64,000 nucleotides of DNA from Terriglobales bacterium (lineage in GTDB: Bacteria > Acidobacteriota > Terriglobia > Terriglobales > SCQP01): contig JBOGKX010000052.1 in assembly GCA_050746125.1 (NCBI GenBank), positions 9,548-73,547 of the forward strand, in the 5' to 3' direction. Each line of letters starts with the position of its first letter. Within the stretch, counting starts at the first letter, position 1. Shown here one piece after another: positions 1 to 64,000 of the stretch. The notes below the pieces were generated by a model that was given only the letters and a program-made list of their open reading frames with translations, had not been told where the DNA came from and ran no database searches. The position numbers were made by a program, and so were the translations under genes.

Positions 1-1359
1 GGGTTCACCCTCGCCAGCATGTTGTGCGGGGTGGCGCCGACGCTGCCCTGGCTGATCGTCTTTCGTGTCTTGCAGGGCTTTTTCGGCGGCAGTCTGCAAC
101 CGACTACCCGCGCCATCTTGCTCGAGACGTTTCCCCGCGAGGAGCGCGGCCATGCCATGGCGATGTGGGGCGTGGGCATCGTGGTGGCGCCGATCCTGGC
201 TCCCGTGCTCGGCGGGTGGCTGACCACGGACTTGTCGTGGCGGTGGATTTTCTTCATTAACTTGCCCATCAGCCTGTTCGGACTCTTTATGGTGCACGTG
301 TACGTCTTCGATCCGCCCTATCTGCGCCGCGCCGCCTCCCGCATCGATTACTGGGGCGTCGGGCTTTTGACCTTGGGCATCGCCGCGCTGCAAGTGGTGC
401 TGGACAAAGGCCAGGAAGCCGATTGGTTCAGCTCCCATCTGATCGCCGTCTTGGTCCTCGTTGCCGCCGCCAGTCTCGTCGCCTTCGTCGTCTGGGAACT
501 GCGCGCGCCCGATCCGGTCGTCCACCTGCGCTTGCTGAAATACCGCACTTTCGCCGCCGGCGTAGGACTCTCCGTGGTTTTATTTTTCGTGCTCTACGGC
601 AGCATCCTCTTGCTTCCTTTGTTCATGCAGGTGGTGCTGAATTTCCCCGCCATCACCGCCGGCATTTGGAACGCGCCGCGCGGCTTGGCCACCATGGCGC
701 TGATGCCGCTCGCTGGTTTCCTGATCGGCCGACGCTGGGACATGCGGGCCTTGCTTTTTGCCGGCATGCTGGCCTCGTCGCTGGGCGTATTTTTATTCTC
801 CCGGCTCGACTTCAGCGCCGGGCCCTGGAACTTTTTGCTGCCGCAACTGGTCATGGGGGCCGCGCTCTCCTTTGTCTTCGTCCCCTTCGCCACCATAACC
901 GTGGATCCCATTCCAAACCGCGAGATGGGCTACGCCACCAGCATCACCGGCTTCACGCGCAATCTCGGCGCCAGTTTCGGCATCTCGATTGCCGCCACTC
1001 TGCTGGCCCGGCAATCGCAAATCCATCAGAGCCGCTTGGTGGCCAAACTCGATCCCACCGACCCGCGGCTGCGGCATTGGCACGATCTCATCCAGGCCCA
1101 TTTGCATCGCGCCGGAATTAGTTTCTTTTTGGCCGGACAGCAAGCCTGGGCGGTGATCTATGGCGCGGTCGAGCGGCAGGCGGCCGTGCTCAGTTATCTC
1201 GACGAGTTCCGCCTGCTGGCGTTGTTGTTCTTGCTCGTCGCCCCCCTCGTCTGGGTGATGAAAAAGCCGCGCTTCAAGCCCGCCGGGGGCGCCGATGCGG
1301 GCGCGGGTGAATTGCCGGCCAATACCGGCGCTTCGCCGGCGGCATCCCGCTCCGCCTAA
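1..1359 (+). CDS. MFS transporter, DHA2 (EmrB/QacA-like) family, 5' end cut by window edge
   Basis: The frame of ORF 19..1359 stays open back to base 1. The protein is a run of hydrophobic helices and has the stretch FRVLQGFFGGSLQP...APILAPVLGGWL typical of 14-TM drug:H+ antiporters. Confidence 0.8.
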   Translation, partial: GFTLASMLCGVAPTLPWLIVFRVLQGFFGGSLQPTTRAILLETFPREERGHAMAMWGVGIVVAPILAPVLGGWLTTDLSWRWIFFINLPISLFGLFMVHVYVFDPPYLRRAASRIDYWGVGLLTLGIAALQVVLDKGQEADWFSSHLIAVLVLVAAASLVAFVVWELRAPDPVVHLRLLKYRTFAAGVGLSVVLFFVLYGSILLLPLFMQVVLNFPAITAGIWNAPRGLATMALMPLAGFLIGRRWDMRALLFAGMLASSLGVFLFSRLDFSAGPWNFLLPQLVMGAALSFVFVPFATITVDPIPNREMGYATSITGFTRNLGASFGISIAATLLARQSQIHQSRLVAKLDPTDPRLRHWHDLIQAHLHRAGISFFLAGQQAWAVIYGAVERQAAVLSYLDEFRLLALLFLLVAPLVWVMKKPRFKPAGGADAGAGELPANTGASPAASRSA

Positions 1360-1371
1360 AGCTGAGTGCGG

Positions 1372-2556
1372 CTAGCCGGGCGAGGGGATTTTCTGGACTA
1401 CCGGATGGGTTGTCGTTCCCGCGATGTGCAGTTTTGTATCCGCCGCCTTGGCTTTCTGGAACAGCCGCGTGAAAGCTCCCAGAAAGCCCGCCGTTCCCGA
1501 TTGGTGTGGCGCGGCGCTCCAGTGCACGCGCGCGGTGATGGCGATTCTCTGATCGGCGCCGACTCGCCCTTGAGCCCAGACCTGGCCAAAATTCGTGTTG
1601 GCGTGCAGGGCGCGGAGCACCAGGCCGCTCGGTGCGTCCTGAAACCCGGCGGTCAGGCTGCGGAGCAGAATATCTCCACTGCCGCCCGTCATTGCCAATT
1701 GTGCGAGGGGTCCGGTTTGCGGCAGAGCCAACTCCGTGAGCTTCACGTCTTGCAAGTTGGCGGTCCCCGAGAGAGTCGGCCGGGCTAGCGAGCCGGCGCC
1801 GATCACATGCAGCGCCACGACTCCGCCCGAGATGGAAAAGTCTCCAGGGCGATAGCCGAGCACAACCGCCGTGCGCGCCAAATTTGTGGCTTTTAAATCG
1901 CGCGCCGTCATCGTCACGCGCAGCGGAGTGAGCGAGGGCTGCCGATCGAGCGGACCCAATTCGCCCTGAATACCGATTGTCCCCTGGCCTTCGGTGCGGA
2001 TCGTCGCGGTTATGGGGAACGCGGCAGTGGGCGAAATGTTGCGCGCCTCGGCAGCGGTCAGCCAATACGTCTCTTCTCTCTGGCTGGCGGCGCTCGCCAG
2101 CGTGATCGCTCCTTGTTGCAATGTGAGCCGACCTATCTGCGCCGTGGGCGGCCCTGCCGGCGGCAGGGTTGCGAAATTCCACGTGCCCCGGCGGGAGCGG
2201 ACCAGGCGCACTTGCATCCGATCGATTTCGATGACCCTGGCTTCAAGCCGGTGGGAAAACAGCAACGGCCAAAAATTCAGCCGCATGTGGAGTGCCGCCA
2301 CGTGCACGAACGGGCCCGGACCGAATGCCGGCGCCTCGGCAATGCTGCAGTTGCGTGCCTCGACCGCGCCCGTGAGCAGCGAGACGCTCAGATGTCCGAT
2401 GCTCGCCCTCCGCCGCAACTGGCGGCTGAGCCGCTGTTCTACCTGGGCGCGAATGACGCCGTTGCCCATCCAAGCCGGTAGCGCGACGATCGCCACGAAC
2501 GCCAGCACCGCCAGCCCGGTCACGATCCAAAACGGCCACTTCGTTTTGGCCCCCAT
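1372..2556 (-). CDS. AsmA-family-like membrane-anchored protein
   Basis: 394-aa ORF with one N-terminal TM helix (WPFWIVTGLAVLAFVAIVALPAW) followed by a beta-rich domain. This resembles the AsmA N-terminal region. Assigned from memory. Confidence 0.55.
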   Translation of the reverse strand: MGAKTKWPFWIVTGLAVLAFVAIVALPAWMGNGVIRAQVEQRLSRQLRRRASIGHLSVSLLTGAVEARNCSIAEAPAFGPGPFVHVAALHMRLNFWPLLFSHRLEARVIEIDRMQVRLVRSRRGTWNFATLPPAGPPTAQIGRLTLQQGAITLASAASQREETYWLTAAEARNISPTAAFPITATIRTEGQGTIGIQGELGPLDRQPSLTPLRVTMTARDLKATNLARTAVVLGYRPGDFSISGGVVALHVIGAGSLARPTLSGTANLQDVKLTELALPQTGPLAQLAMTGGSGDILLRSLTAGFQDAPSGLVLRALHANTNFGQVWAQGRVGADQRIAITARVHWSAAPHQSGTAGFLGAFTRLFQKAKAADTKLHIAGTTTHPVVQKIPSPG

Positions 2557-2690
2557 GGAATTGCGGATGCCAATTGCGGCAACTCGCGGCCGGCCCGACG
2601 CGAGCGGTCCGTCGTCTGCGCCTGACTTTCGTCCGCGCGGAGAGCCGGCGCTATACTGGAGTGGTCCGCATCCATTCGCTGGGTGTGGTT

Positions 2691-3800
2691 ATGTTGCAAA
2701 GGCGTCGCATCTTGCAGCCTCGAGTCTGGGCTGGCGTCCTTGCGGGCGCTTGCCTCGCGTTCGCCTTTCCCCCCTCGGCCCGCGCCGCCGGCGGCCACCT
2801 TACCGAAGCCGAAAAAGTAGCCCTGATTCGCGGCATCGTCGCCGAGATTGGCGTCGCGAAGCAGCCTTTCCCCCACGGCAAAAACGGCATCAAGCTTGCC
2901 TCCACCGGACAGGTGCTTAATGAGCCCGAGGTGCGCCAAACCGTCACCAACGATGGCCCCGCGGTGCGCCCCGGCGATCGCGTGCAAATCACCAAGATTA
3001 GCTTCGACAGCCATGCCATCGTGCTTGAAATCAACGGCGGCCCCACCCGCTCCCACTGGTACAACCACCTCCAAATTGGCATGGGCGCCACCACGACCCC
3101 GGTAGCTTTGGAGCGCCGCAGCGCCGGCTCCGTGATCACCCTCCGTTTCGCGCAAGGCATTCCTCCGCATCTCACGCCTGCCCAGTTGAAGCAGATGCTG
3201 GCGCCGATCGTCGAGTGGAATTTGCGCAAGGCTCCGGTCGCCGCCCTCGGCCATTCGCTGCCGCCGGCGGTCAAGCAGGCGATTCAAAATCATCAGGTCC
3301 TGGTCGGCATGAATACCGACATGGTGATGGCGGCCAAGGGACGAGCCGACGAGAAATACCACGAGACCGACCCCAAGACGGGTGACCAATACACCGATTG
3401 GATTTACGGGCATCCTCCCGCCGATACCACTTTTGTGCGGCTGGAGGGGGATCGGGTGATCCGCGTCATTGACTACAAGGCCGACGGCACCAAGGTCGTG
3501 CGCGTGACGCCGCAAGTCGCGTTGCCGGCAAGTTCGGCCGTGAACGCCGCGGCCAACGGCGACAGCGGCGGCGCTCAGCAGCGGCCCACGTTGCGCCGAC
3601 CCGGCGAGGTAGCACCGCAATCCGGGCGCGATGCCGCCGGCCCCGGTCCGATCATCATTCCCGGTGCGCCCACGCCCGCGCCCTCCGTGCCTGGCGCTAG
3701 CGGCCAGCCGCAAATGCCGCCCCCGTTGCCTCAGTCCGGAACGCCCGGCGCGCCCACGCCGCCCGCCAACAAGCCGCCCGGCGGCTGCTGCGCTGTTTAG
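2691..3800 (+). CDS. secreted hypothetical protein with proline-rich C-terminus
   Basis: An internal ATG at 2691 gives a signal-peptide-like start (MLQRRRILQPRVWAGVLAGACLAFAFPPSARA). The last ~90 aa are P/G/A-rich and the protein ends GGCCAV. The upstream TTG extension looks non-coding. Confidence 0.6.
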   Translation: MLQRRRILQPRVWAGVLAGACLAFAFPPSARAAGGHLTEAEKVALIRGIVAEIGVAKQPFPHGKNGIKLASTGQVLNEPEVRQTVTNDGPAVRPGDRVQITKISFDSHAIVLEINGGPTRSHWYNHLQIGMGATTTPVALERRSAGSVITLRFAQGIPPHLTPAQLKQMLAPIVEWNLRKAPVAALGHSLPPAVKQAIQNHQVLVGMNTDMVMAAKGRADEKYHETDPKTGDQYTDWIYGHPPADTTFVRLEGDRVIRVIDYKADGTKVVRVTPQVALPASSAVNAAANGDSGGAQQRPTLRRPGEVAPQSGRDAAGPGPIIIPGAPTPAPSVPGASGQPQMPPPLPQSGTPGAPTPPANKPPGGCCAV

Positions 3801-3860
3801 GGTTCCGCGGCCCCGCGGCGCGCTTGCATTCCGGCACGATTTCCAGTCAAATAGCGGGCC

Positions 3861-4619
3861 ATGGCCGATCCCACCACGATTCCCACTGCCCCGGCCGCCG
3901 CTGTCTCGGGCCGGCGGATGTCCTCGCTGGCGCGCATCTTCGGCGTGTTCTACGCGCCCAGCGCCACCTTCGAGGATATTGCCCGCGAGCCCCACTTCAT
4001 CCTTGCCTGGGTGGTCATGATCGTGTGCAGCTTCCTGTTCGGATATGCGATGGTGCACCGCGTTGGCCCTGCGGAACTGGCGCGGCAAATGGCGATGAGC
4101 GCGCCGAATGCGCAAACCATGCCGCAGGATCAGCTCAACAAAGCGATGGCCATTGACGCCAAGATCGCGCCGGTGATTTTCCTCGCCCTGCCGCCCGTTA
4201 TGGTCGTCATCTTTTCGTTGATCCTGGCGGCCATCTTCCTGGCGGTGGAAAACTTCTTGCTGGGCCAAGCGGTTCGCTACAAAGGAGTCTTGGGCGTGAT
4301 CAGCCATGCCTACTTGCCCAGCGCCCTGATGGCCCTGGCGGTCGTGCTGATTCTTTACCTGCGCGCCGACCCGACCGGGGTGAATTTCATGGCCCCGATC
4401 GGCTCAAAGGCATTGTTCTACGTCGATCCCTCCACGACCTCGCCGGTCATGGTCAAGCTGCTCGGCCAAATCGATTTATTTAGCTTCTGGATCATGGCTC
4501 TCCTGGCGCTGGGCCTGGCGAAACTTGGCGCCAAGCTCAAATTCAGCACCACTTTGGCGACGGTGGTCGGACTGTGGGTGCTTTGGGTCTTGTTCAGCGT
4601 GGGCCTGGCCGCGATTTAG
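3861..4619 (+). CDS. Yip1-domain integral membrane protein
   Basis: 252 aa. The N-terminal FGVFYAPSATFEDIAREP motif followed by 5 hydrophobic helices matches the Yip1/DUF1282-type pattern. Confidence 0.6.
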   Translation: MADPTTIPTAPAAAVSGRRMSSLARIFGVFYAPSATFEDIAREPHFILAWVVMIVCSFLFGYAMVHRVGPAELARQMAMSAPNAQTMPQDQLNKAMAIDAKIAPVIFLALPPVMVVIFSLILAAIFLAVENFLLGQAVRYKGVLGVISHAYLPSALMALAVVLILYLRADPTGVNFMAPIGSKALFYVDPSTTSPVMVKLLGQIDLFSFWIMALLALGLAKLGAKLKFSTTLATVVGLWVLWVLFSVGLAAI

Positions 4620-5262
4620 CCTCTTGGTGGCGGGCGCGCAGCCCTTCATAATCGGCCGGTTGGTCCACGTTCGCCAGCACGCCGGGATCGTCCACTTCGC
4701 ATAGCAGCGTGCGCGCCGCAAACTGCGCCTGCACGTCGCGCGCGGTGCGGTCCTCGGGCCCGGCCAGAATGGCTTCGAGCACCTCGCGGCTGTAGAGCAC
4801 TGGATGGCCGTTACGCTCCCCGAATCGCGGTTTGACCACCGCCGCTTGCGAGGCCTCCCAAGCTCTCCGCAAGGCGTACGCCGTTTCCACCGCGAAATCG
4901 GGATGATCCACCGGCGCGACAAGTGAGGCCGCCCAGTTCCCGGCCAGCACCGCCGCCGCGCCGGCGCGCAGGGAGCTGAACTCGCCGCGCTCATAGTCGG
5001 CGTTGCGCACCCAGCGCGGTGCGAGCGAAGGCGCCGCCCGCTCGCAGCGATGCGCGATTTCCATCGCGTTGAAGCCGATCACCGCGAAAACTTCCACGCC
5101 GGCGGCGCGCAGCTTCAGCGTGCAGGCCAGCAGGAAGTTCGGCGCCTCCGGCTCGCTCCAGTCCGGCGCCTCGCCCGGATACGCCAGCAGCGCCTTGTCG
5201 CCCCCCATCCGCGAAGAGCGGCCCGCCGCCAGCACGATGCCCGCTAGTCCGCCGGGGTTCAT
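4594..5262 (-). CDS. MobA-like NTP transferase (MocA-type molybdenum cofactor cytidylyltransferase candidate)
   Basis: The start MNPGGLAGIVLAAGRSSRMGGDKALL carries the LAAGxSxRMG nucleotidyltransferase motif. Its ATG overlaps the xdhC stop as ATGA at 5259-5262. Confidence 0.75.
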   Translation of the reverse strand: MNPGGLAGIVLAAGRSSRMGGDKALLAYPGEAPDWSEPEAPNFLLACTLKLRAAGVEVFAVIGFNAMEIAHRCERAAPSLAPRWVRNADYERGEFSSLRAGAAAVLAGNWAASLVAPVDHPDFAVETAYALRRAWEASQAAVVKPRFGERNGHPVLYSREVLEAILAGPEDRTARDVQAQFAARTLLCEVDDPGVLANVDQPADYEGLRARHQEAKSRPGPR

Positions 5263-6083
5263 CGCAGCGCCAGGGCGCCGAGTCCCAACGACTGCGCCGC
5301 CGCGCCGCGCCGCACGGCGATCATCTCCGCCACGACCGCGACGCCAATTTCTTCGGGAGTGATGGCGCCGATATCGAGCCCGATCGGCGCGTGCACGCTT
5401 TCCAGCTTGGCGGCCGGGATGCCCTGCCGCCGCAGTTCCTTGTAGGTCTCGATGACCTTGCGCTTCGATCCGATCATGCCGATGTAGCGCGCCGGGGTGG
5501 CGACCGCCCAAGCCAGCGCCCGCATGTCGCCCTTATGGCCGCGGGTCACGATGGCGATATAGCCGTTGCTCCCCACGTCCAATCGCGGCAGCACCTCGTC
5601 GAACTCGCCGGCATGGATCTCGCGCGCGCCGGGAAAGCGCTCGCGGTTGGCGAATGCCTCGCGATCGTCCACCACGGCGGTGGCGAAGCCCGCCGCCTCG
5701 GCCACCTGGGCGATGGCCCGCGCGACATGGCCCGCGCCAATCAGCCAAGCCATCGGCTGCGCCAGGATCGGCTCGATGAAGACTTCCAGCGTGCCTCCGC
5801 AGATCAAGCCGGCGTCGTCTTTGGCGTCGTGATTGAGGTGAAAGACCATGCGCCGCGACTTTTCCTCGCGCAGCACCTCGCGCGCCGCCTGCCAAACCTC
5901 CGCCTCCACGCAGCCGCCGCCGATCGTGCCCAGCGTCGTGCCGTCCTCGCGCACCAGTACTTTGGCCGTTTCGAAGGAGGGGATCGAGCCGCGCACCTGA
6001 ATGATCGTCGCCAGCGCCGCATTGCGTCCCGCCGCCCGCAGCCGCGCGATCTCGGCGTAGATATCCTCCGCCATGGCCTTCAT
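5259..6083 (-). CDS. xdhC: XdhC/CoxI family molybdoenzyme maturation protein
   Basis: 274 aa. The N-terminal XdhC_CoxI pattern (ALATIIQVRGSIPSFETAKVLVREDGTTLGTIGGGCVEAEV) is followed by a Rossmann-like C-domain (WLIGAGHVARAIA). Confidence 0.85.
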   Translation of the reverse strand: MKAMAEDIYAEIARLRAAGRNAALATIIQVRGSIPSFETAKVLVREDGTTLGTIGGGCVEAEVWQAAREVLREEKSRRMVFHLNHDAKDDAGLICGGTLEVFIEPILAQPMAWLIGAGHVARAIAQVAEAAGFATAVVDDREAFANRERFPGAREIHAGEFDEVLPRLDVGSNGYIAIVTRGHKGDMRALAWAVATPARYIGMIGSKRKVIETYKELRRQGIPAAKLESVHAPIGLDIGAITPEEIGVAVVAEMIAVRRGAAAQSLGLGALALR

Positions 6084-6129
6084 TTTACTGTGCGCCCGTT
6101 GCCGCGGCGAATCCTATACTCTGTCCTCA

Positions 6130-7158
6130 ATGAAAGCGATTCGCATGCACCAGCACGGCGGTCCCGACGTGCTGCGTTATGAAGACGCTCCGGATCCGGT
6201 CGCCGCCTGTGGAGAAATCGTGGTGCGTGTTCGCGCCTGCGCCTTGAATCACCTCGATCTCTTCGTCCGCGCCGGCATTCCCGGAGTAAAGATTCCGCTT
6301 CCCCATATCCCTGGCAGCGACATCGCCGGCGAAATCGCCGCCCTCGGCGAAGGCGTGGCGGATCTGAATGTCGGGCAACGAGTGGTCCTATCGCCGGGAG
6401 TGAGCTGCGGCCATTGCGCCGCTTGCGATGCCTGCCAAGAAAACTTCTGCCCCCGCTACACCGTTCTCGGCTATCGGATGGATGGCGGCTATGCGCAACA
6501 AGTCAAGGCGCCCGCCGCCAACGCCCTGCCAATGCCCGCCAATCTCGACTTTGCGGCTGCCGCCAGCGTGCCGCTCGTCTTCCTCACCGCCTGGCATATG
6601 TTGGTGGCGCGCGCCGTTCTGCGCTCCGGCCAAGATGTGCTTGTCCTGGCCGCCTCGAGCGGCGTCGGCAGCGCCGCGGTCCAGATCGCCAAGCTGTTTC
6701 ATTGCCGCGTCTTCGCCACTGCCGGCGGCGAACGAAAACTCGAACTCGCCCGCCAACTCGGCGCCGACCACGTCTTCGATCACTATCGCCAGAACTTCGC
6801 CGCCGAGATCAAGGCCATCGCCCCGCGCGGCGTGGACGTCGTGGTCGAACACGTCGGCCAGGCCACCTGGGAACAAAGCGTCCGCGCCTTGGCATCCGGC
6901 GGCACGCTCGTGACCTGCGGCGCCACCACCGGCTACCAAGCCGCCCTCGACCTCCGTCATCTCTTCGCGCGCCAGTTGCGCTTGGTTGGCTCTTACATGG
7001 GCTCGCGCTCCGAGCTCCGCGATCTGCTCCCATTCGTCGCTTCCGGCCAACTCCGGCCGGTCGTGGACCGCATATTTCCGCTCGCCGAAGCCGCTGCCGC
7101 CCATCGCTATTTGGAAGAGAAACGCCAATTCGGAAAAGTCGTCCTGCAAGTGGACTGA
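6130..7158 (+). CDS. zinc-type alcohol dehydrogenase / quinone oxidoreductase (MDR family)
   Basis: MKAIRMHQHGGPDVLRYEDAPDP...GSDIAGEI...CGHCAACDACQENFC...VLAASSGVGSAAVQ. These are the MDR catalytic and structural Zn motifs and an NAD(P)-binding glycine motif. Confidence 0.85.
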   Translation: MKAIRMHQHGGPDVLRYEDAPDPVAACGEIVVRVRACALNHLDLFVRAGIPGVKIPLPHIPGSDIAGEIAALGEGVADLNVGQRVVLSPGVSCGHCAACDACQENFCPRYTVLGYRMDGGYAQQVKAPAANALPMPANLDFAAAASVPLVFLTAWHMLVARAVLRSGQDVLVLAASSGVGSAAVQIAKLFHCRVFATAGGERKLELARQLGADHVFDHYRQNFAAEIKAIAPRGVDVVVEHVGQATWEQSVRALASGGTLVTCGATTGYQAALDLRHLFARQLRLVGSYMGSRSELRDLLPFVASGQLRPVVDRIFPLAEAAAAHRYLEEKRQFGKVVLQVD

Positions 7159-7525
7159 TCGCTGCTCCAAGCCCAGGGCAACAGCATGGCCGAAAGTGGC
7201 ATCCCATCTGCATGAGCTTGGCGTGTTTAGCGCCGATCCCTGAGTCAGCGGGTGGTTGCCGAGACGAAAAACTGGTTCCTCGTGTCTTACGCTCTCTCCC
7301 CCGGTACCTGTTGATTCTATTGGCCTGCTCCCCCCGTTCGGGCGGCCAAAAACCAGGAAAAATGAGACAAACTTTTTGTCCGTGAGTCATGTCGAGACAG
7401 CGCGCGAGTCCACATTGCGGAGAGCTGGAAGCCGAGGTCGAGCGGGAGGTGTAGCCAATCTGCGCCCCAAAACTGCCCGCGAAATTTGCAGGACGGCCCG
7501 CTGCCGTCAGAGGACGCCGGAGCGG

Positions 7526-7673
7526 GGAAGCGTAGCGCAGCGAAGCGCCAATAAATGTTGCGAGCGGGCCGCAGGCCGGCCGGGCGGCGCAGCGTACACG
7601 GAAGCGTAGCGAAGCGGAGCGCCAGGCAACGCCTCGCGTGAGCAAGCCCGGCCGGCCGAGAACGAAGGGCGAT
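7526..7673. repeat. two-unit imperfect tandem repeat (~74 nt period) in a 590-bp intergenic region
   Basis: Units start at 7526 and 7600. The first 25 nt are nearly identical (GGAAGCGTAGCG[C/A]AGCG[A/G]AGCGCCA). Each unit contains a GGCCGGCC palindrome about 50 nt in. Confidence 0.6.
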
Positions 7674-7752
7674 GCTTATCGCCCCGCCCACCACGATTGC
7701 CTGACCGCATGGGCAAGGTACATAATTCGGGCAGCGTCGCGGAGTGGGTTCT

Positions 7753-8208
7753 ATGATTCGCCTAAAAGTTAATGGTCGCGATCACAAGTTCGAGGGTGAT
7801 TCCAACATGCCGTTGCTGTGGTATCTGCGCGACGTGCTGGGATTGACCGGCACGAAATTCGGCTGCGGCGAAGCGCTCTGCGGCGCTTGCACCGTGCACC
7901 AAGACGGCCATGCGGTGCGCTCCTGCGTGACCTCGTTGGCGCGCGTTGCCGGCAGCGAAATCGTCACCATCGAGGGTCTTGGCGCCGGCGGCCTTCATCC
8001 GTTGCAGCGCGCCTGGGTCGAGCACAACGTTCCGCAGTGTGGGTACTGCCAAGCAGGCCAGATCATGCAGGCCGCGGTCTTGCTGCGCGAGCACCCGCGG
8101 CCGACCGACCAAGAGATCGATGATGCCATGTCCGGCAATATTTGCCGCTGCGGCACCTATCAGCGCATTCGCGCCGCCATCAAGTCCGCCGTTGGAGGTG
8201 CGCAATGA
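7753..8208 (+). CDS. (2Fe-2S)-binding small subunit of an aldehyde oxidase/xanthine dehydrogenase-family enzyme (IorA-like)
   Basis: Both [2Fe-2S] cysteine motifs are present ([12 protein letters not shown] and CGYCQAG...CRCGTY). GGAG lies 9 nt upstream of the ATG at 7753. Confidence 0.9.
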
Positions 8209-10487
8209 GCGCCGCTGACGCTGCAATCAGCCGCCGCCATTTTCTCGAAGGCGTGTTTTCCGCCGGCGCCTTCGTGCTCTGCGCTGGCGCGTTGCCGCGC
8301 GGCGCCTGGGCGGAAATCGTCAATCCCGCCCTGCCGCTGGCGACCACCGCGTTTCATCCCGGCGTCTGGCTCGGCATCGAGCCCGATGGCACGGTGCTAA
8401 TCGTCGCCGCTCGTTCCGAGATGGGCACCGGCATTCGTACCGCCCTGCCGCGCGTCGTCGCCGACGAGCTTGAGGCCGATTGGCGCCGCGTCCGCATCGT
8501 GCAAGCCATCGGCGACGCCAAATACGGCTCGCAAGATACCGACGGCTCGCACTCCATCCGCAGCTTCTTCGAGGTCATGCGCACCGCTGGCGCCACCGCG
8601 CGCACGATGCTGACCCAAGCCGCCGCCCAACGCTGGGGCGTGTCCGCGGAGGAATGTGTAGCCCGCTTTCACGCCGTCCATCGCGGCGCTGCTACCGCCG
8701 GCGGGGATCCCGCCTTGGGATATGGCGAGCTGGCCGCCGCCGCCGCGCGGCTGCCCGTGCCGTCGCGCGAGTCGCTGCGCTTCAAGCCGCGCTCGGCATG
8801 GCGCTACATTGGCAAGGATGCCGCCGCCTACGATCTCGAGGCCATCTGCACCGGTGACGCCGGGTATGGCATGGACGCGCACCTGCCCGGCATGCTATAC
8901 GCCGCCGTCGCCCATCCGCCCGTGCTCGGCGGCAAGGTAGCTTCGTTCGATCCCAAGCCGGCGCTGGCCGTGGCCGGCGTGCGCCGCGTGGTGCCGCTGC
9001 CGCCTTTGCAATTTCCCGCCGCGATGCAGCCGCTCGGCGGCGTGGCGGTGGTTGCCGACAACACCTGGGCTGCCTTTGAGGGCCGGCGCAAGCTGCATGT
9101 CGAATGGAACGATGGCCCTAATGCCAGCTACGACTCCGCCGCTTATCGGCAGCAACTCGAAGCCACCGCCCGCCAGCCCGGCAAGGTCGCGCGCGACAAC
9201 GGCAACGCCTTGGCCGAGCTTGCCGACGGCGGTCGTATCGTCGAAGCCGCCTACTACGCCCCCCATCTGGCCCACGCTTCCATGGAGCCGCCCGTCGCCC
9301 TCGCTGACGTTCGCGACGGCCGCGTCGAGGCTTGGGTGCCGACCCAGGATCCGCAAGGGGCGCAGGAGAGTATTGCCAAGGCGGTCGGCGTGCCCAAGGA
9401 AAACGTCGTTTGCCACGTGCCCTTGCTGGGTGGCGCCTTTGGCCGTAAATCGATGCACGACTTCGCGGTGGAGGCGGCCCTGCTTTCGCAATCCGCCGGC
9501 CGTCCGGTGAAGGTCGTCTGGTCGCGCGAGGACGACATTCGCTTCGATTACTACCACTCCGTTGCCGCCATGGTTTTGCAAGCCAAGCTGGGCGCCAACG
9601 GCATGCCCAGCGCCTGGCTCGGTCGCAGCGTGTTTCCGCCCATCGGTTCGATCTTCAGCGCCGGCGAAGAATATGGCAGTGGCGGCGAGTTGGGCATGGG
9701 CTTCACCGATGTGCCATTCGCCATCCCTAATGTTCGAGTCGAGAACGGTCCCGCCCGCGCCCATCTGCGCATTGGCTGGCTGCGCTCCGTGGCCAATATC
9801 TACCATGCCTTCGCGGTGCAGAGCTTCGCCTGTGAATTGGCCCACGCCGCCGGCCGCGATCCGCTTGAATATCTCCTCGCCCTGCTCGGCCCCGATCGCA
9901 TCGTCGATCCCGCCCTCTTGAGCGTCGCTTACCGCCCCTCTTCGCGCGCCGAGAAAAACCCCTACCCGATCGATATCGCCCGCTATCGCCGCGTCGTCGA
10001 GTTGGCCGCCGAACGGGCCGGCTGGAGCCGGTTCCGGTCCGCGCAGGGGCGCGGCATCGGCCTCGCCGTCCACCGCAGTTTCTTAACCTATGTCGCCACC
10101 GTGGTTCAGGTGCACCTCGACCCACATGGCCATGTGCGCATCGACCGCGTGGATACTGCCCTCGATGCCGGCACCGTGGTTAACCCCATCAACGTCCGCG
10201 CCCAGTTCGAAGGAGCCGCGGTCTTTGGCGCCAGCCTCGCCTTATATGGGGAGATCACCGCGAAGAATGGCGCCGTTGTGCAGTCGAATTTCAACGACTA
10301 TCCCGTCTGCCGCATGAACCAGGCGCCAGCCGAGGTTCACGTGCACATCGTGCCCAGCGAGGCGCCGCCCGCCGGCGTCGGCGAGCCGGGCGTGCCGCCG
10401 TTCGCCCCTGCGCTCTGCAACGCCGTCTTCGCCGCCACCGGCCGGCGCGTGCGCGCCCTGCCGCTCGTCCATGCCGGTTTGGCGTAA
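8205..10487 (+). CDS. molybdopterin-binding large subunit (IorB-like), Tat signal
   Basis: The ATG overlaps the small-subunit stop as ATGA. The N-terminus [29 protein letters not shown] is a twin-arginine signal. The 760-aa body matches the aldehyde oxidase/xanthine dehydrogenase Mo-binding fold pattern. Confidence 0.9.
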
Positions 10488-10512
10488 GCGCCATCTGTGG
10501 GAGAATGAGGCC

Positions 10513-11076
10513 ATGAGCATCGGTACGGAGCGCTACCAGAATCTCGACCCGCACGATTACCGGCCGACCGGCGTGCGGCAGGTGTACTACGGTAACGAGC
10601 AGCACGAAGGAGTGATGCTCACGACCATCGATCGCGCCATCAATTGGGTTCGCAAGAACTCCATTTGGCCGATGACCTTCGGTTTGGCTTGTTGCGCCAT
10701 CGAGATGATGGCCATGTCCGCTTCGCGCTTCGATATCGCCCGCTTCGGCGCGGAAGTGTTTCGCCCCTCGCCTCGCCAGTCCGACCTGATCATCATCGCC
10801 GGCCGGGTTTCGCAGAAAATGGCGCCGGTCATTCGCCAGCTTTACGATCAGATGCCGGAGCCGAAATACGCCATCAGTATGGGCGCTTGCGCCACCTCGG
10901 GCGGGGTGTACAACAACTATGCCCTGGTGCAAGGCGTCAACCAGGTGATCCCCATCGACGTTTACGTGCCGGGATGTCCGCCCCGTCCCGAGCAACTGAT
11001 TTACGCGATTTTGATGTTGCAAAAGAAAATCGACAATGAACGCGGCAGCCTCAAGCGGGTCCTCAATCTCTCCTGA
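10513..11076 (+). CDS. nuoB: NADH-quinone oxidoreductase subunit B (NuoB/20-kDa) homolog
   Basis: All N2-cluster cysteine motifs are present ([28 protein letters not shown]). It starts only 25 nt after the iorB-like stop. Confidence 0.9.
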
Positions 11077-11089
11077 GTCCCTCGGCCTC

Positions 11090-11653
11090 ATGGACCGCGC
11101 CGCCGCTCTCGCGCTCTTGCACGAGCACACGCAATCTCCCAGCCTGCGCAAGCACGCTCTGGCGGTGGAGGCCTGCATGCGGGCGTATGCGCGCCGCTTC
11201 GGCGAAGATGAAGAGCGCTGGGGCATCACCGGTCTCTTGCACGACTTCGATTACGAGCGCTGGCCCGATCCCCCGGACCATCCGCAAAAGGGCAACGAGA
11301 TCCTGGCCCGGCTCGGCTGGCCCGAGGATATCCGCCGCGCCATCCTCTCTCATGCCGATTACATGAACGTGCGGAGAGTTTCGCCCATGGAAAAGAGCCT
11401 GTTCGCTTGCGACGAGCTCGCCGGTTTTCTCACCGCCTGCGCGTTGGTGAAACCGGGCAAGAGCCTGGCCGAGGTCGAGGTCGCCGGCGTCAAGAAAAAG
11501 CTTAAGGACAAAGCCTTCGCACGTTCCGTAAACCGCAGCGACATCTATAGCGGCGCCGAGCATTTGGGCGTGAGCCTGGACGAGCATATCGAAACCTGCC
11601 TGGGCGCCATGCGCGTCACCGCTCCCGCGTTGGGTTTGGCTGGCGCCCTGTAG
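11090..11653 (+). CDS. HD/HDIG-domain metal-dependent phosphohydrolase
   Basis: LRKHALAVEACM...GLLHDFDY...SHADY is the H..HD..D pattern of the HD superfamily. The start was chosen at the ATG just after the nuoB stop. Confidence 0.7.
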   Translation: MDRAAALALLHEHTQSPSLRKHALAVEACMRAYARRFGEDEERWGITGLLHDFDYERWPDPPDHPQKGNEILARLGWPEDIRRAILSHADYMNVRRVSPMEKSLFACDELAGFLTACALVKPGKSLAEVEVAGVKKKLKDKAFARSVNRSDIYSGAEHLGVSLDEHIETCLGAMRVTAPALGLAGAL

Positions 11654-11712
11654 CGCCGGCGGGTATCCGCCTTTGCCGTTTTGTTCCGATTGTCCCGTCT
11701 CGAACGTAATCA

Positions 11713-12195
11713 ATGTGGAGCTTCGAGGAAATCTATCGCGCGGATGTCGAGCGCCTTTTCCGTTATGTCCTGCGGCTGGTGGGAAGCCGCGAAACCGCCG
11801 AAGACATCACGAGCGAGACGTTCATGGCCCTGTATCGCCACCGCGAAGGTGTGACCGACGATCGCTTGCCCGGCTGGCTCTATACCACCGCCAAGAACCG
11901 CGCCCGCGATTACTGGCGCCGCGTGCTAGCGGAACGGCGCCTCGTCGAGCAGGTCCGGGATAATGAATTGACCAGCGCCGCCAAACCGGCATTCTTGGCC
12001 GATCTGATCGAGAGCAAAGCGCTCAAGCCGGTCCATCGCTTGTGCCTGATCTTGCGCTATGTTCATGGCATGACGCGGGCGGAGATCGCCGCCTATACCT
12101 CGCTTAGCGAGTTGCAGATCAAGGGACATTTGCAATACGCCTTGCAGTTGCTGCGCAAGGAAATTGCGAATCGGAGGGTCGCCCGCGGCGACTGA
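11713..12195 (+). CDS. ECF-type RNA polymerase sigma-70 factor
   Basis: 160 aa with sigma region 2 (AEDITSETFMALYRH) and region 4 (LILRYVHGMTRAEIAAYTSLSELQIKGHL). Confidence 0.85.
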   Translation: MWSFEEIYRADVERLFRYVLRLVGSRETAEDITSETFMALYRHREGVTDDRLPGWLYTTAKNRARDYWRRVLAERRLVEQVRDNELTSAAKPAFLADLIESKALKPVHRLCLILRYVHGMTRAEIAAYTSLSELQIKGHLQYALQLLRKEIANRRVARGD

Positions 12196-12204
12196 GGATT
12201 TTCG

Positions 12205-13101
12205 ATGCCGGATCGCAGGCCACCTGATCTCGAGCCGGAGGAAGCCGACCTCTGGCGGCGCATGGCGGTCGAGGTGCGAGGCGCCACCGCCGCCTGCCCC
12301 GATCCTTGCCGCTTGCGCGCTTTTTTGACCGACGCGCTGCCCGACGATCAGGCGCCCGCGGTCGAGAGTCACTTGCGCCATTGCCGCGTCTGTCAGGCTT
12401 TGCGCGACGATTTGGCCGCCCTGGAGCTTCAGCCGATGGCCGAGGGCGAAGCGTGGCGCATTCACGATCGCGTCTTCGCCGCGATCAAGCCCGCAGCCGC
12501 CCGGCCCGCCTGGAGGCCGCTGTGGCGCCCTATTCTTTTGGTGGCCGTCGGCTTGATCTTCGCGATGGCCGTCAGCGTGATCGTCTGGCGCCTCGAGGCC
12601 ACTCGCCTCTCGCCGGCCGTGGCCGCGCTGCCCGCTGCGCCCGCCTCGCTTACCGTCTTCCACCTCGATAAGCCGCCCGTCTCGTTGCCGGCGGCGCTAA
12701 TTTGGCGCGGGACCCAGCTCTCGTCCTGGCAAGTGCAAATCAAGCCGGCCCTCGATGCCTATCGCGATGGCCGCTATGCCGACGCCGAATCCCGCTTGGC
12801 CCCCGTGGTTAGCCGTTTCCCACGCCAACCGGAGCCGCTTTTCTACCTCGGCGTCTGCCAGCTCTTCCTCGGCCAAAACAATGCCGCTGCCGCTAGCCTG
12901 GGCCGCGCTAGCGTTCTGGCGACGGGCTCGTTGCGGCAGAACGCCGATTGGTATCGCGCCCTTGCGTGGGTTCGCGCCGGCCAGAGCCAAGCCGCCTTGC
13001 CGCTGCTCAAAGGTCTGTGCTCCTCGGCCGGGCTTTACGCTACGCGCGCCTGCCAAGGCGTCCAAGCCCTCGCCACCGGTCCGAAGCAATCGATGCACTA
13101 G
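12205..13101 (+). CDS. anti-sigma factor (zf-HC2) with one TM helix and TPR-like periplasmic domain
   Basis: It starts 10 nt after the sigma gene. It has the HLRHCRVCQ zinc-finger motif, the TM helix ILLVAVGLIFAMAVSVIVW and a C-terminal helical repeat region. Confidence 0.7.
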   Translation: MPDRRPPDLEPEEADLWRRMAVEVRGATAACPDPCRLRAFLTDALPDDQAPAVESHLRHCRVCQALRDDLAALELQPMAEGEAWRIHDRVFAAIKPAAARPAWRPLWRPILLVAVGLIFAMAVSVIVWRLEATRLSPAVAALPAAPASLTVFHLDKPPVSLPAALIWRGTQLSSWQVQIKPALDAYRDGRYADAESRLAPVVSRFPRQPEPLFYLGVCQLFLGQNNAAAASLGRASVLATGSLRQNADWYRALAWVRAGQSQAALPLLKGLCSSAGLYATRACQGVQALATGPKQSMH

Positions 13102-13114
13102 CCGCCCCCCTAGG

Positions 13115-14791
13115 CTACCAGTGCAGCTCCGCCGCGTTCCACAACAGGTGGGGAGCCAGCACCGCCGGGCGTACGCCCTGAAGATCGGTTTTCGCCGCCA
13201 CGAGCACGTCCGGCGCCACTAGCGGGATCAGCGGCAACTCCTGGCGCTCGATGGCTTGCATTTGGCGATAGATTCGCAATCGCGCCGGCGCATCGAGGGT
13301 CGTCAGCTGCTTGGCAAAGAGCCGATCCAGGCGTTGCGCCCACGGGCGCGGGTGCCGGGGATCCAAATCCCACGCGTGCAGGGCTCCGTCGAGCTTCCAA
13401 ATCGCTGCCTCCACGTTGGGATCGGCGTCCGGAAAGGCCAGGCCCAGCAACGCCGCGTCGTAGTCGCGACGGTGCAGCAAGCGATCGACGTAGCTGCTGA
13501 AGTCGAGCGGCACGACCGTCACGGCGATTCCCGCCTGCCGCAAATCTTCCTGAATGAATACCGCGATCTTGCCGCGTTGTGCGTTGCTGGCGGGCAGGAT
13601 CAACGAGAAAGCCACGGGCCGGTTGCTGGCGTCATAAAGCGTCGCGCCTCGGTAATGGAATCCCGCGGCCAGGAAGTCGCGGCGCGCCGCGCCTAAGTCG
13701 CGGCGTGGCGCCGGGCGCCCGTCGGCCCAGCCCCGTTCCGCCGGACTGGTTAGCGTGTCGAGGCCGCAGGCGCGCCCGGCGTAGACGTTCTCCGCCAGAT
13801 TGGCCCGGTCGATCGCCGCCGAAACGCCCTGCCGAAATTCCCTCCGCTCGAACCAACTCTGCCGCCGTTTCAAGTCCGCGTTCGTGACCGCTTCATTCAA
13901 ATTAAAGAGCATCGTCTCCGGTTGCAGGCTGGCGCCCGCATCGAAGACATGGACCTGGCGGCGGCGGGCCAGCAGCGGTAAATCCTCGGTTCGCACCGTC
14001 TCGAGCCCATCGACTTCACCGCGCAAGAACAGCGCGGTTTGCAAATTAGGGTCGGGTACGATGCTGAGCCGCACTTCGTCGAGGTAGGGAAGATGCCGCC
14101 CGCTCGCATCGCGCCGCCAATAGAAGGTGTTCCGCCGCAGCACCACCGCTCGCGCCGGCTGGTATTCGCTCAGCCGGTAGGGACCCAGCCCGGTGATTTC
14201 GTCGGCGGCGCTGCCGAGCCCCCATGCGTCGGCCAAACGGCCGCTGCGGAAAGCGGCATCCAGTTTGTGCTTCGGAAGCATCCAGAGGCTGTCGAAAAGG
14301 CGATCGCCGACGGCATCGGGCGAGGGCAGGTCGATCTCCACCGTCGTGGCGTTGAGCGCTTTCGCGCGGATGGGCCGTCCGCCCAGCAGCAACAAATCGC
14401 GCTGCGGCGCCGCCAATTTGGCATCCGTATAAACCTCGAAGCTGAACACCACGTCGGCGGCGGTAAACGGGACGCCGTCGCTAAAGCGCAGGCCCGGCCG
14501 CAACTCCACGCGCCAGCGCAGGGGCGTTTCGTGGACCACGCGTTCCGCCAGTGCCGGCTCGACCTGCTCGGTAACCGGATTGATGTGCATCAGGTCGGCC
14601 ATGGTCAAGCTCGCGGTCAGGCGGGATACGTTGTCTTGCGCGAAGACGGGGTTGAAGGTCAGCGGCGCTGACGATTCGGGAATATTGATCGCGCCGCCCC
14701 GGCTGGGCGGCTGCGCCGGCGCCAGCCACGCGGTCGCGGCGGCGAGCGCCACCAGTGCGGCGGCCCGTCTGCCTCTGCCGGCCCTCGCCAT
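13115..14791 (-). CDS. ABC transporter substrate-binding protein, family 5 (peptide/nickel type)
   Basis: 558 aa from MARAGRGRRAAALVALAAATAWLAPA (signal peptide). The body matches the SBP_bac_5 pattern. The longer upstream extension was rejected. Confidence 0.85.
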   Translation of the reverse strand: MARAGRGRRAAALVALAAATAWLAPAQPPSRGGAINIPESSAPLTFNPVFAQDNVSRLTASLTMADLMHINPVTEQVEPALAERVVHETPLRWRVELRPGLRFSDGVPFTAADVVFSFEVYTDAKLAAPQRDLLLLGGRPIRAKALNATTVEIDLPSPDAVGDRLFDSLWMLPKHKLDAAFRSGRLADAWGLGSAADEITGLGPYRLSEYQPARAVVLRRNTFYWRRDASGRHLPYLDEVRLSIVPDPNLQTALFLRGEVDGLETVRTEDLPLLARRRQVHVFDAGASLQPETMLFNLNEAVTNADLKRRQSWFERREFRQGVSAAIDRANLAENVYAGRACGLDTLTSPAERGWADGRPAPRRDLGAARRDFLAAGFHYRGATLYDASNRPVAFSLILPASNAQRGKIAVFIQEDLRQAGIAVTVVPLDFSSYVDRLLHRRDYDAALLGLAFPDADPNVEAAIWKLDGALHAWDLDPRHPRPWAQRLDRLFAKQLTTLDAPARLRIYRQMQAIERQELPLIPLVAPDVLVAAKTDLQGVRPAVLAPHLLWNAAELHW

Positions 14792-14852
14792 GTGGCGCCA
14801 ACTGCTTGGCGGCCCGGATTCGCCTCCTGCTATGCTGGCTTCACTCTTTGTC

Positions 14853-15812
14853 ATGTGGTCTTGGCGCATACGCCGGTGCGCAGTCCGGCTCACGGCCCTG
14901 CTGGCGACGATCATCGCATCATTGCTCATTTGTTTTGGCCTGTCGGCGCTGACCCCCGGCGACGCCTTCAGCCAGTTGGAGCTCGACCCGGCAATTTCGC
15001 CCGCCACTATAGCCGCTCTGCGCGCGCGCTATGACAGCGGGGGCTCGATCGCCGCCCGTTTCGAAGCCTGGTCCACGGGGCTGGCGCGCGGCGATCTCGG
15101 CTATTCGCTTGCCTTTCACCGCCCCGTGGCCCAATTGCTGCGCGACCGCGCGCCGGCCACCTTGCGGTTGCTGCTGCTGGCCTTCGCGCTGGCCTGGGTC
15201 TTGGCGCTGGCCTGGGCGCTGGGCGAAGCCGGTTTGGCGCGTTCGCGGCTGGGAACCGCGCTGCATGCATGCGGAGGGTTCCTCGCGTCCGCCTGGTCCT
15301 CGTTGCCGGTCGGCTTTGTCGCCATCGTGGCCCTGTTGGTGGCGCCGCTGGCTTGGCTGGCGGGCGCGGCCGGCGCCAGCGGGTCCGGCGCGGACTGGCC
15401 TTGGCTGGCGGCGACGGTGCTGGCTTGTGAATTCATTCCCGCGCTCTACCTGCAGGCCGCGCATGCCTTGCAGTCGGTGCTTGCCCAGCCCTTTGTCACC
15501 GCTGCGCGCGCTCGCGGCCAGAGCTTTCGCCGCGTGCTATTGAGCCATGTGTTGCCGAATAGCCTGGATACGCTCATTCCCTTGGCATCGTTGACTGTGA
15601 CCCAGCTTTTGGTGGACACGGTCATTGTCGAGACTCTTCTCGGCTGGCCTGGACTCGGTCAACTGGCGGTGGAGGCGGCCGCCCGGCGCGACCTGCCCTT
15701 GCTGTCGGCGATCGTCCTGCTTACCACCTTGCTTGTGATCGCCACGAGCGTGGTCTCCGATTTGCTGCAAGCATGGGCCAACCCTCGCTTGCGGGAAGCG
15801 ACGGAAACTTGA
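14853..15812 (+). CDS. ABC transporter permease (DppB/OppB-like)
   Basis: MWSWRIRRCAVRLTALLATII...LTPGDAFSQLE resembles a DppB N-terminus, and the protein has 6 TM helices. The start could instead be the ATG at 14832. Confidence 0.8.
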   Translation: MWSWRIRRCAVRLTALLATIIASLLICFGLSALTPGDAFSQLELDPAISPATIAALRARYDSGGSIAARFEAWSTGLARGDLGYSLAFHRPVAQLLRDRAPATLRLLLLAFALAWVLALAWALGEAGLARSRLGTALHACGGFLASAWSSLPVGFVAIVALLVAPLAWLAGAAGASGSGADWPWLAATVLACEFIPALYLQAAHALQSVLAQPFVTAARARGQSFRRVLLSHVLPNSLDTLIPLASLTVTQLLVDTVIVETLLGWPGLGQLAVEAAARRDLPLLSAIVLLTTLLVIATSVVSDLLQAWANPRLREATET

Positions 15813-16681
15813 TGTTGCGCTCGCGCCGCTTTTGGGCGCTCCTCGCCGTCGGCCTTTGGGGGCTGCTGGCGCTCCTCGGCCCGGCTCTGGCTCCATACAA
15901 CTTCGCCCGCCAAGATCGCGCCGCCATCCTGCTCGCTCCCTGTCGCCACTGCGAGGCCACCTTGCACCCCGCCGGCGGCAGCTTGGAAGCCGTCGCGCTC
16001 GGACCGCATTGGCTGGGAACCGACGAATACGGGCGTGACGAGTTTTCCCGGTTGCTTGTAGCCTGCCGGGTTTCGCTGCTGCTTTCTCTCGCGATGGCTC
16101 TGCTCGCCTTGGTGCTTGCCCTGCCCGCCGCCCTGCTCTCGGCCGCCTACGCCAGCGGCGATGGCGTGCTGCGCTGGCTGGGCGAAGTCACCCGCAGCCT
16201 GCCCTGGATCTTTGTGTTGGTCGCGGTGCGCGCCGCGCTGCCTCTCGACTCTCCGCGCCTCGTGGTGCTGGCGGCGCTGGTGATCCTTTTCGCCGCCGGC
16301 TCGTGGGCGGTGCCGGCATGGGTGTTGCGCGGCGCGGCGCGCGACCTGCTGCGGCGCGATTTCGTCACCGCCGCGCGCGCCATGGGGGCCGGACGCGTTT
16401 ATATCTTGCGGCGCCATATCCTCCCCAACCTCGGGCCGCTCGCCGCGACCTATTTCGCGCTGCTCTTCGCGGCGGCCGCTACTGTCGAAGTTAGCCTCTC
16501 GCTGGTCGGGCTGGGCGTGCCGCCGCCGCTGCCCAGTTGGGGCAACATGCTGCTGCCGCTCAAGGATATTGCTTTGGCCGGGCAAGCTTGGTGGCTCTAT
16601 TGCCCGCTTTTGGTGCTGGTGCCGGTCGTGACCTGCCTCAACCTTTACGCCTTTGCCCAAGCACGCCAGAGGAGCGCCTGA
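15812..16681 (+). CDS. ABC transporter permease (DppC/OppC-like)
   Basis: The ATG overlaps the previous stop (TGATG). It has multi-TM BPD_transp_1-like sequence. Confidence 0.85.
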   Translation: MLRSRRFWALLAVGLWGLLALLGPALAPYNFARQDRAAILLAPCRHCEATLHPAGGSLEAVALGPHWLGTDEYGRDEFSRLLVACRVSLLLSLAMALLALVLALPAALLSAAYASGDGVLRWLGEVTRSLPWIFVLVAVRAALPLDSPRLVVLAALVILFAAGSWAVPAWVLRGAARDLLRRDFVTAARAMGAGRVYILRRHILPNLGPLAATYFALLFAAAATVEVSLSLVGLGVPPPLPSWGNMLLPLKDIALAGQAWWLYCPLLVLVPVVTCLNLYAFAQARQRSA

Positions 16682-16682
16682 C

Positions 16683-17528
16683 ATGGCTGCGGCGCCGCGG
16701 TTGCAGGTCGAGCATTTCAGCATCGAGATCGGTCGGCGGCGAATCGTGGACGACCTCGCCTTTGCAATCGCCGCCGATTCCGTGGTGGCCCTGGTCGGCG
16801 AGTCGGGGAGCGGCAAGTCGCTCACCGCACTGGGCTTGCTCGGCTTGCTGCCGCCCGCGGCTCGCGCCCGCGGCGCGGCCCACTTCTGCGCGGGCGAAGC
16901 GGCACAAAAGGTGGACCTATTGCAGGCCGGCGAACCCGTGCTGCGCGGCTTGCGCGGCGATCAAATCGCCTGGGTGCCGCAGGAATCGCTCGCCGCGCTC
17001 GATCCCCGACAAACCATCGGCGCGCAGTTGCGCGAAGCGTTGGGAAAATGCCGCGGCTGGGGGCGCGGCGAGTCGCGCCGCCAGATGCTCGCCATGCTGG
17101 CCGAATTAGGACTGGCGGATCCCGAGCGCTGCCTGGTCAGCTACCCGTTTCAACTCTCCGGTGGCGAGCGCCAGCGCGTGCTGATTGCCATGGCTCTGCT
17201 GCCCCGGCCGCGCTTGCTGATTGCCGACGAGCCCACCACGGCGCTTGACGTCAGCGTGCAAGCGCGCGTGTTGCATTATCTGCGCGCCGCGCATGCGCTG
17301 CTGGACTGCGCCATGCTTTTCATCACTCACGATCTGGGGGTGGCCGCCGCCTTGGCCGACTGGATCGTGGTGCTCAAGGCGGGACGACTGGTCGAAGCCG
17401 GTCCTGCCGGCCAACTCCTGTCCCAGCCGGTGCAGGAATACACGCGTGCGCTGCTGGCCGCGGTGCCCACATTGCCGGTTCGCCGACAACCCGCCACTGA
17501 TGGCGCGGGCGCGGAGATGGGTTCGTGA
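16683..17528 (+). CDS. ABC transporter ATP-binding protein (DppD-like)
   Basis: Walker A GESGSGKS, signature LSGGERQR and Walker [13 protein letters not shown]. Confidence 0.9.
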
Positions 17529-18304
17529 CCGCCGTATTGGAATTTCGCGGCGTCAGCAAGACTTTACGGGCGGGCACTCGGCGAGTGCGCGCGTTGCGCG
17601 ACGTTTCGCTGGCGGTCGCGGCAGGCGAGACTCTCGCGGTGGTCGGCGAATCCGGCGGCGGCAAGACTACGCTCGGTCGGCTGGCGCTCGGGTTGCTCGC
17701 GCCGGATGACGGAGACGTGCTTCTGGCCGGCAAAGACTGGTTTGCTCTTTCGCCGGCAGCCCGCCGCCGCTGCCTCCGCCCGCAGGCGATTTTTCAAGAT
17801 CCGGATACGTCGCTGAATCCGCGCTGGCGTGCCTTTGAAATCGTCACCGAGGCCTTGCGGCTGGCTCCTCGAGACGGCGCCGCTAGCCGCTCGCTGCCGA
17901 CCGCCTCCTCCTTGCTTGAAATGGTCGGCCTCGACCCCGCTTGCGCCCGCAGCTTTCCCCACCAACTCAGCGGCGGCCAGCGCCAACGCTTGGCCATTGC
18001 CCGCGCCATCGCCCCGCGGCCGCCCTTGATTGTCGCTGACGAGCCTCTCGCGTCCCTCGACGTGGTGACTGCGGCCCATATTCTTGCGCTGCTGCGGCGG
18101 TTGAAAAATGATCTGGGCACTGCCTTTCTTTTCATCTCGCACCACTTGGCCTGGGTGTCCGAAATCGCGGACCGGATCGCGGTTTTGCAGCGGGGTGAAC
18201 TGGTCGAGTGCGCCCCCGCATCGCGGTTGTTGTCCGCCCCCCAGCACCCCTACACCCGGCAACTCGTCGCCGCTAGCCCGCTGCCGCTAACCAACAGAAT
18301 CTGA
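17525..18304 (+). CDS. ABC transporter ATP-binding protein (DppF-like)
   Basis: The GTG start overlaps the previous stop (GTGA). It has Walker A GESGGGKT, signature LSGGQRQR and Walker B LIVADEPLASLD. Confidence 0.9.
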   Translation: MTAVLEFRGVSKTLRAGTRRVRALRDVSLAVAAGETLAVVGESGGGKTTLGRLALGLLAPDDGDVLLAGKDWFALSPAARRRCLRPQAIFQDPDTSLNPRWRAFEIVTEALRLAPRDGAASRSLPTASSLLEMVGLDPACARSFPHQLSGGQRQRLAIARAIAPRPPLIVADEPLASLDVVTAAHILALLRRLKNDLGTAFLFISHHLAWVSEIADRIAVLQRGELVECAPASRLLSAPQHPYTRQLVAASPLPLTNRI

Positions 18305-18438
18305 ACCGCTTGTGTTCATGCCGCAGGGTGGTGGCCATGTGCCTCTTACCTGTCCGTTACCTGTACCAAATAGTAGGTCGCCCACTTTCCCTGTCCAGGT
18401 AAACTGAAAGCGGTTGCTCTCCCCCCAGAACGGCAGCT

Positions 18439-19038
18439 ATGGCCACGAGCCCAACTGTGGCGCGGGAGGAGAATCCTCCTCCGGTGCAGACCGACAATCA
18501 GCTCGTACGCGCTTGCTTGCGCGGCGAGGAAGCGGCTTGGTCTGCGCTCATTGAGCGTTACAAAAACCTCATTTTTTCCATTCCCCTTAAGTACAATCTC
18601 AGCCGCGAAGACGCCAACGATATTTTTCAGGCGGTGTGCCTCGATTTGTTGCGCGAATTGCCGCGTCTCCGCGAGCCGCGCGCTCTGCCCGCCTGGTTGA
18701 TGAGCACTACGCAGCACAAATGCTTTCATCACAAGCGCCGGGCTCAGCGCTACGTGGCCCAGGAGGATATCGCGGAATTTCTCCCCGCTATTTCCGGGGA
18801 GCCGCCGGCCGATCGCGTCTTGCAGGAAGCGCGCGAGGAGCAGATGCTGCGCGATGCTTTGGACGCTTTGCAGCCACGCTGCCGCGAACTGGTACGGATG
18901 TTATTTTTTGAGCAGCCCGCGCGCCCCTATGCCGACATCGCCCAACAACTCGGCTTCGCGATCGGCTCGATCGGCTTCATGCGCCGCCGCTGCCTCACCC
19001 GCTTGCGCCAGATCCTTGTGTCGCAGGGCTTCGAATAG
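18439..19038 (+). CDS. ECF-type sigma-70 factor with no adjacent anti-sigma gene
   Basis: Region 2 (EDANDIFQAVCLDLL) and region 4 (ARPYADIAQQLGFAIGSIGFMRRRCLTRL) are present. Confidence 0.85.
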   Translation: MATSPTVAREENPPPVQTDNQLVRACLRGEEAAWSALIERYKNLIFSIPLKYNLSREDANDIFQAVCLDLLRELPRLREPRALPAWLMSTTQHKCFHHKRRAQRYVAQEDIAEFLPAISGEPPADRVLQEAREEQMLRDALDALQPRCRELVRMLFFEQPARPYADIAQQLGFAIGSIGFMRRRCLTRLRQILVSQGFE

Positions 19039-19043
19039 CCGCT

Positions 19044-19072
19044 GGGCGGCAGCGCTTATGCAAACGCCGCCC
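19044..19072. terminator. GC hairpin between convergent sigma and skp genes
   Basis: GGGCGGC (19044-19050) pairs with GCCGCCC (19066-19072) around a 15-nt loop. There is no clear U-tract. Confidence 0.35.
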
Positions 19073-19088
19073 CCGCCTATCCGCGTTC

Positions 19089-19670
19089 TTATCGGCCGGG
19101 CGGGTTTTTCGAGTCGGACGCCGCGGCTTTTGCCGGCGTCGCGGCAGCGGCGGCCGGATGCTGCTGGTTGTAAAGCTTCACCACCGCTTCGGTCACGTCG
19201 ATCCTCGGCGCGGCGAATATGACCGGGGCCTGCGGCGGGCTGGCGTCCAGGACTAGGGCGTAGCCCTGGGCCTGCGCGTAGCTGTCGATGACCGGCAGCA
19301 GCTTGCGGAAGATGCGATTGGCGGCGTCGCTTTCCTCGGTCTGAAAGTCGCTTTGGGCATCTTGCGCATCGCGCTGAAACTCTTGCTCCTTGGTTTGGAT
19401 GCTGCGGGCCAAGCTGTTTTTGGCGTCGACGCTGAGCGTGTCGCCGCCATTTTGTAATTGCTGCTGCAAGGTTTGGATCTCCTTTTGTTCGTTTTGCAGC
19501 TGCGTTTGCTTGGGCTTGAACTCGGCGGCTATATTGGCCAGGGCTTTCGTGCCCTCCTGCGTCTCCCGCAGCGCCTTTTGCACATCGACGTACGCAATTT
19601 TTTCTCCGCTTTGCGCCCACAAGCCGAGCGCTAGGGCGAAGATCATGGCAACAAGGAGTTTAGGTTTCAT
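19089..19670 (-). CDS. skp: OmpH/Skp family periplasmic chaperone
   Basis: Signal peptide MKPKLLVAMIFALALGLWAQ, then IAYVDVQKAL and a long Q/E/K-rich coiled region, ending ..GYALVLDAS... Confidence 0.85.
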   Translation of the reverse strand: MKPKLLVAMIFALALGLWAQSGEKIAYVDVQKALRETQEGTKALANIAAEFKPKQTQLQNEQKEIQTLQQQLQNGGDTLSVDAKNSLARSIQTKEQEFQRDAQDAQSDFQTEESDAANRIFRKLLPVIDSYAQAQGYALVLDASPPQAPVIFAAPRIDVTEAVVKLYNQQHPAAAAATPAKAAASDSKNPPGR

Positions 19671-19694
19671 CGCTGAATTGAGCCGGACAAGCGG

Positions 19695-19724
19695 ATTATA
19701 AAACTCCCGTTTTGGCTAGGTCAA
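19695..19724 (-). promoter_or_regulatory. near-consensus sigma-70 promoter upstream of skp
   Basis: On the minus strand: TTGACC (19719-19724), an 18-nt spacer, then TATAAT (19695-19700), about 25 nt upstream of the skp ATG. Confidence 0.5.
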
Positions 19725-19793
19725 TCGCTGGCCGCCGCGGTGGGTTGCGGGTGGGCCATTAGGCCGCCCGTATGGTGGCGCCGTGCCGCCATT

Positions 19794-19829
19794 GCAGGTC
19801 CCAAGCCTGGCCGGAGTTGCGCGCGCTCA
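19794..19829. repeat. 36-bp perfect direct repeat, copy 1 (orphaned mscS 3'-end-like fragment)
   Basis: GCAGGTCCCAAGCCTGGCCGGAGTTGCGCGCGCTCA is identical to 21719-21754. On the minus strand it reads SARNSGQAWDL and a stop follows 11 codons later, at 19759-19761. Confidence 0.85.
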
Positions 19830-19856
19830 CTTCGGCACGTTCGCCCACGCGCTCGC

Positions 19857-21332
19857 CTACGACGTGGCCAACGGCTGCGACGGACCCGGAGCTGGTGAGG
19901 GGCGCGCCGTATGTTTGGCGTTTTTGATCGCTCCCGCAAGCCGTGCCTCGTCGGCATACGCGCGGACGAAGCTGCTGCTTGAGCTGTCGAGCGACGCCAC
20001 TACCAGGGGCGCGACAGGTGGTTGCGCCTCAATTGACCTCATCAGGCGCTGGAAGTGCAAAAACCAGGCGCGGCTGTCACGCTGTTGCTCCCCATCAGCA
20101 CTTAAGAAGCGCAGGAAGGCATCCTGAGCCGCCGCCAGCTCGCCGGGGCCGGGCGCAGTGCCGAGGAGGGATTCGAATGCAATACACTTCTCATTGAAAA
20201 CATCGGCCGGCTCGCTCATTGCATCTCCCTGCCACGCCGTCACCCGATCGAGCACTTGCGCAAATGCGGTCGCCGGGTCCTGGCTGGGAGGCGGAAAACG
20301 CAATTCTTTCAAGTCGCCCAGCAACTGTCTAGAGTCCGGCGTTTCCCAGTAAACGTGCGAATTCTGCCGCATCGTTCGCACGCTCAACGTGGGCATCTCT
20401 AAACGAAGCGGGGGGACAGTACTGGAGGCGAACAGATGATTGAACTCGTCGATGGCTCGCAGTTGACGCGCATCGCTCACGCATAAGCCATTTTTAACGG
20501 CGCGCTCGAGCAGCCCACGGTATGCCAACAGCAGCGGGTCGGGCGAGATACCGCTGTCCCGACAAGCGGCCGCAAGCTGCAGAATTTCCCTTGCGGCCTG
20601 AGGGGCTGCGAGCGCCGTAATACGAGGATCGGGAGCCATCTGATCGAGCGAAGCGGCCAAATCGTCGATAAGCGCGCTGAGGGTCAGCCGGTCGGCGGAA
20701 ATACCCATGATGAGCTTCGCGGCAGGCCCAATTTCCACGGGCGATGAGATGTCGCTCACGTACGGTCCGAGGAAATCCACCGCCAAGCCTCCCGCAAGTT
20801 GATCGCGGGTGAAATGCGCGAAACGCGCCACCGTAGTGAAATACACGGTTAGGTCGTAAGCGAGCGTATCGTTGCATTTCTCCGGTGGCAGCTTCGGCTG
20901 ACCGACACTTCGCAACTCCGCCAGGGCAGTCGCGCGGTCGAGGGGAAGCAAAACGGCAATAGCGCGCATTTGGAGCGAAAGTCGGTCTAACGGTAAAGAA
21001 GCAGCGAGCGCGGCGGAGCTCTCACGGCTGTCCGTTGGCCCACTAAAGGCCCGTTTGCGCGGGAATGGCTGCGTGCTTCTCTCTGCGGTCTGGAAAGCTT
21101 CTTCCGCCAGGCGTCGCTTTTCCACCCCAACCACCGCGCCCGAGGTGGCAAGTCTGAGAAGTAGGTCGGCTGCGAATTCCGGGGGCAATTCACGGGCTTC
21201 GTCGGCGATTTTTTTAAGGATCGCAGTATTCGGAGTGTGCGTTGGCCTCTGCCGGACCGGCGCGACTGCCCTGCACCACGGGCTTGGAAGCGAGCAGGAC
21301 GCGAATAGGATCGCAGAAACTAAGCACAGCAT
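19857..21332 (-). CDS. hypothetical secreted/lipoprotein-like all-alpha protein (orphan)
   Basis: 491-aa ORF with the hydrophobic N-terminus MLCLVSAILFASCSL. I recognise no family motif. By eye the region has more A/T than its neighbours. Confidence 0.6.
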   Translation of the reverse strand: MLCLVSAILFASCSLPSPWCRAVAPVRQRPTHTPNTAILKKIADEARELPPEFAADLLLRLATSGAVVGVEKRRLAEEAFQTAERSTQPFPRKRAFSGPTDSRESSAALAASLPLDRLSLQMRAIAVLLPLDRATALAELRSVGQPKLPPEKCNDTLAYDLTVYFTTVARFAHFTRDQLAGGLAVDFLGPYVSDISSPVEIGPAAKLIMGISADRLTLSALIDDLAASLDQMAPDPRITALAAPQAAREILQLAAACRDSGISPDPLLLAYRGLLERAVKNGLCVSDARQLRAIDEFNHLFASSTVPPLRLEMPTLSVRTMRQNSHVYWETPDSRQLLGDLKELRFPPPSQDPATAFAQVLDRVTAWQGDAMSEPADVFNEKCIAFESLLGTAPGPGELAAAQDAFLRFLSADGEQQRDSRAWFLHFQRLMRSIEAQPPVAPLVVASLDSSSSSFVRAYADEARLAGAIKNAKHTARPSPAPGPSQPLATS

Positions 21333-21410
21333 AAAACCAATCCATCGATCTCAAGGCTCTAGGTCTAAATTATGCTGCCGGCGGGCCAGGCTTTGGGAGT
21401 GAAAGAAGGC

Positions 21411-21509
21411 CTAGCTTGGCCCAGTGTACGCGCCAATCCAGTTTTTCTCTACTACCCCTGCGGGAGAGACCACGATGGTCTGAGGAGTCTGACCGGAGCG
21501 GGTTCGAAC
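21411..21509 (-). pseudogene. possible 3'-terminal remnant of a TlpA/ResA-like thiol-disulfide oxidoreductase
   Basis: The tail of the 60-aa ORF reads ..SGQTPQTIVVSPAGVVEKNWIGAYTGPS, which resembles redoxin C-termini (PTTfvIdpdGkvv..w.G). No upstream CxxC part exists. Confidence 0.3.
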
Positions 21510-21596
21510 GAGTCTACGCGGTAAGGGGCGACATGCTCTACGCGGCGTGGCGCCCGCCCAAGCCAGCGAGCAGCCGGCGCACGGATCCCTCAACGA

Positions 21597-22667
21597 TCAG
21601 ATTGCTTCCGCCGAACGCGGCGCCATCCGTGAGCCGCTCAATTCGCCTCGCCACCGCGGCAGGCTCTCGGGATGATGCTTTTGGAGATAGGCGATCAGCT
21701 TTTCGCGAACCAGGCATCGCAGGTCCCAAGCCTGGCCGGAGTTGCGCGCGCTCATCAAGGCGCGCAGTTGGAGCGTGTGCTCGCTGGCGTCGGAAACTTG
21801 CAGCACCTGCACGTTGCCGTCCCATAACGGCGTGGATTGCAAAATACTCAACAGCTCGGCTCGCAGTTCGTCCACCGGCGCCGAATAGTCCACGTAGAGA
21901 TACGTGCTGCCCAGTAAATTGGCGGTGTTCCGCGTCCAGTTCTGAAACGGCTTCTCGATGAAATAAGTGAGCGGCAAGACCAGGCGCCGGAGGTCCCAGA
22001 TGCGGACCACGACATAGGTGGTGCCGATCTCTTCAATCCAACCCCACTCCCCCTCGACTACAACCGCATCGTCGAGGCGAAACGGCTCGGTGAGGGCCAC
22101 TTGCACGCCGGCGATGAGGCTGGCAAGAGTCGGGCGCGCCGCCATGCCCACGATCAGTCCGGCTACCCCGGCGGAAGCGAACACGCCGGTACCGATGGTG
22201 CGAATGGCGGGAAAGGTCATCAGCATGATCGCCAAGGCGATCACGCCCACCGCCACGGTCAAGACGCGGCGCAGCAGATGAATCTGAGTGTGGATGCGGC
22301 GCGCCGAGAGATTATCGGCGGCATGGACGTCGTAGCGGCGCCCCAAAAGATCGTCCACCACGTAGGTCAAGGCGATCGTCCACCACGCCACAACGGCAAT
22401 CAGCCCAAGCTCGATGCCATGCGCCAAGCCGGCGGCGAGCGGCGGCGGCATCCGCAGCGCCGGCAGCACCACCAGCAGCGCCAATAGCAGCGCCAGCCAA
22501 CGTATGGGACGGCGAGAATGGCGCAGCGGCGACCACCATGTTGACCGCGCCACGCCGCTGAAGTGCTTGCCGGCGGCAAACAACAGCCGGTGCGCCAGCC
22601 AAGCGGCCAAAAGCGCGACGATCACAAAAACAGGCGAACGCAGCCAATGAGCCCAAAGCAAAAACAT
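21597..22667 (-). CDS. mechanosensitive ion channel (MscS family)
   Basis: N-terminal TM helices, then the pore and beta domain LIAGVQVALTEPFRLDDAVVVEGEWGWIEEIGTTYVVVRIWDLRRLVLP. Confidence 0.85.
   Translation of the reverse strand: MFLLWAHWLRSPVFVIVALLAAWLAHRLLFAAGKHFSGVARSTWWSPLRHSRRPIRWLALLLALLVVLPALRMPPPLAAGLAHGIELGLIAVVAWWTIALTYVVDDLLGRRYDVHAADNLSARRIHTQIHLLRRVLTVAVGVIALAIMLMTFPAIRTIGTGVFASAGVAGLIVGMAARPTLASLIAGVQVALTEPFRLDDAVVVEGEWGWIEEIGTTYVVVRIWDLRRLVLPLTYFIEKPFQNWTRNTANLLGSTYLYVDYSAPVDELRAELLSILQSTPLWDGNVQVLQVSDASEHTLQLRALMSARNSGQAWDLRCLVREKLIAYLQKHHPESLPRWRGELSGSRMAPRSAEAI
21719..21754. repeat. 36-bp perfect direct repeat, copy 2 (inside the intact mscS 3' region)
   Basis: Identical to 19794-19829. 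Here it encodes SARNSGQAWDL in frame within MscS. Confidence 0.85.
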
Positions 22668-22904
22668 GACGGTCCTCCTGGGTCAGCCGGGCGAAAGAGG
22701 CGAAGGATCAGAGGGAGCGCTGCGACAGCGGGCGTTCAGCAAAGCAGGGCGTCGAGGCGGGGAGCCGATCGCGGCAAGCCGGCGAGGCATGCGCGGCCGG
22801 CCATGGAGAGCGCGACGATCGGCATTCGAACCAAGATCACCAATTCAGGATAGCGACGGCAGCCCTGGCGGGCAATCCGCCCCGGTTGCGCGCGGCCCGC
22901 TGAA

Positions 22905-24656
22905 TCAGTCGGCTCTTCTCTTGAGGCAGGCGAGGAGACGGTCGGCAGGCAAGGTATTAAGCACGCTGGCGGGCGTCAGCCAGCCGCGGCGGGCGGTGGC
23001 CACGCCATATCGGATGAAATTCAAGTGGCGGGGGTGATGCGCGTCGGTGTTGATGACCACGCGCACGCCCTGCCGGCCGCAGGCGCGAGCGGCGGCGTCG
23101 TTCAGGTCGAGGCGCTCCGGCGAGGCATTGATTTCCATGGTTACGCCGTGCTCGCGGCAAGCGGCGAGCACGCTGGGAAAGTCGAAGCGGTAAGGCTCGC
23201 GGCGCAGCAAGAGCCTTCCCGAGGGATGCCCCAGCACGTTCACGTGCGGATTGGCGATGGCCCGCAGCAGGCGCTCGGTCATTTCGTCCGGCGGTAGGTC
23301 GAAGCGGGAGTGAACGCTGGCAATCACTACGTCCATCTGAGCCAGCACCGTGTCGTGCAGGTCCAGCGCGCCGTCGGCGTGAATATCCACTTCGATGCCG
23401 GCGAAGATTCGCAGCGGAGGGTCGGCGGCGGAAAAAACCGCGTCCGCGGCACGAATGCGGGCGATTTGCTCGAGCGCGCGGGTTTCGTCGAGGCCGCGCG
23501 CCATGGCCAGCGCCTGCGAGTGATCGGTGATGGCGATATACGCGTAGCCGCGCTGCTGGGCGGCCGCGGCCATCTCCTCGATGGTGGCGCGGCCGTCGGT
23601 GGCGACGGTATGCATGTGCAAGTCGCCTCGCAAGTCGGTCTCGGCGACCAGCGCCGGCAAGGCATGCGCCTCGGCGGCCTCGATTTCGCCGCCATCCTCG
23701 CGCAGTTCCGGAGGAATCCAATCGAGGCCGAGGGCGGCATAAATCCCCTCCTCGCTGGCTCCGGCCAAGAGCGCGCCGCCGCTGTCAAACAGGCCGTACT
23801 CGTTCAGCTTGGCGCCTCGCCGCTGCGCCCGTTGGCGGAGCTTGACGTTGTGTTGTTGCGACCCGGTAAAGTACTGCAGAGCGGCGCCGAAACTAGCTTC
23901 CGGCAGCAGGCGGAGATCCATTTGCAGGCCGTCGGAGCGGCGCACGGTGACCTTGTTTTCTCCCTCCGCCAAGGTTTCAACGATGCCGGGCAGGCCCAAG
24001 AAAGCGGCACTTACCGCTGTCTCGCCGCCTTGGCCTAGGCCGGGACCGGCGACGAGAAAATCCAAATCGCCGACGGTTTCACGCCCGCGCCGGAAGGAGC
24101 CAGCCACGGCTGCCTGCTTGATGCCGGGCAACGCGGCGAGCTTGGGCAGCACATCTTCGACGATGCGCGCGGCGGTGGAGAGCAGTGTCCGGCCTGTTAG
24201 CGAGCGATAGCTGGCGATGGCGCGAAGAATCTTTTCCTCCGCCTTGGCTCCCAACCGCGGCAGTTCGCGCAGCCTGCCGGCGCGGGCCAAGCTCTCGACC
24301 TCATCCAGGGAGGCGGCTCGGTGGGTCTCCCAGATCAGCGCCACCGTCTTGGGGCCCAGCCCCTGCACTTTGAGCAGCTCCAGCATCTCCGGCCGATAAC
24401 GTTCCAGCAGCTCGTCATGCCAGCGCAGGTGGCCGGTGGCGATCATTTCGGTGATGTTGTCCGCCATGCGGGCGCCGATGCCGGGCAGGGCCAATAAGCG
24501 CTTACGGTCGGCGTAGAGATCGGCCAGCCGCTCGGGGCAGCTTTCCAACGCGTCGGCGGCCTTACGGTAGCTGCGGATGCGAAACGGGTCCTCGCCGGCC
24601 ACTTCCATCAGGTCGGCCGTCTCGCGCAGCAGGCGGGCCAGTTCGCGATTCTCCAT
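22905..24656 (-). CDS. polX: DNA polymerase X family protein with C-terminal PHP domain (PolX)
   Basis: The N-terminal helix-hairpin-helix region (MENRELARLLRETADLMEVAGEDPFRIRSYRKAA), the Pol beta-like core (GSFRRGRETVGDLDFLV) and the PHP histidines (DLHMHT...ITDHS) are all present. Confidence 0.9.
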   Translation of the reverse strand: MENRELARLLRETADLMEVAGEDPFRIRSYRKAADALESCPERLADLYADRKRLLALPGIGARMADNITEMIATGHLRWHDELLERYRPEMLELLKVQGLGPKTVALIWETHRAASLDEVESLARAGRLRELPRLGAKAEEKILRAIASYRSLTGRTLLSTAARIVEDVLPKLAALPGIKQAAVAGSFRRGRETVGDLDFLVAGPGLGQGGETAVSAAFLGLPGIVETLAEGENKVTVRRSDGLQMDLRLLPEASFGAALQYFTGSQQHNVKLRQRAQRRGAKLNEYGLFDSGGALLAGASEEGIYAALGLDWIPPELREDGGEIEAAEAHALPALVAETDLRGDLHMHTVATDGRATIEEMAAAAQQRGYAYIAITDHSQALAMARGLDETRALEQIARIRAADAVFSAADPPLRIFAGIEVDIHADGALDLHDTVLAQMDVVIASVHSRFDLPPDEMTERLLRAIANPHVNVLGHPSGRLLLRREPYRFDFPSVLAACREHGVTMEINASPERLDLNDAAARACGRQGVRVVINTDAHHPRHLNFIRYGVATARRGWLTPASVLNTLPADRLLACLKRRAD

Positions 24657-24772
24657 GGCTGGCCACAGTATCGCCGCTCCAGGGCGGAGCCGACGTCCGA
24701 AACGACCGAGTGGTCGCCGGTGCCGAAAGGTTCTGTTGTATTATCGGTGAATTGACGGAGGCTTAACGCCGC

Positions 24773-25033
24773 GTGTCCGACGCCTTGACCCAAGACGTGA
24801 TTGCCATCATCGCCCGCGAACAGCGCGTGCCTGCCGAGTCGATTAATCCCGACTCGACTTTCGAGCAGCTCAAGATCGACTCGCTCGACGGCGTCAACAT
24901 CGTGTTTGCCTTGGAAGAAAAATACAACCTCACCATTCCCGACGAGATTGCGCGGGAGATGAGAAGCGTGCGCCAAGTCATCGATGCCCTCCGCCAGCAG
25001 CTGAACGCCGCCACCTCCCCGGCTCCTAGCTGA
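24773..25033 (+). CDS. acyl carrier protein
   Basis: 86 aa with the phosphopantetheine attachment motif LKIDSLDGVNIVFALE. Confidence 0.85.
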   Translation: MSDALTQDVIAIIAREQRVPAESINPDSTFEQLKIDSLDGVNIVFALEEKYNLTIPDEIAREMRSVRQVIDALRQQLNAATSPAPS

Positions 25034-25051
25034 GCCGGGCGCGACAGCCGA

Positions 25052-26293
25052 ATGGAAAAAGTCGTGATCACCGGCATCGGCGTGTTGAGCGCCTGCGGCA
25101 ACACGCCGGCCGAGTTGTGGGCCAATTTGGCCGCCGGCCGCAGCGGCGTGGGCCGGGTTACGCGCGTGGACGCGTCGCGGCTGCAAATCAACGTCTGCGG
25201 CGAGGTGCGCGAGTTTCAGCCGGAGCAGCATTTCGGCAAAGAAGTGGACTTCCTCGACCGTTTTGCGCAATTCGCCGTGGTTTGCGCCCGGGCGGCGCTG
25301 GCCGACGCCGGCTGGCCCCGACGGCTGGATACCAACGGCGGACCGCCGCCACAACGAATAGCGGTGATTACCGGCACGGCGCTGGGCGGCGTGGAAAGCG
25401 AGGACCGCGGTTTTCACCAACTCTATGCCCGCCAGGCCACGCGTCTGCACCCCTTTAGCATTCCCCGCATGATGTTCAATGCTGGCACCTCGCATATCAC
25501 GATGGATACCGGGGCGCGCGGCATTAGCTTCGCCATCTCGACCGCCTGTGCCTCCTCCACCCACGCCCTAGGCGAGGCATGGCGGCTGGTGCAGAGCGGG
25601 CTGGCAGATATGGCCCTGGCGGGCGGTTCCGATGCGCCGCTGACGCTGGGCGTTTTCAAGGCCTGGGAAGCGATGCGAGTCATGGCGCCGCCGGGTGACA
25701 ACCCGGCCGCCGCCTGCCGCCCGTTTAGCGCCGATCGCGCGGGCCTGGTATTAGCGGAGGGCGCAGCCGTCTTCGTGCTGGAGCGCGAGAGCCTGGCGCG
25801 GCAGCGGGGGGCTCGCATCTATGGCGAGCTAGCCGGTTACGGCGCCAGCGCCGATGCCGGCCACATCACCCAACCGACCCTCGATGGACCGCTCAGCGCC
25901 ATGCGCGCGGCGCTGGAGTCGGCGCAACTCGATCCTTCGGAGGTGGACTACATCAACGCCCACGGCACCGGCACCAAGCTGAACGACGCCACCGAGAGCG
26001 TGGCGATCCGCGAATTGCTGGGGGCGCGCGCCGGCGAGGTTTCCGTGAGCTCGACCAAATCCATGCACGGGCACGCCATGGGCGCGAGCGGAGCGCTGGA
26101 ACTGGCGGTGACGCTGCTGGCCATGGGACATCAAGTCGCGCCACCCACCGCGAACTTCACCCGCCGAGACCCCGCCTGCGATTTGGACGTGACGCCCAAT
26201 CAAGCGCGGCCACGGCGGATTCGCGCGGCTTTGTCGAACTCATTCGCCTTTGGCGGGCTGAACGCCGTGCTGGCGGTGCGGGAATACCGCTAA
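25052..26293 (+). CDS. beta-ketoacyl-ACP synthase (KAS II / NodE-like)
   Basis: All three KS active-site motifs are present: the Cys (ISTACASSTHAL) and the two His (INAHGTGT and SMHGHAMGASG). Confidence 0.9.
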   Translation: MEKVVITGIGVLSACGNTPAELWANLAAGRSGVGRVTRVDASRLQINVCGEVREFQPEQHFGKEVDFLDRFAQFAVVCARAALADAGWPRRLDTNGGPPPQRIAVITGTALGGVESEDRGFHQLYARQATRLHPFSIPRMMFNAGTSHITMDTGARGISFAISTACASSTHALGEAWRLVQSGLADMALAGGSDAPLTLGVFKAWEAMRVMAPPGDNPAAACRPFSADRAGLVLAEGAAVFVLERESLARQRGARIYGELAGYGASADAGHITQPTLDGPLSAMRAALESAQLDPSEVDYINAHGTGTKLNDATESVAIRELLGARAGEVSVSSTKSMHGHAMGASGALELAVTLLAMGHQVAPPTANFTRRDPACDLDVTPNQARPRRIRAALSNSFAFGGLNAVLAVREYR

Positions 26294-26325
26294 CGGCGGC
26301 CGAGAGCGCGGCGGCGCCCGCCGTT
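26292..26325. terminator. hairpin filling the gap between convergent stop codons
   Basis: AACGGCGG (26292-26299) pairs with CCGCCGTT (26318-26325). It lies exactly between the TAA at 26291-26293 and the minus-strand stop at 26326-26328. Confidence 0.4.
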
Positions 26326-27096
26326 TCAACGCGCTGCTTGCGACCCAAGCTGCTCGACCCCGGCATCCAAGTGGGAGGCCGCAGGGCGGTCGGCAACGAT
26401 CCAGACGTCCTGCCCGTGGCGCAAAAAGCTGGCCGGCACCTCGGGGCCAATCGGCCCTTCCAGCGTGCGATGCAAAATCTCCGCCTTTCGTTCGCCATTC
26501 ACCAGCAAGACCAAGCGGCGGGCTTGGAGCAAAGTGGCGATGCCGGTGGTGACGCCAAAGGCGGGAACTTCCTCTCCCGGCCAATATTCCTCATTGGCTT
26601 CGCGCGTGACCGGGCTCAAGGGAACGACCCGAGTATGCGAGTCCGGCGGCGAGCCGGGTTCATTGAAGCCGATATGACCGGTTAGACCCAAGCCCAACAA
26701 TTGCAAGTCGCAGCCGCCCCAGGCGGCCAATTGCGCCTCATAGGCGGCGCAGGCGGCTGCGATGCCCTCCGGCTGCGAAGGCATTCGCAGCACGCGATCG
26801 GCGGCGATGCCGGCGGGGCCCAGGAAATGCTCCCGCAGCCAGTGGAAAAAGCTGATCGGCCGGTCTCCGGCGCCGAGATACTCATCCAGCATGGCGACGC
26901 GGGCACGGGAGAAGTTCACGGCGCCGTGCCGCTGTTGCGCCACCAAATGCTCATAAACGGGCACCGGCGTGTTGCCGGTGGGCAGGCCGAGCACGGCATC
27001 GGGTTTGGAACGCAGCGCTTCCGCCACGAGGGCGCCGGCGGCGGCGCCGAAGTCGGCCGGATCGACCACGCGCAGGTGCAGGTTAGGGGAGGGCAT
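26326..27096 (-). CDS. glucosamine-6-phosphate deaminase / 6-phosphogluconolactonase family protein (NagB-like)
   Basis: 256 aa from MPSPNLHLRVV. It has the family motifs LGLPTGNTPVPVYE and LLGLGLTGHIGFNEPGS. Confidence 0.8.
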   Translation of the reverse strand: MPSPNLHLRVVDPADFGAAAGALVAEALRSKPDAVLGLPTGNTPVPVYEHLVAQQRHGAVNFSRARVAMLDEYLGAGDRPISFFHWLREHFLGPAGIAADRVLRMPSQPEGIAAACAAYEAQLAAWGGCDLQLLGLGLTGHIGFNEPGSPPDSHTRVVPLSPVTREANEEYWPGEEVPAFGVTTGIATLLQARRLVLLVNGERKAEILHRTLEGPIGPEVPASFLRHGQDVWIVADRPAASHLDAGVEQLGSQAAR

Positions 27097-27169
27097 CGCG
27101 GTCACTTTAATATAACAATCCGCGGCGGCATGGGTGTGAGCGGCGGTGTGATTATGGTGGAAAGTTCGC

Positions 27170-27199
27170 TTGCATTGCGCGTCGGTCTGAGGGTATATT
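27170..27199 (+). promoter_or_regulatory. candidate sigma-70 promoter for the riboswitch leader
   Basis: TTGCAT (27170-27175), an 18-nt spacer, then TATATT (27194-27199), about 55 nt upstream of riboswitch P1. Confidence 0.4.
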
Positions 27200-27254
27200 C
27201 GTGGGGACAATTGAATACGGATCTGAGTCGTTTTGCATGACGATTCGGATCCTC

Positions 27255-27390
27255 CCTGAATCATCCAGAGTGGCTGAGGGATCAGGCCCGAAGAAGCCAC
27301 GGCAACCGGTTTCCGGCGCGGCAGCAAAGCCGCAAGGAAACGTCGAGGTGCCAATTCCTGCCCAGATAGCGCTGGGGAAGATGAGATAGG
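27255..27390 (+). promoter_or_regulatory. SAM-I (S-box) riboswitch
   Basis: The conserved core reads in order: UCAUCCAGAGUGGCUGAGGGAUCAGGCCCGAAGAAGCCACGGCAACC ... GGUGCCAAUUCCUGCCCAGA ... GAAGAUGAGA. The P1 arms are UCAUC and GAUGA. Confidence 0.85.
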
Positions 27391-27416
27391 GGCTGAGCGA
27401 GCGACTTCAGCCATCC

Positions 27417-27443
27417 AACCCTCTTCTTCCGGAGAGGGTTTTT
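27417..27443 (+). terminator. intrinsic terminator of the riboswitch expression platform
   Basis: AACCCUCU (27417-27424) pairs with AGAGGGUU (27433-27440) and the sequence runs into UUUUU. GGAAGAUGAG (27376-27385) can pair 9/10 with CUCUUCUUCC (27421-27430) as an antiterminator. Confidence 0.7.
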
Positions 27444-27515
27444 CATTGCACCCTCGAAAACCTTGGGCGGAAATTCCTGAGCGCGGCCGGAACGCCGCGA
27501 GGAGAAGACCGCGAA

Positions 27516-28763
27516 ATGTCGTTTGAACTGGGGTTGCGATGTCGCGATTGCGGCCGGGAGTTCGCTTCCGGCCCCTTGTCAGGCTGCTCGGAGTGCTTTG
27601 CGCCGCTCGAAGTCGTCTATGACTGGCGGGCCATTGCCGGCGCGGTGCGGCGGGAAGAACTGGCGGCGCGGCCGGCCAACATGTGGCGCTACCGCGAGAT
27701 GCTGCCCTTGCACGTGCAAGGCGCGCTGCCGCCGATCGGCGGTACGCCCCTGGTGCCGGCGCCTCGGCTGGCGAGAGCCTTGGGGGCGCGGCAGCTTTAC
27801 ATCAAAAACGACGCCGTGAACTATCCCACCCTCTCGTTCAAGGACCGGGTGGTGGCGGTGGCGCTGCGCAAGGCGCGGGAGTTCGGTTTCGAGGTGGTGG
27901 CGTGCTCCTCGACCGGCAACTTGGCCAATGCGGTGGCAGCGCAAGCGGCGGCCTTGGGTCTAGCGGCCTACGTCTTCGTGCCTGCCGGCCTGGAGGCAGC
28001 CAAGGTGGCCAATACGCTGGTCTACGGCGCGCAAATGGTCCAAGTGGCTGGCAATTACGATCACGTCAACCGCCTCTGCACCGAAATTGCGCAGGCATTC
28101 CCGTGGGGCATCGTGAACGTAAACCTGCGGCCCTACTATGCCGAAGGTTCCAAAACCGTGGGCTATGAAATTGCGGAAGCGCTGCGCTGGCGGCTGCCGG
28201 CGGCGGTGGTCTGCCCCATGGCGGGCGGCTCGCTGATCGGCAAAATCGCCAAGGCGTTCTCGGAACTGCGCCAGTTGGGCTGGGCGGATGGTGAGGCCAG
28301 CTTCTTCGGCGCCCAGGCGAGCGGCTGCTCCCCGATCAGCGCGGCGGTGAAGGCGGGGCGCCAGGAAATCGAGCCGCAGCGGCCCAATACCATCGCCCGC
28401 TCCCTGGCCATTGGCAATCCCGCCGACGGATACTATGCCGCTCGCCTCATTCGCGAGAGCGGCGGCTGGGCCGAAGACGCCAGCGACACCGAGATCGTGG
28501 CCGGCATGCGCTTGTTGGCCGAAACCGAGGGCATCTTCGCGGAGACTGCCGGCGGCGTAACGGTGGCCTGCGCGCAAAAGCTGCTCGCCGGAGGTCGCAT
28601 CGACCCCAGCCAGCCGCTCGTACTGGTCATTACCGGCAACGGCCTCAAGACGCTCGACGCCGTTGCGCTCGACCGCGAGGCGGTTCCCACCATCGCGCCG
28701 CGATTGTCGGAGTTTCAGGCCTTCGTGGCCGCCGGGGCGCCGGCGGAGCCGCTAGCCGTTTAA
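27516..28763 (+). CDS. threonine synthase-family PLP enzyme with N-terminal Cys4 zinc ribbon (MetM-like candidate)
   Basis: CRDCG..17..CSEC sits at the N-terminus. The PLP-lysine motif is TLSFKDR, with a glycine-rich loop AGGSLIG. GGAG lies about 10 nt upstream of the ATG. Confidence 0.85.
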   Translation: MSFELGLRCRDCGREFASGPLSGCSECFAPLEVVYDWRAIAGAVRREELAARPANMWRYREMLPLHVQGALPPIGGTPLVPAPRLARALGARQLYIKNDAVNYPTLSFKDRVVAVALRKAREFGFEVVACSSTGNLANAVAAQAAALGLAAYVFVPAGLEAAKVANTLVYGAQMVQVAGNYDHVNRLCTEIAQAFPWGIVNVNLRPYYAEGSKTVGYEIAEALRWRLPAAVVCPMAGGSLIGKIAKAFSELRQLGWADGEASFFGAQASGCSPISAAVKAGRQEIEPQRPNTIARSLAIGNPADGYYAARLIRESGGWAEDASDTEIVAGMRLLAETEGIFAETAGGVTVACAQKLLAGGRIDPSQPLVLVITGNGLKTLDAVALDREAVPTIAPRLSEFQAFVAAGAPAEPLAV

Positions 28764-28771
28764 GCACAGCC

Positions 28772-29050
28772 ATGTACATTTTGCGCATTCCCGCTCCCTT
28801 GCAACGCTTCACCGGCGGCGCCGATCAACTCCGCTGTCAAGGCGAAAACTTGTCTGCCTTGATCGAGGAACTCAGCCGCCGCTACCCCGAACTGCGCGAG
28901 CGCATCTGCGAAGCCGACGGCCGCCCGCGCCGCTTCTTCAACGTGTATGTAAACGACGAGGACATCCGCTTCTTGGGCGGAGGCGAATACCGTTTCCGCG
29001 AGGGCGACGACGTCTTGATCTTGCCGTCTATCGCTGGCGGCCGAGCCTAG
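28772..29050 (+). CDS. MoaD/ThiS-family sulfur-carrier protein (MetO/CysO-like candidate)
   Basis: 92 aa, starting 8 nt after the thrC-like stop. It has a beta-grasp-like pattern and ends LILPSIAGGRA, a Gly-Gly followed by two extra residues. Confidence 0.8.
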   Translation: MYILRIPAPLQRFTGGADQLRCQGENLSALIEELSRRYPELRERICEADGRPRRFFNVYVNDEDIRFLGGGEYRFREGDDVLILPSIAGGRA

Positions 29051-29064
29051 AGCCGCGTTTTTCA

Positions 29065-29093
29065 TTGACGGTAAGACGCTCATTTGCTACGTT
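29065..29093 (+). promoter_or_regulatory. candidate sigma-70 promoter for the pdaD operon
   Basis: TTGACG (29065-29070), a 17-nt spacer, then TACGTT (29088-29093), in the 99-nt gap after the carrier gene. Confidence 0.35.
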
Positions 29094-29149
29094 TCAGGAT
29101 TGCCCGTCCGCAGTGTGCCCGGTCGCCGCGACGCGCGAGATTGCCTGAA

Positions 29150-29695
29150 ATGATCGCCAAGCAGATTTTCCTCTCCAAAGGGGTGGGGAAGCATCGCGAG
29201 CGCCTGACCAGCTTCGAGTTGGCGCTGCGCGACGCCGGCATCGCTGCCTGCAACCTAGTGCGGGTGTCGAGCATTTTTCCGCCGCGCTGCAAATTGGTCC
29301 CCCGGTCGGCCGGCTTGAAGCTGCTCAGTCCGGGAGAAGTGGTCTTCGCCGTCTTAAGCGAGAACTCGACGCGCGAGCCGCATCGCCTGATCGCCGCTTC
29401 GATTGGCCTGGCGCTGCCCGCCGACCGCGACACGTACGGTTATCTTTCCGAGCATCATTCATTCGGTGAGACCGAACAGCAGGCGGGCGAGTACGCCGAG
29501 GAGCTGGCGGCGGAGATGCTGGCTACGACGCTCAACGTGGATTTCGACCCCGACCGTTCCTGGGACGAAAAGAAAGAGATCTATCGCATTTCGAACAAGA
29601 TCGTCCGCACCACCAACATCACGCAATCGGCGGTGGGCGACAAGCGCGGGCTATGGACGACGGTCTTGGGTTGCGCGATTCTTATCGGCGAATAG
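29150..29695 (+). CDS. pdaD: pyruvoyl-dependent arginine decarboxylase
   Basis: 181 aa. The self-cleavage site context [11 protein letters not shown] and the overall pattern ([21 protein letters not shown]) match PvlArgDC. Confidence 0.85.
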
Positions 29696-29702
29696 GCGCG
29701 GG

Positions 29703-29972
29703 GTGACGGTGCGCGGCGAAATTCTGACGCTGCTGGCGCAGCAAGGCGAGGCCGCGCCGGTGGATTTTCCGGCGATCTACATCTTGCTGAACACCGTCGC
29801 GGGCGGCCACTACGAAGAGCGCTTTGCCCATACGGATATCGAAGCGGCTCTGGCCGAGTTGTGCGCCGAGGGGGCGGTTGCGCTCCAGGAAGGGGATGCC
29901 AGCGCGATCTATCGCATCACTCCCTCCGGGCGGGCGCTATTGTCCGGCGAACGAAAGGGCAGCGAACGATGA
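29703..29972 (+). CDS. small hypothetical protein, possibly winged-helix
   Basis: GTG start 7 nt after the pdaD stop, 89 aa. Its stop overlaps the next ATG (ATGA), which argues that it is translated. AIYRITPSGRALL resembles a wing motif. Confidence 0.45.
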   Translation: MTVRGEILTLLAQQGEAAPVDFPAIYILLNTVAGGHYEERFAHTDIEAALAELCAEGAVALQEGDASAIYRITPSGRALLSGERKGSER

Positions 29973-30811
29973 ACCCGGACGCGAGGGTGCGGAGGCCGGC
30001 CCTGCCGACGCGAAACTGCCGCCGGCGCGCGCTCGGCGCGCGATGGCTGGCGCTGGCGGCTTGCGCCGCCTTGGCTGGGATCGCCGCCTGTATCCCCGCT
30101 TGCGGACAAGACAACTACGAGATCCAGGTCTACGGCGCCGACACCGTGGCGCCCGGCCACACCATGGTCGAGTTGCACAGTAACGTGGCGCTCGAGGGCA
30201 ACAGCGACAGCGCAATTCGGCCCACCACCAACGCCTTCCACGAAACGATCGAGATTACCCACGGTTTCAACTCCTGGTTCGAGACCGGCTTCTATATCTT
30301 CACCAGCCTGCGCAGCGGCGACGGCTGGGACTGGGTCGGCGATCACATCCGGCCCCGTTTCCGGGTGCCGGAGAGTTGGCACTGGCCGGTGGGGGTCAGC
30401 ATCTCCAACGAGATTGGCTACCAAAGACGAGCCTTTTCAGCCGACACCTGGACCTGGGAAATTCGCCCCATCGTGGACAAGCAGATGGGGCGATGGTATT
30501 GGTCGTTCAATCCCTCCTTCGACCGCTCGTTTCATGGCGCCAACGTGCACCAAGGATTGGTATTCTCGCCCAATTTCGAAATCAGCTACGACTTCAGCCA
30601 TTTCATCAACGGAGCACTGGAATACTATGGGTCTTTAGGGCCGATCACCGGCTTCGATCCGCTGGCGGAGCAGCAGCAGCAGATTTTTCCCGCCGTCAAC
30701 CTGAACTTCTCGCCGAAATGGGAGTTCAACGCCGGCATAGGGGTGGGCATGACCCGTGGCACCGACCATCTGATCGCGAAGATGATTCTCGGCTATCGCT
30801 TCGATTTTTAG
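29969..30811 (+). CDS. outer-membrane beta-barrel protein (hypothetical)
   Basis: It has a signal peptide, alternating aromatic/polar beta-strand patterning, and a C-terminal ..MILGYRFDF with the terminal Phe typical of OMPs. Confidence 0.6.
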   Translation: MNPDARVRRPALPTRNCRRRALGARWLALAACAALAGIAACIPACGQDNYEIQVYGADTVAPGHTMVELHSNVALEGNSDSAIRPTTNAFHETIEITHGFNSWFETGFYIFTSLRSGDGWDWVGDHIRPRFRVPESWHWPVGVSISNEIGYQRRAFSADTWTWEIRPIVDKQMGRWYWSFNPSFDRSFHGANVHQGLVFSPNFEISYDFSHFINGALEYYGSLGPITGFDPLAEQQQQIFPAVNLNFSPKWEFNAGIGVGMTRGTDHLIAKMILGYRFDF

Positions 30812-30884
30812 CGCATTGCGATCGGCCATCCCGGTCGAAACCGCGGCACTCCCATGAAGGAGGAGGCGAGAAGGGAGACTTTTC

Positions 30885-31880
30885 TTGACGAGCGCCGATC
30901 TTACCGCGGCTCTAGCTGGCGCTCGCATCCTGGTCATTGACGACGACGAAGCCGGACGGCAGCTGACCATTGACATGCTCGCGCTGCACGGCTTTACGGT
31001 CGAGGGAGCCGGCGACGCCGCCTCGGGCCGGAATCGGATCGCCGAGCAGCCCCCGGAATTGATCCTGCTCGACGTGGTGCTGCCGGATCAAAGCGGCATC
31101 GCCCTGTGCCGGCAACTGAAGGAGAGCCCGCGCACGCGGCTGATCCCGGTAATCCTGATCACCGGCTTGACGGACCGGCAATCGAAGCTGGCGGGCATCG
31201 GGGTGGGAGCCGACGATTTCCTGAACAAGCCCATGGATCCGCAAGAGCTCTTCGCGCGCGTGCAGAGCTTATTGCGGCTGAAGCGCTTTACCGACGAACT
31301 GGAGAACGCCGAGGACGTGCTATTTTCATTGGCGCTGGGCGTCGAGGCGCGGGATAGCTACACGCAAGGCCATTGCGAACGGCTGGCCAGCTACGCCGCC
31401 GCGCTGGGGCGGCGCTTGCAGCTGCCGGAGGACGACATCGTGGCCCTGCGCCGCGCCGGCGTGCTGCACGACATCGGCAAGATCGGCGTGCCGGATGCGA
31501 TTTTGCGCAAGCCGGGCGGGTTGACGCCGGATGAATGGGAAATTATGCGCCGCCACCCCGTGCTCGGCGAACAAATCTGTCATCCGCTCCGCTCGCTGTC
31601 GCGCGTCCTGCCGGTGATCCGCTATCACCACGAGCATTGGAATGGGCAGGGCTATCCGGAGGGGCTGCGGGCGGATCAAATTCCGCTGCTAGCGCGCATT
31701 CTGCAAGTCGTGGACGCCTACGACGCGCTTACCACCGAGCGTCCCTACAAACCCGCCTGGCCGCGCCAGCGCGCCCTGGCGCAGTTGCGGGCGGAGGTGG
31801 AGATGGAATGGTGGGATGCCGCCGTCGTCTCCGCCTTTCTACACATGATCGAAGAGGATGGCGCCGGTTGGACCGCATGA
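30885..31880 (+). CDS. response regulator with HD-GYP phosphodiesterase domain (RpfG-like)
   Basis: The REC domain (ILVIDDDE...LILLDVVLPDQSG) is followed by HD...HHEHWNGQGYP. The start is TTG with GGGAG 7 nt upstream. Confidence 0.85.
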   Translation: MTSADLTAALAGARILVIDDDEAGRQLTIDMLALHGFTVEGAGDAASGRNRIAEQPPELILLDVVLPDQSGIALCRQLKESPRTRLIPVILITGLTDRQSKLAGIGVGADDFLNKPMDPQELFARVQSLLRLKRFTDELENAEDVLFSLALGVEARDSYTQGHCERLASYAAALGRRLQLPEDDIVALRRAGVLHDIGKIGVPDAILRKPGGLTPDEWEIMRRHPVLGEQICHPLRSLSRVLPVIRYHHEHWNGQGYPEGLRADQIPLLARILQVVDAYDALTTERPYKPAWPRQRALAQLRAEVEMEWWDAAVVSAFLHMIEEDGAGWTA

Positions 31881-32653
31881 CCGCCTCGCCTCTCGCGCCC
31901 GAGGCGCCCGAATTGAGCGTCGTAATCCCTGCCTTCAACGAAGAAAAGCGCCTGGGCCGAACCTTGCTGGAGGTGGACGAGTATTGCCGCTCGCGCCGGC
32001 TGGTGGCCGAGATCGTCGTGGTTAACGACGGCTCGAGCGACGGCACCGGCCCGCTCGCGCGCGCTTTCGCCGCGCGGCAACCAGTGCGGGTGCTCGACAA
32101 TCCCGGCAATCGCGGCAAGGGCTATAGCGTCCGGCACGGCATGCAAGCGGCGCGGGGCCGCGAAATCCTGTTCACCGACGCGGACCTTTCCGCGCCCATC
32201 TCCGAAGTCGAGAAGTTGCGCGCCGCCCTGGCGCAAGACGCCGACATCGCCATCGGCAGCCGCGCCCGGCGCGAACTCATTCACGCCCGCCAGGGCCGTT
32301 TCCGGGAGATGTCCGGTCGGCTCTTCAACTGGCTGGTGGTGGCGATGTTGGGGCTGCGCTTCAAGGACACGCAGTGCGGCTTCAAGCTCTTTCGCCGCGA
32401 GGCGGCCGAGGCGATTCTGCCCCTGCAGCGGGTGGAGGGTTGGGGTTTCGATCCCGAGATGCTCTACCTGGCGCGGCGGCGTGGCTTGCGCGTGGTGGAG
32501 GTGCCGGTCCTCTGGTCGCATGCCGAAGGCGCGAAGATTCACTTGCTGCGCGACGGCGCGCGCATGTTCCTCGACGTGCTGCGCATCCGCTGGAACGCGC
32601 TGCGCGGCCGCTATTCGGAAAAGGCGCCACCGCGCTCCGCCTCCGCGGCCTAG
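31877..32653 (+). CDS. family 2 glycosyltransferase (dolichyl/polyprenyl-phosphate glycosyltransferase-like)
   Basis: LSVVIPAFNEEKRLG...VVVNDGSSDGT...FTDADLS. The ATG overlaps the upstream stop (ATGA). Confidence 0.85.
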   Translation: MTASPLAPEAPELSVVIPAFNEEKRLGRTLLEVDEYCRSRRLVAEIVVVNDGSSDGTGPLARAFAARQPVRVLDNPGNRGKGYSVRHGMQAARGREILFTDADLSAPISEVEKLRAALAQDADIAIGSRARRELIHARQGRFREMSGRLFNWLVVAMLGLRFKDTQCGFKLFRREAAEAILPLQRVEGWGFDPEMLYLARRRGLRVVEVPVLWSHAEGAKIHLLRDGARMFLDVLRIRWNALRGRYSEKAPPRSASAA

Positions 32654-33015
32654 CGCTCGCCGCGCGGCGACCGCAGGTAAGCGTCGCTCTTGTCCAGCCA
32701 GTCGGCGCGCGGCGGGGTGAAGATGTCGAGGTCCAGCGTGTCTTCGACCGCCTCGGCTTGATGGGGAAGATGCGAGGGAATGGTCAGCACCTCGCCGGCC
32801 CGCACCATGATTTCGCGTCCCTCGATCTCGAAGCGCAATGCCCCCTCCAGGATGTACGTCACCTGCTCGTTGGCGTGGCTGTGGCGGGGGACGATAGCGC
32901 CTTTGCGCAAGAAAATCCGTGCCACCATCAGCGCTTCGCCAACGATCAATTGGCGGTCGAAGAGGGGATTCACCGGTTCGGATTCGACTTCATCCCAGCG
33001 ATAGTGGTTGAGCAT
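32650..33015 (-). CDS. cupin domain protein
   Basis: 121 aa. The cupin motifs are PRHSHANEQVTYILEG and GEVLTIPSHLPH. Confidence 0.8.
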   Translation of the reverse strand: MLNHYRWDEVESEPVNPLFDRQLIVGEALMVARIFLRKGAIVPRHSHANEQVTYILEGALRFEIEGREIMVRAGEVLTIPSHLPHQAEAVEDTLDLDIFTPPRADWLDKSDAYLRSPRGER

Positions 33016-33119
33016 GCGCTCATGCTACGCGATAGCCGCGACCATCGGGAGCGGCGTCAAGAAAATGGCCGGCCCCGCCGCCTGCCGCCGTGGCCGGTCG
33101 GCTCGGTCAGGTTCTAAAT

Positions 33120-33614
33120 TCATCCGCTTTGTTTGGCCAGCACCAGCACTTCGCCGTCGGTGAGGGAACGCAAATAGAGCAGGCCGCCCGCGTAATTTGC
33201 CTGCCAATGCTCGTGGCTCAGGCGCGGATCGCCGGGACCGATGGCGATCAAATCGCCTTCGATGCGGTAATCGAGCTGGCTGGACTTGCCTTCGTCGGAA
33301 AGCGTGAGCGTAGCGCCGCCCGCCCGCGGCGGAGCGAAGGCCCATTGCCGCCAGCCGGCCACGCCCGCCACGTCGGCGGCGCGCCTCACCAGATTGCCGG
33401 CGTAGGTGGAAGATTGCGGCTGCAGCGTGGCGCGCACGTGCCAAGTGCCGGGCAGGATGCGGCTCCACTCGGCAACCGCGACCGGAGCGGTAGCCAAAGG
33501 GCGGCTGCCGGGCGGAATAAGAAACGCCGAGGCGCAGCCGGCCAGCAGCGTCCCCGCCAGCCCGGCCCAGGCCAAGCCGCCCGCCCGCTTAATGTTTGTA
33601 GATGCGGCGGACAT
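33120..33614 (-). CDS. hypothetical lipoprotein
   Basis: The internal ATG gives a lipobox (GTLLAGCAS). The start overlaps the rel 3' end by 26 nt, so the start position is uncertain. Confidence 0.5.
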   Translation of the reverse strand: MSAASTNIKRAGGLAWAGLAGTLLAGCASAFLIPPGSRPLATAPVAVAEWSRILPGTWHVRATLQPQSSTYAGNLVRRAADVAGVAGWRQWAFAPPRAGGATLTLSDEGKSSQLDYRIEGDLIAIGPGDPRLSHEHWQANYAGGLLYLRSLTDGEVLVLAKQSG

Positions 33615-35769
33615 CGTGAACGCCGGGAATCTTCTTGAGGCCCGCTTGGATGGCCTGCAATTGGCCAAGGTCGCGCACGTCGACTTCCACGTCAATGCTG
33701 GCTTGGCCGGCGCCGGTGTGAGCGGCGATGGTGCGAATATTGGCGCTGCTTTCCGAGATTACGGCGGTGATGGCGTTGAGCATGCCGGCGCGATCGTCCG
33801 TGTAGATGGCCAGCTTGACCGGCTGCGGCTCCTCGGCTTGCGGCGTCCACCCCACGTCGATGCGGCGGTCGGACTGATAGAGCAAGTTCTGGACGTTGGT
33901 GCATTGCTCGGCATGCACAGCCACGCCGCGGCCGCGCGTGATGTAGCCCACGATGGCCTCCCCGTGCACGGGATTGCAGCAGCGGGCGCGATAGACCATG
34001 AGATCGCTGAAACCGCGCACCAGAATCGGCTCTCCGGCGGCGGCGGCACGGCGGGCGGGCGAGCGGGGCGGGCCGGCCAAGGCGGCGCGCTGCTCGGCCG
34101 GCACGAGCCGCGCCAGCACTTGCCGGGCGGAGAGTTTGCCGTAGCCGATGGCGGCGTAGACGTCCTCGGAGCGTAGGAAGCCGTATTCCTGGCCGACGCG
34201 CGCCCAATCGGCCTCCTTGTAGGGCTTGAGCGAGATCTCGTGGCGGCGGGCGTCGCGCTCCAGCGCGCGGCGGCCGATCTCGACGGCGCGGCGGCGCTCG
34301 TTGAGGTTGATCCAATGCTTGATCTTATGCCGCGCCCGCGAGGTCTTGACGAAAGCCAGCCAGTCGCGGTTGGGCACATGCCCAGGCTGCGTCAGAATCT
34401 CCAGAATGTCGCCGCTCTGCACCAAGTAGCGCAGCGATACCATGCGCCCGTTGACCTTGGCTCCGACGCAGCGATTGCCTACCTCGGTGTGGATGGCATA
34501 GGCGAAGTCCACCGCGGTGGCGTCGCGTGGCAGCCGGATGATCTGCCCCTTCGGCGTGAAGGCGAAGACCTCTTCCGGATGGAGGTCCACCTTCAGCGTG
34601 GCCAGGAACTCGGCCGGGTCTCGCATCTCGCGTTGCCACTCGACTACGCGGCGCAGCCAGGCGATGCGCTCGTCCTCGCTCTCGGGAGCGAGCTGGCCGT
34701 CCTTGTACTTCCAGTGGGCGGCGATGCCTTCTTCCGCCTTGCGATGCATCTCTTGGGTGCGAATCTGCGCCTCGAAGGGCTGACCGGATTCGTGAATTAC
34801 CGACGTATGCAGGCTCTGATAGCCATTCGGGCGCGGGATGGCGATGAAATCCTTGATGCGCCCCGGCACCGGATGCCAAGTATTGTGGATCACCCCCAGC
34901 GCCGCGTAGCAGTCTCGCACCGAGTGGGTGATGATGCGCAGCGCCAGCAGATCGTAAACCTGGTCGATCTCGATCGCTTGCCGCTGCAGCTTCTGCCAAA
35001 TGCTGTAAATGCGCTTGACGCGGCCTTCCACCTCGCAGCGGATCTCGTGCTTGGCCAAAACCTGCTCGATGCGCTGGCGCACCTGCGCTAAAAACTCTTC
35101 ACTGACCTTGCGGCGATTCTCGACCGCCTGCCGCACCTGATCGTAAGCTTCGGGCTCGAGATAGCTGAAGGCCAGGTCCTCGAGTTCGCCGCGCATCTTG
35201 CCCATGCCCAGGCGGTGCGCCAGCGGCGCATAAATTTCCATGGTCTCGAGCGCGACGGCCCGCTGGCGGTCGGCGGGCAAAGCGCGCAGCGTCCGCATGT
35301 TATGCAGGCGGTCGGCCAGCTTGATGAGGATGACGCGGATGTCATCGACCATCGCCAGCAGCATCTTGCGCACGTTTTCGGCCTGGCGCGCGCCCTGGTT
35401 GAAGAAATCGAGGCGGTCGATCTTGGTGACGCCCTCGACCAGATGGGCCACCACGGGGCCGAAGCTGGCGCGAATCTGCTCGCTCGTCGCCGGGGTATCC
35501 TCCACCGCGTCGTGGAGCAGGCCGGCGGAGATGCATGCCACGTCCATGCGCATTTCGTGCAAAATCGAGGCCACCGCCAGAGGATGCAAAATAAACGCTT
35601 CCCCGGAGCGGCGCGTCTGGTGCTCGTGTTGTCGCAGCGAGAACTGATAGGCGCGTTCCAAGAGCTCGAGCGACTCGTGCGGGCGCGCCTTCGCCACGCG
35701 CGCCGCCAGGGCGCGAAAAGCGGCCTCGGCGGGGTTGGAAGAGGTGAGGGTGGAATCGAGCGGTGGCAC
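33589..35769 (-). CDS. rel: bifunctional (p)ppGpp synthetase/hydrolase (RelA/SpoT homolog)
   Basis: 726 aa with the HD hydrolase (HPLAVASIL...LLHDAVEDT), the synthetase domain (YQSLHTSV), and TGS and C-terminal ACT regions. Confidence 0.95.
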   Translation of the reverse strand: MPPLDSTLTSSNPAEAAFRALAARVAKARPHESLELLERAYQFSLRQHEHQTRRSGEAFILHPLAVASILHEMRMDVACISAGLLHDAVEDTPATSEQIRASFGPVVAHLVEGVTKIDRLDFFNQGARQAENVRKMLLAMVDDIRVILIKLADRLHNMRTLRALPADRQRAVALETMEIYAPLAHRLGMGKMRGELEDLAFSYLEPEAYDQVRQAVENRRKVSEEFLAQVRQRIEQVLAKHEIRCEVEGRVKRIYSIWQKLQRQAIEIDQVYDLLALRIITHSVRDCYAALGVIHNTWHPVPGRIKDFIAIPRPNGYQSLHTSVIHESGQPFEAQIRTQEMHRKAEEGIAAHWKYKDGQLAPESEDERIAWLRRVVEWQREMRDPAEFLATLKVDLHPEEVFAFTPKGQIIRLPRDATAVDFAYAIHTEVGNRCVGAKVNGRMVSLRYLVQSGDILEILTQPGHVPNRDWLAFVKTSRARHKIKHWINLNERRRAVEIGRRALERDARRHEISLKPYKEADWARVGQEYGFLRSEDVYAAIGYGKLSARQVLARLVPAEQRAALAGPPRSPARRAAAAGEPILVRGFSDLMVYRARCCNPVHGEAIVGYITRGRGVAVHAEQCTNVQNLLYQSDRRIDVGWTPQAEEPQPVKLAIYTDDRAGMLNAITAVISESSANIRTIAAHTGAGQASIDVEVDVRDLGQLQAIQAGLKKIPGVHDVRRIYKH

Positions 35770-35886
35770 GAGAGCCTGCGGCGGGCGCCGCCGCGCGCGA
35801 CCAGGTAACTTGCCCGCTACCGGCCTTGGGCGGTGGCGCCCAGGTCCTAGCCCTTATTATAAAGTCCGGAGCCCAAACGAAGCTGC

Positions 35887-36810
35887 ATGCCCGACCCCTC
35901 CGCCGAACCGCTCCAGCCGCCGCCCTCGCCGCTGGCCTACGCCAATGCCGCCTTTCTCGAGAGCCCCGAGGCTCGATCGCTGCGCATTCTGGCCGAATAT
36001 TTGGAGCCGCTTTACCGCTTGCGCCGCGAAAACGTGCAAGACACCATCGTGTTTTTCGGCTCGGCGCGCATCAAGAGCCGCGAGGTTGCGCAGGCGGAAT
36101 TGGCGCAGTATTTCAGCGAGTTCGAGCGCCAGAACCGGCTGGCGGCGGAGCGCGAAGGGCGGCCCGGCCCCGACGCCCGCGCCCTCGAGCATGATCGCCA
36201 GCGCGCCCTGGAGCTGTCGCGCTACTACGAGGAGGCGCGCGAGCTGGCCCGTCTGCTGACCCGCTGGGCCGACGGCCTGGCCACGCGGCGGCGCCGCTTC
36301 GTGATCACCTCCGGGGGCGGGCCGGGCATCATGGAAGCCGCCAACCGCGGCGCCCGCGAAGCCGGCGGCAAAACCATCGGCCTCAACATTCAGCTGCCTT
36401 TCGAACAGCACGCCAATCCCTACGTCAGCGAATCGCTGGGCTTCGAGTTCCATTACTTCTTCATGCGCAAGTTTTGGTTCGCCTATCCCGCCAAGGCGCT
36501 CGTCGCCTTTCCCGGCGGCTTCGGCACTCTCGACGAGCTGATGGAAATCCTCACCCTGGCGCAGACGCAAAAGCTCGCCAAGAAGATTTTGGTGCTGCTT
36601 TATGGCAGCAGCTATTGGAAGCAGGTCGTCAACTTCGACGCCCTGGTGGATTGGGGCACGATCGCGCCCGCCGATCTCGAGCTGTTCCGATTCGCCGATA
36701 CGCCGGAAGAGGCTTTTCAATTGCTCAAGACCGACCTGGAGCGCTACTTCCTGCGGCCGCCGGCCGCCGCCGAGGACGAGACCGCGCCCGCCATCTCCCG
36801 CACCCGCTAG
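35887..36810 (+). CDS. LOG-family (TIGR00730) Rossmann-fold nucleotide-binding protein
   Basis: The motifs are VITSGGGPGIMEAANRGA and PGGFGTLDELME. Confidence 0.85.
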   Translation: MPDPSAEPLQPPPSPLAYANAAFLESPEARSLRILAEYLEPLYRLRRENVQDTIVFFGSARIKSREVAQAELAQYFSEFERQNRLAAEREGRPGPDARALEHDRQRALELSRYYEEARELARLLTRWADGLATRRRRFVITSGGGPGIMEAANRGAREAGGKTIGLNIQLPFEQHANPYVSESLGFEFHYFFMRKFWFAYPAKALVAFPGGFGTLDELMEILTLAQTQKLAKKILVLLYGSSYWKQVVNFDALVDWGTIAPADLELFRFADTPEEAFQLLKTDLERYFLRPPAAAEDETAPAISRTR

Positions 36811-36823
36811 CGCCGCCCCGCCC

Positions 36824-39142
36824 TCAGTAGCGCAGCAGATACGAGAGCTTTACGAACACGACGCGGCCGTCATTGAGAAAATTGGGGCCACGCAGCAGCG
36901 GTCCGCCACCGGGCGCGAACGTCAGCGGATTCAGGTAATTCTCGTTGAGGCTGTCGTAGCCCACGTAAACCGCCGTGCCGGGCGTGACCAAATACGTGAA
37001 AAGTCCGTCGAAATCCAGCTGCTTTTCGTAGGGCGAAGCGGTGAGGCCGCTGTCGGGCAGCGAGTTGTGGTATTGCAGAATGAAACGGAACGAGAGGGCG
37101 CGCGTGAACTGATACAGCCACTCGTTGCGCCAGATATTTTCGTTGAAGATGTTTTGCCCGGCTGGCTGCCCGCTGCGCCCGGACGTCAGCAGGCGGTTTT
37201 GCTCGAAAAGATTGGTCACGTCCAATCGCGCCGTGGGGCGCAAGTCCAGCGAGTACTCTTGCAATTGGAAGGAGCCGATGAAGGGAGCCAGCCCGGCGGC
37301 GGGGAAGTAGTTGATGGCGGTGCCGATCTCGTCGCCGCCGGAGAGCTTGAACCAGGTGCTCCAAGGGACGTCGAAGCCGATGACTTGAATGTGGTGGCGA
37401 TAGCCGACGCCTAGAAACCGCTCGAAGCGGTTGTCCACCAGGTACTCGGCATCGATGTTGCGCGGAAACATCACGTACACGCCCGGCTCGATCTCGGTGT
37501 CCTGGACGGCGCCGGCGTGGTCGTAATTGCGGCGCAGGTGCACTTGCGGCTGCAAGAGGGCGAAACGGCGGCGGCCGTAGATATTGCGGTAAATCGTGGC
37601 GTGGACGTCGCGGATGTCGGTGCGAGGGATAAAGCCGAGATCGTCCTGAAAATCGGCGGCGAGATCGTTGTAATTGACGTCGGCCTGCCAGTCCTTGGTC
37701 GCGTAGTCAAGGTCGGCATAGTAGCCGGGAGATCCTACCCGGCGCCGCGGCGGCGGCGCCGCGAACAGGCTCGCCGCCGCCGGGTCTTGCTCGCTGGCGA
37801 GGTCGTGGCCCGCGGTGAAGCTTTCCATGGCCGCTCCGGAGAAGCGCAGCGAGGAACTGAGCCGCAGGCTGGCATCGGCCTGGAATACGTCATTCTCGCG
37901 ATCCATGAAACGCCGCGTGGTCCACAGCGCTCCCAGCGAGGAGTCGTTGAAGATGTCCTCGGTGGCGCGCACCGCGCCGAAATAGGCGCGACGGCCGAAG
38001 CGGGGATCGCCGCTGGCCACCAATTCGCCCGGCCCGCGATCATCGGTCCACAGCAAGCCGAGCGTCGTCTTGCCCTGCTTGCCGGTGAGCCGGCCGCCGT
38101 ATTCCGGGTCGAGAATGCGGCGGCTGAAGAACAATTGGTTGCCGGGCACGTTGAAGATGTCGGAGCGCTCTTGAAAAAACGGGCGCTTCTCGGGATACAC
38201 CACCTCGAAGCGCTGATTGGTCGTCGGCAGCGGACTGTCGCTCTCGACTTCGCTGAAATCCGGGTTCAGCGTCAGGTCGAGGTTCATGTCGCTTAAAAAC
38301 GTGTATTTCGTGTCGAGTCCGTAGCGCTGCTGGAGGCGATGGTCCACGAATTGCCCGGTGGCGGCGTCGAGCGAATGGTTGGCCCGAAAGCTGGCGTAGG
38401 GGATGAACTCGAGATTGTGCGGCGCCTCGATGCCGCGCAGGTCGTTGAGAGTGCCCTCCTGGCGCAGCAAGCCGTTGATCTTGCGCGTGACGCGGGGCCA
38501 ATAGCTGAGTTCGCCGTTACGATAAACGTAGCGAAAGAGAAGCACGCCCCACGATTGCACCGGCCGATGAGGGAAGCGCAGGCTGCTGAATGGAATGGCG
38601 ATCGCCACGCGATAACCGTGCGCGGTGCGAGCCACGGCGGAGTGCCAGTTGGTATCATAGGTATAATCCGCAGCCTGCAAGTCGTAAGAAATGGAAGCTT
38701 GCTGGGAATCAATCATCTCCTGGCTCAATAACCCGTCTTGCTGCTGTCCGCCGGCATCGACCATGAAAACGGTGGCGCGGCGGTGGTCGTTTTCTGGATC
38801 GAGGATCAGGCCCACATAATCGTCGTTGAGGACGTCGTCGCGGCGCGTGAGCTGGGCGCGAATGGCGTTCGGACGCGAGTCTTGGCAATCGAAAACCGCG
38901 TAAAAATCGTGATTGTCGTAGGCCAAAAAGGCGCGCGTGGGCTGAGAAGCGGGCGGGCCTTCGCGGGGATTGTGCTGGATAAAGCCTTGAACGGAAACGA
39001 ATCCCGGCGGAGAGCCGGTGCGCAGCAAGGCCGGCAGCGAGATCGCCCGGGAAACCTTAGGAATGACAACGCCGCGAGGAGGGGGAATGGCACCGGCAAT
39101 CAAACTCAGCGCCAGTGAAACAATAGTATATCTTATCCCCAT
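36824..39142 (-). CDS. DUF5916 / carbohydrate-binding family 9-like outer-membrane protein
   Basis: 772 aa. After the signal peptide, an N-terminal CBM9-like segment (FLAYDNHDFYAVFDCQD...DDYVGLILDPENDHR) is followed by a long beta-rich region. Confidence 0.65.
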   Translation of the reverse strand: MGIRYTIVSLALSLIAGAIPPPRGVVIPKVSRAISLPALLRTGSPPGFVSVQGFIQHNPREGPPASQPTRAFLAYDNHDFYAVFDCQDSRPNAIRAQLTRRDDVLNDDYVGLILDPENDHRRATVFMVDAGGQQQDGLLSQEMIDSQQASISYDLQAADYTYDTNWHSAVARTAHGYRVAIAIPFSSLRFPHRPVQSWGVLLFRYVYRNGELSYWPRVTRKINGLLRQEGTLNDLRGIEAPHNLEFIPYASFRANHSLDAATGQFVDHRLQQRYGLDTKYTFLSDMNLDLTLNPDFSEVESDSPLPTTNQRFEVVYPEKRPFFQERSDIFNVPGNQLFFSRRILDPEYGGRLTGKQGKTTLGLLWTDDRGPGELVASGDPRFGRRAYFGAVRATEDIFNDSSLGALWTTRRFMDRENDVFQADASLRLSSSLRFSGAAMESFTAGHDLASEQDPAAASLFAAPPPRRRVGSPGYYADLDYATKDWQADVNYNDLAADFQDDLGFIPRTDIRDVHATIYRNIYGRRRFALLQPQVHLRRNYDHAGAVQDTEIEPGVYVMFPRNIDAEYLVDNRFERFLGVGYRHHIQVIGFDVPWSTWFKLSGGDEIGTAINYFPAAGLAPFIGSFQLQEYSLDLRPTARLDVTNLFEQNRLLTSGRSGQPAGQNIFNENIWRNEWLYQFTRALSFRFILQYHNSLPDSGLTASPYEKQLDFDGLFTYLVTPGTAVYVGYDSLNENYLNPLTFAPGGGPLLRGPNFLNDGRVVFVKLSYLLRY

Positions 39143-39433
39143 TCGTCACGTCGGGCCAGGAAATGACCAGACTATACCCGCCCCAAAAGGATAAGGCAAG
39201 TGCTGACTATCGTCCTTGTCCAGCCCCATGACCTATCGGCCAGTTTCCTAATGGACCGCCGAGTGAGGGCGGCCGCGTAGACCCAAACTGAACTGGGCGC
39301 CGTCAGCTTTTTCCGCCAGGCGTAAGACCTTTTCCCCCCTGCCATCTTCCAATCCGAAGCCACCCCGAGCCGCGGGCCGCGGGCGGCCGGGCGTCGCACG
39401 GCGCCGCGAAGACTTCGATAGAGGAGGCGATCA

Positions 39434-40150
39434 ATGCGAGATAACCCCAAATTGCGGGCTGCCGTACTGGAAGCCCTGTGGCGGAATCCAGTCTTGGGCC
39501 TGGCGGTATTCGAAAGCGGGCAAACGATTTTGCGCGATGCCAATAACGCGTTCTTGGAGCTGTTGGATAGTCGCTTTCGCACCAAAAAGACGCTCGGCAC
39601 GCCGATCGAGCAGTGCTGGCTGGATTTCACCAGCAGCGGCCTGCCCGATGCCTTCCAACGGGTGCAGGCGTCGGGCGTGGCATTCCATGCCGAAAACCTC
39701 AAGCTGAATCGCAGCCAACTGGGACCGACCACGCTGAGTTGCACGGTGCTGCCGCTGCTCGGCGGCGGCGACGAAAAGAGCGAAGAAGCGCCGCAAGGGG
39801 TGTTGTTGATGGCCATGGAGCGCGCCGCCGCCGCCCCCTCGCCGGAGCAGATGAGTTTGCTCAATCAGCAAACGCGGCACGCCCTGGGGCAACAGTATCG
39901 CCTCAGCGCGCGCGAGATCGACATTATCTCCGAGTGTTTGCAGGGCAAAAAAAATCGGCAAATCGCGCAGGATCTGCACATCGGCATCTCGACGGTGAAA
40001 CGCCATCTGGAGAGCGCTTACCGCAAGATGGGCATTACCAGTTCGCGCTCTCTGCCGATGGCGATCCTGGGCGTGGTGCGCGCGCTGCCGTCCGGCGGGC
40101 CGGAATCCGAGCCGGCTGCCGTCAGCCAGCGCTCCTCGCAGGCGGCTTAG
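39434..40150 (+). CDS. LuxR-family transcriptional regulator with N-terminal PAS-like sensor
   Basis: The C-terminal HTH reads LSAREIDIISECLQGKKNRQIAQDLHIGISTVKRHLESAYRKMG. Confidence 0.8.
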   Translation: MRDNPKLRAAVLEALWRNPVLGLAVFESGQTILRDANNAFLELLDSRFRTKKTLGTPIEQCWLDFTSSGLPDAFQRVQASGVAFHAENLKLNRSQLGPTTLSCTVLPLLGGGDEKSEEAPQGVLLMAMERAAAAPSPEQMSLLNQQTRHALGQQYRLSAREIDIISECLQGKKNRQIAQDLHIGISTVKRHLESAYRKMGITSSRSLPMAILGVVRALPSGGPESEPAAVSQRSSQAA

Positions 40151-40278
40151 CGCCAGCGGGCGCTCCGAAGCGCTCTTGTCACGGGGCTAACGGCGAGTCC
40201 GAAGGGCCAATTTCCATCTACAATGGAGTCTGCGCTCGCGGCCCACTTCGTCCTGACGAGAACGAAAGGAGTGTCCCG

Positions 40279-40890
40279 TTGAAAGCTCATCGACTCATCG
40301 CAGTGCTGACCTGCATCCTGGCGCTCGGCAGTTGGAGTGCGGCGCAATCGGTGGACGCCTTTTTTGGCTTCAATACGCTGACCGCCAACCGCAACGACAT
40401 GTTTCCCTACATGGGCGGCGGCTTTTTCCCTAGCGTGGGCGGCGACCTCATTCTCTTCAACGCGCCCTTTTTGGGGGCTTGGGGCGTGGGCGGCGAGGTG
40501 GCCTGGCGCGGCAAGCAAATGGTTTATCTGTCGCAGAACGGCTTCGAGGCGCCGGTGCGCCCGATTCTCTATGATTTCAACCTGGTCTGGGAGCCGATCA
40601 GCCTGCCGCGCATTACCCCAGTGATCGAGTTGGGTTTCGGCGCGGAAAGCTTGCGTGTCTATTCGCCCACGTTCACCTGCAGCGCCTTTTCCGGCTGCAC
40701 CAACTACCAAAGTTCGAACCATCTGATGGGCCACCTTGGGGTCGGTGTGCGCTTGTACTTGACCGATCATATTTTTCTTCAGCCCGATGCCCATCTGTAC
40801 GTCATTCGCCACAACCTAGAATTCCAAGTGCCCAACGCGCGCCGCTTTGGCATCGCCATCGGCTACACGCTTCGCGCCTCGCCGATGTAA
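40279..40890 (+). CDS. small outer-membrane beta-barrel protein (hypothetical)
   Basis: TTG start with AAGGAG 8 nt upstream. The signal peptide LKAHRLIAVLTCILALGSWSAAQ is followed by alternating beta-strand patterning. Confidence 0.55.
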   Translation: MKAHRLIAVLTCILALGSWSAAQSVDAFFGFNTLTANRNDMFPYMGGGFFPSVGGDLILFNAPFLGAWGVGGEVAWRGKQMVYLSQNGFEAPVRPILYDFNLVWEPISLPRITPVIELGFGAESLRVYSPTFTCSAFSGCTNYQSSNHLMGHLGVGVRLYLTDHIFLQPDAHLYVIRHNLEFQVPNARRFGIAIGYTLRASPM

Positions 40891-41034
40891 TCGGCGCGCG
40901 GCGCGGGATTCTCGGGATCAAACGCACCGTGAATCTGGATTTCCCTTGCGAGCCGGCGAGCCGCGGTGGGAGGATGAGGCCAACGGGGTTTCCCAGGCGG
41001 CAACGCGCATGTGGAGCCGTGCCGGAGGTAAGCG

Positions 41035-41205
41035 ATGATTTACAAATTGTGTGCCGTTTGCCAGCGCTACTTCGTCGGCGAGTTGAACGGAAGCTACGTC
41101 TGCCCGCAGTGCCGCGATTCCCAGCAAAGGGTAGCTTCGGCGCCGCCGGGGGTTTTCCAGCCGGCGCCGCCTCCACGGGCGCCTACCCCCTCTCGCGCCG
41201 CATGA
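41035..41205 (+). CDS. 56-aa Cys4 zinc-ribbon protein (below the ORF-track size cut-off)
   Basis: GGAGGT lies 5 nt upstream of the ATG. The protein is MIYKLCAVCQRYFVGELNGSYVCPQCRDSQQ.. followed by a proline-rich tail. Its stop is 1 nt before the next ATG. Confidence 0.5.
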   Translation: MIYKLCAVCQRYFVGELNGSYVCPQCRDSQQRVASAPPGVFQPAPPPRAPTPSRAA

Positions 41206-41206
41206 G

Positions 41207-41632
41207 ATGGCCTCGATGGCGGCCCTAATTGCCGCCGCCGCGGAGCCTGAGTTGCGTGCCGCCGGCCTCGAGTTGTGCCGCGCTGGCGAGTCGGTGTTGA
41301 TTCTCGGCCCTTTCGTCATCGACGGGCCGCGGCCCTTTCAGGCGTGCGGAGCTGCCGCGGAAAGCGCGTGGGAGGACGGGTTCGTACCTACCTTGGCATG
41401 GCGCCCGGAAGCGCCGGCGCCGGCGTGGCTTGATGGAGCGGATTTCGAGCGCGTTCTCCTCTTGGTCGCCGACCTCGATCGCCTGTCCCCGCTGGAAACG
41501 GCGCTTCTCGACACGCTTTGGGCCGCCGGTTGCGACGCCGTCGACCTGGCGCCGCTAGAGGCGGCCGCCAGCCTAGGCCAAAGTTGGACTAGCGGGCGGC
41601 GAGTCGGGCGCCGCCTTCTGCATCCCGCCTAA
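41207..41632 (+). CDS. hypothetical protein (141 aa)
   Basis: An ATG ORF tightly coupled to the zinc-ribbon ORF. I recognise no motif. Confidence 0.45.
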   Translation: MASMAALIAAAAEPELRAAGLELCRAGESVLILGPFVIDGPRPFQACGAAAESAWEDGFVPTLAWRPEAPAPAWLDGADFERVLLLVADLDRLSPLETALLDTLWAAGCDAVDLAPLEAAASLGQSWTSGRRVGRRLLHPA

Positions 41633-41679
41633 CACCCTGCAACGCTACGAGCTGGCGCGCAAGCGGCGTGCCATGAGCT

Positions 41680-42591
41680 ATGCTGCCAGGCGTGTTGTTC
41701 TCACGCCGCAAATTTGTGAACGTCACCGCACGTGCCGGCCTTGCCGCCGGCTTGTTTCGGCCGCTGGCAGCGGCGGCGCGCCGCGGTCAAATCCAGATCG
41801 GCGTCTGCGCCGCTACAAGTCATTTCGACGACATCGTGCGCTACGGCTTCGATTACCTGGAACCGGCGGCTGCGGCGATTGCCGCGATGGACGAGACCAC
41901 CTACCAGGCATTCAAATCGCGCGTGCTGGCCTCACCGGTCCGTTGCGAGGCGTTCAATAGCTTTCTCCGCCGCCCCGATCTCAAGGTGGTGGGAGACGAC
42001 GTGCGAAGGCTGGATCTCATCGGTTACCTGGAGGCGGATTTGCAGCGCTGCGCCGAATTGGGCGGGCAGGTGGTGGTGTGGGGCAGCGCGCGATCGCGCA
42101 ACGTGCCACCGGGCTTTTCGCGCGCTCGCGCCTGGAACCAGATCGTCGAGTTTCTGCATATGGCCGGCGATATCGCCCAACCCAAGGGCCTGGTGGTGGC
42201 CATCGAGCCGCTGCGCTCGCAGGAGAGCAACATCCTCAACACCGGCGCCGAAGCGCTGCGCATGGTGCGCCAGGTCGCTCATCCCAACGTCAAAATGATC
42301 ATCGACTACTTTCATCTGAGCCAGGAACACGAATCCCCGGAAATTCTCTGGGAGGCGCGCAAAGAGATCGTGCATTTCCATTTCGCCAATCCCCACGGTC
42401 GGGTCTGGCCGCGCAGTCCCGGGGAGGACGCGGGCTACGCGCCGTTCTTTGCGCAGCTGCGCAAATTGATCATCAAGACTCACTGGCGCGGCGGCCTCTC
42501 GATCGAAGCGCGGGGCACTTTCGCCCAGGACGCCGCCGCCAGCCTGGCCTTTTTTCACCAAGAACTCGGAGCTGTCGCAGCGATCCGCTAG
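41680..42591 (+). CDS. sugar phosphate isomerase/epimerase (xylose isomerase-like TIM barrel), Tat signal
   Basis: The twin-arginine N-terminus is FSRRKFVNVTARAGLAAG. The body has an AP_endonuc_2-like pattern (IEPLRSQESNILNT...DYFHL). Confidence 0.75.
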   Translation: MLPGVLFSRRKFVNVTARAGLAAGLFRPLAAAARRGQIQIGVCAATSHFDDIVRYGFDYLEPAAAAIAAMDETTYQAFKSRVLASPVRCEAFNSFLRRPDLKVVGDDVRRLDLIGYLEADLQRCAELGGQVVVWGSARSRNVPPGFSRARAWNQIVEFLHMAGDIAQPKGLVVAIEPLRSQESNILNTGAEALRMVRQVAHPNVKMIIDYFHLSQEHESPEILWEARKEIVHFHFANPHGRVWPRSPGEDAGYAPFFAQLRKLIIKTHWRGGLSIEARGTFAQDAAASLAFFHQELGAVAAIR

Positions 42592-42825
42592 GCATCGGCA
42601 GTGCCCTGGGGGCCCAAGCCTCGGCCCGCGACGAGGGAGCCCGCGCGCCCCCCGTCCCTGAGTGGCACTGATTCGCCTGGGCGCCCACTCCCAAAAGAAC
42701 CCCCCATCGTCCCCGTCGCTAAGGCCCGGCGAATTTTTCTCTTGACAAGATTGGGAAAGTTAACAAAATTGTCTGCTGAACTATACCGAAAAGCACAGAA
42801 AGCTTTTTCTGTGGTGAGGAAACTC

Positions 42826-45800
42826 ATGCGGTCCGTCAAATCACTCGCGATTGTCGCCATCTTCGCTCTTTTGCCTCTGGTAGCCACCGCCCAAGACGTC
42901 TCGTCGGGAACCATTACCGGCCAGATCACTGACCCGAGCGGCGCCGTGGTGCCCGGCGCGCTGGTGACCATTTTGGAGGCGGCTACGAACGCCAGGCAGA
43001 CCCGAACCACCAATGGGAAGGGCATCTTCTTTTTCAGCGAAGTCAAGCCCGGAATGTACAGTGTCACGGTGACCGCGCAAGGGTTCCGGAAAACGACCAT
43101 CCCGCAACAACAGGTGCTAATCGGCAAGCAGGTCACGCTCAACCTCACGGTCGCGGTGGGAGCCTCGACGCAGGAGGTACAGGTCACTTCCGCGGCCGGC
43201 GCGCAACTCCAGACGCTGAACGCCACCATGGGCACGACGCTGAGCGGCAATATCCTGCTCAATTTGCCCAATCAGAATCGCGATGCCACCAGCCTGCTGG
43301 TTTTCCAGCCGGCCACCGCTCCGACTTTTGGCGGCGCCGAGGGCAACACCACCGGCGGTGAGGTGGCTGGGGCCATGGCGGATCAGAATACGTTCACGCT
43401 CGACGGCGGCAACGCCACCGACGATCTGGCGGGCGACAACGGTTATGTGCAAGGGAACCGCGGCTATGTCGGTCCGCAAGCCGCGATCCCCACCCCGGTC
43501 GAAAGCATTCAGGAATTCACCATCAACACCAACAACCAGACCGCCAACTTCGGCACCTCCGACGGCGCTCAGGTTTTGATGCTCACCAAGCGCGGTACCG
43601 AGCACTTCCATGGCTCCGCCTACGACTATTTCCAAGGCGATTGGCTGAACGCCAACGGCTGGAATAACAATGTGGTGGGAGCGCCGCGAATCAAGCAGCA
43701 CCAAAACCGCTTTGGCGCTTCTCTCGGCGGCGTGCTGGTTCCGGGCCAGCACTGGGGCGGCAAGACCTACTTTTATACTCTTTACGAAGGGCGCCGTTAT
43801 CCCTATGCCAATGGCCGCTTCGAGAAGACGGTGCCGTCGGATACGCTGCGGCAAGGCATTCTCATCTTCCGCGACGCCAATGGCAACCCGCAGCAATATA
43901 ATCTCAAGGACTTCGATCCGCGCGGCATCGGCCTGGATCCGCTGATCTCGCAGTTTTGGAACAAATACGAGCCGGAGCCGAACGATTGCGCCAATCACGG
44001 TGATCACCTCAACACTTGCGGCTACTTTGCACCGTTGTCCTTGCCCATTAGCGACAACTTCGCCGTGTCGCGGCTGGATCACGACTTCGGCGCCAATTGG
44101 CATTTCACCGGCACTTTCCGCTTCTACAAATTAGTCCAGCCCTCCACCAACCAGGTGGATATCGGCGGGCTGCTGCCCGGTGACACGAAAGGCATTCCCA
44201 GCTCTCACTCCGGGAACCCGCAACAGCCTCGTTATCTCACTCTGAGCATCACCGGCGCCATGACGCCGACCTTGTCCAACGCCTTCCACGTCAGCTATTT
44301 GCGCAACGACTGGAACTGGATTCGGGCGGGCGTGCCGAACGGCATTATGGGCGTGCCCGGCGGCCTCGAGATCGGCGGCGAAACCTCACAGCCGCTGGCG
44401 CCCATGAATTTCGACACCCAGAACGCGCGCTTCCGCACTTGGCGCGGCCACGATTGGACCTACGCCGATACCGCTAGCTGGGTGAAGGGCAACCACTACA
44501 TTCAGTTTGGCGGACAGTTCACCCACTGGTGGGACAACCACCTTCGCCCCGATAACGTGACCGGCTCATTGTCGCAGTTGGTTTACCAGATCAACAAGGG
44601 CCATGGGCTGGTCATGAGCTCCGCCTATCGGCCCTCCAACCTGCCCAGCTCGGAAAACGGCTCCTGGGACAGCTTGTATTCGGAGGGGTTGGGCTTCGTG
44701 GGCACGGCCTCGCAACTCTTTGTGCGCGGCGGCACGGATTTTCACCTCACCGGCGCTTCCTACTTGCAAGACACTTCGATCACGGATCAGTACAACCTGT
44801 TCGCCACTGACACCTATAAACTTACTCCCAGCCTAACGCTCAGCTATGGATTGGAATGGGGGGTCCAGATGCCCCCCTACGAGGTCAATGGCGTGCAAGA
44901 TGTCCTGACCGATTCGTCCGGCCAGCCGATTTCATACAATCAGTACGAACAAAATGTTGTCAGCAACGCGGAGGCCGGCAAGGTCTATAACCCGCCGCTC
45001 GGCTTCATGCCCATTCGGGCCGTGCCGGGCCATCCCAAATACCCCTTCCAGACTTTCTATAAAGGCTTCTCCCCGCGCTTTTCCGTAGCTTGGAATCCCA
45101 CGGTCAACTCCGGCCCCATGGGCTGGCTCTTCGGCGGCTCGAATACGGTTCTCCGCGCCGGCTACGCGCGTCTCTACGATCGCAGCAATGCCGTCGGCTT
45201 GGTCATGACGCCGCTGCTCGGCTACGGCTTCGGCCAGCCGATCCGTTGCACCGGGGCGGGCACCAATGGCCAGTGCAAATGGGACTTCCTCGACAGATCC
45301 CACCAATGCCTTCCGCATCGGCGTGGATGGCAACACGGCGCCCTTTCCGGCCGTATCTCAGACGCTGCCCGTCCCCGCCGAGCCAGGCATCAACACGCCA
45401 TCCGCTTCCGTGCTCTTCGGCTTGGATAGCAAGTGGCGGCCGGGGGTAAACGACCAATTCGATTTCAGCATTCAGCGCCAACTGCCAAACCAAACCGTCT
45501 TGGAAGTCGGCTACATCGGCCGCTGGGCGCGCCATCTCTTCCTAGGCATGGATGCCAACGCCGTCCCCACCATGCTCAAGCTGGGCGGGCAAACCTTCGC
45601 GCAGGCCTATTATTCGCTGTGGCAGGCGAATCAAGCCGGCACGGCGCCCACCGCCGTCGCGCCGGCGCCGTTCTTCGAGACGGCGCTGGGCTCCGGGTAT
45701 GTTGGCAGCTACAACGCCGCCGCCAACAAGTACAACACGAAAAATGCCGGCAGTGCCGGCTTCGTTCCCGCGCCGACCTGCGCCACGGCCACCTGCGCCG

Positions 45801-46786
45801 TTTTGGCCAGCGAGGGCGGGGGCCCGCTCGGAACCAACAATATCGGCACGGAAAACCCCTTTGGCATGTTCACGGACATGGATGGCAGTTGGGGTTTTCC
45901 GGGCTGCAGCGGTTGTTCGATACTGCCCAGCGACACCCAAGCCGCGGCCCTCGACATGAGCACCACGAACGGGTATTCGAACTACCAGGCGGCGATTATC
46001 AGCGTGCAAAAGCGCGCCGGCCAAGGGCTAACCCTGAGCGGCAACTTTACCTGGTCGCATTCGCTCAACACGATTGGCATCAACCAGGAGTACGTCGAGG
46101 CCAGCCCCAACAACATCCACGATCTCAGTTCTGACTACGGTCCGGCGCCCTGGGATCGCCGTTTCGTCGTGAATCTGCTCGCCAGCTATGAGCTGCCATT
46201 CGGGCACGGGCAGCGTTTTTCGGTTGGCAACGGCATCTTGGATCGCTTGATCGGCGGGTGGCAGTTTGCGCCGCTCTTTACCTGGGCTACCGGCATCCCG
46301 ATCGAAACCTACACCGGCTCTTGCGACGAATTTGGGGCGGGGAATATTCCGTGGTGCTCGGGCGCCGTACCCCTGGCCGGCGCTATGTCCGCTGGAACCA
46401 CGCCGCACATGAACGTGCAAACGACGGATAACATCGGCTCCAACAACGACGTGAAAAACGGCGGCACCGGCGGCAACCTCTTCTCCAACCCCTCGGCTGT
46501 CTATAAGGAATACCGCGCCGCCCTGCTTGGGTTGGACACCAACTCCTACGACCTCGGGCCGTTCCACGGCCAGCATCGGTGGGATTTAAGTTTTGACCTC
46601 GCCAAGGACACGCGCATCACCGAGAGCCAGGGCATTACCATCTCGGCCCAGTTCCTCAATGCGTTCAATCACATGATGTACAACGATCCTTCGATGAACC
46701 TGCAAGGCCCTGGCGATTGGGGAACGCTGACCAGTCAGTACAACAATCCCCGCGTGATCGAGCTCGGGCTTCGCTATCACTTCTAG
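42826..46786 (+). pseudogene. giant CarboxypepD_reg/TonB-dependent-receptor-like outer-membrane protein, interrupted by a +1 frameshift
   Basis: Two ORFs (42826..45429 and 45266..46786) read as one protein. It has a signal peptide, a SGTITGQITDPSGAVVPGALV carboxypeptidase-regulatory domain and a C-terminal ..ELGLRYHF. Deleting one A from the AAA at 45277-45279 restores ..GQCNGTSSTDPTNAFRIGVDG.. Confidence 0.8.
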
Positions 46787-46806
46787 CGCACCGCTAGCTT
46801 GGCAGA

Positions 46807-46829
46807 GGGCCCCCGACCTTCGGGGGCCC
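46807..46829 (+). terminator. strong GC hairpin after the giant OMP gene
   Basis: GGGCCCCCG(A) pairs with (T)CGGGGGCCC around a 3-5 nt loop, 20 nt after the stop. No U-tract follows. Confidence 0.45.
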
Positions 46830-46891
46830 GCCGCGGCGGCGGACACCAGAAACTTTCGAAGAGGCGGCCGCCTGCTAGCCGTTCAGCGCCA

Positions 46892-46918
46892 GGTTCAGCG
46901 GAGTTGACTCGAATTCAG
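46892..46918 (-). repeat. degenerate copy of the tRNA-Lys 3' half (possible old att remnant)
   Basis: The minus strand reads CTGAATTCGAGTCAACTCCGCTGAACC against the tRNA T-arm/acceptor sequence CTGGGTTCGAGTCCCAGCCGCCTCACC. This is 18/27 identity, including TTCGAGTC, in the same orientation. Confidence 0.3.
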
Positions 46919-46957
46919 TGTCCTGCGGTCGGCGGACCGGCCCGGGGGAATTGAACT

Positions 46958-47416
46958 TTGCCGATCCTCAGGAGCCTTCAGCCCACGATTAGCGGCAGCC
47001 AACTCGCATGGTACGGCGCGGTGGTGGCTACAGCAACGGCCGCCGTGCGGATCGTAGATTTTTTCCGCGACCGATCGAGAGTTAGGCTCACCGTCAAACC
47101 AAACATGCAGTTATGCAACGATCCGCGTTACAACGGGATGACTTTGACGATCCTGATGGCAGCGAACATCGGCAGGCGGCCGGTTACGATCACTGGCATG
47201 GGCGCTCGGCGCCTCTTTCCGGGCAAGGCTTTCGTTGCGACGGACATCAGCCCGCCCCTTCCGTTTGAGCTGACGGAAGGCAAGCTTGTGTGTGCATTGA
47301 TCGACGAGGCTGGCTTAGACGCTGGGACACTGGAGGCATTCGAGGCGTGGGACGCGGCGGGCCGGACGTTCCGGCGCTGCGTTGCACCGCTAAGCAGCGG
47401 GTTTTGTCGCGCGTGA
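46958..47416 (+). CDS. hypothetical protein (152 aa, one N-terminal TM helix)
   Basis: A TTG-start ORF with moderately GC-rich third positions. I recognise no family. Confidence 0.4.
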   Translation: MPILRSLQPTISGSQLAWYGAVVATATAAVRIVDFFRDRSRVRLTVKPNMQLCNDPRYNGMTLTILMAANIGRRPVTITGMGARRLFPGKAFVATDISPPLPFELTEGKLVCALIDEAGLDAGTLEAFEAWDAAGRTFRRCVAPLSSGFCRA

Positions 47417-47792
47417 GGCGGTGGCGGGCGTGAGCCCGGCGTGCGGCCCGATTTATTCCTGCCGCCGCAAGCCGCCACACAGCGTTTTTCTGCGCATCGG
47501 AAGAGATTTTGGGAACGCGAAAAATGCGTTTGCCGAATTTCCAGGCGTGATCGCATTGGGCATAAATCGCGGCTGCGGGTGATTTTTGTTGTTCGCTTTT
47601 GCTTCTCTGCCAATCAATCAATGTGAACTGGCCAGTGGGCGTCCGCCAAGGTCAGTTCCCTGGCGCGAGAGAGCGCCCGAAAAAGCCAACAGGAACCAAT
47701 GGGCCACTCCGACGCAGTTAACACCCGCAGCTATGGGCATGGGCAGGAAGACGCGAAGAGCCGCGCAATGGACGGGGCGGCCGGGTTGCTGC

Positions 47793-48035
47793 TTACTTAG
47801 GTGCCCAGCCGTCTCTTTGTGCTTGATTGATTCTGTCCTTGATAAACGATTCTGCTGCTTTTCGATCTGGAAAGGCGAATTTTTTCACCCGAGTTTTCCG
47901 CGATTTTAACGGGTCTCGGCTCAGCACATCGCCCTCAATTTCCTGAACCAAAAACCCTTGGTCCAACTCTGTCATCGTGATCTCCTGAAAGCTAGCCCCT
48001 TTGTGGAGGGCATACGCTTCGACTTCGCCGACCAT
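47793..48035 (-). CDS. small hypothetical protein (80 aa), weak WGR-domain-like pattern
   Basis: A strong RBS, GGAGGAGG, lies 4 nt upstream of the ATG. The C-terminal ..KKFAFPDRKAAESFIKDRINQAQRDGW resembles the WGR tail (K.F....A..F.....K...GY). Confidence 0.5.
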   Translation of the reverse strand: MVGEVEAYALHKGASFQEITMTELDQGFLVQEIEGDVLSRDPLKSRKTRVKKFAFPDRKAAESFIKDRINQAQRDGWAPK

Positions 48036-48144
48036 GTTTCCTCCTCCAAGGGCTGATATACGTTAACGGAACAAAAGAGAACAGCGCCGGTTCTGACGCG
48101 ATTGACCAATCCGTTAAATATCTTTGCATTGTGGACGCTTCGGT

Positions 48145-48219
48145 TGGTGAGGCGGCTGGGACTCGAACCCAGAACCCTTGCCTTAAAAGGGCAATGCTCT
48201 ACCATTGAGCTACCGCCTC
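48145..48219 (-). tRNA. tRNA-Lys (anticodon UUU), CCA encoded
   Basis: GAGGCGGTAGCTCAATGGTAGAGCATTGCCCTTTTAAGGCAAGGGTTCTGGGTTCGAGTCCCAGCCGCCTCACCA folds as a cloverleaf with a 7-bp acceptor stem, GCTC/GAGC D stem, TTGCC/GGCAA anticodon stem, loop CTTTTAA and CTGGG/CCCAG T stem. Confidence 0.95.
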
Positions 48220-48350
48220 GGAACATCAGCGCGCAGGCCATTGGCCTGCCGGCGCCGGCAACTGCGCTGCCATCGAAGATCCGCCCTCGATATTTTCAGC
48301 CTACTACGACGTCGCGGCAAGCGGCAGGCCCACGGCCGGTTCGGGAGCGC

Positions 48351-49628
48351 CTAGGATTGCAGGCGGCGCTGCGGAGATACCCACAGCAGCGGCTGGCGGA
48401 TGGGGAAATTGCGCAAGACCTCTTCCACGGTCGGATCGGGATTGAGACGCCGCCAGAGCGCCAGCCAACGAGATTGGCCGTACGCCAGACCGGCAAACAG
48501 CAAACTGGGCTGGCGCACCGGCCAATCGTCGAAATACATGACGTCGGGCGGATACGGCCAGGACCGTTTGTTTTCGATGTACGGCACCATGAACTCCATG
48601 CCGCGCCGCATGCCGCGCCCGTCTGGTAGCTGGAAGGCCCATAGGCCGGCGGACGCCGGCGCCGCGGCGACGCCGAACCCGTTCATGGAAAGAATCTGAC
48701 AGGCGGCGGCCATCATGTCGAGATTGAAGAGCGAATAGCCGTAGGGCTTGGTGCGACGCAGTTCCAGGGGAAAACTCCCATTCGGCGCCATCTGATTGGG
48801 CACCAAGACGGTCTGGAAGCGATGTCCGCAGTACTTGAGCCAATCGCCGCGGCCGAGATAAGCGGCGAAGGCGGCCACCTGCACGACCCAGCACGTGCCG
48901 TGGTTGTTTTTTGCCTCGCGCTCCGCAATCCCATGCCCGCTGGTCGTCAGCCAAGTCGTGTAGTCGGTGAACCAGGCGCGCACGGCTCGATCCTCGCTCG
49001 CGGACAAAGCATGGCCCTCGCTCAGCAACTGCGCACTGCGCGCCACCTCGACCAGATGAATGGTGTCGATTATGCCGATGCTCCGGCCGTTGGCGATGCC
49101 ATGAATCGCCTGCGCGTACTGCAAATTGGGGTTCATGCGCGTCGCCGGATCCACAAACCACGCGTGCAAGTGCCGCGCTACATGGCGCGCAAAACGCGCC
49201 TCGCCGGTAAGGCGCCAGGCTGCCGCCAGGGAGGCGGCTTGCACGCTGAACGCAATCAGCGCCCGGCGATGGGCCGTAAAATTGGCGGGGTTGGATTGCC
49301 CGTCGCGCCGGATGTAAGGGCCGTTCGGATCTCGCGGATTGGGCCACCAGTAGTCGCCTTCGGAGAAATAGTCGTTGCGGCCGCCTTCACCATCTTTCGC
49401 TCGCGGCGCGGGAAAGGCGGTAATCGTTACCGGCGCAAGCCGCAGGTAATGTTCCGCGGCAGCTAGCACACGGGGACGCTCGATCGCGCCAAGTTCCAAC
49501 TCCTCGGCGGCACTTGCCGACGTAGAGGCCAGCGCTAGCGTCGGCTCGCCCCCGAGGCTTGCCAGCAGGGTTGCAGCGCCGCCAAGGCGGCAAAACTGGC
49601 GACGTGAGGCAAACAACACGAAAGGCAT
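48351..49628 (-). CDS. alginate lyase-family (all-alpha polysaccharide lyase-like) protein, Tat signal
   Basis: The N-terminus is ASRRQFCRLGGAATLLASLG. The body contains NDYFSEGDYWWPNPRDPNGPYIRRDGQSNP...NPNLQYAQAIHG, as I recall it for the Alginate_lyase family. Confidence 0.7.
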   Translation of the reverse strand: MPFVLFASRRQFCRLGGAATLLASLGGEPTLALASTSASAAEELELGAIERPRVLAAAEHYLRLAPVTITAFPAPRAKDGEGGRNDYFSEGDYWWPNPRDPNGPYIRRDGQSNPANFTAHRRALIAFSVQAASLAAAWRLTGEARFARHVARHLHAWFVDPATRMNPNLQYAQAIHGIANGRSIGIIDTIHLVEVARSAQLLSEGHALSASEDRAVRAWFTDYTTWLTTSGHGIAEREAKNNHGTCWVVQVAAFAAYLGRGDWLKYCGHRFQTVLVPNQMAPNGSFPLELRRTKPYGYSLFNLDMMAAACQILSMNGFGVAAAPASAGLWAFQLPDGRGMRRGMEFMVPYIENKRSWPYPPDVMYFDDWPVRQPSLLFAGLAYGQSRWLALWRRLNPDPTVEEVLRNFPIRQPLLWVSPQRRLQS

Positions 49629-49700
49629 AATAGCGCGGCCAGATGCGGCCAGCCACGATCAAGCGGAAGTCGGGCGCGAGGCCGATGGGATAATCGGCGC

Positions 49701-50288
49701 GTGGCCTTATGCGTCACGATCTTGGCGGGCGGGGCCAGCCGGCGAATGGGCCGGGACAAGGCATTATTGCCATGGCGCGGCGGCACGATGGTCGAGGCCG
49801 TGTTGGCCGTTGCCCGCCAAGCCGGCGCGGAGGAAATCACTATTTCGGGTTCGCCCGAGCGGTACGGCTTTTTGGGTTTCAGTTGCATTCCTGACCGCTG
49901 GCCGGGTTGCGGGCCGCTTGGCGGGATCGCTAGCGTGCTGGCCGCCTCGGCGGCGCCGCGCCAGCTCATGCTGGGGTGTGACATGCCGCTCGTGCCGCCG
50001 GGACTATTGCGTTGGTTGTGGAACTTGGCGGGGCCGGAGGGAGGATGGGTGGTGCCGGCCCTGGAGCCTGGGCGGTTCGAGCCGCTGTGCGCCATCTATG
50101 ATCGAGCGCTGCTGCCGGCGGTCGAGGCGGCGCTGGCGGCGGGCGAGTTCAAGATCGACCGCGCCTTAGCCGGCGCTCCGCGCCGCACGGTAGGCGCAGC
50201 CGAACTGGCCGCCGCCGGCTTCAGCGCCGCGGCCTTTCGCAACCTCAACCAGCCCGACGAGTACGATGCGGCCCGGCGGTCAGGATGA
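49701..50288 (+). CDS. mobA: molybdenum cofactor guanylyltransferase
   Basis: The motifs are ILAGGASRRMGRDKALLPW ... GPLGGIASVL ... GCDMPLV. The start is GTG. Confidence 0.85.
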   Translation: MALCVTILAGGASRRMGRDKALLPWRGGTMVEAVLAVARQAGAEEITISGSPERYGFLGFSCIPDRWPGCGPLGGIASVLAASAAPRQLMLGCDMPLVPPGLLRWLWNLAGPEGGWVVPALEPGRFEPLCAIYDRALLPAVEAALAAGEFKIDRALAGAPRRTVGAAELAAAGFSAAAFRNLNQPDEYDAARRSG

Positions 50289-50906
50289 GCCGAGATGGAT
50301 ATCGCCGACGCCGGAATGGGCCGTGATCCGATAGGTTCCGCTTCCGCTGTAGTCCAGTGACTTGCCGACGAAGCCGCTCCCGTGTCCGAACGGCCCGCCC
50401 TCAATGTCGCCGACGCCGGTCGAGGCTTCGACGGTGCGGATGTCGGAGGCGTTCGCAATCGCGACTTTAATGTCGCCGACGCCCGTTTCCAGCCGCTGAT
50501 CGCCGGCAATCTGGCCCACGCGAATGTCGCCGACTCCGAGGCTCACGCGCAGGGTTTCCCGCGCCGGAATGTCCAGCTCCACGTCGATCGAGCTGTTGTG
50601 GCCGTGGTTGTCGTCCGTGAAGTTGATCTCGGCTTGTTGTCCATGCACCTCGAATCGCAGGTGGATATTGGCGAGGGCGGCATCCTCCGAGCCGAACCAA
50701 CTAGTCTTCGGCTTGACCCGGTAGTGCAGCTCGATGCGGCTCGATTGCGTGCTAGTAACGTGGACATCGCCTACCGGGACCGACACTTCGATCGAGCCGC
50801 CGCTGGCGAACGCGCGGCTATCGGCTCCGGTGCGCGGGATCGCCGCCGCGCTAACCGCCAGTCCCAGGACCGCGGCGAGGAGAGCCAAGGCAGACTTTGT
50901 GATCAT
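50280..50906 (-). CDS. DUF4097-like beta-repeat (putative adhesin) protein
   Basis: The signal peptide is MITKSALALLAAVLGLAVSAAA, taking the ATG 11 nt after GGAGG. GVGDI repeats recur (LGVGDIRV, TGVGDIKV, TGVGDIEG, SGVGDIHL). Confidence 0.6.
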   Translation of the reverse strand: MITKSALALLAAVLGLAVSAAAIPRTGADSRAFASGGSIEVSVPVGDVHVTSTQSSRIELHYRVKPKTSWFGSEDAALANIHLRFEVHGQQAEINFTDDNHGHNSSIDVELDIPARETLRVSLGVGDIRVGQIAGDQRLETGVGDIKVAIANASDIRTVEASTGVGDIEGGPFGHGSGFVGKSLDYSGSGTYRITAHSGVGDIHLGSS

Positions 50907-50980
50907 GGTGGCCATCACCTCCAGCAAGATTTTACGCACGGTGGGCGGAGGAAGTTCCGCCCGGTCCTCTAAACTGGTGT

Positions 50981-51925
50981 TTGGGCAGTTTTCCCTCCAC
51001 CACCGCGCCGGCGCCCTATTACCCGCTCATCGTCCAGCCCCCGCCTTACAGGCCGCGGCGGTGGACGCCGCTCTTGTTGCTGGGGCTGACCGTGATCAGC
51101 ACCATGGTCATCGGCGCCCGCCTGGAGTTCAACTTCCGCCAAGGACTGCCCGCCTACCGGACCAATACCGACGTCTTCCCCTTCGTCTGGATCTGGCATC
51201 ATCCACGCCTGCTGGCGTTGGGCATTCCCTTCAGCGCCGCGCTGCTCGGCATTTTGCTGGCGCATGAATTGGGCCATTACCTGGCCTGCCGCCATTACCG
51301 GCTGGAAGCTACCTGGCCGCATTTCCTGCCCGCGCCGACCCTGATCGGCACCTTGGGCGCCTTCATCATGATCCGCTCGCCGTTTCGCAACCGGCGCCAG
51401 CTCTTCGACGTGGGCGTGGCTGGACCGCTCGCCGGCTTCGTGGTGGCCATTCCGATTTTGTTGCTGGGATTGGCGCGCTCGCCGGTGCATATCGGCCATG
51501 CGGATGCAGCGCTGGAGTTTGGCTGGCCGCCGCTGATGGCGGCGCTGTCGCACCTGCTGCGGCCCGGCATAGCGCCCGCCGCCTTGGCGCTGAGCCCGCT
51601 GGCGCGCGCCGCCTGGGTGGGGCTGCTGGCCACGATGTTGAACCTGATCCCGAGCGGGCAGCTCGACGGCGGGCATATCCTCTACACGTTTTTCCCCGGC
51701 CTGCACAGCCGGGTTTCCTGGTCCATGGCGGCGCTAATGCTCTATATGGGCTGGCGCTATTGGAGCGGCTGGTACGTGTGGGCGGTGCTGCTCGTGGCCA
51801 TGCGCGCCCGACATCCTTTCGTGCCGCGCGGCGAACCGGTGGGCGCGGTTCGAATAGCACTGGCCCTGGCAGCTCTGGCGATCTTGGCCGGCACGTTTAT
51901 CGCCACGCCATTGGTTTTCTATTAG
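50981..51925 (+). CDS. site-2 protease family (peptidase M50) membrane metalloprotease
   Basis: A HELGHY zinc motif sits in a TM helix, and a downstream LNLIPSGQLDGGH motif is present. The TTG start is uncertain. Confidence 0.8.
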   Translation: MGSFPSTTAPAPYYPLIVQPPPYRPRRWTPLLLLGLTVISTMVIGARLEFNFRQGLPAYRTNTDVFPFVWIWHHPRLLALGIPFSAALLGILLAHELGHYLACRHYRLEATWPHFLPAPTLIGTLGAFIMIRSPFRNRRQLFDVGVAGPLAGFVVAIPILLLGLARSPVHIGHADAALEFGWPPLMAALSHLLRPGIAPAALALSPLARAAWVGLLATMLNLIPSGQLDGGHILYTFFPGLHSRVSWSMAALMLYMGWRYWSGWYVWAVLLVAMRARHPFVPRGEPVGAVRIALALAALAILAGTFIATPLVFY

Positions 51926-51935
51926 CCTAGTACCC

Positions 51936-52391
51936 ATGAAATGTCCCTTTTGCGGCCACCCCGAGGATAAGGTGGTGGATTCACGCGAGAGCAAGGAAGG
52001 CGAGGCCATACGCCGGCGGCGCGAGTGCCTGGCCTGCGCGAAGCGCTTCACCACCTACGAGCGCATCGACGAGATCCCGTATATGGTGGTCAAGAAGGAC
52101 GGCCGCCGAGAGAAGTTCGACCGGCAGAAGGTGCTCAATGGGCTGTTGCACGCCTCCGAGAAGCGGCCCATCCCCATGGGCCGGCTCGAAGCCATTGTCA
52201 ACGAGGCGGAAAGCTTGGTCGTGGAGTCGCCGGACCGCGAGGCGCAGACCAGCCAGATCGGGGAACTGATCATGCGGCGGTTGCAACAACTCGACAAGGT
52301 CGCCTTCGTGCGCTTCGCCTCGGTCTATCGGGACTTCAAAGACCCGCGCGAGTTCATGGAGGAGCTGAAAAAGGCCGGCGTGCGGGATTAG
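51936..52391 (+). CDS. nrdR: transcriptional repressor NrdR
   Basis: MKCPFCGHPEDKVVDSRES...RRRRECLACAKRFTTYE is the zinc ribbon, followed by the ATP-cone. 151 aa. Confidence 0.95.
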   Translation: MKCPFCGHPEDKVVDSRESKEGEAIRRRRECLACAKRFTTYERIDEIPYMVVKKDGRREKFDRQKVLNGLLHASEKRPIPMGRLEAIVNEAESLVVESPDREAQTSQIGELIMRRLQQLDKVAFVRFASVYRDFKDPREFMEELKKAGVRD

Positions 52392-52663
52392 GGGCGGGGC
52401 GGCGCCTATTGACAGTTTTGGTCCAAGGACGACGCGGAACGACGGCGCGGGGCGGCGACAACCTGTGCCAGGGGACAGGCCCAGCCCCCTGCGCAAATTT
52501 GATAAATTACAGAAAAGACGGGCTCTGGCGTTCGGCCAACGAAGTCGGGGGCGCGCGGCGCCGATCGGCGTCTCGATTGCAGGGTAAGAGGCGAAACCCG
52601 AGTTCGGATCACGGGGCGCGGGCTCCGATTTAGGCCGACGAGGGAACCAAGGAGACTGCCAAG

Positions 52664-53173
52664 ATGATGAATCGCAAGAAGCGCTCGGAAGGTTTTTCGT
52701 TGATCGAACTGCTGATTGTGGTGACGATCATCCTGATCCTCGCCGCCATCGCCATTCCCAAGCTGCTGACCGTGAAGCAGCAAGCCAACTCCACCGCCGC
52801 CGTGGCCAACATGAAGTCGATGCAGAACGCTCTGACGGCGTTCGCCGCGCAGTACACCTCGGTGGGCTATCCGGCGACGCTAGCCGCGCTCGCCGGCCCA
52901 GCGGGTGCCGTGCCGTCGGCTACCGGCGCGGAGCTCGTCGATCTTTCGTTGGTTACCAACCCGAAGCAGGGCTACAACTTTAACTATCTGAACGACGGTA
53001 CTACGCCATCCGCGCTATATGGATTGACTGCGGACCCGGCTTCAGCCGGTACTGGCACACGCTCCTTCTGTACGGACCAGAACGACGTGATCTATTACCA
53101 GGACGGGACGCCGTACGGTGCGCCGACCGTGAGCGCGAGCAACGTGTGCGCTGGGAAGGTCATCGGGCAATAA
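52664..53173 (+). CDS. prepilin-type N-terminal cleavage/methylation domain protein (type IV pilin/pseudopilin-like)
   Basis: A short basic leader is followed by GFSLIELLIVVTIILILAAIAIPKL. Confidence 0.8.
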   Translation: MMNRKKRSEGFSLIELLIVVTIILILAAIAIPKLLTVKQQANSTAAVANMKSMQNALTAFAAQYTSVGYPATLAALAGPAGAVPSATGAELVDLSLVTNPKQGYNFNYLNDGTTPSALYGLTADPASAGTGTRSFCTDQNDVIYYQDGTPYGAPTVSASNVCAGKVIGQ

Positions 53174-53196
53174 CGAGTTAGGTCACTTCGTCTTGC

Positions 53197-53228
53197 GGCG
53201 GCGGGCGACCGGGCCCGCCGCCGTTTTT
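53197..53228 (+). terminator. rho-independent terminator after pilin gene 1
   Basis: A perfect 10-bp stem, GGCGGCGGGC/GCCCGCCGCC, with a 6-nt loop, followed by G and TTTTT. Confidence 0.75.
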
Positions 53229-53230
53229 CT

Positions 53231-53656
53231 TTATGCGCGCACCGTAAAGCCGCATTCGCGACCGTGCGCGGCGGCGAAGTCAATCATGCGTGCGTCATAG
53301 GTAACGAGTGGACACCCGAGTTCGATGGCAGTCGCGATCAGCAAGCGATCGGCCGGATCGCGCGATTCGAAGCCGGAAATTGCGTGGGCGCGTGCGGCGG
53401 CGTTGGGCGTCAGCGGTGCCGCGGCGACCCCCGCTCGACCCAGAAAGCGCTCGACCCAGGCACTGGGGGCAACGTCAAGATCGAGGCGACCGCCATGCAC
53501 CAGCGATGCGATCTCCCACGCCGAAATCGCGCTGAGAAGGATTGTGCCGCCCTCTTTCCGGCAACTTTCGATCAGGATTCGAGTTGGGTTGCGGAGGCGC
53601 ACATCGCCGCGGTCGAGCCAGATGGCAATGTGAGTGTCAAGCAGCAGCTTGTCCAC
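53231..53656 (-). CDS. vapC: type II toxin VapC (PIN domain ribonuclease)
   Basis: LLDTHIAIW...SAISAWEI...DPADRLLIATA carries the PIN acidic residues. The GTG start overlaps the antitoxin stop (TAGTG). Confidence 0.85.
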   Translation of the reverse strand: MDKLLLDTHIAIWLDRGDVRLRNPTRILIESCRKEGGTILLSAISAWEIASLVHGGRLDLDVAPSAWVERFLGRAGVAAAPLTPNAAARAHAISGFESRDPADRLLIATAIELGCPLVTYDARMIDFAAAHGRECGFTVRA

Positions 53657-53910
53657 TAGCGGTCGATCTCACGGCCGGTCTCGGCATCGGGAACGACGTC
53701 CAGGGCGGACGCGAACGGGTCAACCCCTGGCCGATATCCCGCCGAGTCCGGGTGCGCCCCGAAAAGCGAGCCGGTACGCGCCTGGCGGTCCAGCAAGCAG
53801 CGCACCGCCTGAGCTACCGCTTCGGTCTTATTTCCGCCGGTGAGCTTGGCAGCCGCCTCTTCGATCAGCGCCACGACGTCTGGCCGGTTTATGGTGATAA
53901 CGCTGGCCAT
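53656..53910 (-). CDS. vapB: type II antitoxin (VapB-type, Rv0623-like pattern)
   Basis: 84 aa immediately upstream of vapC. The N-terminus ITINRPDVVALIEEAAAKLTGGNKTEAVAQAV resembles PSK-type antitoxins. Confidence 0.7.
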   Translation of the reverse strand: MASVITINRPDVVALIEEAAAKLTGGNKTEAVAQAVRCLLDRQARTGSLFGAHPDSAGYRPGVDPFASALDVVPDAETGREIDR

Positions 53911-54058
53911 GCCGCTATCCTATCATTATCGCCATAATGATTGTTCGCCACGCCGCGTCAGCCACGCCGCGAATTGGCGCGCCCAGCGCCGGTGGCGAGA
54001 ACTAAGTGCTTTATTATCAGAGCGAAAATTCGGCAGGCGGCGTGCTCCATAAGGGGCG

Positions 54059-54556
54059 ATGCAGCGCGTCTCCCAATCCCGGCGCGGCACGGCCGGCTTC
54101 AGTCTGATCGAATTGCTGATCGTCGTCACCATCATTTTGATCCTGGCGGCGATTGCCATTCCGAAGCTGATCGCGGTGAAGATGGTGGCGAATGAAGCGG
54201 CCACGGTGTCGAACATGCGCACCGTTGACAGCGCCGAAACCGCCTATGCCTCGCAATATCCCGCCATCGGCTTCAGCGCTTCGCTAGCAGTTCTCGGCGG
54301 GGCCGGTGTGACGCCGACTAGCGCCGCCGCCTTGCTGCTCGATTCGACGCTGGCGCGAGCGGTTCCCAAAAAGAGCGGCTACAAGCTAACTTACGCGCCA
54401 GCCGGCGGCGTACCGTGCGGCGACTATGCCCTCAATGCCGACGCCACGGCGCAGGACACCACGGGCGTGCGCCATTTCTTCACCGATGCCACGGGCGTAA
54501 TTCGCTACAACGTGGGTGGTCCGGCCACAGCCAACAGCACTTCGCTAGGCCAATAG
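54059..54556 (+). CDS. prepilin-type N-terminal cleavage/methylation domain protein (paralog of 52664..53173)
   Basis: The leader is followed by GFSLIELLIVVTIILILAAIAIPKL, identical in protein to pilin 1 over 25 aa but diverged at silent nucleotide sites. Confidence 0.8.
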   Translation: MQRVSQSRRGTAGFSLIELLIVVTIILILAAIAIPKLIAVKMVANEAATVSNMRTVDSAETAYASQYPAIGFSASLAVLGGAGVTPTSAAALLLDSTLARAVPKKSGYKLTYAPAGGVPCGDYALNADATAQDTTGVRHFFTDATGVIRYNVGGPATANSTSLGQ

Positions 54557-54648
54557 CGCGCAGCCAGGTGGATGGTGCCGAGCGCGGCACCTGACCTGGC
54601 GGCCGGAGCAAACCACCACGGCCTCCGCCTATACTGATCGCAAGTGCG

Positions 54649-55563
54649 ATGGTTGCCGTCGAGTGCATTGATCTCAGCAAAGATTTTCCCCTCGGCTTCT
54701 GGCGCAAGCGGCCGGTTCGCGCGCTCGCGGCGCTAAACCTCTCGATCGCGGAGGGCGAGATTTTCGGCTTGCTCGGCCACAACGGTGCGGGCAAGACCAC
54801 CACCATCAAACTGCTTCTGCGGCTCATCTTTCCTTCGCGGGGCACGGCACGCATTTTGGGTCTGCCGCTCGGCGCGCCCGGGCTGGCCGCGCAGATCGGT
54901 TACCTGCCGGAAAACCCCTACTTCTACGATTACTTGCGCTGCCGCGAACTGGTCGAGTACTACGCCGAACTGGCGGGGGTGCCCGCAGGCGAGCGCGGGG
55001 CGCGGGCGCGCGCGGCGCTCGAGCGGGTGGGCATGGGCGAGGCGATGGAGCGGCCGCTGCGCAAGTGCTCGAAGGGCATGGTGCAACGGGTGGGCCTGGC
55101 GCAAGCCATCGTCCACCGGCCGAAGCTGGCCATTCTCGACGAGCCCATGAGCGGGCTCGATCCCGCCGGCCGAGCCGAGGTGCGAGACCTGATTTTGGAG
55201 CTGCGCGGGCAGGGGACGACCGTGTTGTTCTCGACGCACATCTTGAGCGATGCCGAGCAGCTTTGCGATCGCGTCGCGGTGCTCAAGCGCGGACGGCTCG
55301 CGGCCGCCGGCACTCTGGACGAGCTCGGCGGCAATGACGGGACACAAGCCGAGATTGTTTATCGCGAGCGAGCCGGCAGCGGCCTGGGACTGATCCGGCG
55401 CGAGGTTATTGCGGCCGCCGATTTGTGGCCGAGACTCGAGGCGCTACGGGCGCGGCAGGCGCAGATCATTGCCGTGAACTCCGCGCGCCGCGGTTTGGAA
55501 GAACTGTTTCGGCCGGAAGCCGGTGAGCGCGCCGCCAGCCGGAGCGCGGGGCAGGGGAGTTGA
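54649..55563 (+). CDS. ABC transporter ATP-binding protein (ABC-2 exporter type)
   Basis: Walker A GHNGAGKTT, signature CSKGMVQR and Walker B LAILDEPMSGLD. Confidence 0.9.
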   Translation: MVAVECIDLSKDFPLGFWRKRPVRALAALNLSIAEGEIFGLLGHNGAGKTTTIKLLLRLIFPSRGTARILGLPLGAPGLAAQIGYLPENPYFYDYLRCRELVEYYAELAGVPAGERGARARAALERVGMGEAMERPLRKCSKGMVQRVGLAQAIVHRPKLAILDEPMSGLDPAGRAEVRDLILELRGQGTTVLFSTHILSDAEQLCDRVAVLKRGRLAAAGTLDELGGNDGTQAEIVYRERAGSGLGLIRREVIAAADLWPRLEALRARQAQIIAVNSARRGLEELFRPEAGERAASRSAGQGS

Positions 55564-55565
55564 GG

Positions 55566-56354
55566 ATGTCGGCGGCCAGCGCCATTCTTTCCGTCAGCCG
55601 CAACGCTTACCGCGAGGCGATTCGAGATCGCATCCTTTTCAGCCTGGTGTTTTTCGCCGTGTTGATGGTGGGCGCGGCGGTGCTGTTCTCGCAGATGTCG
55701 TTCGGCATCGACGCCGGCGCGCTGATCAATTTCAGCCTGGCGGCGATCACGATGCTGGGCGTGATCATCGCCGTCTTCCTCGGCAATCAGCTTGTCGCCA
55801 AGGAAATCGAGCGGCGGACGCTTTACACGTTGCTGGCCCATCCGGTGCGGCGCACGCATTTTTTGATCGGCAAGTTCGCAGGCCTGGTGGAGACGCTGGT
55901 CGTCAATTGCGGATTGATGGGCGTGGCGCTGTTCTTGGCGCTGCTTTACGTGCTGCCGCGGCATGTGGCCGCGGGTGAATGGTCGCTGCTGGCGGCGCTG
56001 TATTTCATCTTGCTCGAACTGGCGGTGCTGACGGCTATTGCGCTCGTCTTTTCCTGCATTTCGTCGCCGGTGCTGGCGGCGGTGTTCACGCTGGCGCTGT
56101 TCGTGGTGGGCAGCTTCGATAGCGAGCTGCGAACGCTGGGGCAAAGTTCGCGGCAATGGATGGGCGGCCACTTGGCTATTTGGCTCTCTTACGTGTTGCC
56201 CAATTTCGGCAGCTTCAACATCGCGACCGCTGCCTCGCATTTTGCCCCCATCAGCTGGACGCTGGTGGGATTGAACACGGCCTACGCGGCCGTCTATTGC
56301 GGCGTCGCCCTGGCGATCGCCAGCGCGATTTTCGAGAACAAAGATCTGAAGTGA
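55566..56354 (+). CDS. ABC-2 type transporter permease
   Basis: Six predicted TM helices. The ATG is 6 nt after GGGGAG and 3 nt after the ATPase stop. Confidence 0.75.
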   Translation: MSAASAILSVSRNAYREAIRDRILFSLVFFAVLMVGAAVLFSQMSFGIDAGALINFSLAAITMLGVIIAVFLGNQLVAKEIERRTLYTLLAHPVRRTHFLIGKFAGLVETLVVNCGLMGVALFLALLYVLPRHVAAGEWSLLAALYFILLELAVLTAIALVFSCISSPVLAAVFTLALFVVGSFDSELRTLGQSSRQWMGGHLAIWLSYVLPNFGSFNIATAASHFAPISWTLVGLNTAYAAVYCGVALAIASAIFENKDLK

Positions 56355-57253
56355 GGGGCAGGGTTGCCGGGGTGGCCAAAGCGAACCCAAGAGCCATTAA
56401 GATTTCCGCGGTGCTGATCGCCGTCTTATTGGCGACGGGAGCGGCCTTGCAGAGGGCGATTGCGCCGCGCACGCCGGAGTTTAGCGGCGCCGGCCCGGCG
56501 GTACCGTCGCGGGCGCTGGCGGAGCATCTCTTCCTGGGCTACAACGGCTTGGCCGCCGATATTTATTGGACAGAGGCGATCCAATACTTCGGCCAGCGGC
56601 GCATAGCGCAAAGCTGGGATTATCCCAAGCTGGCGCCGCTGTTGAATCTCGCCTACGATCTCGACCCGAATCTGATTTCGGCGGCGCAGTATGGGGCGTT
56701 TTTCTTGGCCGACGATCCGCCAGAGGCGGCGGGCCAGCCGCAAGCAGCAGTGGCTTTGCTGAAAAAGGCGATCCACGACCATCGGGACGATTGGCACCTG
56801 TATTTCAACCTGGGATTCGTTCAGGCATTGAACCTGCACGATCACAAGGCGGCGGCGGAGACGTTTTACGCCGGCTCGAAGGCGCCGAACGCCAATCCCG
56901 CGCTGGCCGTGCTCGCGGCCGACTATTTCGCCGACGTCAACGAAAAGGCGCTGGCGCGGGCACTGTGGACGGAGATGTATCACGATGCTCCCAACGCGCA
57001 ACTGCGCGCCAACGCGCTCGATCACCTTCAGGCATTGCGCGCGGAAGCCGACCTGGCGAGCTTGAGCAAGGTAGCCGCTGCCTATCGCCAGCGCGCGGGC
57101 GCTTGGCCGTCGAGTTGGAGCGACCTGGTGCGCGCCGGGCTATTGCGCGACGTGCCGCGCGATCCGCAGGGGCGGGCGTATCGGCTATTGCCGGGCGGGC
57201 GCTTCGAATTAGACCCGGCAACGAAGATCCTGGCCCTGCGGCACGACCACTAA
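56351..57253 (+). CDS. membrane-anchored TPR-like helical-repeat protein
   Basis: The GTG start overlaps the permease stop (GTGA). An N-terminal TM helix (ISAVLIAVLLATGAAL) is followed by helical repeats. Confidence 0.55.
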   Translation: MRGRVAGVAKANPRAIKISAVLIAVLLATGAALQRAIAPRTPEFSGAGPAVPSRALAEHLFLGYNGLAADIYWTEAIQYFGQRRIAQSWDYPKLAPLLNLAYDLDPNLISAAQYGAFFLADDPPEAAGQPQAAVALLKKAIHDHRDDWHLYFNLGFVQALNLHDHKAAAETFYAGSKAPNANPALAVLAADYFADVNEKALARALWTEMYHDAPNAQLRANALDHLQALRAEADLASLSKVAAAYRQRAGAWPSSWSDLVRAGLLRDVPRDPQGRAYRLLPGGRFELDPATKILALRHDH

Positions 57254-57267
57254 AGCCGCTTAGGCAG

Positions 57268-60200
57268 TCATTCGTATCTCAGCGCCACCATCGGATCTAC
57301 GCGTGTCGCGCGCCGCGCGGGGATGTAGCACGCCAAGATTGACACCGCGACCAGTGCCAGCGAAACCAGCACAAAGGTAGCGGGATCTCGAGGGGCGACG
57401 CCGAAGAGAAAGCTAGCGAGGAAACTTGTGAGTGCCCAGGCTGCGGCGACACCTAGGGCCGTGCCGATCAAGGTGAGCCGCAGGCCTTGTCGCACAATCA
57501 GACCCAACACGTCGCGCCTTTCCGCGCCCAGGGCCATGCGAATGCCGATCTCGTGAGTACGATGGGCCACCGAGAATGCCATCACGCCATAAATTCCAAC
57601 CACCGCCAGCGTGAGCGCGATGCCGGCGAAAATTCCCAGCAGAAGCACGTTAAACCGCCGCAGGGCAAGGGACTCCGACAGGGCTTGTTGGAGCGTAGCC
57701 ACATGGTAGACCGGCTGATCGGGGTCGACGTCCCGGACCTGGGCGCGGATGGCGGAGACCATGCTGTCCGGGTCGGCGGCGGTGCGGACGGCGAGCTGCA
57801 TGGATTTGTCCGGCGACTGAAGATAGGGCACGTAGATCTCGGCCTCCGCATCCCGGCTCAGCCCTTCGTGGTGGGTGTTTCCTACTACGCCAACCACGGT
57901 CAGATTGCTTTTAAAGAACGGGATCTGCTTGCCGACGGGATCCTCTGTCGGCCAAAGATGGCGCGCCAAAGCTTCATTCACCACCGCGACCTTCAGCGTC
58001 TGCTCGTCATCCTGGTCCGTAAACGTGCGCCCTTTCAGCAGGGGAATCCCGAGGGTATAAAAATAGGCGGGACTTACCGTGATCCGCGACATCATCACCG
58101 TTGTCGAGCTTGAGAGCGCAACATGTGGCAGAAGACGGCTGAGGGACATCACCAGGAAGGTTTGATAAGGACTGAGCGGCAGAGAATCAGCGAGCGCCGC
58201 CGAGCGTACGCCCGGTAAGGTCTCGACGCGGTTCAGAACCCGCGAGAAGAACTCCGACTTTTGCTGGGGCGTGGGATAACGCGAGTCCGTAAGGCTGAGA
58301 TCCATGGTCAGGACGCGCTCCGGCACGAAGCCTGGGTTGACCTGGAGGAGGCGATAGAAGCTCTTGATGAGCAGGCCGGCACCGATCAACAGCACTAGCG
58401 CGAGGGAGAGCTCAGCCACGGCCAGCGCTCCTCGAAGCCACCCGCGGCGGCGACCGGAGCTCGCCACCTGAGCGCCCTCCTTTAGCTCTTCGGCAAGATC
58501 GCGGTGCGTGATGGTAATTGCTGGCGCAAGGCCGAACAGGATTCCAGTGAAAACCGAGGCCGCCAGCGCAAAAAACAGAACGTTGCCGTCCACCCTCGGC
58601 GCTGCCACCGCCAAAATGCCGCCTCCGGCGCCGGCCGGGATGAGGCGCGCGATGACCTTCACCCCCCAAGCGGCAAACAGTACTCCCGCCATGCCACCGG
58701 CCAGCGCCAACGTCAAACTCTCAACCAGGAGCTGCCGAACCAGCCGCCAGCGTCCGGCGCCAAGCGCGGCCCGCAGTCCAACCTCGCGCGTGCGTGCCGA
58801 TGCTCGGGTGAGCATCAGATTGGCGACATTAGCGCACGCGATGAGCAACACCAGTCCCACCACGCCCAGAAGTGTCAACATTGCGGGACGCAGATTCCCC
58901 GCAAGGTGTTCGGCCAGGGGCATAACGATGAGCTCAGTCGCGGGCCTGATGGGACCGACCCTGAATTGAGCCGATTTTTCAGACTTTGGAGTTGCTTTGG
59001 TTGCCGCCTCCGGCGGTCCTGATTTCGCCACAGCGTTCCGAGCCGCACGTCCCGACGTTGCCATATGGTCCGGCGAGGACCCGCCTCCAGGTGCGAGCGG
59101 CGCCTCACCCGTCCGCGCGGCAACCTCCGGCGGCAATATGAATCGCCCTGGGCTTCTGGGTGGCATTTGCGGCGGGCCTGAAGTGGTGTAGCGGGACTGG
59201 CCACCGCGGCCGATGGGGCGCGGAGTTAGCATCGCAGGGCGTTGAGCGCCGCCGTCCCCGGCCAGCATAGGCCCGCCGGACGACTGCGCGCGTTTCCAGA
59301 TTTCATCCAGGTCGGCTCGGGCGGCGGCGAGCGAGACGCCCGGCTTCAAACGGCCGATGATCCGAACCAGCCTTTGCGACTGGCTGCGAAGCTGCTCCTG
59401 GGCCTGGTTGAGAGCCAACGGCAAAAGGATTTGAGTGTCGGACTCCCCGGGGAAACGGAAGCTCGCCGGCATCACACCCACCACGGTGTAAGGCGCGGCG
59501 TCGAGGTCGACCGTCTGTCCCAGCACGTGAGGGTCGGAGCCAAAATACTGCCGCCAAAAGGGATACATCAGAACCGCTACGTGAGGTCCGTTCGGCCGGT
59601 CCTCATTCTTGGTGAAGGCCCGCCCGAGTTGTGGCTCCACGCCCAGAGTGGCGAAGAAACTGGCGCTTACGGACACACCATGAACCCGCGCCGGCTGGCC
59701 GCGGCCGGTGAGGTTGAAATCGTCGGATTGGCTAGGCGCGCCCTCTCGCAATGCACCCCGGTCGTAGGCGGCGATCCGGTCCAAAGTGTGGCTTTGATCT
59801 TTCCAGTCGACGTAGTCTCCGCCGTTGGCGATTTCGGCCTTGAGCGCGGGAATCGATTCGGCAATCCAAACCAGCCGGTCGCTGTGCGGATAGGGCAGCG
59901 GCCGCAGCACCACGGCGTTCACAACGCTGAAAATCGCGGTGTTGGCGCCAATGCCGAGGGCGAGCGTGATAATCGCGACGGTCGCAAAGCCGGGACTGCG
60001 GCGAAGCTGCCGGAGGCCATAGCGAAGGTCTTGCAGGAGCGTCTCGATCGTGTTCCATAGCCACATCTCCCGGCTACTTTCTTCGGCTAGGGTCACATTG
60101 CCGAATCGTCGCAACGCGGCGTTGTGAGCTTTGTCGGAGGGCATGCCGGATTCCAGGTTCTCGCGCTCTTCCATCTCGAGATGGGAGCGAATCTCAGCTT

Positions 60201-60270
60201 TGAGATCGTCTGCCAGCTTCGACCGATGAAGGAGAGCACGCAGTCTCGAAAGCTCGCGACGCCAGCTCAT
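57268..60270 (-). CDS. ADOP-family duplicated MacB/FtsX-type ABC permease
   Basis: The N-terminus [43 protein letters not shown]...[34 protein letters not shown] is the typical acidobacterial ADOP leader. Two FtsX-type TM modules are present. The ATG overlaps the PadR stop (ATGA). Confidence 0.85.
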
Positions 60271-60629
60271 GGCCTTTCCTCGGATTCGGTTGGCCGCAGC
60301 ACCGCAGTGATCGCCCGCACGAAGCGTTCCCAACGGGAGGTCTCGGCGACCAACTGACGTCGTCCCCTTGCCGTCAGGCGGTAATACTTGGCCCGCTGCT
60401 TGTTCTTGGAGACGCCCCACTCAGCGGTGATCCAGCCTTCCTGCTGCAGGCGCTGTAGTGCCGGATAGAGCGACCCGTGTTCCACCTTTAGGGTTTCCTC
60501 CGACATGCGCTCAATGGATTTGGCGATGCCGTGTCCGTGGATTGGACCCCAAAGCAGCGTGCGCAGGATCAGTATGTCCAGCGAGCCGTACACCAGTTCG
60601 ATTCGGTCCGTGGATGATTGCCTAGCCAT
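60267..60629 (-). CDS. PadR-family transcriptional regulator
   Basis: [51 protein letters not shown] is the winged-helix PadR signature. The start was placed at the ATG at 60629. Confidence 0.85.
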
Positions 60630-60638
60630 GCTAGAAGG

Positions 60639-60668
60639 CAATCTACCTCTGAGGTGGTAGATTGTCAA
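60639..60668 (-). promoter_or_regulatory. PadR promoter with overlapping palindromic operator
   Basis: On the minus strand: TTGACA (60663-60668), a 17-nt spacer, then TAGATT (60640-60645). A perfect inverted repeat, CAATCTACC-N8-GGTAGATTG (60639-60664), spans both elements. Confidence 0.45.
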
Positions 60669-60718
60669 CTAGAATGGCGGCACCCGCGCACAATTAACAT
60701 TGGCCTCCAATTGTCTGC

Positions 60719-62476
60719 TTAGGGCGCCGCGGTCGTCGTCGTTTGGCCGTCGCCGGCCAGCTCGAAGACGGGCATGGGCTGGGAAAAGCCTTTGAATTGA
60801 AGCGGCGGCAAAGCGCGCAGCGGCAGGGCGCCGTCAAGTTCGGCGGCGACCGCTTCGCTCACCAGCACCTGGCCGGCGTTGGCGGCGGCGCACAAGCGCG
60901 CGGCCAAATTGACGGTGGCGCCGATGGCGGTGTAGTCGCGGCGATGTTCGCTGCCGATGCTGCCCACGACCACCTCGCCGACGTGCAAGCCCAGGCCGAC
61001 GCGCGTGCCCGGCTCGTTTCGCAGCTCGGCGCCGAGCTGGCGGCTAATGGCTTGACTGGCGGCCAGGGCGCGCCGGCAGCGCTCCGGGCCGCTGAACCAC
61101 GCCACCATGGCGTCGCCGACAAATTTATCGACGTCGCCGCCGTGTTCGCGCACCAAGCGCGCCTGCATGCCGAGGACGTGGTTCAGGGTGGTGATGACGG
61201 CCGCGGGATCGCGCTTTTCCGAGTAGGCGCTGAACCCGCGAATATCGGTAAAGAGCACGGCCAAGGTCTGGCGAGTGCTGGGCAAATCGGCGCCGGCGGA
61301 TTGCCGGATCTGCTCGAAGGTGCTTTGCGAGAGAAATTTGGACATGGCGAAGCGCTCTTTCAAGCCGCGGGCCATGTCCAGGAAGGAGCGGCCCAGGACG
61401 CCAATTTCATCGCGCGCCTGCATGCGGGGATTAGCGGCCAGCCCCAGCATTTCGGCGGCATCGTAGTCGCCGCGTCCGAGAGCATGGGCGGCGCGCGCCA
61501 GCGAATTCAGCGGCCGGGCGATGGGGTGGGCGAAAAAGGCGCCGACGCCCGCACCCAAAAACAGCGCGCCGATGGCCAGCAGCGCCAGGTACTGCTCCAG
61601 CAAGCGGAATGGGCGCAGCTTGAGGCTGATGGATTCCATAAGCGCGGTGTGGAGATGCTCGGGGTTCTCCAGTTGGTCGGCGGCGTCGCGGATGGGGGCG
61701 TCGAGCAGCGCCCAGCGACCGCCCGGGCCGCTCAGCCGCATGCTCGTAGGCACGGCGGCCCGCCCTTCGATGGCGCGTACCAAGGCTTGCTTGAGCCCAG
61801 GCTCGCTGGCCGCCAAGACATGCACCTGCTTGCCATCCATGTGCCAGAACGCGGCCGCCGAGCCCGTCTGCCGCTCGATGGAGCGGGCGAAAGCATCGTT
61901 GACTTGGAATCCGATGGCCAGGGTGCCGAGCGGGCCGCGAGGACCGGGCACGGGCGCGGCGATGATCTCGTAGAAGGCGTGGTCGGGACCCTCCCAGTTG
62001 GTGATCTCGGCCGTTCCGGCGAGCGCCTGGCGCGTGTCGGCCACGCGCCAGCGCAGCGTGCCGGCGCGGCAGGGCGCCTGGCCGCGGCGGGCAAGCGCGA
62101 GAAGCGCGCCGTCGGGCCGCTGCAAGGCGACGTAATCGAAGGTGTCGGCGTGGCCGGCTTCGACGACGGCGCGGCGAATGAAACCGGCGGCATACGCGCA
62201 GGCGGCGGCGCCATCGCCGGTTTGGAAAAGCACGGCCACGCGCGGCTGCTCGGCATCGGCGAGCGTTTCGGCGGCATGCTCGCGCAGGTGGCTTGCCTCC
62301 ATGGCGGTGAAGGCGGCTTGGCTGTCGGCCAATTCGTGGTCGATGTCTTGCCGCACCTCGCGCTGGGCGCGAATCCAGACCATGATCAGCATCGCCGCCG
62401 TGAGCAGTACCACCGCGGAGGCAATGATCACCGTCAACTTGGCGCGGATGCTTAAGTCCTGAAACCGGGCGCGCAT
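60719..62476 (-). CDS. membrane-bound class III adenylate/guanylate cyclase with periplasmic sensor and HAMP domains
   Basis: A TM helix, a ~270-aa extracytoplasmic region, a second TM helix and a HAMP domain precede the cyclase core (LAVLFTDIRGFSAYSE...KFVGDAMVAWF...GATVNLAARL). Confidence 0.85.
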   Translation of the reverse strand: MRARFQDLSIRAKLTVIIASAVVLLTAAMLIMVWIRAQREVRQDIDHELADSQAAFTAMEASHLREHAAETLADAEQPRVAVLFQTGDGAAACAYAAGFIRRAVVEAGHADTFDYVALQRPDGALLALARRGQAPCRAGTLRWRVADTRQALAGTAEITNWEGPDHAFYEIIAAPVPGPRGPLGTLAIGFQVNDAFARSIERQTGSAAAFWHMDGKQVHVLAASEPGLKQALVRAIEGRAAVPTSMRLSGPGGRWALLDAPIRDAADQLENPEHLHTALMESISLKLRPFRLLEQYLALLAIGALFLGAGVGAFFAHPIARPLNSLARAAHALGRGDYDAAEMLGLAANPRMQARDEIGVLGRSFLDMARGLKERFAMSKFLSQSTFEQIRQSAGADLPSTRQTLAVLFTDIRGFSAYSEKRDPAAVITTLNHVLGMQARLVREHGGDVDKFVGDAMVAWFSGPERCRRALAASQAISRQLGAELRNEPGTRVGLGLHVGEVVVGSIGSEHRRDYTAIGATVNLAARLCAAANAGQVLVSEAVAAELDGALPLRALPPLQFKGFSQPMPVFELAGDGQTTTTAAP

Positions 62477-62477
62477 G

Positions 62478-62729
62478 TTAGCGCGGCACGCGCTCGGTGG
62501 CGGAGCGAACGGCGGTGGCGTCGGAGCGGGAAGCGCGGGCGGCGCGGACATGGGCGCGCCAGGCCAGGGCCAACATGAAAATCCCGAAGGCGAGCAGGAC
62601 GAGGCCCCAGATCAAGTCAATGTTGAGGCCGGTGCGAAGGTAGACGGCGGAGCGATGCAGCCATCCGAAGCCAGTGAGCAGCACGCCGATCGCGGTAAAC
62701 ATCAATCCGATGGGGGTGCGTAGATCCAT
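62478..62729 (-). CDS. small membrane protein (83 aa, two TM helices)
   Basis: PIGLMFTAIGVLLTGFGWL and LIWGLVLLAFGIFMLALAW are the two helices. Its stop is 1 nt before the cyclase ATG. Confidence 0.5.
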   Translation of the reverse strand: MDLRTPIGLMFTAIGVLLTGFGWLHRSAVYLRTGLNIDLIWGLVLLAFGIFMLALAWRAHVRAARASRSDATAVRSATERVPR

Positions 62730-62764
62730 GAGGCAAGCTCAACAAAATTGTAGCCGGGCGGGGG

Positions 62765-64000
62765 CTAGCGGAACCACCAATTCAGCACCAGCAGGATGAC
62801 AATAACGCCGACGCCGAGATAGGCGGGGCGGCGAAACCAGGCGAGTTCCTCGTCGCGCTGGCGCGGCGTAAGCGAGCGCACCAGACCCACCAGTTCCTCC
62901 TCCGGACGTGGCGCGGTGGCCACGCTTACCGCGACCGTAACGAGGCAGCAAACGGCGAAGGCCCAAATCGCTCCCCAGAAATTTTGCGCCATGCTGCTGG
63001 AGTAGGTGTGCAGGTTGGCGATCCAGGCGCCCTTGCCTTCGGCGAAGGTCAGCGAATAGTGGCCGGCGGCGGCCAACATGCCGCTCAGCAAGCCCCAAAA
63101 AGCACCGTGGCCGGTCGAGCGCTTCCAGAACATGCCGAGAAGAAAGGTGGCGAACAGCGGCGCATTGACAAAGCCGAAGACCAACTGCATGTAGTCCATC
63201 AGATTGTCGAAGTGCGTGACCAGATAGGCGCCGCCCACGGAAAGCACGATGCCGACGATCGTGACCCAGCGGCCCATGGCCAAATAATGGGCGTCGGAAG
63301 CGTCGCGCTTGATGTAGCTCTGGTAGATGTCGTAGGTCCAGACGGAGTTGAAGGCGGTGACGTTGCCGGCCATGCCGGACATGAAGCTGGCCAGCAAAGC
63401 GGTCAAGCCCAGGCCGAGCATGCCGGTGGGGTAATAGCGCTGGATCATCAGCGGCAAGGCTTCGTTGTAGTTGATCAGGCCTTTTTGCAGCGGCCAATGC
63501 GCCGCCGGGATCAGCGCCAGGGCCAAGATGCCGGGCACGATCACGATGAAGGGAAACAGCATCTTCGGCACGGCGGCGATCAGCGGCGTGCGGCGGGCGG
63601 CGGCCATATTTTCGGCGGCCATGGCGCGCTGGACGACGAGGAAGTCGGTGCACCAATACCCGAACGAGAGCACGAAGCCCAAGCCCATCACCAGCCCGAA
63701 CCATTCCACGCCCATGGGATTCGAACTCGGATGGGCCATGTTGCGCCATAGGTGCAGGTAGCCCTTATCGCCAAGCGTGGCGAGGCGGGCTTGCAGGCCC
63801 GGCCAGCCTCCGACTTGGCGCAGCCCCAGCCAGGTCAGCGGGGTGAAACCCAAGACGATGAGAAAGAACTGCAAGACCTCGTTGTAGATGGAGCTGGTCA
63901 AGCCGCCGCTGGCGGTATAGAGCAGCACGACCAGGGCCGAGAGCCAGATGCTGAGCGCGAAGCTCCAGCCCAACAAGTCGCGAAACAGGATCGCCATCGC
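62765..64000 (-). CDS. sodium:solute symporter family (SSF) transporter, N-terminus beyond window
   Basis: The ORF is open to the window edge. It has many TM helices with an SSF-like pattern (LYTASGGLTSSIYNEVLQFF ... GMFWKRSTGHGAFWGLLSG). Confidence 0.85.
   Translation of the reverse strand, partial: AMAILFRDLLGWSFALSIWLSALVVLLYTASGGLTSSIYNEVLQFFLIVLGFTPLTWLGLRQVGGWPGLQARLATLGDKGYLHLWRNMAHPSSNPMGVEWFGLVMGLGFVLSFGYWCTDFLVVQRAMAAENMAAARRTPLIAAVPKMLFPFIVIVPGILALALIPAAHWPLQKGLINYNEALPLMIQRYYPTGMLGLGLTALLASFMSGMAGNVTAFNSVWTYDIYQSYIKRDASDAHYLAMGRWVTIVGIVLSVGGAYLVTHFDNLMDYMQLVFGFVNAPLFATFLLGMFWKRSTGHGAFWGLLSGMLAAAGHYSLTFAEGKGAWIANLHTYSSSMAQNFWGAIWAFAVCCLVTVAVSVATAPRPEEELVGLVRSLTPRQRDEELAWFRRPAYLGVGVIVILLVLNWWFR

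Follow-up and report, generated by a model that had tools for sequence, protein, structure and literature searches.

The locus described here raises a simple question: why does a gene that automatic annotation names threonine synthase (ThrC) lie behind a SAM-I riboswitch? It is found in the window, the whole 64-kb stretch of DNA of a Terriglobales soil acidobacterium that was analysed, and is composed of a leader RNA, a gene for a 415-aa PLP enzyme and a gene for a 92-aa sulfur carrier. We consider it highly probable that the riboswitch turns off transcription of a two-gene homocysteine synthase operon of the MetM/MetO type. The features of the locus are as follows.

27170-27199, + strand: candidate promoter, read by eye, with a -35-like TTGCAT (27170-27175), an 18-nt spacer and a -10-like TATATT (27194-27199)
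27206-27218, + strand: 13-mer GACAATTGAATAC in the leader, common to the related locus L001 (9740-9752 there), from sequence comparison
27258-27387, + strand: SAM-I (S-box) riboswitch aptamer whose P3 holds 31 inserted nt, from the RF00162 score and covariation
27376-27385, + strand: P1 3′ strand, GGAAGAUGAG, which is also the 5′ strand of the antiterminator, from 9/10 pairing with 27421-27430
27391-27412, + strand: 7-bp hairpin between aptamer and terminator, inside the antiterminator loop, from minimum-energy folds
27417-27443, + strand: intrinsic terminator, stem 27417-27440 and U-run 27439-27443, from a terminator scan, folds and related leaders
27500-27504, + strand: Shine-Dalgarno-like AGGAG, 11 nt 5′ of the ATG, read by eye
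27516-28763, + strand: metM-like gene for a threonine synthase-family PLP enzyme of 415 aa, from domains, phylogeny, residue signature, identities and context
28772-29050, + strand: metO-like gene, 92-aa ThiS/MoaD-fold sulfur carrier, from PF02597, CysO similarity and conserved position
29144-29695, + strand: neighbouring gene for a pyruvoyl-dependent arginine decarboxylase, from PF01862 (196 bits)

The leader RNA and its alternative helices

A search of the entire 64-kb window against 4227 families matched the SAM-I model RF00162 to positions 27258-27387 of the forward strand over the full length of the model (1-108 of 108); the 73.8 bits of this match exceed the gathering score of 44.4, and its E-value is 2.1e-15. 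The S-box core that the preliminary description had placed at 27255-27390, and for which it had suggested this cmsearch, is thereby confirmed. Covariation was tested on helices P1, P2, P2b and the base of P3 in 60 homologous aptamers upstream of orthologous genes: 97.9% of the cells are paired and double changes occur at 10 pairs, compared with about 40% paired (range 38-55%) in slid controls, in which the 3′ partners were moved by 1-3 columns. P4 lies outside the structure used for covariation and is present in the Rfam alignment. The aptamer is predicted to bind SAM.

The terminator lies downstream of a short hairpin (27391-27412) that has an equivalent in the L001 leader; its stem consists of 10 pairs closed by a UUCC loop, and its position (27417-27443) is the one given in the preliminary description. 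The frequency of such patterns is not above chance (1 found against 2.3 expected from shuffles of 27000-29400), and the terminator is meaningful because of its position and conservation, not because of the pattern alone. A simple terminator is present in 48 of 59 related leaders, with a CCUCUU-type 5′ arm in at least 23 of these 48, and terminators whose CCUCUU 5′ arm is complementary to the P1 3′ strand recur across phyla.

The 5′ arm and loop of the terminator (27421-27430) form an alternative partner of the P1 3′ strand, as had been proposed. Pairing of GGAAGAUGAG (27376-27385) with 27430-27421 involves 9 of 10 positions; the exception is 27382/27424, where U faces U. When the nascent transcript (27250-27431) is folded without constraint, its minimum-energy structure has the antiterminator helix formed and P1 open, whereas the full leader (27250-27450) favours closed P1 and the terminator at -82.0 kcal/mol; with the antiterminator forced, its energy is -75.9 kcal/mol. 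Terminator and antiterminator are thus mutually exclusive in these computations, with the P1 3′ strand common to both states, and the arrangement is conserved in related leaders. At low SAM, the P1 3′ strand would pair with 27421-27430, block the terminator and allow read-through into metM-metO; at high SAM, SAM would lock P1, the hairpin 27417-27440 with its U-run would form and transcription would stop 5′ of the genes. SAM-dependent termination of this kind is predicted in vivo. The Bacillota S-box met leaders have the same aptamer, the same terminator/antiterminator logic and likewise a P1 3′ strand common to P1 and antiterminator; unlike these, the window leader would regulate metM-metO and not metI/metC/metE/metK, carries the 31-nt insertion in P3 and belongs to a host of the phylum Acidobacteriota.

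Upstream of the aptamer, the TTGCAT/TATATT pair can provisionally be read as a promoter. A consensus promoter scan returned no promoter-like sites, this pair being too weak for the scan; a TTGACC/TATAGT pair has a similar placement upstream of the L001 aptamer. The 13-mer GACAATTGAATAC may mark the transcription start region or an operator.

The threonine synthase paralog and its carrier

The 415-aa protein contains a PALP domain (PF00291, 232.6 bits) and an N-terminal C9xxC12...C24xxC27 ribbon. It passes the equivalog cutoff of the thrC model TIGR00260 (258.8 bits vs 167.1) and stays under that of the NCBIfam threonine synthase model NF006050 (275.7 bits, cutoff 303), which spans the N-terminal zinc ribbon. 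The name of every named homologue is threonine synthase, as the preliminary description had anticipated of automatic pipelines. An exact look-up of the protein in public assemblies gave no record. P0001 is a 98%-identical relative. With the canonical ThrCs (TIGR00260; 1UIM, 2ZSJ, 6CGQ, 2D1F) the protein has in common the fold-type II PLP domain, the SFKDR motif with the catalytic lysine (K109, invariant across the clade described below), the STGN loop and, probably, the substrate; an N-terminal zinc ribbon is also found in some ThrCs. The ribbon had been described earlier as an extra feature of this enzyme; it is indeed present, but was rejected as a marker of the paralog, as the ThrC of the L001 thr operon also has one.

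In a tree, built by neighbour joining only, the protein falls in a clade of 33 members (96% bootstrap), some of them actinobacterial, from which the canonical ThrCs are split at 99-100%; within this clade, the grouping of Acidobacteria with Actinobacteria has 45% support. Identity of the protein is 53% to the Nonomuraea member (394 bits), about 52-53% to the actinobacterial members (Nonomuraea, Micromonosporaceae) and 35-40% to genuine ThrCs. Solved ThrC structures are its best solved relatives, with scores of 171-189 bits, compared with 269-273 bits for the L001 thr-operon paralog. Both a canonical thrC and the metM-like paralog are encoded in the genomes of L001, L002, L071, L075 and Nonomuraea, and in two relatives the separate canonical thrC is located in the same operon as the metM-like gene.

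The clade also has its own residue signature. Each of 62 clade members carries the replacements G64V, M65V, T88L, N157R, R160Y, Q164S and others (T. thermophilus numbering), and none of six ThrCs does; G58L, N188G/S and N191L are clade-specific as well, and the changes at ThrC positions 88, 157, 160, 164 and 187-191 are clade-wide. The substrate and phosphate-site residues of ThrC in the T. thermophilus structures presumably include T88, S155, R160 and N188, and ThrC-invariant residues of the site (those altered by T88L, R160Y, N157R, Q164S and N188G/S) are retained in none of the 62 members. Judged by tree and signature, the protein is a member of the threonine synthase family but not an orthodox ThrC, which is the separation that the preliminary description had expected a phylogeny to reveal. 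The window gene also differs from canonical thrC in its setting, being outside a thr operon, paired with a sulfur carrier gene and under predicted SAM control.

The carrier ORF begins 8 nt past the metM-like stop codon and encodes a ThiS/MoaD protein (PF02597, 50.1 bits), so the pairing of a ThrC-family enzyme with a 92-aa beta-grasp carrier stands as first described. The closest solved relative of the carrier is M. tuberculosis CysO (3dwg_C, E 1.5e-17). Its C-terminus reads ...SIAGG-RA, with C-terminal variants among relatives, and this tail implies that two residues are to be trimmed for an exposed Gly-Gly; the carrier is predicted to undergo trimming and activation. No Mec, MoeZ, thrB, thrC, metX or metY gene was found elsewhere in the 64-kb window. 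The gap between metO and the arginine decarboxylase gene contains no convincing terminator, the hairpin after metO being no better than shuffled sequence, and the decarboxylase gene is possibly co-transcribed with metM-metO. As a member of the conserved unit it was rejected, since the adjacency is seen in the window and L001 only.

Related loci and known systems

The set of 85 related loci consists of 80 genome loci from about 10 phyla, four loci fetched earlier and the window. A SAM-I aptamer is located upstream on the same strand, 70-250 nt away, in 55 of the 80 genome loci, and the 11 weakest of these are confirmed by Rfam at 65-77 bits. SAM-I is missing at 24 of the 80; when other SAM riboswitch classes were sought in these 24, the sole candidate was a borderline SAM-II, one gene further upstream, in L057. 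A carrier gene follows the metM-like gene in 76 of the 85 loci; several of the nine exceptions are truncated contigs, and one, L004 (Micromonosporaceae), has a metM-like gene without an adjacent carrier gene.

Genes that could mature or load the carrier are found close to the pair in some relatives: a ThiF-rhodanese gene is adjacent in 12 related loci and a Prok-JAB gene in 4, and a cysteine desulfurase gene is near the pair in 4. CysM-like genes and JAB proteases are present in the same clusters in several phyla. The recurrent operon partner of metM-metO is a homoserine kinase gene (thrB or HomK). In Acidobacteriota, thrB lies directly 3′ of metO (in L025 the two read as one ORF), and in Nitrospirota a thrC-HomK-aspartate kinase array takes this place. 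In L002 and L003, sulfite reductase and siroheme genes adjoin the pair.

The closest known system is MetM/MetO of Streptomyces albulus (MetM in GenBank BHXC01000007), reported by Hasebe et al. 2024 (Appl Environ Microbiol 90:e01247-24) to convert O-phosphohomoserine to homocysteine; a SAM riboswitch is reported 5′ of metM there (PMC12172450), and the helper proteins are described as Mec and MoeZ. The Streptomyces precedent named in the preliminary description is real: both PMC12172450 and the preprint on GapMind 2026 cite it, and GapMind already includes the MetM/MetO pathway. Like that system, the window presents a SAM riboswitch, then a threonine synthase homologue, then a ThiS/MoaD-type carrier gene; in the window's relatives, genes adjoining the pair are predicted to encode helpers of Mec (JAB) and MoeZ (ThiF-rhodanese) type, and genes for O-phosphohomoserine supply are linked to the pair. 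The two differ in host (acidobacterium vs actinobacterium), in the GG-RA tail of the window carrier and in expression platform: that of the window is a terminator of transcription, while the aptamers of those actinobacterial loci that were examined end 8-11 nt 5′ of the start codon, a spacing that suggests translational control. A tblastn search of a plasmid collection for S. albulus MetM matched only Nonomuraea, and a protein search that started from the Nonomuraea sequence retrieved nothing beyond Nonomuraea and further Streptosporangiaceae. Likeness to MetM was consequently judged through the Nonomuraea and Micromonosporaceae proteins as proxies, on matching locus layout and 52-53% identity; the Nonomuraea locus has the riboswitch, enzyme and carrier in the order of the window.

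Two further systems use a protein thiocarboxylate. In M. tuberculosis CysM/CysO/Mec/MoeZ, as predicted for the window, a protein-thiocarboxylate sulfur donor attacks a PLP intermediate derived from a phosphorylated amino acid, with activating and trimming enzymes of the same kinds. Unlike CysM, the window enzyme is of the ThrC family, its predicted substrate is O-phosphohomoserine and not O-phosphoserine, and the reaction is predicted to be a gamma- instead of a beta-replacement, giving homocysteine. Work by Krishnamoorthy and Begley is reported to have shown that HcyS/HcyD/HcyF/MetY of Wolinella succinogenes makes homocysteine with sulfur from a ThiS-like protein thiocarboxylate on a protease-matured carrier, reportedly with a fold-type I O-acetylhomoserine sulfhydrylase (MetY) and acylated homoserine; the window differs from that system in having a ThrC paralog and, by prediction, O-phosphohomoserine.

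Alternative readings and significance

Three other accounts of the pair were weighed. That the enzyme performs carrier-dependent sulfur transfer with another chemistry (O-phosphoserine to cysteine, an acyl-homoserine substrate, or a sulfur-containing secondary metabolite) appears improbable. The resemblance of the carrier to CysO, from the CysM/CysO route to cysteine in M. tuberculosis, and the CysM-like and JAB genes in the same clusters, are in keeping with it, as is the fact that cysteate synthase, another ThrC homologue, uses O-phosphoserine; the match of the 415-aa protein to the cysteate synthase model TIGR03844 is, however, weak (48.9 bits vs a cutoff of 324.9). The enzyme is outside the CysK/CysM family: cysKM and cysM models are absent among the family matches listed for it, and the L001 orthologue scores 47 bits with cysKM (cutoff 344), against 290-400 bits for true CysM-like neighbours. 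Loci that also encode cysteine synthesis always have separate CysM-like genes, and the riboswitches upstream in 55 of 80 loci are of a SAM class instead of cysteine-responsive elements. The recurrent homoserine kinase partner and the primary-metabolism contexts of members in about 10 phyla also argue against this account.

Formation of homocysteine from O-phosphohomoserine and free sulfide, with the carrier serving another purpose or as an auxiliary sulfur source, is very unlikely. It would suit the nine loci of 85 without an adjacent carrier gene, L004 among them, and the sulfite reductase and siroheme genes of L002 and L003, but not the 76 loci where the carrier is adjacent, the truncation of several exceptions, or the clustering of genes for carrier activation (ThiF-rhodanese, JAB, cysteine desulfurase) with the carrier gene; moreover, dependence on MetO thiocarboxylate is described for the S. 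albulus enzyme. Likewise very unlikely is an orthodox threonine synthase, as annotated, under SAM control, for instance to keep threonine and methionine synthesis in balance at their branch point, O-phosphohomoserine: the TIGR00260 score, the solved ThrC relatives and the one cyanobacterial homologue studied, a Microcystis “ThrC” with reported in vitro threonine synthase as well as deaminase activities and no clear MetM behaviour (PMC12172450) favour it, but the position outside the canonical group, the clade-wide replacements, the pairing with a carrier and the separate canonical thrC genes do not, and a SAM off-switch would starve threonine synthesis exactly in times of ample methionine, which has no logic as regulation.

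The MetM/MetO reading is thus preferred, and the genes of the window operon most likely make homocysteine by this route; the carrier-dependent homocysteine synthase of the preliminary description is supported by riboswitch, clade, signature and context. MetM would be an ancient threonine synthase paralog whose substrate is O-phosphohomoserine, made by homoserine kinase and also used by ThrC. In a PLP-dependent gamma-replacement, the sulfur of the MetO C-terminal thiocarboxylate would act as nucleophile, and the predicted product, homocysteine, is the direct precursor of methionine and SAM. The MetO pro-form (GG-RA) would be trimmed by a JAB/Mec-type protease, after which a ThiF-rhodanese (MoeZ-type) enzyme would adenylate and sulfurate the trimmed carrier; the genes for both enzymes presumably lie outside the 64-kb window. 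Substrate, product and carrier processing are inferred.

The novelty is smaller than the preliminary description, which placed characterised examples in actinobacteria only, had assumed: MetM homologues outside actinobacteria have already been reported in cyanobacteria (PMC12172450). As the pathway was published in 2024 and is included in GapMind, the value of the present case lies in confirmation and in extension to another phylum; what is gained is a practical signature of residues and context, and not the discovery of a new mechanism. A SAM off-switch is a sensible control for a “thrC” only when that enzyme works in methionine synthesis, so that the riboswitch itself exposes the mis-annotation. 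For soil and sediment bacteria, a sound metabolic reconstruction requires the right call of the methionine pathway, and a genome with a metM-metO operon would score two threonine synthases and possibly no homocysteine route. We also put forward, tentatively and as a proposition that could fall either way, that MetM/MetO and not the textbook acyl-homoserine routes may be a main path to homocysteine across large parts of Acidobacteriota, Planctomycetota, Verrucomicrobiota, Nitrospirota/Nitrospinota and other environmental phyla, often with SAM-I control and dedicated homoserine kinase copies. It would have been systematically hidden because TIGR00260 names every member threonine synthase. If this is true, the clade-wide signature, with T88L, N157R, R160Y, Q164S and N188G among its residues, would provide a simple discriminator for re-annotation.

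The SAM-I leader and the genes behind it

The most fitting description of the locus is a predicted metM-metO operon of a Terriglobales acidobacterium, preceded by a SAM-I riboswitch that would act through transcription termination. Its elements are as follows.

27258-27387, + strand: SAM-I aptamer (RF00162, 73.8 bits vs a gathering score of 44.4, E 2.1e-15)
27417-27440: stem of a terminator-like hairpin (10 pairs, loop UUCC), then a U-run at 27439-27443
27516-28763: 415-aa metM-like enzyme bearing C9xxC12...C24xxC27 at its N-terminus and a PALP domain (PF00291, 232.6 bits)
28772-29050: 92-aa metO-like carrier of the ThiS/MoaD family (PF02597, 50.1 bits), 8 nt downstream of the enzyme ORF

The preliminary description had placed the riboswitch, terminator, helices and genes correctly throughout, and its SAM-I assignment is borne out by an RF00162 match that spans the complete model and is the sole riboswitch match of the whole window against Rfam. 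The aptamer carries a 31-nt insertion in P3. The terminator pattern alone is no better than chance (1 found vs 2.3 in shuffles of the same 2.4 kb). The alternative pairing claimed between the P1 3′ strand (27376-27385, GGAAGAUGAG) and the terminator arm (27430-27421) holds at 9 of 10 positions; the exception is a U.U mismatch at 27382/27424. In the unconstrained predicted fold of the nascent transcript (27250-27431) the antiterminator is present and P1 is open, and the full leader (27250-27450) is predicted to favour a closed P1, a small hairpin (27391-27412) and the terminator, at -82.0 kcal/mol vs -75.9 kcal/mol with the antiterminator forced. This modelled behaviour corresponds to the classical layout of an S-box off-switch.

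An identical 13-mer (GACAATTGAATAC) containing the palindrome CAATTG occurs at 27206-27218 and at 9740-9752 of L001, a Terriglobales MAG with an enzyme orthologue 72% identical to that of the window; in both leaders it sits downstream of a -35/-10-like pair and ahead of the aptamer, and its flanks have diverged. The 11-mer GTTTTTCATTG is found at the leader terminator U-run (27438-27448) and again just past the metO stop codon (29056-29066), where the hairpin ahead of it does not exceed shuffled sequence (z-score 0.36). In the window, 93 nt past metO and with no convincing terminator in between, a pyruvoyl-dependent arginine decarboxylase gene begins (29144-29695; 11717-12262 in L001), an adjacency seen only in the window and L001. 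If it is co-transcribed, the SAM off-switch would also control the first step of polyamine synthesis. Farther away, a tRNA gene (48148-48219, - strand; RF00005, 77.2 bits) has the anticodon loop CUUUUAA, consistent with tRNA-Lys(UUU).

The enzyme and canonical threonine synthase

An automatic thrC annotation had been predicted and called wrong. The window protein indeed passes the thrC equivalog TIGR00260 of NCBIfam (258.8 bits, cutoff 167.1) and falls narrowly below the cutoff of NF006050 (275.7 vs 303), and every named homologue among the 240 clusters listed by two protein searches bears the name "threonine synthase". MetM-like proteins pass TIGR00260 (cutoff 167 bits) at 259-271 bits; the model fails to separate MetM-like and ThrC paralogs.

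Several independent lines, namely structure scores, tree, pairwise identity and residue signature, support the earlier proposal that the enzyme is not an orthodox ThrC. Against solved ThrCs it scores 171-189 bits, aligning only from residue 52 onward; the ThrC of the L001 thr operon scores 269-273 bits against the same structures. Its closest relatives among the matches listed are from Terriglobales and other Acidobacteriota (best 98% identity). A neighbour-joining tree (66 sequences, 404 columns, 100 bootstraps) was built from 50%-identity representatives of an exhaustive HMMER search, four solved ThrCs and two ThrCs defined by genome context. The window protein falls in a 33-member clade (96% support), poorly resolved internally, which includes the actinobacterial proteins and is set apart from canonical ThrCs by 99-100% splits. 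It shares 53% identity (394 bits) with the clade member from Nonomuraea and 35-40% with ThrCs, and the two paralogs inside one genome share only 33-35%. The low identity within a genome, together with the 53% to Nonomuraea, points to an old paralog split and to orthology across phyla.

When 62 clade members were aligned with 6 ThrCs (T. thermophilus numbering), the substitutions G58L, G64V, M65V, T88L, A90N, N157R, R160Y, Q164S, G187A, N188G/S, N191L and R242A were fixed in the clade, and the Schiff-base lysine and the S84-T85-G86-N87 loop were kept. T88, S155, R160 and N188 of T. thermophilus ThrC are presumably contacts of the substrate phosphate. The N-terminal CxxC..CxxC ribbon is present as described, but was rejected as a paralog marker because the L001 thr-operon ThrC also has a zinc ribbon.

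No thrC, thrB, metX/Y, ThiF or JAB gene was found within the 64-kb window. Since the genome is visible only within this stretch, the question of a coexisting thrC was put to relatives. L001 has the order SAM-I aptamer (80.5 bits), enzyme, carrier and arginine decarboxylase, and five kb away, on the opposite strand, an aspartate kinase-thrC-thrB-hom operon. The Nonomuraea gerenzanensis chromosome (a plasmid collection entry) carries riboswitch (68.7 bits), enzyme and carrier at one site and a classic thrC-thrB-rho arrangement at another. In two Nitrospirota loci (L071, 5986-12953; L075, 166-7379) the enzyme gene, one or two MetO-like carrier genes, canonical thrC (TIGR00260, 320-328 bits), the phosphoglycerate-mutase-like homoserine kinase HomK (TIGR02535, 567 bits), aspartate kinase and a LeuA/CimA-like gene form one string, in which no riboswitch was found. 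In a further relative, L002, thrB and aspartate kinase lie 5 kb downstream together with an incomplete thrC.

Distribution, carriers and gene neighbours

The survey took one genome per species and two clade-specific peptide patterns, and the best 80 of more than 600 matching stretches (52-66% identical) were kept. Their hosts are Acidobacteriota, Planctomycetota, Verrucomicrobiota, Kiritimatiellae, Nitrospirota, Nitrospinota, Cyanobacteria, Desulfobacterota, Methylomirabilota, Binatota and a Heliomicrobium. With a covariance model made from four aptamers, a SAM-I aptamer was located 70-250 nt upstream on the coding strand in 55 of these best 80 loci, and Rfam confirms the 11 weakest at 65-77 bits; among the 24 loci without a covariance-model hit Rfam found no SAM-I, and one locus has no upstream sequence to scan. 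In the aligned aptamers 97.9% of cells are paired vs about 40% with partners slid. The Nitrospirota, Nitrospinota and cyanobacterial loci of the survey have no SAM-I riboswitch, which for the cyanobacteria agrees with the Microcystis report (PMC12172450). A simple terminator follows in 48 of 59 leaders, and in at least 23 of the 48 its 5′ arm is of CCUCUU type and complements the 3′ strand of P1. The two actinobacterial loci have 8-11 nt between the end of the aptamer and the start codon, a spacing that suggests translational control.

In 76 of 85 loci the metM-like gene has a MetO-like gene behind it on the same strand, several exceptions being truncated contigs. L004 (5878-7278), a Micromonosporaceae MAG, has a SAM-I aptamer and metM-like gene, but the 800 nt downstream hold no carrier ORF; its carrier would have to come from another locus or be a shared one such as CysO. 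L057, an Acidobacteriota MAG without SAM-I, shows a borderline SAM-II match (4737-4810; RF00521, 37.5 bits vs 36) ahead of a short-chain dehydrogenase gene, after which comes the metM-like gene.

The best solved relative of the window carrier is M. tuberculosis CysO (3dwg_C, E 1.5e-17). About half of its relatives end exactly in GG, and many acidobacterial carriers run one or two residues past it or have longer tails. The window carrier ends in AGG-RA, and with residues past GG, trimming by a JAB protease would be expected before activation, consistent with the role in MetO maturation that GapMind 2026 gives to Mec. Among MetO variants from L019, L024, L033, L034, L038 and L039 (MetO-like ORFs) and from L050, L053, L054, L062 and L078, several of Acidobacteriaceae have Cys-rich tails past Gly-Gly (e.g. 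...AGGSCSCCSYCGREECVCG), and several Desulfobacterota-like genomes have an extra C-terminal domain of ~80 aa fused there.

Flanking ORFs were clustered and cluster representatives annotated. Recurrent among the neighbours are ThiF+rhodanese of MoeZ type (12 loci), aspartate kinase (10), homoserine kinase (6), Prok-JAB of Mec type (4), class-V aminotransferase, i.e. cysteine desulfurase (4), and CysM/CysK-like cysteine synthases. The order is enzyme-carrier-ThiF-CysM-like-JAB in L053, L054 and L062, and enzyme-carrier-x-ThiF/rhodanese-cysteine desulfurase in Planctomycetota. In the set of L055 (5980-10795), L060 (5755-10134), L052 and L044, Planctomycetota loci and one from Acidobacteriota have ThiF-rhodanese and a class-V aminotransferase of cysteine desulfurase type immediately behind metM-metO, and this suggests cysteine as the sulfur source of their carriers. 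L044 has ThiF and the desulfurase upstream of metM, with the riboswitch ahead of both. Two operons have the form SAM-riboswitch-metM-metO-thrB: in L013 (Acidobacteriota, 7329-8563) thrB begins 6 nt past the carrier, and in L025 (7261-8574), where aspartate kinase comes next, carrier and ThrB share one ORF of 437 aa, a fusion that could be an assembly error. Taken together, the neighbours tie the family to a protein-thiocarboxylate sulfur relay as well as to O-phosphohomoserine supply.

Relation to the MetM/MetO system

The Streptomyces MetM/MetO pathway, which the preliminary description gave as the precedent, is reportedly also distributed in other bacteria and archaea. In S. albulus, MetM, a threonine synthase homologue, and the sulfur carrier MetO convert O-phosphohomoserine to homocysteine, as papers citing Hasebe et al. 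2024 describe it, and a SAM riboswitch lies upstream of metM (PMC12172450). GapMind 2026 covers MetM, MetO, Mec and MoeZ; of MetM it says that it "is often misannotated" as threonine synthase. The window locus appears to share every feature compared with this system, likeness to MetM being judged through proxies. The preliminary observation is confirmed, and its reading as a carrier-dependent homocysteine synthase is supported. Its remark that the route is not characterised outside actinobacteria stands in part: MetM homologues are reported in cyanobacteria, and the only homologue studied from outside actinobacteria, that of Microcystis, gave ambiguous biochemistry (PMC12172450); it is mainly for this reason that we remain cautious about the function of the window enzyme.

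The locus belongs to the already known MetM/MetO kind, and the mechanism is not new. It is of use for annotation and for showing the breadth of the riboswitch-metM-metO unit, the survey giving a simple signature of residues and context by which MetM-like proteins can be told from ThrC.
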